Source: Deinococcus radiodurans R1 = ATCC 13939 = DSM 20539 (GTDB lineage: Bacteria > Deinococcota > Deinococci > Deinococcales > Deinococcaceae). Taken from it: a stretch of 32,000 nt of DNA. How positions within the stretch are numbered: the first letter of the stretch is position 1; each line of letters opens with the position of its first letter. Shown piece by piece: positions 1 through 32,000 of the stretch. The stretch lies in the NCBI RefSeq assembly GCF_000008565.1, contig NC_001263.1, positions 1,062,928-1,094,927 of the forward strand. The letters are read 5' to 3'. Made by a program: the position numbers and the translations under genes. The notes under the pieces are model-generated. The model was not told the origin of the DNA. It searched no databases and was given only the letters and a program-made list of their open reading frames with translations.

Positions 1-141
1 GGTGTCGGCGATGTGGTCGCCGGCCAGGCCGAACTCGCCGAGCTGTACCGGGCCGGACACAGGCTCCTTGAAAATGCCGCTGTAACCGCTTTTGGCACGG
101 ATGGGCCGCCGCTCCCCGACATTCACGCTCAGCACTCGCAT
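1..141 (-). CDS. MOSC domain protein, N-terminal fragment (gene runs off the left edge)
   Basis: Minus-strand ATG at 141 reads MRVLSVNVGERRPIRAKSGYSGIFKEPVSGPVQLGEFGLAGDHIADT in frame to base 1, the usual N-terminus of YiiM/MOSC proteins. A TATCCT -10-like box (rc of 147-152) lies 5 nt upstream. It is too short to appear in the ORF track. Confidence 0.55.
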   Translation of the reverse strand, partial: MRVLSVNVGERRPIRAKSGYSGIFKEPVSGPVQLGEFGLAGDHIADT

Positions 142-191
142 GTCGCAGGATAAGGCGTTGACTTTCTCCGCCGCTGCTACCCTGACGCCAT

Positions 192-884
192 GTGTGCCGG
201 AGCCTTCCGTTGATTCCCCGCGTCCTGCTCGGCTCCGCGCCGGTGCCCGGTGGGGAGGGCGAACTGCACCTGTTTCGCCGAGGCGCCGACTTTGCCATCA
301 GTGTGAGCACCATGCCCGGCGAGCTGATGAACAGCCGGATGCACGCCTCCGAAGACGCGCTCGCCCAGCTCGGGTGCGCTCCGGTGGCGGGGCGACAGGC
401 GGCGCGGGTGCTTGTCGGCGGCCTCGGCATGGGCTTCACGCTCGCCGAGGCGCTGCGGCAGCTCGGGCCGGATGCCCGCGTGGTCGTCGCCGAACTCGTG
501 CTGCAGGTCGTGGACTGGAACCGGGGCGAGTTGGGCGAATGCGCCGGGTGGCCGCTGCGTGACCCGCGGGTGGAGGTGCGGGTCGGGGACGTGGGCGCGG
601 TCATGCGCGAGGCGGGGCCGTTCGACGCGATTGTGCTCGACGTGGACAACGGGCCGGAGGGCCTCACCCGCGACGAAAACGGGCGGCTCTACAGTCCCGC
701 CGGATTGCGTTCGGCGTGGGCAGCGTTGCGGCCCGGTGGGGTGCTGGCGGTCTGGTCGGCGCATCCGGCCCCGGCGTTCACGCGCAAGCTGGAGCGGGCG
801 GGGTTCCGGGTGCGCTTAAAGCAGGTGCGGGAAAGGGTGGGGAAGGGGGCGGTGCATACGGTGTGGGTGGGGGAGAAGGGGTGA
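192..884 (+). CDS. spermidine synthase-like class I SAM-dependent methyltransferase-fold protein
   Basis: ORF track. It has a VLVGGLGMGFT glycine-rich loop plus DAIVLDVDNGP and PGGVLAVWS, typical of the short spermine/spermidine synthase-like family. The start is uncertain (GTG 192 or TTG 210). TACCCT at 178-183 lies just upstream. Confidence 0.8.
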   Translation: MCRSLPLIPRVLLGSAPVPGGEGELHLFRRGADFAISVSTMPGELMNSRMHASEDALAQLGCAPVAGRQAARVLVGGLGMGFTLAEALRQLGPDARVVVAELVLQVVDWNRGELGECAGWPLRDPRVEVRVGDVGAVMREAGPFDAIVLDVDNGPEGLTRDENGRLYSPAGLRSAWAALRPGGVLAVWSAHPAPAFTRKLERAGFRVRLKQVRERVGKGAVHTVWVGEKG

Positions 885-1144
885 GGGTGTTGAAGCCAGG
901 GCTTTAGCTGTAGGCCCCAACCCCAAACCCCTATCCCCAGAGGGGACAGGGGCTTAACGCTGGCGCTGTGCACATGGCGGTGATTTCGCGTGTCGGGCGG
1001 TGCTCCGTAGTTGAGTGGGGGGCTGGTTGCCTGAACCTTCCAAATCGTGTCAGGCCCGTGCGCCTTCAGCGCCCGACGGCCCTTCCGTTCTGCGTTTCAC
1101 GATTTTCTGTGGACGGCGTAGATAAAAGCTGAGGCGCAAGCATT

Positions 1145-1225
1145 TCTCTGACCCTCTCCCCTTGCGGGACTCGCAGAGCTGCGGAGCAGAGAGGGCCTTT
1201 GCGAAAGCAAAGGGGTGAGGGGGCG
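1145..1225. repeat. SNR-like palindromic intergenic repeat (long variant)
   Basis: tctgaccctctcccc ... gagagggcctttgcgaaagcaaaggggtgaggggg. It has the same ends and the same two nested inverted repeats as the copies at 10109, 19933 and 23629, plus an extra internal segment (ctcgcagagctgcg, 1170-1183) that recurs inverted at 19890-19903. Confidence 0.8.
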
Positions 1226-1243
1226 TCCACACCCCATAAACCC

Positions 1244-1998
1244 TCACCCCCCCCGCAAAAACCGCACCGTCTCCCGCTGCAACATCTCTATCTGTTCGAG
1301 CGAGTCATACGTGTGCCCCGCGCCGGGAATCGCGGTGGCGTCGCAGCGCAGGGCTTCGGCGTACGCACGCCCCACTCCACCGGGCAGGTCTGGTCGCGGT
1401 CGCCGTGAAAGACGTGGGCGACCCCACCCCAGCGGGCCGCGGCCTCCAACGGGCGCGTCTGCACGACTTCTTGCAGGAACGCGCGGCCCAGCGGCCAGCC
1501 GCCGTAGTCGCTGATGACCGGGGGCAGCAGTCCGCCGCGCAGGTGCCGCAGCCACAGCTCGGGCAGCGCGGGCGACCACAGGGCGAAGCGGTGAGGCCGC
1601 ACTTTTTCGGCGGCCAGGGCGCTGACCAGTCCGCCCATGCTGTAGCCGAGCAGCATCACCCGCTCGGGGTCGAGGCCGGGTTGGTGGCGCACATAGTCGA
1701 AGGCGGCCTCCACGTCCTGCACCTCGCGGCCCACCGTCATCTCGGAAAAGTCGCCCTGGCTCTCGCCGCTGCCCCGGCAGTCGAAGCGCAGCGCGGCTAT
1801 GCCAGCGGCGGTGAGGCGGCGGGCCAGCAGCACCAGCAGGCGGTGGCTGCTCACCTTGTCGCCGGTAAACCCATGCACGATGACCACGCTCGGCCAGCCT
1901 TGCGGCGGCGCCTGCTGTCCAGTGGCGGAACCGTCCGGCGTGTGGAGCATTCCGTACATCCGCTGACCCTCGACGCTGAACTGCGCGAACATTTCCAT
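1244..1998 (-). pseudogene. alpha/beta hydrolase with an interrupted reading frame (apparent 1-nt loss near 1370-1373)
   Basis: ORF 1288..1998 carries the N-terminal part (GYSMGG nucleophile elbow, HGDRD). ORF 1244..1579 carries the family-typical C-terminus (GRAYAEALRCDATAIPGAGHTYDS...). The two frames differ by one base. Confidence 0.8.
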
Positions 1999-2005
1999 GC
2001 CGCCG

Positions 2006-2011
2006 AGTGTA
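2006..2011 (-). promoter_or_regulatory. -10-like box TACACT, 7 nt upstream of the hydrolase ATG (leaderless-type start)
   Basis: The rc of agtgta at 2006-2011 is TACACT. The spacer 1999-2005 is 7 nt and the ATG is at 1998. Confidence 0.45.
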
Positions 2012-2132
2012 CGGGGGCGGGCGCGTCAGACTGTGCGCCGGGGGACGGTCGGGCGGGTCAGGCAGCGCCGCGACAATGTTTGATGGAGGCGGCGCTTAGC
2101 CGGGGCGGCGTGCTACCGGCAACAATCAGGCC

Positions 2133-2327
2133 ATGAACCAGAATGTCGGGAACCTTGACCGCCTCGTCCGTGCCACCGTCGGCATCGGGCTGCTGATTGT
2201 CGCCACCCGCCGCCACGGCCTCGGCAAGCTCGCTGCGCTGGGCCTGGGCGCCGCGCTGCTTACCACCTCGGCCACCGCCCACTGCCCCGCGTACTCGGCG
2301 CTAGGGACCGATACCCTCGACCACTGA
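2133..2327 (+). CDS. DUF2892 (YgaP-like) small membrane protein
   Basis: The 64-aa ORF reads MNQNVGNLDRLVRATVGIGLL ... CPAYSALG, the characteristic NxGxxDRxxR start and CPxY motif of DUF2892. It is followed by a strong terminator. Confidence 0.75.
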   Translation: MNQNVGNLDRLVRATVGIGLLIVATRRHGLGKLAALGLGAALLTTSATAHCPAYSALGTDTLDH

Positions 2328-2333
2328 GTCCAC

Positions 2334-2381
2334 AAAAACCGGGAGAGCCGCAGGCTGTATGCCACGGCTCTCCCGGTTTTT
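2334..2381. terminator. bidirectional intrinsic terminator between DUF2892 and aspS
   Basis: aaaaa-ccgggagagccg (2339-2350), a 14-nt loop, cggctctcccgg (2365-2376), then ttttt. This is a 12-bp perfect stem flanked by an A-run and a T-run. Confidence 0.85.
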
Positions 2382-2390
2382 AATGATCAT

Positions 2391-3698
2391 TCAGGGCGTC
2401 AGCCGGTGCCGGTCACGCGGGAAAGCGCGGGCATAGCGCACGTTGGCGATGCCGAGCAGCTTGGCGGTCAGTCGCTCGGCGCCGATGGCGAAGCCGCCGT
2501 GCGGGGGCATCCCGTATTTGAAGACCTCGGTGTAGCCCTCCAGCGATTCGGGTTTGAGTTTGTACGCCGCGATGGAGTCCATCAGCATCCCGTAGTCGTG
2601 GATGCGCTGCCCGCCCGAGGTGATTTCGATGCCCCGGAACAGCAGGTCGAAGCCGCGCGTCACTTCACCGTTCACGCTGCCGTCCTCGTTCAGTTCGGGG
2701 TGCGCATAGAAGGGCCGGGCGGCGCGCGGGTACTTCGTCACGAACACGAAGTCGCTGCCCTCGGTTTCGGCAAAATGCTGCGAGAGCAGGCGCTCGGCTT
2801 CGGGGTCGAGGTCTTTGCCGCCGACCGGGTGGCCGTATTTTTCCGTCACCAGTTGCCGGGCGTCCATCAGCGTGATGCGGGGAATGTGCGCCGGCACGTC
2901 GGGAATCGTCGCGCCCAGCAGCTCAAACTCGGCCTGCGAGGTGGCCCGCAGCCGCTCCATGATGCTCGCCAGCAGGCGGTTCTCGAGGCCCATCACGTCT
3001 TCCTCGTCCTCAATGAAGCCCATTTCCACGTCGAGCGACAGGTATTCGTTGAGGTGACGGCTGGTGGCGTGCTCCTCGGCGCGGTAGACGGCGGCGACTT
3101 CGAAGACGCGCTCGAACACGCCGACCATAATCTGCTTGTAGAGCTGCGGGCTCTGCGCGAGGTAGGCCGGGTGCCCGAAATAGTCGATGGGGAAGAGGTT
3201 CGCCCCGCCTTCCGCGCCCGCCGACACGATTTTGGGCGTGCTGATTTCGGTAAAGCCCTCGCCGCGCAGGTGCGCCCGGAAGGCGTCCACCAGTTCGGCC
3301 TGCACCTTGAGCGCCGCCCGCTCCTTGAGCCCGCGCACCGTCACCACGCGGTAGTCGAGCATCGTTTCGGGGTTGACGTTCCACTCCATTTTGGGGATTT
3401 CCACCGGGGTGGCCTCGGTCGCCGCCGAGATGACGCGGAAGTCTTCCACCTGCACCTCGAAGCCGCCGGGCGCTTTGGGGTGGGCCTTGACCTTGCCGAC
3501 GACTTCCACGCTGCTCTCGGCCAGGGGAAGGGTCAGGCCGCTGCCCACGCACTGGGTCACGCCGGTCACGTCGCGCAGCACCAAAAATTGCACGCCCCCC
3601 AGGTCGCGGCGGGCGTGGACGAAGCCTTGAAGTTTAACGGTCTGCCCCTCATGTTGGGGCAGTTCACGGGTCAGCGTGCGTTTGAGTGGGCTGGTCAT
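2391..3698 (-). CDS. aspS: aspartyl-tRNA synthetase, archaeal/eukaryal-type (435 aa, no bacterial insertion domain); AspRS2-like
   Basis: It has an OB-fold N-terminus and class II motifs (FRAEEHATSRHLNEY, GGFAIGAERL). The ATG at 3698 is preceded by AAGGAGA (rc of 3703-3709). The longer ORF-track start at 3845 runs through the leader and terminator and is rejected. Confidence 0.93.
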   Translation of the reverse strand: MTSPLKRTLTRELPQHEGQTVKLQGFVHARRDLGGVQFLVLRDVTGVTQCVGSGLTLPLAESSVEVVGKVKAHPKAPGGFEVQVEDFRVISAATEATPVEIPKMEWNVNPETMLDYRVVTVRGLKERAALKVQAELVDAFRAHLRGEGFTEISTPKIVSAGAEGGANLFPIDYFGHPAYLAQSPQLYKQIMVGVFERVFEVAAVYRAEEHATSRHLNEYLSLDVEMGFIEDEEDVMGLENRLLASIMERLRATSQAEFELLGATIPDVPAHIPRITLMDARQLVTEKYGHPVGGKDLDPEAERLLSQHFAETEGSDFVFVTKYPRAARPFYAHPELNEDGSVNGEVTRGFDLLFRGIEITSGGQRIHDYGMLMDSIAAYKLKPESLEGYTEVFKYGMPPHGGFAIGAERLTAKLLGIANVRYARAFPRDRHRLTP

Positions 3699-3715
3699 GA
3701 GTCTCTCCTTGAACG

Positions 3716-3746
3716 AAAAACCCCCGCCGGGGTGGGCGGGGGCGCG
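3716..3746 (-). terminator. intrinsic terminator inside the aspS 5' leader (candidate attenuator)
   Basis: Minus strand: GCGCCCCCGCC-CACCCC-GGCGGGGG-TTTTT. This is an 8-bp all-GC stem, a 6-nt loop and a U5 tract, ending 6 nt before the aspS RBS. Confidence 0.75.
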
Positions 3747-3766
3747 GCCATACGACGAGGCGTCCC

Positions 3767-3808
3767 CTAGCGGGAATCGTCGTTGTCGTTGTTCAGTGCC
3801 GCGAACAT
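3767..3808 (-). CDS. candidate leader peptide MFAALNNDNDDSR (13 codons, six consecutive Asn/Asp codons)
   Basis: ATG TTC GCG GCA CTG AAC AAC GAC AAC GAC GAT TCC CGC TAG on the minus strand. The ATG lies 7 nt downstream of a TACACT -10 box (leaderless geometry). The stop abuts the antiterminator/terminator segments. Confidence 0.55.
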   Translation of the reverse strand: MFAALNNDNDDSR

Positions 3809-3815
3809 GGTGCAG

Positions 3816-3845
3816 AGTGTAGCCGCCGCAGCGCAGCGGGGTCAA
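3816..3845 (-). promoter_or_regulatory. sigma-70-type promoter TTGACC-18 nt-TACACT driving the aspS leader
   Basis: The rc of ggtcaa (3840-3845) is TTGACC and the rc of agtgta (3816-3821) is TACACT, with an 18-nt spacer. It lies between the MFS stop (3899) and the leader terminator. Confidence 0.65.
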
Positions 3846-3898
3846 AGGGGGCGGCTAGGCAGGGGGGAGTGAGGAAAAAATTTGGTTTGCGGACTCCC

Positions 3899-5182
3899 TC
3901 ACCCCGCCTTCCGCACCTCCGGTACGTTGCGGACCAGCACCACGCCGAGCAGGAAAAACAGCGCCGCGCTGCCGAAGACGAGCACATACCCGAAGTTGTC
4001 GCCGTGCCGGTTGCCCCAGTCGAGGAGTGCGCCCATCGGCAGGTTGACGAACTGCGGCGCGACGAAGGCGACGTGCCAGATGCCCATGTCGCGGGCGTAG
4101 CTGCTGCGGCTCGGCATGGCGTCGGCGCCCAGCGCCCAGTCCACGCTGGTAAACGCCCCGAAGCCCAAGCCGAAGCAAAACGCCAGCAGCAGCGCGAAGG
4201 TGAAGCTCGGCGCGACGAGCAGCAGCAGCGCCGTGACCGTCATGACCGTGCCTGCGAAATAAATGACCGGCTTGCGCCCGATGCGGTCACTCAGCCGCCC
4301 GCCCACCACGGCGGAGATGATGGACGCGATGACGATGCACGCGAGCAGCAGGGAACTGCTCATCACCGGGTCTTTTTGCCGCAGCACGTCGCCTGCGTAG
4401 AACTGCAAAAACGGCTGCACGCTGTACTGCCCGAGTGCGAACAGCACCCGCGTGATAAACACCCATTTGAACGGCGCGTAGGCGAACAGCTCGCGCCAGG
4501 GGAGCACCTCACCCGGCGCGGCGGGGGCCACCGCTTCGGCCTGCTCCACCACCCCCCGGATAGTGATAACTGCCGCCACGAGCAGCAGCGCCGCCATCAG
4601 CACAAAGGGGAGGCTCGCCCCGTAGTGGCTGCCGATGGCGACGCCCGCCGCCGCGCCCAGCAGTTGCCCCAGCGCTTGCAAGGTGCCCATCGCCCCGCTG
4701 TAGCGCCCGCGCTGCTCCGGCGGCACGAGCTGCGGAATCAGGGCCGAATACGGCGCGGTGGCGTAGTTGTTGCCGAACTGCACCAGCACGAAGCCGAGCA
4801 CGTATACCCAGAAGCCCGTACTCCCGGCGAGCAGGCCCACCGCCGCGCCCATCACCGCCAGCCCCGCCACGTTGATGCCCACGCCCAGGCGCAGGTAAGG
4901 CAGCCGCCGCCCCGTCTTGTCCGAGTGCGCCCCCACCAGCGGCGGCACGACCAGCGCAATCGCCGCGCCGATGGCCCCCAGCAGCCCCAGGTACGTGCCC
5001 TTGTGCGCCGCGCCCATGAACCCCACCACATGCGCAGGCATGTAGATGGTCAGCAGCATCAGCCACAGGAAGGCCGTTCCGAACCAGAACGCCGACAGCA
5101 CCCAGGGGCTGGGCAATGGGGGGCTGGGCAACGGGGAATGGGGCAAGGCAGCGGCGGGCCGCGCAGCAGGAGGAAGTGTCAT
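3899..5182 (-). CDS. MFS transporter
   Basis: About 12 hydrophobic segments, with MFS motif-A-like loops in both halves ([12 protein letters not shown] and [12 protein letters not shown]). I chose the ATG at 5182 (MTLPPAARP) because the longer ORF start would overlap the upstream GNAT gene. Confidence 0.88.
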
Positions 5183-5207
5183 GTGGGGAACAGTGTAGGG
5201 AGTTGCG

Positions 5208-6200
5208 TCAGTCCTGTGCCAACGTCCGAACCTGCTCCCCGAGGCCGCCCCACACCATCTCAATGAACGCCGGTTCGGGCTGGAACCCCAGCCGTGTGTT
5301 GATGGCGAGCATGGGCGCGTTGGCGGTCGCGTTGTGGGTCACGACCCGGCGGATGCCCTGGGCGTGCGCGAGGTTCAGCGAGTGGCGTTTGAGCGCCAGC
5401 GCCAGCCCCCGGCGACGGTGCGCGCGGGCGGTGCCGGTCAGGCCGGTGTTCAGCGCGTGCGGGTCGGCGAGGTCGCGCCACAGTTCGGTGAGCGCCGCCA
5501 CCTCGCCCGCCTGCGTGACTGCCAGCCAGAGGCCGTCCGGGAAGAAGGTGGGGTGCTGCACGTAGGCCCGAATGTCGTCCAGGCTGTACGGCTGCGCGGG
5601 AATGCGGCGCGGCTCGTCGGCGCGGGCCTCGTTGAAGGTGCGGCGGAAGGCGCCCAGCGCGGGCGTCTCCCCGAGGTCGGCCACGAAGTCCGGCAGGCTC
5701 CGCAGGCGGTATCCGGCGGGCAGGTCGGCGGGTTGCGACGTCCAGGTGGTCAAGTCCAGGACGTTGGTGAACTCGCGTTCCAGTTCGCTGAACCCGCGCG
5801 CTTGCAGGAAGGCGACGGCGTGCGGCTCGTCCTCCCGCGCGCCGGCCAGCACTTCGCGGGCGCCGCGTTCCTTCAGATGGGTGCGTACCGTCGCCGCCAG
5901 CACCGCGCCGACACCCCGTCGCCCGTGCTCCGGCGGCACTGTGACCGTGACGTTGTAGCGGTCGGGCTGGTGCGACCCGGCCCACTGCGTGACACCCGCG
6001 AAGCCCACGATTTTACTGCCGCGCTCGGCCACCCACTGCGCCAGGTGCAGGCCCTTGGGGTGGGTGCGGGTGTTCTCGGCGGCGACCCGCAGTTGCTCGG
6101 CGGTCACCGTCTGGCCGGGCCGCGCGGCGGTGAGGACGGCCCCGACCGCCGGATAATCGGCTTCCGTCGCTTCTCTGATGTGAACTGTCCTGTCGTTCAT
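5208..6200 (-). CDS. two-domain GNAT N-acetyltransferase (paralogue 1)
   Basis: It has two acetyl-CoA-binding motifs ([10 protein letters not shown] and [11 protein letters not shown]). The ATG at 6200 overlaps the stop of the upstream paralogue (ATGA). Confidence 0.85.
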
Positions 6201-7161
6201 AGCTTCCCCCAGCGGTATTCCACGTAGCCCACGTCGTTCTGAAAGCCCAGCCGCCTGTTCAGCGTCACATGGGCGCGTTGCCGCTCTCGGCATTGGTGGT
6301 GATGCGCCGGACGCCCTGCGCGTGGGCGTCGCGCATCGCCGCCACCTTCAGGGCCAGCGCCAGCCCACGCCGCCGCCACTCACGCCGCACGCCGGTAAAG
6401 CCGATGCTCAGGCGGGTTGGGTCGTCCTCCCAGGACTTGAGTTCGGTGAAGGCGGCGGCCTGACCGTCCGGTATCAGGGCGAACAGGACGCCGCCGGGCC
6501 GGAAATGCTCATCCTCGGTGCGTTTGCGGAACTGTTCGAGGTCGGGCAGCGTGCGCGGCGCAGGGGCGGGCACGTCGGGAACGGTGGCGCAGTACACGTC
6601 GTAATAGGTGCTCAGCGCGGCGTCCTCCCCCTGTTCGGCTCGCAAGTCAGCATAGGAGGCCACACGCACACCAGCGGGAAGCGGCGCCGACCACGCGCCG
6701 AAATCAAACGCGGTCAGGTCAAGGTGGCTGTCAAAGTACCGCTGCACCTCCTCCAACCCGCAGCGCCGCAGCAGCCCGCAGCGGGCGGCGGGGTCGTCCT
6801 CGTACATCCCGGACAGCACTTCGCGGGCGCCGCGTTCCGTCAGGTGTGCCCGCAGTGTCTCTGCCAGCGCCGTGCCGAGGCCCTGCCCGCGCCCGCGTTC
6901 CAGCACCTGCACCTCGGCGTGATAGCGGTCGGGGTGGAACAGGCCCGCGTACTGAATGACACTCGCGTAGGCCAGAGTCTCGCCGCCGAGTTCGGCCACC
7001 CAGTACGCCTCGTGCAGCCCCAGCGGGTGGTCGCGCGCCTCCTGCATCTCGCGGGCAAAAGTCTCGGCGGTCATCGGATGGTTGGGGTTCAGCGCCGTCT
7101 GAATCGCCGCCATCGCGGGAATGTCGGCGTCGGTGGCGGGGCGAAGGGTGAATGGCGTCAT
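6197..7161 (-). pseudogene. two-domain GNAT N-acetyltransferase (paralogue 2) with an interrupted frame (apparent 1-nt loss near 6265-6268)
   Basis: ORF 6265..7161 stops at ...TTNAESGNAPM. The remaining C-terminus [22 protein letters not shown] is in ORF 6197..6379. Paralogue 1 reads [14 protein letters not shown] across the same point. Confidence 0.8.
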
Positions 7162-7265
7162 GGTGACATGCTCGCACTGGGAGTAGGCGCCGCGCTTACG
7201 CCGAATGGCGGAGCACCGCGTTTGGCAGCGACCCCTGGGCCGAACGTTTCAGGCATCCTGTCCTC

Positions 7266-7868
7266 ATGCCTTTTCCCACCCCCGAGGCCGCCGAAGCCCT
7301 CTTGCTGGAAGCCGCGACTTGCAACGCCGGGGCCTGGGTCGCCCACTCACGGAATGTGGCGCTGGCGGCGCAACGGATTGCCGAGCATCACCCCGACCTC
7401 GACCCTGCGCGGGCGCACACGCTGGGGCTGCTGCACGACATCGGGCGCCGAACCGGACCGAACAAGGACCGGCACATTCTGGACGGCTACGAGCAGCTTC
7501 TCGCGCTCGGATATGCGGATGCGGCGCGGGTCGCGTTGACCCACAGCTTTGTCATCCCTTCGCTCGACACCCTGCAAGGCGAGTGGGACGGCACCCCCGC
7601 CGAGTGGGAGCGGCTGCGGGTCGCCCTGGATGAGGCCCAGCAAACGGAAGAAGACAGCCTGCTGCAACTGTGTGACGCCCTGGCCCTCGCCGACGGCTTT
7701 TGCACCGTGCAGGAAAGGGTGGTGGACGTGGCCCTGCGCTACAGCGTCAATGAAACGACGCCAGAGAAATGGCGGGCGCTCCTTAACCTCAAGAGCCACT
7801 TCGACGAGGCGTGCGGCGTCAACATCTACCGCCTGCTGCCGGGTCTTTGTGAACGGCTCCTCGCCTGA
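7266..7868 (+). CDS. HD domain-containing protein (metal-dependent phosphohydrolase family)
   Basis: A 200-aa ORF with an H...LLHDIGR signature and high GC3. It is followed by a terminator. Confidence 0.8.
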   Translation: MPFPTPEAAEALLLEAATCNAGAWVAHSRNVALAAQRIAEHHPDLDPARAHTLGLLHDIGRRTGPNKDRHILDGYEQLLALGYADAARVALTHSFVIPSLDTLQGEWDGTPAEWERLRVALDEAQQTEEDSLLQLCDALALADGFCTVQERVVDVALRYSVNETTPEKWRALLNLKSHFDEACGVNIYRLLPGLCERLLA

Positions 7869-7943
7869 TACGTGCTGCGTCCAATTCCCTAAAACCCGGA
7901 AAAGCGCCGGATTGGAGTCCATTTCCCACAGCACGTATTTTTT
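7869..7943 (+). terminator. long structured hairpin plus T6 tract after the HD gene
   Basis: tacgtgctg (7869-7877) pairs with cagcacgta (7929-7937). There are inner pairings tccaat/attgga and ccgg/ccgg, then tttttt (7938-7943). Confidence 0.55.
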
Positions 7944-8006
7944 GCCACTCGCTCCGCTCCGGTTTCATCGCTCAAACTGAGCGATTCAACCGCAATTCGT
8001 ATGACT

Positions 8007-8012
8007 TATCCT
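8007..8012 (+). promoter_or_regulatory. -10-like box TATCCT, 6 nt upstream of ATG 8019 (leaderless-type start of meaB)
   Basis: tatcct at 8007-8012, spacer cctccc, ATG at 8019-8021. Confidence 0.45.
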
Positions 8013-8018
8013 CCTCCC

Positions 8019-8985
8019 ATGTCCGCTACCCCGCCCCCCGCCTCTCACCCGCTCGCCGCGCCGCTGCTCTCGGGGTCGCGCCGCGCCCTGGCGAAGGCGA
8101 TTACGCTCGTCGAGTCCCGTCGCCCCGCCCACGAGCAGGAGGCGCAGGCTTTGCTGACCGAGCTGCTGCCCCACGCCGGCAGGTCGCTGCGCGTCGGTCT
8201 GACGGGAGTGCCGGGAGTAGGCAAAAGCACGCTGATTGAGGCTTTGGGTCTGTTTCTGGCAGACGCTGGGCACCGGGTGGCGGTGCTGGCGGTGGACCCG
8301 TCGAGCCAGCGCACCGGCGGCAGCATCATGGGCGATAAGACGCGCATGCCCCGGCTTACTGTGCACGAGGGCGCCTTTATTCGCCCCAGTCCGTCGGGCG
8401 GCACCCTCGGCGGCGTGGCGCGGCGTACCCGAGAAACCATCACGCTCTGCGAGGCGGCGGGCTACGACGTGTTGCTCATAGAAACGGTGGGCGTCGGCCA
8501 GTCCGAGACGCAGGTGGCGGGCATGACCGACCTTTTCGTGCTGCTTACCCTGCACGGTGCGGGCGACGAGCTTCAGGGCATCAAGCGCGGCATCATGGAA
8601 CTCGCCGACCTGTGCGTGGTGAACAAGGCCGACACCAACCCCAGAGCCGCCATTCGCGCCCAGACCGAGTTGCGCTCGGCCCTCACGCTGCTGACCCCCC
8701 ACGACGCTCCCTGGCGCCCCGCCGCGCTGCGGGCCTCGGCGGTCACGGGCGAAGGCATTCCCGAGCTGTGGGCCAAAGTGCAGGAGTACGCGGAAACGGT
8801 GGACCTCGCCGCCAAACGCCGCGCCCAGACCGCCGTGTGGTTCGACGACCTGTGCGCGAGGCGGTGTGGCGGGCCTTCCTGAGTGAGCAAGACCCGGCGC
8901 GGTGCGCGAACTGCGGGCGCAAGTCGAGCGCGGCGAAAAGGCGGCGGTGGCAGCGGTGGGCGAGGCCGTCAGTCCCCAGACGTAG
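8019..8985 (+). pseudogene. meaB: MeaB/ArgK G3E-family GTPase (methylmalonyl-CoA mutase chaperone); the C-terminal region needs two 1-nt corrections
   Basis: It has GVPGVGKST (P-loop), [18 protein letters not shown] and NKAD. The frame of ORF 8001..8882 ends in CARRCGGPS. The expected C-terminus continues as [17 protein letters not shown] in a second frame, then VRELRAQVERGEKAAVAAVGEAVSPQT-stop (TAG 8983-8985) in the third. An alternative start is ATG 8001. Confidence 0.8.
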
Positions 8986-9016
8986 ACGGCCCGCCCCCTG
9001 TTCCCTGGCGGCCCGC

Positions 9017-9022
9017 TATCTT
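9017..9022 (+). promoter_or_regulatory. -10-like box TATCTT, 6 nt upstream of ATG 9029 (leaderless-type start)
   Basis: tatctt at 9017-9022, spacer ccccct, ATG at 9029-9031. Confidence 0.45.
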
Positions 9023-9028
9023 CCCCCT

Positions 9029-10018
9029 ATGTCTGAAACGATGAAGGCTATTGTGGTCGAGCGCATTGGCACGCCCGACGTAATGGAACTGCGCGAAGTC
9101 CCCCGCCCCGCCCCCCGCGCCGGGCAGGTGCTGCTGAGAGTCGAAGCGGTCGGCGTGAACTTTGCCGACGCCCTGAGCGTGGGCGGACAGTACCTGACGG
9201 CGACCAAGGTGCCCTACGTGCCCGGCATGGAACTCGCCGGCACGGTCGTCGAACTCGGCGAAGGGGTCACGAACGTGCAGGTCGGCCAGCGCGTCGCGGC
9301 CCTCGGCGGCACGGGCGGCCTCGCCGAGTACGCGGCGGTCCCGGCGGCGGGCGTGGTGCCGGTGCCCGAGTCGTTTACCCCCGCGCAGGCGGCGGCGTTT
9401 CCGGTGTCGTTCATGACCGCCTACCACGCGCTCAAAACTCTGGGGCGCGGCGAAGCGGGCGAATGGGTGCTGGTGCAGGCGGCAGCAGGGGCGCTGGGCA
9501 CGGCGTCGGTGCAGCTCGCCAAGGCGCTCGGCATGAACGTGATTGCCCTCGCCAGCACCGAGGAAAAACTGCAACTCGCCCGCAACCTCGGCGCCGACGT
9601 GACGATTTTGCAGGACGACCCCGACCGCGTGCAGAAAGTCCGTGACGCAGCGGGCGGCAAGGGCGTGCCCCTGCTGCTCGAAGTCGTGGGGGGCTCGCGC
9701 TTCGACGAAAGCTTGAAGATGGTTGCGCCGCTTGGCCGCATCATCTTCATCGGCAACGCCAGCCGCGAGGAAGTGAGCATGAACCCCGCCGCCCTGATGA
9801 AGCGCAACGTCAGCGTAATCGGGCTGTGGCTCACCTCGCTGATGCTCGACGCCGAAGTCTCCGCCGCCGCTTCCCAGGGTCTCGCCCCGCTGATCGCCAG
9901 CGGCAAGGTCGTGCCGCAGGTCGGCCCCAGCTACGGCCTCGCCGACAGCTCGCGCGCCTTTCAGGACATCCTGGACCGCAAGACGACCGGCAAAGTCGTG
10001 ATCGAGCCGCAGCGCTGA
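9029..10018 (+). CDS. NADPH:quinone oxidoreductase / zeta-crystallin-like medium-chain dehydrogenase
   Basis: MSETMKAIVVERIGTPDVMEL..., GroES-like N-terminus, AAGALGTASVQLAK Rossmann motif. The part of ORF 8612..10018 upstream of 9029 is the shifted meaB tail and is not part of this gene. Confidence 0.88.
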   Translation: MSETMKAIVVERIGTPDVMELREVPRPAPRAGQVLLRVEAVGVNFADALSVGGQYLTATKVPYVPGMELAGTVVELGEGVTNVQVGQRVAALGGTGGLAEYAAVPAAGVVPVPESFTPAQAAAFPVSFMTAYHALKTLGRGEAGEWVLVQAAAGALGTASVQLAKALGMNVIALASTEEKLQLARNLGADVTILQDDPDRVQKVRDAAGGKGVPLLLEVVGGSRFDESLKMVAPLGRIIFIGNASREEVSMNPAALMKRNVSVIGLWLTSLMLDAEVSAAASQGLAPLIASGKVVPQVGPSYGLADSSRAFQDILDRKTTGKVVIEPQR

Positions 10019-10025
10019 AGCTGGC

Positions 10026-10069
10026 AAAAAGGGGGCGGGCCGTGGAAACTTCCAGGCCCGCCCCTTTTT
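10026..10069. terminator. bidirectional intrinsic terminator between the convergent genes
   Basis: aaaaa-gggggcgggcc ... ggcccgcccc-ttttt (stem arms 10032-10041 / 10055-10064, with inner tgga/tcca pairs). Confidence 0.85.
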
Positions 10070-10108
10070 CCCTCCCTTAGAGCATTTGACAGAATGATCT
10101 GGGCTGTC

Positions 10109-10167
10109 GTTGACCCTCTACCTTGATGGGAGAGGGCCTTGCGACGCAAGGGGTGAGGGTGTCTTTT
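10109..10167. repeat. SNR-like palindromic intergenic repeat
   Basis: gttgaccctctacc-ttgat-gggagagggccttgc-gac-gcaaggggtgagggtgtctttt. It matches the architecture of the other copies. Confidence 0.8.
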
Positions 10168-10174
10168 AAATGCC

Positions 10175-10617
10175 TCAGAGGTTGAAAAAGCGCACAGCGG
10201 ACGCCACCAGGGAATCCCCGCCAGCGCGACCACCAGCGACAGCGCCGTCCACAGCGCGGCGGCGCGGTACTTGCCCTGGTCGGTGGCGGCCTTGCGGCTT
10301 TGCACGCTGGCAAGTGTGGCGAACACGGCGGCCAGCACCCCCAGGGCCAGGTGTTCCCACTGGAAGCTCGCGCGCGGGGCGCTGGCAAAGACCGGCACCT
10401 TGTTCATGCCGAGGTACGCGAACAGCAGCAGCCCCAGCAGCAGTTGCAGGTGCACGCTGCCCATGAACATGCCCACCGGGCGGCGCTCGGCGGGGGTAAA
10501 GGGCCGCGAACCGTTCAGGCCCGGCACGTTTTGCAGCAGCGCCCAGATGCCAAAGATCAGCACCAGCCAGCGGTTGAGGTTGTGCAGGGTCAGCAGGATG
10601 ACATAGACAGTCGCCAT
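10175..10617 (-). CDS. small integral membrane protein (4 predicted TM helices); the C-terminus probably needs a 1-nt correction near 10194/10195
   Basis: MATVYVILLTLHNLNRWLVLIFGIWALL... As printed, the ORF runs on to 9961 through the SNR repeat, the terminator and 58 nt of the convergent gene. One added G (CTG-GTG-CGC) gives ...GIPWWRPLVRFFNL-stop at 10175, immediately before the repeat. Confidence 0.6.
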
Positions 10618-10687
10618 GCGGTCAGCTTAACGGTTACCGGGCGGTCAGGGGGCAAACGGTTTGCTTATGCTCGGCAGATATCCCGCG

Positions 10688-11761
<1,074 letters not shown>

Positions 11762-11768
11762 GGGGGGG

Positions 11769-11774
11769 ATTGTA
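11769..11774 (-). promoter_or_regulatory. -10 box TACAAT, 7 nt upstream of GTG 11761 (leaderless-type start)
   Basis: The rc of attgta at 11769-11774, spacer CCCCCCC, GTG at 11761. Confidence 0.5.
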
Positions 11775-11793
11775 GCAGGGGCGGGGCACGGTG

Positions 11794-11821
11794 CCCGCTG
11801 CCGATTGCCCGCTGCCGATTG
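11794..11821. repeat. perfect 14-bp tandem duplication cccgctgccgattg x2 in a divergent promoter region
   Basis: 11794-11807 and 11808-11821 are identical. Confidence 0.9.
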
Positions 11822-11857
11822 ACCGCCGCTGACCGTCCGCGCTTTTGACAAATGCTC

Positions 11858-11863
11858 TAGAGT
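11858..11863 (+). promoter_or_regulatory. -10-like box TAGAGT, 7 nt upstream of ATG 11871 (leaderless-type start)
   Basis: tagagt at 11858-11863, spacer gcccccc, ATG at 11871. Confidence 0.45.
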
Positions 11864-11870
11864 GCCCCCC

Positions 11871-12896
11871 ATGAAAAACCTTGTCCTGACCCTGGCGCTT
11901 CTCACGGGCGGCGCGGCCCTGGCCCAGACGAGCCAGCCGACGCCGGCCCCGCAACCTGCAACGACCCCGGCGACTTCCACGCAACCCGCAGCTCAGCCTT
12001 CGACCACCCAGTCGCCCGACGCCGTGGTGGCCCGCGTGGGCAACCAGACCTTGACGCTCGCCGATTTTGACCGCTCCTTCCGCGTGGCCGTCGCCGGGGT
12101 CGTCAACGCCCAAGGACTGCCGCTGAGCGACGACCTGCTGGCCGAGTTCGCCTCCAGCCGTCCCGAGTACCTCAAGCAGTTCGTGCGCGAGCAGGCGCTG
12201 ACCCAGCTCGCCCGTGCCAGCGTGAAGCCCGACGCGGCAGCCATCGACGCCCAGCTCGCCCAGGCCCGCGCCGGGTTCGGCAGCGACGCCGACTTTCAGC
12301 AGGCGCTGACCCAGACCGGCTACGGCAGCGCCGACGACCTGCGCGCGGGTCTGGAGCGTCAGGCGGTCATCGCGCCTTACCTCCAGAGTGTGCAAAAGCG
12401 CTTCACTTTTGGCGACGCCATCGTGAACGGGTACTACAACCTGCACCGCGACGCCTTCACGCGTGACGCCGAAGCCTGTGTCAAGCACATCCTGGTCGCC
12501 ACTGAAGCCGAGGCGAAGACCATCGTCACCGACCTCAGCGCGGGCAAGGACTTCGCCGCCGTCGCCAAGGCCAAGAGCCAGGATCCCGGCAGCGCCGCTG
12601 AGGGAGGCGACCTCGGCTGCATCGCGCCCGGCGACACCGTGGCCGCCTTCGACAAGGCGAGCTTTTCCGGCCCGCTGAACCAGCCCCAGGTCGTGCAGAC
12701 CGAGTACGGCTGGCACGTCCTGACGGTCAGCCGCCGCAGCGCCGCAGGACTCCTGCCGCTCACCGAGGCCGCCCCCCTCATCCGCGAGCAGCTTTCGCGT
12801 GAAGCCGCCCAGAAGTACCTCGACGCCCAGATTGCCCGCATCAAGGTGGAAACGTTCCCCGATGTGGTGAAGGTCGCCGCGCCCGCTGGCAAGTAA
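11871..12896 (+). CDS. secreted parvulin-type peptidyl-prolyl cis-trans isomerase (SurA/PrsA-like)
   Basis: It has a signal peptide (MKNLVLTLALLTGGAALAQ) and a PpiC domain (VKHILV...GGDLGCIAPGDTVAAFDKA...TEYGWHVL). Confidence 0.88.
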   Translation: MKNLVLTLALLTGGAALAQTSQPTPAPQPATTPATSTQPAAQPSTTQSPDAVVARVGNQTLTLADFDRSFRVAVAGVVNAQGLPLSDDLLAEFASSRPEYLKQFVREQALTQLARASVKPDAAAIDAQLAQARAGFGSDADFQQALTQTGYGSADDLRAGLERQAVIAPYLQSVQKRFTFGDAIVNGYYNLHRDAFTRDAEACVKHILVATEAEAKTIVTDLSAGKDFAAVAKAKSQDPGSAAEGGDLGCIAPGDTVAAFDKASFSGPLNQPQVVQTEYGWHVLTVSRRSAAGLLPLTEAAPLIREQLSREAAQKYLDAQIARIKVETFPDVVKVAAPAGK

Positions 12897-12905
12897 ACCA
12901 GCTCA

Positions 12906-12946
12906 AGAAAACCGCCGCCGGGCAGCTTTCCTGGCGGCGGTTTTCT
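12906..12946. terminator. bidirectional intrinsic terminator
   Basis: aaaaccgccgcc (12908-12919) pairs with ggcggcggtttt (12933-12944), with a 13-nt loop. Confidence 0.85.
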
Positions 12947-12977
12947 TATTCGCGCAGCAACCTATTCCTCCAGCAAC

Positions 12978-13728
12978 CTATTTCCCCAACAAGAACGCCA
13001 GCGCCGCGTCGCGCAGGCCCACGCTGGTGTAGTGGGCGACGCCGGGAAAATTCTGTTCCTCGAAAGCGCCCGTCGCGTCCGCGTAGGCTTCGCGGTAGGC
13101 CGCCGCCGTCGGCTGATGGTGCGCGACGAGCGAAAACACCGGGTCTTCCTCCCCGCTCGCGATCAGCAGTGGCGTGGGGGCCGCGCGCCAGGCGTGGGTC
13201 AGGGGCCGGTGCGCTTCCAGAAACGCCCGCAGCTCCGGCGCCCGCACCTGCGGTTCCTGCCAGACACCCGAGGTGATGAGCGCAGCGGGCGCGGGTCAGG
13301 CGCGGCTCGGTTTGCAGCAGCGTCTGCACCACGTACCCGCCCATGCTTGAGCCCACCGCCAGCACCGGCCCCGCACCGAAGCGCCCCGCCAGCGCGTCCA
13401 GCAGCGCTGGAGCCTCGACCACCGTCCGGCGCACGCTGTCCCAGACATATTCGCGGGCATTAAGCCCTGGCGGCGTGTCCCCCTGTCGCTCACCGTGCAA
13501 CGCGGCGTCGGGGATGACCACCGCAATCCCGTGTGTCGTCAGCGCAGAGTACACCCCGAGTTTGCCTTCCTTGGCGGCCCAGGCCCCGTGGTAGACGAGG
13601 CAGACGCCGCGCACGTCGCTGTCTTTCGGCGGCAGTTCAAGGAGACATGGGACGCCCGCGAGCACCGCCCGCTCGACGCGGTAGGGATGGCCTTCCGTCA
13701 GCGGCGTGGCGTGGTCGGTCGTGTTCAT
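12978..13728 (-). pseudogene. alpha/beta hydrolase (dienelactone hydrolase-like) with an interrupted frame (apparent extra base near 13287-13290)
   Basis: ORF 12946..13728 carries the N-terminal part with GSSMGG, then turns into Ala/Gly/Arg nonsense. ORF 12978..13247 and its upstream extension give ...AALITSGVWQEPQVRAPELRAFLEAH...GEEDPVF...GVAHYTS (Asp/His region). Confidence 0.78.
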
Positions 13729-14294
13729 CCTCCCTCCTCTGGCGCGAGCACCTGCCGCAGCAGCCGCAGTTGCCCCCGGTGGTTCACCTCATCTTCCATC
13801 ACGTGAAACCAGGCCCAGTGCTGGTTCGCCCAGCCTGGCCCCAGCGGCTCGGCCAGCCAGGCGTCGTCTTTTGCGGCAAAGACCCGCAGCGTCTCGGCGC
13901 GGGCGTCGGCAAGCTCAGCCCGCAACTCGTCCAGGGTTGGCAGCCGAGCCGGAGCGGTGCCTTCTTTCCCCATCGTCAGGCCCCAGTACGCGGCGCCGTC
14001 GTCTTCGGGCGTCACGTCGCGGCCCTGAAACGACAGGACGTGGTAGACGCGCTCCACCGCCGCGATGTGAGCGAGCAGCGTCCCGATGGAATTGGCGAAG
14101 CCGGGAGCCGTGGCCCACAACTGGTCCTCCGGCAAGCCTTCCACTGCTTGCAGGGTGGTCAGCCGGGCGTAGGTCAGCATCTCCACCAGGGCGCCGATGT
14201 GAGGCGTGAAGGCGGGGTCGGCGTCCGGCTGCACAAAATAAGCCCGCTCGCTGTTCAGGGTCTGCGCGTGAAGTTCGGGATTGAAGGTCGGCAT
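13725..14294 (-). CDS. DinB-family (DinB_2/YfiT-like) metal-dependent protein
   Basis: Four-helix DinB pattern with conserved His residues (…LAHIAAVE…, …HVMEDEVNHRGQL…). AAGGAGA RBS upstream. The stop overlaps the hydrolase ATG (ATGA at 13725-13728). Confidence 0.82.
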   Translation of the reverse strand: MPTFNPELHAQTLNSERAYFVQPDADPAFTPHIGALVEMLTYARLTTLQAVEGLPEDQLWATAPGFANSIGTLLAHIAAVERVYHVLSFQGRDVTPEDDGAAYWGLTMGKEGTAPARLPTLDELRAELADARAETLRVFAAKDDAWLAEPLGPGWANQHWAWFHVMEDEVNHRGQLRLLRQVLAPEEGG

Positions 14295-14392
14295 CTGGTC
14301 TCCTTGTCGGGTTGGTGCTTACAGATTGGCGCCCAGGCGTCTCGATTCGCCTGCGCCGTTCTTCGACAGCCACACTACTGGGACACAGGCGA

Positions 14393-14599
14393 TTATTCGC
14401 GGCCTACCAGCTCGCGTTTGATGACCACCAGCACTTCACGGGTTTTGCCCCAGCGGTGGCTGGTGGTGGTCGCACTCGCCACTTCCCAGCCCTGCTCGCC
14501 CCATTCGCACAGCACCTGTTGCAGCTCGGTGTGGTTGATGACGATGGGAAACGGCGGCTGCGGGGGAAATGAAAACGTGACGTACTCGTAGCGTTTCAT
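14393..14599 (-). CDS. DUF4177 domain protein
   Basis: MKRYEYVTFSF...LCEWGEQGWEVASA...VVIKRE matches the DUF4177 pattern. I chose the ATG at 14599. Confidence 0.6.
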   Translation of the reverse strand: MKRYEYVTFSFPPQPPFPIVINHTELQQVLCEWGEQGWEVASATTTSHRWGKTREVLVVIKRELVGRE

Positions 14600-14700
14600 C
14601 TTGTGGACAGTGTGCACCTGCCCGGCAGTGTTCGCTCTTGACGGTGTCCTCCAGACCCTTCATGAAGTTCTCAAAAGTACGAAGCCGTGCCAGCGACCAC

Positions 14701-14726
14701 AAAAAACCCCGCCCAGGCAGGCGGGG
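14701..14726 (-). terminator. intrinsic terminator of the small Thr-rich protein gene
   Basis: Minus strand: CCCCGCC-TGCCTG-GGCGGGG-TTTTTT. Confidence 0.8.
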
Positions 14727-14744
14727 AAAGCTTCTAAGCAGGTC

Positions 14745-14981
14745 TTAGCGGCGGGTGGTGGTCGTGGTGGTGTGCACGGTCGGGGCGGGCTGCTGACGGC
14801 CCAGGCCCAGCAGACCGGCGAGACCCAGCAGACCGAGCCAGCCCCAGTCGAAGCCGCGCTTCTCGGTGGTGGTCGTGGTGGTGGTCTGGGTCGTGCCGGT
14901 GGTGTTGTTGGTGTCCTGGGCGGACGCCGCGACAGGCAGCGCGAGGGCGGCGACGACGGCAACGGTCTTGAGCAGTTTCAT
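14745..14981 (-). CDS. small secreted Thr-rich protein with a DWGWLGLLGLAGLLGLG hydrophobic Gly/Leu segment
   Basis: It has a signal peptide (MKLLKTVAVVAALALPVAASA|QD), Thr runs and a basic C-terminus (RR). It also has its own terminator. Confidence 0.7.
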   Translation of the reverse strand: MKLLKTVAVVAALALPVAASAQDTNNTTGTTQTTTTTTTEKRGFDWGWLGLLGLAGLLGLGRQQPAPTVHTTTTTTRR

Positions 14982-15097
14982 GCTCCGCAGTTTGACGGCT
15001 GCGCCGCCGCTTGTCCTTGATGGAGCCTTTAGACGGTCATGGGTCTGACATTTGTGTCCGTCTCATCTGCGCTGGGTGCCAGGCGAGTGGCAGGCAC

Positions 15098-15126
15098 AAA
15101 AAAGCCGCCCCCAGGGGAGGAGGCGG
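15098..15126 (-). terminator. intrinsic terminator after hbd
   Basis: Minus strand: CCGCCTCC-TCCCCT-GGGGGCGG-C-TTTTTT (8 bp including one G-U pair). Confidence 0.7.
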
Positions 15127-15159
15127 ACCCTTTCCAGGCAGCTCGAACGCAGCCGGGGC

Positions 15160-15996
<837 letters not shown>

Positions 15997-16022
15997 GGTT
16001 GCTCCTTTGAAATGTTGAATTC

Positions 16023-16454
16023 CTACGCTCTGCCGATTTGGTCTGCCAGCTTCCGTGCTTCCCGTGTGCCGATGACCAGCCGGGAGCCGTCGCTGAGGCG
16101 GACTTCCACATATTCTGCCTGCGGGCGCAGCGAGTAGAGCCAGCCGTCGCTCAGCAGGCGCACCCCCACGCCGAGGGGCGACGGGGCCGGCACCACGCGA
16201 ACGCCCGCAATCGCCCCACGAGGAATTCGCCGGGTGAACAGGCCCGCGCCGAGGCTGACGCGCAGTTCGTCGGCAGTCAGGCGGACGCTCAGCCAACTCA
16301 TGACCAACGTGACCGCGCCGAGCAGCATCAGCATGACGGCTATCCCGGTCCTCTGCTCGGCGGACGCCTGACCCCAGACCACAGCGGCACACAGCAGGCT
16401 CAGGAGCGCGGCATAAGCCCACACGAGATCGTCACGCTGCTCGGCGTAGGTCAT
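16023..16454 (-). CDS. membrane protein with two N-terminal TM helices and a bacterial PH-like C-terminal domain
   Basis: A 143-aa ORF with high GC3. The TM pair is followed by [25 protein letters not shown]..., resembling bPH/DUF304-type proteins. Confidence 0.6.
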
Positions 16455-16481
16455 GGTGACTCTACCAGCGGCACGCCGTCC
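16452..16481. repeat. 30-nt direct repeat, copy A (28/30 identical to 17147-17176)
   Basis: catggtgactctaccagcggcacgccgtcc. Confidence 0.9.
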
Positions 16482-16549
16482 GCCCTTTTCCGATGACTCC
16501 GAAGTTCATTCGTATCGCTCCATTCAAAAGAATGTGTTGTGCCCTTTCG

Positions 16550-17149
16550 TCAATTCAGCAACCTGACTTCTCCGTCTTCTATCCAGAGCGCCTGACCATC
16601 CCGCAGAAGACACAGAGGCCAGCGTTCCCCATACGTCCGGACCGTGTCAGCAATGGTTTCAATGGGGAACTGAGAAATGCTGCCCGAGGCGTGGGGAATG
16701 ACCGCCAACTCTGTCAGGCCCAGACCGGTGTAGTCTTTTAAATCCGGCGCTATATCTGGAGAATCCATCAAGCTGACTGCTTCAATGGTTGGTCCAGCAA
16801 CGACGGAGCCGGCGCTGCAACCGATATAAGGCAGCCCCTGCCGGACGCGCCGGGTGATGACTTTGTCCGACCCCGTTGATCTGAGGACTTGCAAGAGGTC
16901 GAAGGTTTCTCCTCCAGCGACGTAGACCCCATCTACAGCATTCAGGGTCGTTTCGACTGCGGCCAGATCAGTGTGTGACAGGGGCAGGTTGATCAGCTCC
17001 AGCCCTTGTTTCTCCAGGCCCTCCCGCTCTTTTTGCACGAAGGGCGCGTCTGCATAGGAACGGGCGGCATCCGGGATGTACGCTACCCGTTTGCCCCCGA
17101 TGAACTGCGCCATAGACGGATGCTGGAAGGAAGTCAGCAGAAGTCGCAT
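16550..17149 (-). CDS. S51 family peptidase (peptidase E / cyanophycinase-like), low-GC insert
   Basis: MRLLLTSFQ...[12 protein letters not shown]...[11 protein letters not shown] (nucleophile Ser context)...IPHA. Its GC and codon usage differ clearly from its neighbours. Confidence 0.82.
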
Positions 17150-17176
17150 GGTTACTCCACCAGCGGCACGCCGTCC
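17147..17176. repeat. 30-nt direct repeat, copy B
   Basis: catggttactccaccagcggcacgccgtcc. This is the natural junction of the YciI-like stop and the peptidase ATG. Confidence 0.9.
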
Positions 17177-17469
17177 AAGTCCAGCGCCCGGCCACGCTTG
17201 ACCGGGGTGAACGGCATGTATGCGTACTCGGCAAAACCGCCCTGCACGAAGGGGTCGTCGCGGAACAGGTCGCGCAACTCCTGCTCGCTGTCGGCCCGGC
17301 AAATCAGGACGCCGCCGGTGCCATCGAGCTTACGCCCGCTGGTCAGGAACACGCCGCTGCGGTAGTGCTGGTCGAGCCATTCGCGGTGCTTCGGCGTGGT
17401 GGCGTTCAGCTCGTCGCCGGTCTTGAGGTAGGTGCTGTGGACGACCCAGAGGGTAGGAGTTTCGCTCAT
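17152..17469 (-). CDS. YciI-like protein
   Basis: 105 aa with the YciI family pattern (...[18 protein letters not shown]...DPFVQGG...). Confidence 0.8.
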
Positions 17470-17487
17470 ACGCTCAGCCTAATCCCT

Positions 17488-18669
<1,182 letters not shown>

Positions 18670-18675
18670 GCGGAA

Positions 18676-18681
18676 AGTCTA
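18676..18681 (-). promoter_or_regulatory. -10-like box TAGACT, 6 nt upstream of the thiolase ATG (leaderless-type start)
   Basis: The rc of agtcta at 18676-18681, spacer TTCCGC, ATG at 18669. Confidence 0.45.
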
Positions 18682-18768
18682 GCGCGGCGAGACTAACGAG
18701 CGTTAGGCATACGGTGTGAGACGGCTCCGGTGAGGCGCTTGTGATGACCTGCCCTCTACGGTGCGGCA

Positions 18769-19134
18769 ATGACCACCCTGCTCCTCATCGTGGGCCTTTC
18801 GGTGCTTCTGCTGGGGCTCATGCTGTTGTCGCGCCCGAAAAGGCCGCCGCAGGAAACGCAACCTCTGGCCCCACGCAGAGTCCGCTGGCTCGACCCGGCG
18901 GTGCAGGCTGTTTTTGATCGTTCATCGGGGAAAACCACGCCTGTTCGCCGGGGTCAAAGAGTTGTCTGGGAGCCTCGGGTTCTGCTGAAACTGCGCGGTG
19001 ACCGGGCCGAGATGGAACGGCTCATTCTTCAGCAGACTGACCTGTTTCCGCGTGCCAGTCGGGAACAACTCCTTAAAATCATCTACGACACCCGCTGCGG
19101 AATCGGAACCTGTAGGAGTGGTTCAGACGCTTAG
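18769..19134 (+). CDS. hypothetical protein with an N-terminal TM anchor
   Basis: MTTLLLIVGLSVLLLGLMLL..., with TACGGT 6 nt upstream of the ATG. By my hand count it is about 60% G+C, lower than its neighbours. I recognise no family. Confidence 0.5.
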   Translation: MTTLLLIVGLSVLLLGLMLLSRPKRPPQETQPLAPRRVRWLDPAVQAVFDRSSGKTTPVRRGQRVVWEPRVLLKLRGDRAEMERLILQQTDLFPRASREQLLKIIYDTRCGIGTCRSGSDA

Positions 19135-19435
19135 AATGCCTCCGATGCGCTGGCTTCCCTCCGTTCTCCTGCTCCTCACCGGTCTGCTGCTCGCGGCCCT
19201 CGCGCTCGGCGTGTTTGCCGTGCTGGGCGGCAGCGGCCCGCTGTGGCTGCGTTCGCTCGGCAGCGTGACGCTCGGCGGCCCTGGCCCGAACGGCTTCGCG
19301 CGCGGGCTGGCGCTGATGCTGCTGGCAAGCACGCGCCCTCGCGCTGGCGACGCTGCGCCGTCCGGAACCCAGATATTTAGAACCCGAGCCCGCACTGGAG
19401 CCCGCGCCGCCGCAGGGCTGAGGTCGGGCCTTACC

Positions 19436-19873
19436 ATGTCCCTCATGACCCCTCTGCTGATTCGGGACGTTCTGAAGGCCCTGCCCCACCGTTATCCCTT
19501 CGTGCTGGTGGACCGCGTGTTCAGCACGGAAAATGGCGAAGTCCATGCGCTGAAAAACGTCACCATCAACGAGCCGTTTTTCATGGGGCACTTTCCCACC
19601 GAGCCCGTCATGCCCGGCGTGCTGATTACCGAGGCACTGGCGCAGGCGAGCATGTTTTGCCTGCACGGGCAGATGGAACCGGGCCAGATCGGCTATCTGG
19701 CGGGCATCGAGGGCGCCCGCTTCAAGCGCAAGGTGATTCCCGGCGACCAACTGCACCTGCACGCCAAACTGGAATTTCTGCGCCGGGGCCTGGGCAAAAC
19801 CACCTGCCGCGCCGAGGTAGACGGCGAAGTGGCGGCGGAGATGCAGATTCTGTTTGCAGTGGCGAAGGGCTGA
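19436..19873 (+). CDS. fabZ: 3-hydroxyacyl-ACP dehydratase FabZ
   Basis: LPHRYPFVLVDRV, FFMGHFPTEPVMPGVL and GIEGARFKRKV. The start is ATG 19436 or 19445. An in-frame upstream extension to 19136 also exists (see findings). Confidence 0.9.
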   Translation: MSLMTPLLIRDVLKALPHRYPFVLVDRVFSTENGEVHALKNVTINEPFFMGHFPTEPVMPGVLITEALAQASMFCLHGQMEPGQIGYLAGIEGARFKRKVIPGDQLHLHAKLEFLRRGLGKTTCRAEVDGEVAAEMQILFAVAKG

Positions 19874-19906
19874 GAAGACCCCTTTGCGGCGCAGCTCTGC
19901 GAGTTC
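19874..19906. repeat. partial SNR-like unit in inverted orientation
   Basis: gaagacccctttgc...cgcagctctgcgag. The 14-mer at 19890-19903 is the exact reverse complement of 1170-1183. Confidence 0.65.
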
Positions 19907-19932
19907 CTATCGCCCTAGGGAAGGGCTTTGTC

Positions 19933-19996
19933 GTCTTTTGACCCTCTACCCAGGGGAGAGGGCCTTTGCAGAGCAAAGGGGTGAGGGGTCTTCTGC
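19933..19996. repeat. SNR-like palindromic intergenic repeat
   Basis: gtcttttgaccctctaccc-a-ggggagagggcctttgc-agagc-aaaggggtgaggggtcttctg. A further left-end fragment, tttctgaccctctgccc, lies at 20053-20069. Confidence 0.8.
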
Positions 19997-20084
19997 CCCC
20001 GCCCCAAACCCCCTCTCCCTGACACTGTTACCCTGAACCCGTGCGTTGTTCCTTTCTGACCCTCTGCCCGCTGGCGGCGACCCT

Positions 20085-21230
20085 GTGACGCGCCTGACCC
20101 GGTATGTCACCCGCGAGCTGTTGCCGCCGCTGCTGGCGGGGACACTGCTGTTCACGGCCATTCTGAGCTTCGGTTACTTCTTCATTTCCAGTCAGTGGCT
20201 CAGCGGGGTGCCGGTGTCGCTCATCGCCCGCTGGATCGGCTACCAGCTCCCCGACACGTTGGTCAAGGTGCTGCCGATGGCGGTGGTTCTGATGACAGTG
20301 GTGGCCTTCGGACGCATGAACACCGAGCGCGAACTCGTGGCGGTGCAGGCGGGGGGCATCGGCCTGGGACGGGTCACGCGTCCGGCGGCGGTGGTCGGGC
20401 TGCTCGTCACGGCGCTGAGCGTGTGGCTGAGCCTCTGGGTCGCGCCCCGCGCCAACGTGGAGACGCGCGGGCTGTACTGGGACGCCCTGACCGGCGCCGG
20501 CCTCTCACAGCTCGTGGGCAAAACGGTGGACCTGGGGCAGGGCCTGACCCTCGCCATGCAGGGCTACGACGCAGGAGCCCGCCAGATGCAGGGCGTGCGG
20601 GTGGAAAAGTGGGACAAGGACAATTTCCGTCAGGGCATGGTCGTGTTTGCCGACGCGGGCAAATTTGAAGGCAACCAGCTTTCGCTGACCGGCTATCAGG
20701 TCTACCGGGTAGACTACGCGGCGGCGGCGGCGCTCTCGGGGGTGGCCGACAACGACCCGGCGGCCTTCCGCGAGGCGGTGCAAAAAGTCTTTCCGCTGGT
20801 GCAGGTGCCGGAGGACAGGAACGCGGCGCTCAACCTCGACACCGGCCTCTCGCGCAAGCAGACGCTGGCGCAGTACGCCGACGCGATTGGGGCCGACGCG
20901 GAGGGCTGGCCGGAGCTCATCACCAAGCTGACCGCGCCGGGAGTGCCGCAGTCCGAGCGTGACGCGGCGCGGGTCAACCTCAACCGCAAGCTGGCGCTGC
21001 CCTTCGCCAATCTGGTGCTGGTGCTCGCCGCGCTGCCCTTTGCCCTGCGCTTCGGGCGCACGCTGGGGGTGAGTCTGGGGGTCGCGCTCGTCATCGCGGT
21101 GGCGTACTACCTGCTGTTCAGCGTGGGCCTGACGCTCGCGGGGCTGCTGCCGGGGCTGCCGGAACTCGGCGTGTGGCTCGCCAACATCGTCTTCGCGCTG
21201 GGCGGCCTGTGGCTGCTGAGGCGTGCATGA
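20085..21230 (+). CDS. LptF/LptG (YjgP/YjgQ) family permease
   Basis: The N-terminus TRLTRYVTRELLPPLL... is typical of the family, with TM helices at both ends and a periplasmic middle domain. The start is uncertain (GTG 20085 or TTG 20046). Confidence 0.85.
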   Translation: MTRLTRYVTRELLPPLLAGTLLFTAILSFGYFFISSQWLSGVPVSLIARWIGYQLPDTLVKVLPMAVVLMTVVAFGRMNTERELVAVQAGGIGLGRVTRPAAVVGLLVTALSVWLSLWVAPRANVETRGLYWDALTGAGLSQLVGKTVDLGQGLTLAMQGYDAGARQMQGVRVEKWDKDNFRQGMVVFADAGKFEGNQLSLTGYQVYRVDYAAAAALSGVADNDPAAFREAVQKVFPLVQVPEDRNAALNLDTGLSRKQTLAQYADAIGADAEGWPELITKLTAPGVPQSERDAARVNLNRKLALPFANLVLVLAALPFALRFGRTLGVSLGVALVIAVAYYLLFSVGLTLAGLLPGLPELGVWLANIVFALGGLWLLRRA

Positions 21231-22408
21231 GCGGTGGGGAAACGGGGCGCACCCTGCGCGCACTGTTCATGTCGGTGTCGCTGGGGGCCGGGCACGACCA
21301 GGCGCAGCAGGCGGTCAAACAGGCGTTCGCCGAGCGCGGCGTGGAGCTGCTCGGCGCCGAGCACGACTCGGTGGAGTACCTCAGCACCTTTGAGCGCAGT
21401 TTCACGGTGGACCTCTACGAGTTTGAACTGCGCTACGCGCCGTGGCTCTACCGGGGCTTTTACTGGCTTACCGACCAGGACCAGCCCTGGAACATCATCA
21501 GCCGCATGTTCACCTGGCTGGGCATGGGGGCCTTCAAGGACGAACTGCGCGAGCTGCGGCCCGAAGTCGTCATCAACAGCTTCTGGGCGCCCGCCGCCGT
21601 GTGCGACACCCTGCGCGCGCAGACCGGGCAGCGCTTTCTGAACTGCCTCATCGTCACCGACTACCGGGCGCACCTGCACTGGGCGCGGCGCGAGACCGAC
21701 CTGCTGATGGTGGCCTCGGAGGAAACGCGGCGGCAAATGCTGGAGCGCGGCGTGCGGCCCGAGCAGGTGGAGGTGACGGGCATTCCCATTTCCCCGGCCT
21801 TCCGTGAGGTGCTCGCCGCCGACCGCTGGGCGCTGCGGGCCGAACTGTTCAGCGAAATGAGCCTGCGCCCCGGCGTGCCGCTGCTATTGCTCTCGGGTGG
21901 GGGCCGGGGCCACTACGCGGCGGCGGCGGACGTGCTGACCGAACTCGGCAACCTGGGCCGCGCAGTGCAGGTGCTCGTGCCCGCCTCGAGGCAGGGCGAA
22001 GGCACCGAAACCATCGGCGGGGCGACGGTGCATCACCTCGGCTTCCGGCGCGACCTGCCCCGCTTGCTGGCGGCCTCCGACCTCGTGGTCGGCAAGGCGG
22101 GCGGCCTGACGGTGGCCGAGGCGACGGCTCTCGGCGTGCCGCTCGTCATCTACGCGCCGATTCCTGGTCAGGAAGAACACAACGCCGACTTTCTGGAACG
22201 CCACGGTGCCGGGCTGTGGGCCAGAGCGCGCCACGACGTGCGTCCGCTGGTGCTGCGCGCCCTCGACCCCGCCGAACACGCCCGCCTGAGCGCCGGAGCG
22301 CGGGCGGTGGGCATTCCCGACGCGGCAGACCGGGTGGCGGGGGCCATCCTGCGGCGGCTGGGCGATGGTCTGGGAGATGAACTGGGAGACAGTAGGGGAC
22401 CGGCATGA
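21227..22408 (+). CDS. GT28-family glycosyltransferase (MGDG synthase / UgtP-like diacylglycerol glycosyltransferase)
   Basis: MGDG-synthase-like N-terminus (SVSLGAGHDQAQQA) and a Glyco_tran_28 C-terminal motif (GKAGGLTVAEATALGVPLVIYAPIPGQEEHNADFL). The ATG overlaps the upstream stop (ATGA 21227-21230). Confidence 0.85.
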   Translation: MSGGETGRTLRALFMSVSLGAGHDQAQQAVKQAFAERGVELLGAEHDSVEYLSTFERSFTVDLYEFELRYAPWLYRGFYWLTDQDQPWNIISRMFTWLGMGAFKDELRELRPEVVINSFWAPAAVCDTLRAQTGQRFLNCLIVTDYRAHLHWARRETDLLMVASEETRRQMLERGVRPEQVEVTGIPISPAFREVLAADRWALRAELFSEMSLRPGVPLLLLSGGGRGHYAAAADVLTELGNLGRAVQVLVPASRQGEGTETIGGATVHHLGFRRDLPRLLAASDLVVGKAGGLTVAEATALGVPLVIYAPIPGQEEHNADFLERHGAGLWARARHDVRPLVLRALDPAEHARLSAGARAVGIPDAADRVAGAILRRLGDGLGDELGDSRGPA

Positions 22409-23610
22409 AACGCGGTGTGCGCGGGCTGCTGCTGGGAGCCGCGCTGTATATCGGCCTGCCTTACCTCCTCGTGCAGGTCGGCAACCTCGGCCTCGTCCGC
22501 GAGGGGCGGCGCGCCCGCCGCGAGGTGGCGCTCACTTTCGACGACGGCCCCGACCCGCAGACGACCCCGGCGGTGCTGGCCGCTCTGCGCGAGGCGGACA
22601 TGCACGCGACCTTCTTCGTCATCGCAGGGAAAGCACAGGCGCACCCTGACCTGATTCGGCAGATGCTGGAAGAGGGACACGAGGTGGAGGCCCACGCCGA
22701 CAAGCACGTCCACGCCTGGATTCGCACGCCCTGGGGCGCTGCGCTCGACCCCCTGCGGGCCGTGCGCGCGGTGGGAGCCATGACGGGGCGTCCCGTTCGC
22801 TTTCATCGCCCGCCACACGGCGCTTACACGCTGAGCACTTGGCTGGGACAGCGGCTCGCCGGGGTGCGCGGCGCCCACTGGAGCATCGAGGGCTGCGACT
22901 GGCACCCGGAGTCCATCCCGGACACGGTGCGCGAACGCCTCGCCGCGCTGCTCGTTCCCGGCGCGGTCATCGTCCTGCACGACGCGGGGCCGGGGGCGCG
23001 GGTGACGGTGCCGCTGCTGCCGTCGCTGCTCGCTGACCTGAAGGCGCGGGGCTACCGCTCGGTCACGCTGGCCGAACTGGGCGGCGCGGCGCCGCAGGAC
23101 TGGCCGGGCCTCAAGCGGCGTGGGTTTCTGGCGCTGGACGCGGTATTCGACCGCCTCGGCCACATCCACTTCGCGGGCGGGCGGGCCGACAACCTCTTTC
23201 GCATCGCCCGGGTGCCGTTTCCGCTGGAAGGCGCGCGGCTGGCAGATGGTACGCCCATCCCGCACGGCGCCCCGGCACTCGAATTTCACGTCAACAACCC
23301 CATTCTGGTGGACCTCGGCCCCCGCGCCTCGGTCCGGCAGGCCCGGCGCGAGGACTTCCGGGTGGTGGCCCGCGAATTACAGACGCGACCCGAATACGCC
23401 GACGTGGGGTACGTGTTCTGCCTCTCGGCGGTGTCGCCGCTGCTGGGGCTGCTGGGCTTCGAAAACCACGACCTGCCCGCCGCCGACGCCCGCCGCCTGC
23501 GTCGCTGGGCCAACGTGCTGCGCCGCGCCTACGGCAACGACCCGAACGCCAAGGCCCCAAGGCTCAGCGTGCTGACGCGGGAGGAGTTTTTGGCGTTATA
23601 TGGGTCGTAG
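22405..23610 (+). CDS. membrane-anchored polysaccharide deacetylase (CE4/NodB) with an extra ~150-aa C-terminal domain
   Basis: LTFDDGP, HADKH and RPPHGAY NodB motifs, with an N-terminal TM helix. The ATG overlaps the upstream stop (ATGA 22405-22408). Confidence 0.85.
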   Translation: MKRGVRGLLLGAALYIGLPYLLVQVGNLGLVREGRRARREVALTFDDGPDPQTTPAVLAALREADMHATFFVIAGKAQAHPDLIRQMLEEGHEVEAHADKHVHAWIRTPWGAALDPLRAVRAVGAMTGRPVRFHRPPHGAYTLSTWLGQRLAGVRGAHWSIEGCDWHPESIPDTVRERLAALLVPGAVIVLHDAGPGARVTVPLLPSLLADLKARGYRSVTLAELGGAAPQDWPGLKRRGFLALDAVFDRLGHIHFAGGRADNLFRIARVPFPLEGARLADGTPIPHGAPALEFHVNNPILVDLGPRASVRQARREDFRVVARELQTRPEYADVGYVFCLSAVSPLLGLLGFENHDLPAADARRLRRWANVLRRAYGNDPNAKAPRLSVLTREEFLALYGS

Positions 23611-23628
23611 GTCTATTGCGGGCAGTTG

Positions 23629-23692
23629 GTCTTCTGACCCTCTACCCTTGTGGGAGAGGGCCTGCCGAAGGCAGGGGTGAGGGGGGCTTTCT
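23629..23692. repeat. SNR-like palindromic intergenic repeat
   Basis: gtcttctgaccctctaccc-ttgt-gggagagggcctgcc-gaa-ggcaggggtgaggggggctttct. Confidence 0.8.
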
Positions 23693-23765
23693 CGGTCAAA
23701 TGCTCTATGAGTGGGGGAGCAAGGGACGGCTTTGCTTCGACTCCTTGACCCCTTATCCTCCCCCA

Positions 23766-24506
23766 GTGAATTACGACGACCTCGCCCCCATCTACGACCA
23801 GCAGTACGACAGCTACCGCGACGACCTGCACTTCTACGCGGGGCTGGCCGAGCGTGCTGGGGGCCGGGTGCTGGAAATTGGTGCGGGCACTGGGCGCGTG
23901 ACCGCCTTTCTGACCCGGCGCGGCGCAGCGGTCCTCGGCGTGGAACCGAGCGGCGAGATGATTGTCGGGGCGCAGGCGCGGGCGGCGCGCGAGGGGCTGA
24001 CGCTGGAGCTCGTGCAGGCGACGGCGCAGACCTTCGCCTCGGACGAGCGCTTTGGCCTCATCATCGCGCCGTTCAACGCGCTGATGCACCTCTACACGCC
24101 CGCCGAGCAACTCGCGGCGCTGCAAAATATTCGCGCCCACCTTGCGCCGGGCGGACAATTCGTCTTTGACCTCTACGTCCCCCACTTCGGAGCCATGAAC
24201 ACGCTGCGGCACGAGGGCGAAACCTTTCACGTGCCGGACGGCTCGCGCACCGACCTGTTTCTCCTCCAGCGCCACGATGCGCCCCGGCAGGTCATCACCA
24301 CCGAGTATTTTGCCGACACGACGGCCCCGGACGGTGCCCTGCGCCGGGCGCATCACACGCTGACGCAGCGCTACTACACGCGCTTCGAAATGGAATGGTT
24401 GCTGCGCTGCGCCGGGTTCGAGGCGCCGCGCGTCACCGGCAGCTTTCAGGGCGGCCCACTGGTGGAAACGAGCGAGGTGATGGTCTTTCAGGCCAGGGGC
24501 GCCTGA
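23766..24506 (+). CDS. class I SAM-dependent methyltransferase
   Basis: VLEIGAGTGRVT motif I. I chose GTG 23766 (VNYDDLAPIYD) because TATCCT sits 6 nt upstream (23754-23759). The longer ORF start would run through the SNR repeat. ATG 23700 is an alternative. Confidence 0.82.
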   Translation: MNYDDLAPIYDQQYDSYRDDLHFYAGLAERAGGRVLEIGAGTGRVTAFLTRRGAAVLGVEPSGEMIVGAQARAAREGLTLELVQATAQTFASDERFGLIIAPFNALMHLYTPAEQLAALQNIRAHLAPGGQFVFDLYVPHFGAMNTLRHEGETFHVPDGSRTDLFLLQRHDAPRQVITTEYFADTTAPDGALRRAHHTLTQRYYTRFEMEWLLRCAGFEAPRVTGSFQGGPLVETSEVMVFQARGA

Positions 24507-24745
24507 GCTGCGTCTTCTCCGGCCTGAATAATGCCCACCAGCTCGGTCAGCAGCGCCGTGGCCGAGGCGCGGCTGACTCCGACGCGGCCATGAAATTCGG
24601 CTTCGAGGTGCAGCCGCAGGTCCTCGGCGGCGTCGGCGCGGGTGAGCAGGTCGAGTGCCGTGAGCAGTCCGCCCGCCAGCACCGTCAGTTCATCGCGGGT
24701 GATGTCGAGGGTGATGTGGGCGCCCTGGTCTTCAGTCAGCTTCAT
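24488..24745 (-). CDS. hypothetical 85-aa protein
   Basis: GC3-rich ORF. TAGCGT (rc of 24752-24757) lies 6 nt upstream of ATG 24745. I recognise no family. Confidence 0.5.
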   Translation of the reverse strand: MKLTEDQGAHITLDITRDELTVLAGGLLTALDLLTRADAAEDLRLHLEAEFHGRVGVSRASATALLTELVGIIQAGEDAAQAPLA

Positions 24746-24821
24746 GAGCCGACGCTAGAGCATTGCCGGAGGAGCGGGGGAGAGCAAAAGCCCATTCGGC
24801 TGTTTCCTGACTCCCCGCCTG

Positions 24822-25481
24822 TCAGTCATCCTTGCGCTTACGCACCCAGAAGGTCAGCAGTTGCCCGTACATCTTGCTGCGGGCCTTGACACCGCTCCAG
24901 AAGCCGCGCTTGGTTTCCTTGAGCACCTGCGCGACCTGCGGCAGTTCCACATAGGCCCAGCGGGCGTCGGTGGCTTTCAGGTGCGAGGTGATGGCGGGTT
25001 CGGGCCAGCGCTCGGCGGCGAGGCGGGGCACGCCGAGCAGCCAGTCGCGGCGGCAGGCGCGCTGCCCGCTGAGCTGCGGGGTCATCTTGTTGCCGAAATC
25101 CGACGCGAAGCCCCCGCCCGCGAAGATGCCGATGGTCATGTCGAGTTCGCCGTCCAGCACCGGGCGCAGCAGCACGTCGAGGTGTTCGCGGGTCAGGCCC
25201 TGAAGGTCGCCGTCGAGCATCACCACGTACTCGGCGTCGGTGGCCTGAAGCGCGGCGGCGAGGGCTGGCCCCTTGCCCGCGTTTTCCAGCAGCTCGACCA
25301 CCCGCGCCCCCGCCGTGCGGGCGACCTGCGCGGTGGCGTCGGCGCTGCCGTCGGAGGCCACCACCACCTCGGGCGTCAGGGTCAGGGCGGCGCGGACCAC
25401 GTCGCCCACGGTCTCCTCTTCATTGAAAGCCGGAATCACGACGGCCACGGTCGGCTGCTGTCGGGTGGGGACTGCGCTCAT
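24822..25481 (-). CDS. GT2-family glycosyltransferase
   Basis: VAVVIPAFNEEE and VVMLDGDL (DxD) motifs, with GGAG 5 nt upstream of the ATG. Confidence 0.85.
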   Translation of the reverse strand: MSAVPTRQQPTVAVVIPAFNEEETVGDVVRAALTLTPEVVVASDGSADATAQVARTAGARVVELLENAGKGPALAAALQATDAEYVVMLDGDLQGLTREHLDVLLRPVLDGELDMTIGIFAGGGFASDFGNKMTPQLSGQRACRRDWLLGVPRLAAERWPEPAITSHLKATDARWAYVELPQVAQVLKETKRGFWSGVKARSKMYGQLLTFWVRKRKDD

Positions 25482-25538
25482 CGGGCTCCATGCTATGCGA
25501 TGACTCGCCCAGGCGACGCGGGGGCCCTCATGTCTTTC

Positions 25539-26240
25539 TCAGCGAGACTCGGACAAGGGTGGCGTGGGCGGCTCGTCGGAGCTTGCCGGGGGCCGCTGGC
25601 CGTCGGGCGGCAGGGCAGGGGCGTTAGGGGCCAGTGCCCCGTGCATCAGCAGCGAAAAGCGGTCCTGCCAGTCGCCGAGCACCTCGCGCTGGTTGCGGTG
25701 CCCGCCGTGCAGCAGCGACATCAGGCAGGCGTCCACCAGCAGCGCGGCCAGAAACCGGGTGTCGGCGTCGGGCCGCAGCTTGCCCTGTTGCCGCATGGCG
25801 CTCAGGACCGGCTCGACGAGGCTCACCAGCGTCTGCGCCGTTTGCAGTTCCTGCGGTACCGGGCCGCTCGGGGTGCCCTCGGCGGGGCGGCTGCGGCCCA
25901 GCACCGCTTGCCCCACCGCGCCCGCCAGATGCCGGTAGCGAACGCCGAGGTCGGCCATGCGCGTGGTCACGAGTTGCCACACGACCTGCGGGTTGGCGCC
26001 GCTGCTCAGGCGCCGCAGGGCCTCGGCGCGCGTCTCGCCCACCGTGCGCTCGAAATGCGCGAGCAGCATGTGCGTCTTGCTGGGAAAGTAGCGGTACAGG
26101 TTGGTGCGGCTCACAAAAGCGGCGCGGGCGATGTCCTGCGCGCTCACGCTGTCGAGCCCGGTGCGGGCAAACAGCTCGAAGGCTGCCCGTGCGATGCGGG
26201 TGCGCCGCGCCTCGTCCTGTTCCTGCCGATCCACCTTCAT
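25539..26240 (-). CDS. TetR/AcrR family transcriptional regulator
   Basis: N-terminal HTH region: [43 protein letters not shown] at 26240. Confidence 0.88.
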
Positions 26241-26400
26241 GTCGCGTCCAGTGTAGGCCAGGCCCACGTGGGGGAATGTTCAAGGCTGTCAGCAGCGCTG
26301 GGGCGGTGGTCTGGTTCGGGAAACGTGCCTGACTTTAGATTTTTCTGACCCGTCCTGAAGCATAGCTCGCCAGGACGGGCGGGCGCTGTGAGCCTTTTCC

Positions 26401-26430
26401 CTGACGCCCGGCTGACGCAGGGGCTAGAGT
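26401..26430 (+). promoter_or_regulatory. candidate hpf promoter CTGACG-18 nt-TAGAGT
   Basis: ctgacg at 26401-26406 and tagagt at 26425-26430. It would give a roughly 55-nt leader containing the inverted repeat ccggaaa (26438-26444) / tttccgg (26467-26473) just before the RBS gaaggag (26477-26483). Confidence 0.35.
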
Positions 26431-26491
26431 GCGGGCACCGGAAAACCGCACACCATTTCTGAGGTCTTTCCGGCGCGAAGGAGCGTGAACT

Positions 26492-27067
26492 GTGCAGATT
26501 TATCAGCTCTCTGGCCGCAACGTCGAAGTCACCGAACCCATGCGCGAGTACGTGGAAGAAAAGCTCTCGCGCCTCGACCGGTACACCGACCAGATCACCG
26601 ACGCCCGCGTGACCCTGACCGTGCGTGACGTGCGCAACAACGAGCGGCGCAACCGGGTGGAAGTGCAGCTCAATGTGCCCGGCGGCATCATTCGTGCCGA
26701 GGAGCACCACGCCGATATGTACGCGGCCATCGACAAGGCCAGTGACGTGCTGGAACGCCAGCTGCGCAAATTCAAGACCCGCTACATGAAGCAGCGCCAG
26801 GAAGGCCGCCCCGAGCCCCTGCCCGGCCCCGCCGAGGCCGAGGTCAATGCCCAGGGCAGCGGCGCAGCAATGGACGACGTGTCCGAATTTCACCCCGAAA
26901 TCGTGCGCCAGAAGCGCTTCGAACTGCGCCCGATGTCCGCCGAGGACGCCGTGGTGCAGATGGAAGCCCTCGGGCACGACTTCTACGTCTTTCAGGACCT
27001 GCAAGGCCAGACCGGCGTGGTCTACCGCCGCCGTGACGGGCACTACGGCCTAATCGGCTCGAGCTGA
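26492..27067 (+). CDS. hpf: ribosome hibernation-promoting factor, long form
   Basis: GTG start. RaiA/S30AE N-terminal domain (MQIYQLSGRNVEVTEPMREYVEEKL) plus the C-terminal dimerisation domain (IVRQKRFELRPMSAEDAVVQMEALGHDFYVFQD). Confidence 0.93.
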   Translation: MQIYQLSGRNVEVTEPMREYVEEKLSRLDRYTDQITDARVTLTVRDVRNNERRNRVEVQLNVPGGIIRAEEHHADMYAAIDKASDVLERQLRKFKTRYMKQRQEGRPEPLPGPAEAEVNAQGSGAAMDDVSEFHPEIVRQKRFELRPMSAEDAVVQMEALGHDFYVFQDLQGQTGVVYRRRDGHYGLIGSS

Positions 27068-27117
27068 GCCAGAGCCCAACTCGCCCTCAGTCCGTGTCGG
27101 GGGTTTTAGGGTGCAAC

Positions 27118-27828
27118 TCAGCGGATGACCGTCAGCGCCACATCGGGCAGGGTGGCGCTGAACGTTTGGCCGTCCACTTCCAAGTCACGCAGTCGCACGC
27201 GCAGGGCATAGCGGCCAGGGGAGAGGGGCAACGCCGGGTTGAATCGGTTGAGCGGCAGGTCAAAAGTGATGCCGCCCGTGCACAAGCTCGCCGCCGGGCA
27301 GTCGAGGCTCAGGCCTGCCAGCAGTCCACTGCCTTGCGGGCCAAAGCGCACGACTTCGCCGCGAGGAGTCAGCAGCTCGTACTCCACCGTGTTCAGGCCC
27401 CAGACGCCCCGGAGGGGCAGCGGCCCCGAGTTGTGCAGCTCCACCGCGATGCTCGCCGCCCTGCCCGTGACCGCCGCTGGGGGCACCCGGACCTGAGCCC
27501 GCAACGCTCCGAGGTGCGCTGGCTGGTCTTGCCGGGATGCGGGTGGCAAGTCGGGCGGTCCCTGCACCTGAATCCGGGCGCGAAAGCCCAGCGCCTTTTC
27601 GAGGTCTGCCGCGCTGGCGGTGCCCGTGACCGTCAGGACAGGGGGCTGGCAGGCTTCCGGTGGGCCCGGCCATTTGGCGCGGTCCACCTGCACGGGCAAG
27701 CGCAGGCCGTCCATGGCATCCTGATACGCGAGGCAGCGGTCAAGGGGGTCCGCCGCCGCCTGTGGCCGGGGCTGGCAGCCACACAGCAACAGCAGCAAAG
27801 CCAGCGGCAGGAGGCGGCTCTTCAGCAT
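27118..27828 (-). CDS. hypothetical lipoprotein
   Basis: MLKSRLLPLALLLLLCGC has a signal peptide with a lipobox-like L-C-G-C. I recognise no family. Confidence 0.6.
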   Translation of the reverse strand: MLKSRLLPLALLLLLCGCQPRPQAAADPLDRCLAYQDAMDGLRLPVQVDRAKWPGPPEACQPPVLTVTGTASAADLEKALGFRARIQVQGPPDLPPASRQDQPAHLGALRAQVRVPPAAVTGRAASIAVELHNSGPLPLRGVWGLNTVEYELLTPRGEVVRFGPQGSGLLAGLSLDCPAASLCTGGITFDLPLNRFNPALPLSPGRYALRVRLRDLEVDGQTFSATLPDVALTVIR

Positions 27829-27926
27829 AGGCCGCCCTGCCACCGCGCTCGACACGCCTGATGAGGACATGCGAACGCTCGTTCGGTTCCAGCGTGGCAA
27901 AATAGCTCCAACGGAGGACCCCAACC

Positions 27927-30062
<2,136 letters not shown>

Positions 30063-30125
30063 GCTGAATTTCGTGGGGCGGCTGGCTTGCGGGCTGGCCG
30101 CCTCTACATTTGAGAGGGGTGCCGT

Positions 30126-30881
30126 TTACACCCGGCCCAGGAAAGCGAAGGTGCGGTAGGTCAGCTCCACCGTGTCTTGCCGGGCTTGGCGGTCAAAGGC
30201 CTGGTCGAGCCGGGCAAGCAGTTCCGGAAAGCGCTCGCTGCCCGGCGCGGGGAGGTAACTCACGCTGCCGGCCAGCGCGTGCAGCCGCTCGCGGGTGAAG
30301 GTGAGCGGGTGATCGAAGCTGAGTTCTTCTGGGGCGCCGCTGAACCACTGCGCCAGCTCATCACGCGGCACGCGGGTCCGAACGCGGCCTTCCTCGGGGG
30401 AAAAGTGGGCGACGACGGCGCCGTAGGCCTCGTTGAAAGGCCCGTCAGCTTCCCGCCAGTCGTTCCAGACGAACAGCACCTGCCCGCCGGGGCGCAGCAC
30501 CCGCTGAAACTCGCGGCGAGTGGGAGCCGGGTCGAACCAGTGCGCGGCCTGCGCAGCGGTCAGGAGGTCCACGCTGCTGCCTGGCAGCCCGGTGGCCTCC
30601 GCCGTGCCGCTCTGCACACGCAATTGCCCACGCGTCACCTCAGCCGCGAGGGCGCGCAGCAGTTGCTCCCGCATCTCGGGATTGGGCTCCACCGCGATGA
30701 CCTGCGCGCCACGTTGCAGCAGCAGCCGGGTAAACAGCCCGGTGCCAGCGCCGAGGTCGGCCACCTGTCCGCGCAGCAGGCCGCGCCGTGCCAGTTCGTT
30801 GCCCAGCGCGGGCGGGTAGTCCGGGCGGGCCGCCGCGTAGACCTCGGCGCGGCCCAGAAAACGGTCGGGGTTGGCAGACAT
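30126..30881 (-). CDS. class I SAM-dependent methyltransferase
   Basis: VADLGAGTGLFT motif I. I chose the ATG at 30881 (MSANPDRF...). Confidence 0.8.
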   Translation of the reverse strand: MSANPDRFLGRAEVYAAARPDYPPALGNELARRGLLRGQVADLGAGTGLFTRLLLQRGAQVIAVEPNPEMREQLLRALAAEVTRGQLRVQSGTAEATGLPGSSVDLLTAAQAAHWFDPAPTRREFQRVLRPGGQVLFVWNDWREADGPFNEAYGAVVAHFSPEEGRVRTRVPRDELAQWFSGAPEELSFDHPLTFTRERLHALAGSVSYLPAPGSERFPELLARLDQAFDRQARQDTVELTYRTFAFLGRV

Positions 30882-30914
30882 GCGGGTATATTCGCAGTTT
30901 TCCTTTCCCGGTCC

Positions 30915-30920
30915 TATCCT
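30915..30920 (+). promoter_or_regulatory. -10-like box TATCCT, 7 nt upstream of ATG 30928 (leaderless-type start of alr)
   Basis: tatcct at 30915-30920, spacer ctttccc, ATG at 30928. Confidence 0.45.
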
Positions 30921-30927
30921 CTTTCCC

Positions 30928-31983
30928 ATGCTGCCCCGCGCCGTCGCCCACATTTCCGCCGCTGCCCTTGACCACAACCTGAGCGCCCTCGCGCAGCGCA
31001 GCGGCACCCGGCTGCTGCTGCCCGTCAAGGCCGACGCCTACGGACACGGCATGGAACTTGTCGGGCGGCTGGCGGCGGCGCACCCCGACGTGTGGGGACT
31101 GGCGGTGGCGACGCCGCAGGAGGCCGAAACGCTCGCCCGCCTCGACCTCGGCAAGCCGCTGCTGCTGCTCACGCCGCCCGCGCCGGAGGAGCTCGGGGCG
31201 CTCGCTGACCTCGGTGTGCGGTTGCCGGTCAGCACGCTCGCCGAGGTGGAGGCGCTGCCCGCCCACGCGCAGGCGCACCTGAAGGTGGACACCGGCATGA
31301 ATCGCCTCGGGGCGCGGCCTGCCGACGCGGTGGCGGTGGGCCGGGCACTGGCGGAGCGCGGGCAACTGGAGGGGGTCTACACCCATTTCGCCACGGCGGA
31401 CGAGCCTGACCTGTCCTTTGCCCTGACCCAGTTGGTCCGCTTCCGCAGCGTGCTGGACGCCTTGCCGCCCGTCCTCGCCCACTGCGCCAACGGGGGCGGC
31501 GTCCTCAGCTTCGGGCGCATTGAGGGGATGAGCCTCGCCCGGCCCGGTTTGGCGGCCTACGGCTACGTTCCCGAGCACCTGCGCCACGTCTGTGCCCTGC
31601 GCCCGGTGATGACGGTGCGCGCGCGGGTCAACCAGCTGCATACTGCCTACCCCGGCGAAACCGTCAGCTACGGCGCCCTGTGGCGGGCGGAGCGCGAAAC
31701 GGGGGTGGCGGTGGTCGGCATGGGCTACGCCGACGGCTACCCCCGCAACGCGACGGGCCGCGCCGCAGTCCTCATCGGCGGCGAGCGGCGCCCGGTGCTG
31801 GGCCGCATCTGCATGGACCAGATGATGGTGGACGTGACCGGGCTGGACGTGGGGGTCGGCGACTGGGCCGAGCTGTGGGGCGAAGGCGACCTCAGCGTGA
31901 CGGACGTGGCCCGCTGGGGTGACACCATTGAATATGAGGTGCTGACGGGGCTGGGGAGCCGGGTGGAGCGGCGGGTGGGGTGA
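30928..31983 (+). CDS. alr: alanine racemase
   Basis: PVKADAYGHG (PLP lysine) and the C-terminal GRICMDQMMVDV. I chose the ATG at 30928 (MLPRAVAHIS). Confidence 0.92.
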   Translation: MLPRAVAHISAAALDHNLSALAQRSGTRLLLPVKADAYGHGMELVGRLAAAHPDVWGLAVATPQEAETLARLDLGKPLLLLTPPAPEELGALADLGVRLPVSTLAEVEALPAHAQAHLKVDTGMNRLGARPADAVAVGRALAERGQLEGVYTHFATADEPDLSFALTQLVRFRSVLDALPPVLAHCANGGGVLSFGRIEGMSLARPGLAAYGYVPEHLRHVCALRPVMTVRARVNQLHTAYPGETVSYGALWRAERETGVAVVGMGYADGYPRNATGRAAVLIGGERRPVLGRICMDQMMVDVTGLDVGVGDWAELWGEGDLSVTDVARWGDTIEYEVLTGLGSRVERRVG

Positions 31984-32000
31984 AGGGCCCCTCACCCTTC

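What the first reader, a model, noticed from the sequence alone, without database searches (positions are those of the whole stretch)
3716..3845. Leaderless Asn/Asp-rich leader peptide with terminator/antiterminator upstream of archaeal-type aspS: candidate ribosome-mediated attenuator
What the minus strand shows:
- TTGACC (3845-3840), 18 nt, TACACT (3821-3816), 7 nt, then ATG (3808).
- That ATG opens ATG TTC GCG GCA CTG AAC AAC GAC AAC GAC GAT TCC CGC TAG = MFAALNNDNDDSR, which has six consecutive Asn/Asp codons.
- Directly after the stop comes GGGACGCC-TCGTCGT-ATGGCC-GCGCCCCCGCC-CACCCC-GGCGGGGG-TTTTT, then AAGGAGA and the aspS ATG (3698).

Possible pairings:
- 1:2 pairs ACGACGA, inside codons 9-11, with TCGTCGT (3758-3752).
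- 2:3 pairs GGGG(A)CGC, beginning with the G of the stop codon, with GCGCCCC (3745-3739). This sequesters half of the terminator's 5' arm.
- 3:4 pairs CCCCCGCC with GGCGGGGG and is followed by U5. This is the terminator (3742-3716).

The promoter sits between the upstream MFS stop (3899) and this terminator. Every transcript from it must therefore pass the terminator to reach aspS.

Established knowledge: a 435-aa AspRS lacking the bacterial insertion domain is the archaeal type. In Deinococcus this enzyme (AspRS2) is the non-discriminating one. It makes Asp-tRNA(Asn) for tRNA-dependent asparagine synthesis.

Inference: this looks like trp/pheM-style attenuation.
- A ribosome stalled on Asn/Asp codons covers segment 1 and leaves 2 free to pair with 3, giving read-through.
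- A ribosome that reaches the stop covers GGGGACGC, so 3:4 terminates transcription.
- Sensing both Asp and Asn codons fits the dual role of this enzyme.

I do not know of a description of such a leader for this gene.
Basis: partly seen in the sequence, partly recalled or inferred. Interest (0 to 1): 0.85.

Follow-up and report, generated by a model that had tools for sequence, protein, structure and literature searches.

The report
Asn/Asp leader-peptide attenuator of aspS2
A tiny upstream gene packed with asparagine and aspartate codons, followed by a switchable transcription stop signal, most likely lets Deinococcus radiodurans and most of its phylum make more of the enzyme that starts tRNA-bound asparagine synthesis when charged tRNA runs low. 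This is a new example of a well-known type of switch.

Summary

- **Architecture:** The layout is a -10 box 6-10 nt before an ATG, a short ORF with a position-fixed Asn/Asp codon run, a G-rich segment at or after the stop codon that complements the terminator 5' arm, and then a terminator before aspS2.
- **Distribution:** It recurs in 71 of 81 Deinococcota aspS2 loci (Deinococcus, Trueperaceae, Meiothermus/Calidithermus, Thermus).
- **Specificity:** In 355 kb of control DNA, all 56 short ORFs with an N/D run plus a terminator lie directly upstream of aspS2, and none lie elsewhere.
- **Independence from neighbours:** Upstream neighbour genes fall into 39 unrelated clusters in 62 loci.
- **Folding:** Masked folding gives an antiterminator with a stalled ribosome (-14.2 kcal/mol). 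With a ribosome at the stop codon, or with no ribosome, the terminator is left free to form.

One correction is needed. The conserved 1:2 hairpin is CG(A)UCCCC-GCUA-GGGGACG, which covers the Asp-Pro codons and the stop codon.

The weak points are that there is no two-sided covariation within the genus, no transcript data, and no T-run after the hairpin in Thermus.

The class is known. De Groot et al. 2014 predicted 14 leaderless leader peptides in D. deserti, and I could not read their list. I found no description of an Asn/Asp leader for aspS2. My verdict is a new member of a known kind.

The parts
3854..3862 (-). Conserved CTGCCTAGC motif about 9 nt upstream of the -35. Its function is unknown and it may not be part of the attenuator itself.
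   Evidence: A CTAG-centred motif sits at the same place in most Deinococcus loci. The exact motif occurs once in the window, and the count of 1-mismatch matches equals chance.
3840..3845 (-). -35-like hexamer TTGACC
   Evidence: Found by the consensus scan. A TTG-type hexamer lies 15-20 nt upstream of the -10 in 65 of 66 leader-bearing loci.
3816..3821 (-). -10 hexamer TACACT (TAnnnT type)
   Evidence: Found by the consensus scan. In the 24 Deinococcus leaders it ends 6 nt (2 loci), 7 nt (16) or 8 nt (6) before the leader ATG. This is the geometry of leaderless mRNAs in D. deserti (PMC4007540).
3767..3808 (-). Leaderless leader ORF MFAALNNDNDDSR plus its TAG stop. The ATG at 3808 is the predicted transcription start.
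   Evidence: An ORF of 8-30 codons is kept in frame in 66 curated loci.
3776..3793 (-). Regulatory codon run AAC AAC GAC AAC GAC GAT (codons 6-11)
   Evidence: In the stop-anchored codon table for Deinococcus, Asn or Asp occupies positions -8, -7, -5, -4 and -3 in 20, 19, 23, 24 and 22 of 24 loci, and all four codons are used.
3772..3779 (-). Segment 1 core, CGAUUCCC (the end of the Asp codon, then the Asp and Ser/Pro codons)
   Evidence: It appears in the RNAalifold consensus hairpin. It is paired with segment 2 in 97.5% of cells, against 46-59% when the partner is slid.
3777..3783 (-). ACGACGA, a window-specific outer extension of segment 1. It pairs with 3758-3752.
   Evidence: Present in the window MFE structure. 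It is not conserved in alignment A1.
3760..3767 (-). Segment 2, GGGGACGC, which begins with the G of the stop codon. It pairs either with segment 1 or with segment 3.
   Evidence: It is nearly invariant in 23 Deinococcus sequences, while the spacer after it varies. The pairings were counted.
3752..3758 (-). UCGUCGU, the window-specific partner of 3783-3777
3735..3745 (-). Segment 3, GCGCCCCCGCC. Positions 3745-3739 pair with segment 2 as the antiterminator. Positions 3743-3735 form the terminator 5' arm.
3720..3728 (-). Segment 4, GGCGGGGGU, the terminator 3' arm
   Evidence: the 3:4 hairpin is -20.0 kcal/mol. A compensatory A-U to C-G change occurs in this stem among Deinococcus species.
3716..3720 (-). 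U5 tract of the intrinsic terminator
3704..3710 (-). Shine-Dalgarno sequence AAGGAGA of aspS
   Evidence: AGGAG-type sequences lie before the aspS start in the other loci.
2391..3698 (-). aspS2, the archaeal-type non-discriminating aspartyl-tRNA synthetase (435 aa). This is the regulated gene and it is monocistronic.
   Evidence: It matches NF003483 at 562.8 bits. The gene downstream is convergent.

Best explanation
This is a ribosome-mediated (leader-peptide) transcription attenuator. It controls aspS2, the non-discriminating AspRS that makes Asp-tRNA(Asn) for tRNA-dependent asparagine synthesis.

**Proposed sequence of events (inferred)**
1. Transcription starts at or next to the A of ATG 3808, so the leader mRNA has no 5' UTR. 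A ribosome starts translating the 13-codon ORF as soon as it emerges.
2. The RNA can form three mutually exclusive helices.
 - 1:2 pairs CGAUUCCC with GGGGACG, with the stop codon in the loop.
 - 2:3 pairs GGGG(A)CGC with GCGCCCC. This is the antiterminator.
 - 3:4 pairs GCCCCCGCC with GGCGGGGGU and is followed by U5. This is the terminator.
3. When Asn-tRNA(Asn) and Asp-tRNA(Asp) are plentiful, the ribosome runs to the UAG. There it covers segment 2, so 3:4 forms and RNA polymerase stops about 20 nt before aspS2.
4. When charged tRNA(Asn) or tRNA(Asp) is scarce, the ribosome stalls in the AAC/GAC run, 3-8 codons before the stop. It covers segment 1 but leaves segment 2 free. 2:3 forms first, the terminator is blocked and aspS2 is transcribed.
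5. With no ribosome at all, 1:2 forms and the terminator acts.

**What is shown.** The sequence parts exist. They are conserved across the phylum. The Asn/Asp codons are position-specific. The helices can pair in register, and folding depends on the masked footprint as described.

**What is inferred.** The transcription start, actual translation of the ORF, stalling, and the effect on aspS2 mRNA levels.
For: **Anatomy.** All parts are present at the stated coordinates. There is no room for a promoter between the terminator (which ends at 3716) and the aspS ATG (3698), so any aspS transcript has to cross the terminator.

**Conservation.** The same architecture occurs in 71 of 81 Deinococcota aspS2 loci.

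**Codon-level selection.**
- Asn/Asp is fixed at set positions relative to the stop codon in three clades, with synonymous C/T variation at the third position and N<->D exchange at the first.
- ORF length varies from 12 to 20 codons in Deinococcus, 15 to 30 in the Trueperaceae type and 8 to 10 in Thermaceae, and it stays in frame throughout.

**Specificity.** Of 2,270 short ATG-ORFs in 355 kb scanned on both strands, 72 have at least 3 consecutive N/D codons. Of those, 56 are followed by a terminator, and all 56 lie directly upstream of aspS.

**Independence from neighbours.** Upstream genes fall into 39 unrelated clusters in 62 loci.

**Structure.**
- 1:2 is paired in 97.5% of cells and 2:3 in 98.7%, against 45-71% for slid partners.
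- The terminator stem shows a compensatory A-U/C-G pair.
- Different clades use different segment 2/3 sequences: GGGGACGC/GCGCCCC in Deinococcus, CUCGGGG/CCCCGAG in the Trueperaceae type, and G5-6/C5-7 in Thermaceae. In every clade segment 2 sits at or just after the stop codon.

**Ribosome-position dependence.**
- For the window, a stall mask gives a 2:3 MFE of -14.2 kcal/mol. A mask at the stop codon gives -3.0 with no antiterminator. Free RNA gives 1:2 at -25.0.
- In the Trueperaceae type, the terminator arm is sequestered with probability 0.83 when stalled and 0.34 at the stop.

**Energy hierarchy.** 1:2 core is -6.9 (-15.3 with the extension), 2:3 is -12.9 and 3:4 is -20.0 kcal/mol.

**Leaderless geometry.** It matches the D. 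deserti dRNA-seq data, and the same paper predicts leaderless leader peptides for tRNA-synthetase genes (PMC4007540).

**Physiological logic.** D. radiodurans and T. thermophilus use this extra archaeal-type AspRS with GatCAB to synthesise Asn on tRNA(Asn) (PMC4206432).
Against: - There are no transcript data here: no transcription start, no roughly 93-nt terminated RNA, and no expression response.
- Within Deinococcus, helices 1:2 and 2:3 show no change on both sides. Only C->U opposite G is seen, and 5 of the 7 pairs in 2:3 never vary. They are supported by conservation and register, not by covariation.
- The duplex-energy test for 2:3 is not distinguishable from shuffles in Deinococcus (0.33) and is only marginal elsewhere (0.055 and 0.084).
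- 2:3 covers only about half of the terminator 5' arm, so the terminator could displace it.
- In Thermaceae the ORF is so short that a ribosome stalled on the last Asn codon may already touch segment 2. The stall versus stop difference there is small, 0.44 against 0.34.
- The four Thermus loci (genus Thermus) have the hairpin but no T-run.
- One Deinococcus MAG (L018) keeps segments 2-4 but has lost the N/D run.
Confidence: 0.8

Rival explanations
1. The hairpin is simply the intrinsic terminator of the upstream MFS transporter gene. The short ORF and promoter-like hexamers in front of it are chance features of a GC-rich spacer.
For: The MFS gene (3899-5263, minus strand) is co-directional and ends 156 nt upstream of the hairpin. 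The hairpin could also stop read-through from that gene.
Against: The element travels with aspS and not with the upstream gene, since upstream neighbours fall into 39 unrelated clusters in 62 loci. The ORF, its N/D run and the promoter spacing are conserved across the phylum. No such combination occurs anywhere else in 355 kb. No promoter can fit between the terminator and aspS.
Confidence: 0.02
2. The leader is a terminator/antiterminator switch set by a trans-acting factor rather than by ribosome position. Candidates are AspRS2 itself, uncharged tRNA, or another RNA-binding protein. In this reading the ORF is incidental, or serves only to load ribosomes.
For: Segments 1-3 are conserved at the nucleotide level more strictly than a peptide would require, and the Pro->Ser change (CCC->UCC) preserves pairing. 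Autoregulation of synthetase genes through leader RNAs is known in other systems, for example E. coli thrS (from my own knowledge).
Against: Positions outside any helix (-8, -7 and -5 in Deinococcus; -11 to -9 in the Trueperaceae type) are restricted to the four RAY codons, with synonymous variation, and RNA structure does not explain that. The reading frame is kept through many length changes. There is no T-box or other Rfam match. At about 90 nt the leader is too short for a T-box, and the 1:2 loop (GCUA) does not resemble an anticodon loop.
Confidence: 0.07
3. The leader ORF acts mainly on translation or mRNA stability of aspS2, for example by structure remodelling near the Shine-Dalgarno sequence or by reinitiation, and not on transcription termination. 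This would apply at least in some lineages.
For: In the four Thermus loci (genus Thermus) the hairpin has no T-run and sits a few nt before the Shine-Dalgarno sequence. In the window the terminator ends only 5 nt before AAGGAGA.
Against: In Deinococcus, the Trueperaceae type and Meiothermus/Calidithermus, the hairpin is a canonical GC-rich stem followed by T4-T8. The distance from terminator to aspS start varies from about 10 to over 100 nt, which does not fit a mechanism that depends on the Shine-Dalgarno sequence.
Confidence: 0.08
4. The short ORF encodes a functional small peptide (Asn/Asp-rich), and its position before aspS is unrelated to regulation.
For: The C-terminal motif N-N-x-[ND]-[ND]-D-[PS]-[RQ] is conserved within Deinococcus.
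Against: The N-terminal half and the length are not conserved. Thermaceae versions are only 8-10 residues. Between clades only the N/D codons are shared. The C-terminal residues coincide with the RNA helix 1:2.
Confidence: 0.02

Closest known systems
Classical leader-peptide attenuators of enteric bacteria (trpL, hisL, pheL, thrL, leuL, ilvL), and especially pheM upstream of pheST, which controls a tRNA-synthetase operon
   Same: It has a short ORF with clustered codons for the relevant amino acid, and three alternative helices (1:2, 2:3 and 3:4) with 3:4 as an intrinsic terminator. The stop codon sits next to segment 2. The energy hierarchy is similar. Like pheM, the target is a tRNA-synthetase gene.
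   Different: The leader ORF appears to be leaderless, with no Shine-Dalgarno sequence and the ATG at the predicted transcription start. It reads two amino acids, Asn and Asp. It controls an enzyme that doubles as the first step of an amino-acid biosynthetic pathway carried out on tRNA. It has no sequence or Rfam relationship to those families. A 2013 survey lists attenuators only for His, Leu, Thr and Trp, plus Ile/Val and Phe (PMC3766115).
Leaderless leader peptides predicted in Deinococcus deserti (de Groot et al. 2014, PMC4007540). [quoted passage not shown]
   Same: The genus is the same, and so is the layout: a TAnnnT -10 box directly before a 5'-AUG, a short ORF rich in the cognate residue, and then a leadered tRNA-synthetase gene with its own Shine-Dalgarno sequence.
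   Different: The main text does not mention aspS, Asn or Asp, and the list (their table S9) could not be read. That paper gives no alternative structures, no cross-species comparison and no phylum-wide distribution.
Polycysteine leaderless short ORFs in mycobacteria (bioRxiv 10.1101/834739)
   Same: A leaderless short ORF with a run of codons for one amino acid acts as an amino-acid-responsive attenuator of downstream genes.
   Different: The phylum and the amino acid differ. I saw only the title and abstract listing, so I did not compare the mechanistic details.
T-box riboswitches upstream of aspS, asnS and other synthetase genes in Firmicutes and some Deinococcus-Thermus genes
   Same: The regulatory goal is the same, which is to sense tRNA charging and control a synthetase gene through a terminator/antiterminator switch.
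   Different: There is no T-box match at any threshold. The leader is about 90 nt rather than 200-300 nt. Sensing is through translated codons and not through direct binding of tRNA.

Membership tests
Ribosome-mediated (leader-peptide) transcription attenuator | A short translatable ORF at the 5' end of the transcript, upstream of the regulated gene | tested here: met
   The 13-codon ORF 3808-3767 starts with an ATG 7 nt after the -10 box. An ORF is kept in frame in 66 curated loci despite lengths ranging from 8 to 30 codons. Translation itself was not tested.
Ribosome-mediated (leader-peptide) transcription attenuator | A cluster of codons for the amino acid(s) tied to the regulated gene | tested here: met
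   The window has six consecutive Asn/Asp codons. Asn/Asp codons are position-specific in three clades. The combination is exclusive to aspS upstream regions.
Ribosome-mediated (leader-peptide) transcription attenuator | An intrinsic terminator between the leader ORF and the structural gene | tested here: met
   A 9-bp stem with 8 G-C pairs followed by T5, at 3743-3716, with an energy of -20.0 kcal/mol. It is present in most loci. The exception is the genus Thermus, where the hairpin has no T-run.
Ribosome-mediated (leader-peptide) transcription attenuator | An antiterminator helix that shares bases with the terminator 5' arm, placed so that a ribosome at the stop codon prevents it from forming | tested here: met
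   GGGG(A)CGC (3767-3760) pairs with GCGCCCC (3745-3739), at -12.9 kcal/mol. It is paired in register in 98.7% of cells. It forms under a stall mask and is abolished under a stop-codon mask.
Ribosome-mediated (leader-peptide) transcription attenuator | Covariation that supports the alternative helices | tested here: inconclusive
   There are no two-sided changes in 1:2 or 2:3 within Deinococcus. There is one compensatory pair in 3:4. The stems differ in sequence between clades while keeping the same logic, but the duplex-energy test is weak.
Ribosome-mediated (leader-peptide) transcription attenuator | Read-through increases when the cognate charged tRNA is limiting | not testable with these tools
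   This needs reporter fusions, Northern blots or Term-seq under Asn/Asp limitation.
Leaderless leader peptides of Deinococcus (de Groot et al. 2014) | The transcription start is at, or within a few nt of, the A of the leader ATG, with a TAnnnT -10 box directly upstream | tested here: inconclusive
   The geometry is met, with spacings of 6-8 nt in 24 of 24 Deinococcus loci (reference geometry). The transcription start itself cannot be measured here.
Leaderless leader peptides of Deinococcus (de Groot et al. 2014) | Listed among the 14 D. deserti leader peptides (their supplementary table S9) | not testable with these tools
   The supplement is not held. The main text has no mention of aspS, Asp or Asn.
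T-box riboswitch | A match to the T-box covariance model (specifier loop and T-box sequence) | tested here: not met
   A search of Rfam release 15 at E-value up to 10 over 3500-4100 returned only eight chance-level hits, and none was a T-box.
Rfam amino-acid leader families (His, Leu, Thr and Trp leaders) | A match to any of these covariance models | tested here: not met
   No such hit was found.

The most novel reading that the evidence does not exclude
The leader is the feedback sensor of tRNA-dependent asparagine biosynthesis for a whole phylum. The ribosome can use only the end product, Asn-tRNA(Asn), and not the intermediate Asp-tRNA(Asn). The Asn codons would therefore report the combined output of ND-AspRS and GatCAB and set the level of the first enzyme. 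In effect this would be a biosynthetic-operon attenuator sitting on a tRNA-synthetase gene.

The codon mix was re-tuned between lineages. Asn-Asn dominates in three of the four Thermus loci (genus Thermus). Asp-Asp-Asn is typical of the Trueperaceae type and Calidithermus. Deinococcus has mixed N/D runs. L074 and L075 look like intermediates between types.

The genus Thermus may have swapped the read-out, since its hairpin has no U-tract.
Probability: 0.45. Interest if true: 0.6.

Novelty: new member of a known kind. Interest (0 to 1): 0.5.

Why it matters
AspRS2 together with GatCAB is how D. radiodurans and T. thermophilus synthesise asparagine on tRNA(Asn) (PMC4206432). In the literature I could search, I found nothing on how that pathway is regulated.

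A conserved Asn/Asp-codon attenuator would supply the missing feedback loop. It would add an amino-acid specificity (Asn/Asp) that is absent from catalogued attenuators. It would also give a clean, phylum-wide example of leader-peptide attenuation running on a leaderless mRNA, where 70S ribosome loading at a 5'-AUG must be coupled to a polymerase only tens of nucleotides ahead.

It is directly testable in a genetically tractable model strain. It could be added to RNA-family databases and to genome annotation, where the open aspS frame currently invites a wrong, extended start.

Tried and rejected
- **Rfam search.** A permissive search of the leader returned only chance-level hits.
- **Cognate versus cross-clade versus shuffled duplex energies for 2:3.** This does not discriminate, because all clades share G-run/C-run cores and GC-rich shuffles score nearly as well. 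I do not count it as support.
- **Within-genus covariation.** The helices are too conserved to show any.
- **Automatic terminator and ORF parser.** It missed long-loop and bulged stems and picked wrong ORFs in a few loci. I corrected these by eye and with curated peptide lists.
- **T-counts after hairpins.** These are distorted wherever my hairpin finder extended stems into the T-run, so I did not use them.
- **Strand calls for upstream neighbours.** These are unreliable in high-GC DNA because of shadow ORFs. I used only the clustering result.
- **Novelty checks that failed for technical reasons.**
 - Table S9 of PMC4007540 is not held.
 - Min et al. 2002 (PMC122407) is not held.
 - The original D. 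radiodurans sRNA catalogue paper did not turn up in my literature search.
- **The mechanical 484-aa aspS ORF starting at TTG 3845.** I considered and rejected it as the real gene. Relatives align from residues 1-7 of the 435-aa form, and a strong Shine-Dalgarno sequence precedes ATG 3698.
Full report
**1. The observation**

It runs TTGACC (3845-3840), 18 nt, TACACT (3821-3816), 7 nt, then ATG (3808). The ORF is ATG TTC GCG GCA CTG AAC AAC GAC AAC GAC GAT TCC CGC TAG, or MFAALNNDNDDSR*, at 3808-3767. After the stop come GGGGACGC (3767-3760), a spacer, GCGCCCCCGCC (3745-3735), CACCCC, GGCGGGGGT (3728-3720) with T5 (3720-3716), AAGGAGA (3710-3704) and the aspS ATG (3698).

- The consensus scan finds exactly one promoter-like site in 3400-4200, and it is this one. 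Shuffles give a mean of 0.1. The scan also finds the 9-bp terminator with 8 G-C pairs.
- The gene matches NF003483, aspartate--tRNA(Asn) ligase, at 562.8 bits against a cut-off of 353.
- Rfam has nothing for the leader even at E-value 10.
- The 114-nt leader folds better than shuffles, with z = -2.76.
- The identical protein is encoded on 2.65-Mb chromosomes CP031500.1 and CP150840.1. From my own knowledge of that accession I take these to be Deinococcus radiodurans R1.
- The gene downstream of aspS is convergent, so aspS is monocistronic.
- The aspS frame happens to stay open up to a TTG at 3845. That extension is mechanical. It is a different frame from the leader ORF, and relatives align from residues 1-7 of the 435-aa form.

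**2. Comparative evidence**

A scan of one genome per species returned 80 aspS2 loci. Of these, 23 are Deinococcus at 80-91% protein identity. Another 56 are other Deinococcota at about 60% (Trueperaceae, Thermus, Meiothermus, Calidithermus and MAGs). One is a Limnochordia outgroup.

Reading the upstream regions shows the same architecture in 71 of 81 sequences, counting the window.

| Clade | Leader peptide pattern | Segment 2 | Terminator 5' arm |
|---|---|---|---|
| Deinococcus | M[FI]AA..NN.[ND][ND]D[PS][RQ]* | GGGGACGC, starting at the G of the TAG stop | GCGCCCCCGAC (the window has GCGCCCCCGCC) |
| Trueperaceae type | M...DDN......LGA* | CUCGGGG, the Leu-Gly-Ala codons inside the ORF | CCCCGAG(G) |
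| Meiothermus/Calidithermus and other Thermaceae | 8-10 codons, such as MLRADNNL*, MLRRWDDNP*, MRGLLNNDR* | G5, 0-2 nt after the stop | GACCCCCG... |
| Thermus (genus) | MRPRLRNNER*, MCPRLLNNG*, MRLPQGNDA*, MRPRFLNNG* | G6, 0-3 nt after the stop | hairpin present but no T-run follows |

Ten loci lack the element:
- In four loci aspS abuts an unrelated upstream ORF (L027, L031, L032 and L049).
- Five are AT-rich lineages (L028, L041, L047, L051 and L053).
- One is the outgroup (L080).

One Deinococcus MAG (L018) keeps segments 2-4 but has lost the N/D run.

Two MAGs carry MFAAVPFNSDDDPRSRRLGA (L074) and MLADAPFGPDPDDDPRSRRLGA (L075). These look like intermediates between the Deinococcus and Trueperaceae forms, which argues for common descent.

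**3. Is the ORF under coding-type selection?**

I anchored the leaders on the stop codon.

| Clade | Codon positions before the stop | Loci with Asn or Asp at each position |
|---|---|---|
| Deinococcus | -8, -7, -5, -4, -3 | 20, 19, 23, 24, 22 of 24 |
| Trueperaceae type | -11, -10, -9 | 21, 22, 26 of 26 |
| Thermaceae | -4, -3, -2 | 13, 16, 14 of 16 |

- All four codons (AAC, AAT, GAC, GAT) are used at these positions.
- Several of these positions lie outside every proposed helix, so RNA structure alone does not explain the restriction to RAY codons.
- ORF length varies widely (12-20, 15-30 and 8-10 codons), yet the ATG stays in frame with the stop next to segment 2.
- The TAnnnT -10 box ends 6-8 nt before the ATG in all 24 Deinococcus leaders. 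The spacing is 7-8 nt in 23 of 26 Trueperaceae-type leaders and 9-10 nt in 15 of 16 Thermaceae leaders.
- In D. deserti, dRNA-seq placed 47% of mRNA starts exactly on the start codon, with this -10 motif directly upstream (PMC4007540).

**4. Negative controls**

A blind scan covered all the DNA I held, 355 kb on both strands.
- It found 2,270 ATG-ORFs of 7-30 codons.
- Of these, 72 had at least three consecutive N/D codons.
- Of those, 56 were followed by a terminator-like hairpin, and all 56 lie immediately upstream of aspS.

A codon-agnostic scan of the 32-kb window found only this one element combining a leaderless short ORF with a terminator.

The proteins encoded upstream of the element fall into 39 unrelated clusters in 62 loci. 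The element therefore belongs to aspS and not to the upstream gene. This removes the reading that it is the terminator of the MFS gene.

**5. RNA structures**

RNAalifold on 23 Deinococcus leaders (alignment A1) gives two helices. One is the terminator. The other is a hairpin, CG(A)UCCCC-GCUA-GGGGACG. Its 5' arm is the end of the N/D run plus the Pro/Ser codon, and its loop holds the stop codon. This is the conserved 1:2.

It is present in the window, partly present in its closest relative, and absent elsewhere.
- Counted on A1, 1:2 is paired in 97.5% of cells, against 46-59% when the partner is slid. All changes are C->U opposite G. These include the non-synonymous CCC->UCC (Pro->Ser) change, which keeps the pair.
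- 2:3 (GGGG(A)CGC with GCGCCCC) is paired in 98.7% of cells, against 45-71% slid. Five of its seven pairs never vary and none changes on both sides.
- The terminator has one compensatory pair, A-U in 13 sequences and C-G in 4.

Within the genus, then, the alternative helices rest on conservation and register and not on covariation.

Between clades the stems differ in sequence but keep the same layout. My formal test, which compared duplex energies for cognate, cross-clade and shuffled pairs, was weak. The fraction of shuffles at or below the cognate median was 0.33 for Deinococcus, 0.055 for the Trueperaceae type and 0.084 for Thermaceae. I do not count that test as support.

**6. Mechanism test by masked folding**

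I folded the nascent RNA up to the end of the terminator 5' arm, with a ribosome footprint forced single-stranded.

| Ribosome state (window) | Result | Energy (kcal/mol) |
|---|---|---|
| A site on the second-last N/D codon | MFE structure is the 2:3 antiterminator | -14.2 |
| Ribosome at the stop codon | Segment 2 is covered and no antiterminator forms | -3.0 |
| No ribosome | 1:2 forms and segment 3 is left free | -25.0 |

Median probabilities that the terminator arm is sequestered:

| Clade | Stalled | At stop |
|---|---|---|
| Trueperaceae type | 0.83 | 0.34 |
| Deinococcus | 0.39 | 0.13 |
| Thermaceae | 0.44 | 0.34 |

The Thermaceae difference is marginal. The ORF there is so short that the footprint of a ribosome on the last Asn codon reaches segment 2.

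Helix energies in the window are -6.9 for the 1:2 core (-15.3 with the extension), -12.9 for 2:3 and -20.0 for 3:4. Deinococcus medians are -9.0, -11.7 and -21.1. From my own knowledge, this is the usual hierarchy for classical attenuators.

**7. Best explanation**

This is a ribosome-mediated transcription attenuator. It reads Asn and Asp codons on a leaderless leader ORF and controls aspS2.

The logic fits the biology. D. radiodurans and T. thermophilus carry this extra archaeal-type AspRS and use it with GatCAB to make asparagine on tRNA(Asn) (PMC4206432). A shortage of Asn-tRNA(Asn) or Asp-tRNA(Asp) would then induce the enzyme that feeds both pools.

The anatomy, the conservation, the codon statistics and the position-dependent folding are shown. 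The transcription start, translation of the ORF, stalling and the effect on aspS2 expression are inferred.

**8. Rivals**

- The upstream-gene terminator reading is contradicted.
- A factor-dependent RNA switch with an incidental ORF cannot explain the RAY-codon restriction outside helices or the preservation of the frame.
- A translational read-out is possible for the genus Thermus, which has no T-run. It is unlikely elsewhere, because the hairpins are canonical terminators and lie at variable distances from aspS.
- A functional peptide is unlikely, because only the N/D codons are shared between clades.

**9. Comparison with what is known, and novelty**

In how it works, the element behaves like trp, his and pheM attenuators. 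It does not belong to any Rfam leader family or to the T-box family.

De Groot et al. 2014 reported the class, leaderless leader peptides upstream of Deinococcus tRNA-synthetase genes, for D. deserti. They predicted 14 cases and named cysS and trpEGD (PMC4007540). Their main text never mentions aspS, Asp or Asn, and the table listing the 14 is not available to me. The aspS2 leader may or may not be in that list.

- Nine literature searches found no description of an Asn/Asp attenuator or of aspS2 regulation.
- A 2013 survey lists amino-acid attenuators only for His, Leu, Thr and Trp, plus Ile/Val and Phe (PMC3766115).

I therefore rate it a new member of a known kind. The new content is the Asn/Asp specificity, the alternative structures, the corrected 1:2 helix and the phylum-wide distribution with clade-specific variants.

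**10. Verdict**

My confidence in the mechanism is about 0.8 and my interest score is 0.5. It is a well-supported and testable regulatory element with a clear physiological rationale, but it is not a new principle.

Noticed in passing
window 3854-3862 (minus strand): CTGCCTAGC lies about 9 nt upstream of the -35 hexamer. A CTAG-centred version is kept at the same position in most Deinococcus aspS2 loci. The exact motif is unique in the window, and the number of 1-mismatch matches equals chance. It may be a regulator site or an upstream promoter element. Its function is unknown.
   Followed up: partly
window 2391-3845 (minus strand): The aspS reading frame stays open 147 nt upstream of the real ATG, as far as a TTG that is the -35 hexamer itself. 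This gives a mechanical 484-aa ORF that overlaps the whole leader in another frame. A gene caller could pick the wrong start and hide the leader.
   Followed up: yes
L029, L034, L046 and L072 (Thermus species), about 20-110 nt upstream of aspS: The leader ORF (MRPRLRNNER, MCPRLLNNG, MRLPQGNDA, MRPRFLNNG), the G6 run after the stop and a strong GGCCCCCCCGG...CCGGGGGGGCC hairpin are all present. No T-run follows the hairpin, which sits just before the Shine-Dalgarno sequence. This suggests a different read-out in this genus.
   Followed up: partly
L027, L031, L032 and L049, positions about 1480-1503: These loci have no leader. aspS starts 5 nt after an unrelated ORF (134 aa in L031). That ORF ends in the conserved ...TGC AAT AAT CAC (CGT in L031) TGA, so two Asn codons sit just before its stop. 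I could not tell whether this is coincidence or a coupling device.
   Followed up: partly
L074 and L075, leader ORFs about 90-160 nt upstream of aspS: The peptides MFAAVPFNSDDDPRSRRLGA and MLADAPFGPDPDDDPRSRRLGA combine the Deinococcus-type start and DDDPR motif with the Trueperaceae-type ...RLGA* end. They look like evolutionary intermediates between the two leader types.
   Followed up: no
L018 (Deinococcus MAG), about 150-60 nt upstream of aspS: Segments 2-4 (GGGACGCC, GCGCCCCCGAC, GUCGGGGGCGC) are kept. The ORF reads MCAVAVSRRANFGH* with a single Asn, a TGA stop and no segment 1. This is either a decayed sensor or an assembly error.
   Followed up: no
window 14707-14726 and 15105-15126 (minus strand): Two strong terminator-like hairpins with long T-runs (CCCCGCC...GGCGGGG T6 and CCGCC...GGCGG T6) lie about 400 nt apart on the minus strand. 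They are unrelated to the finding.
   Followed up: no
window 2406-3770 and 3869-5266 (plus strand): Long antisense shadow ORFs of 454 and 465 aa lie opposite aspS and opposite the MFS gene. They are typical of high-GC DNA. They misled my automatic strand calls for neighbouring genes.
   Followed up: yes
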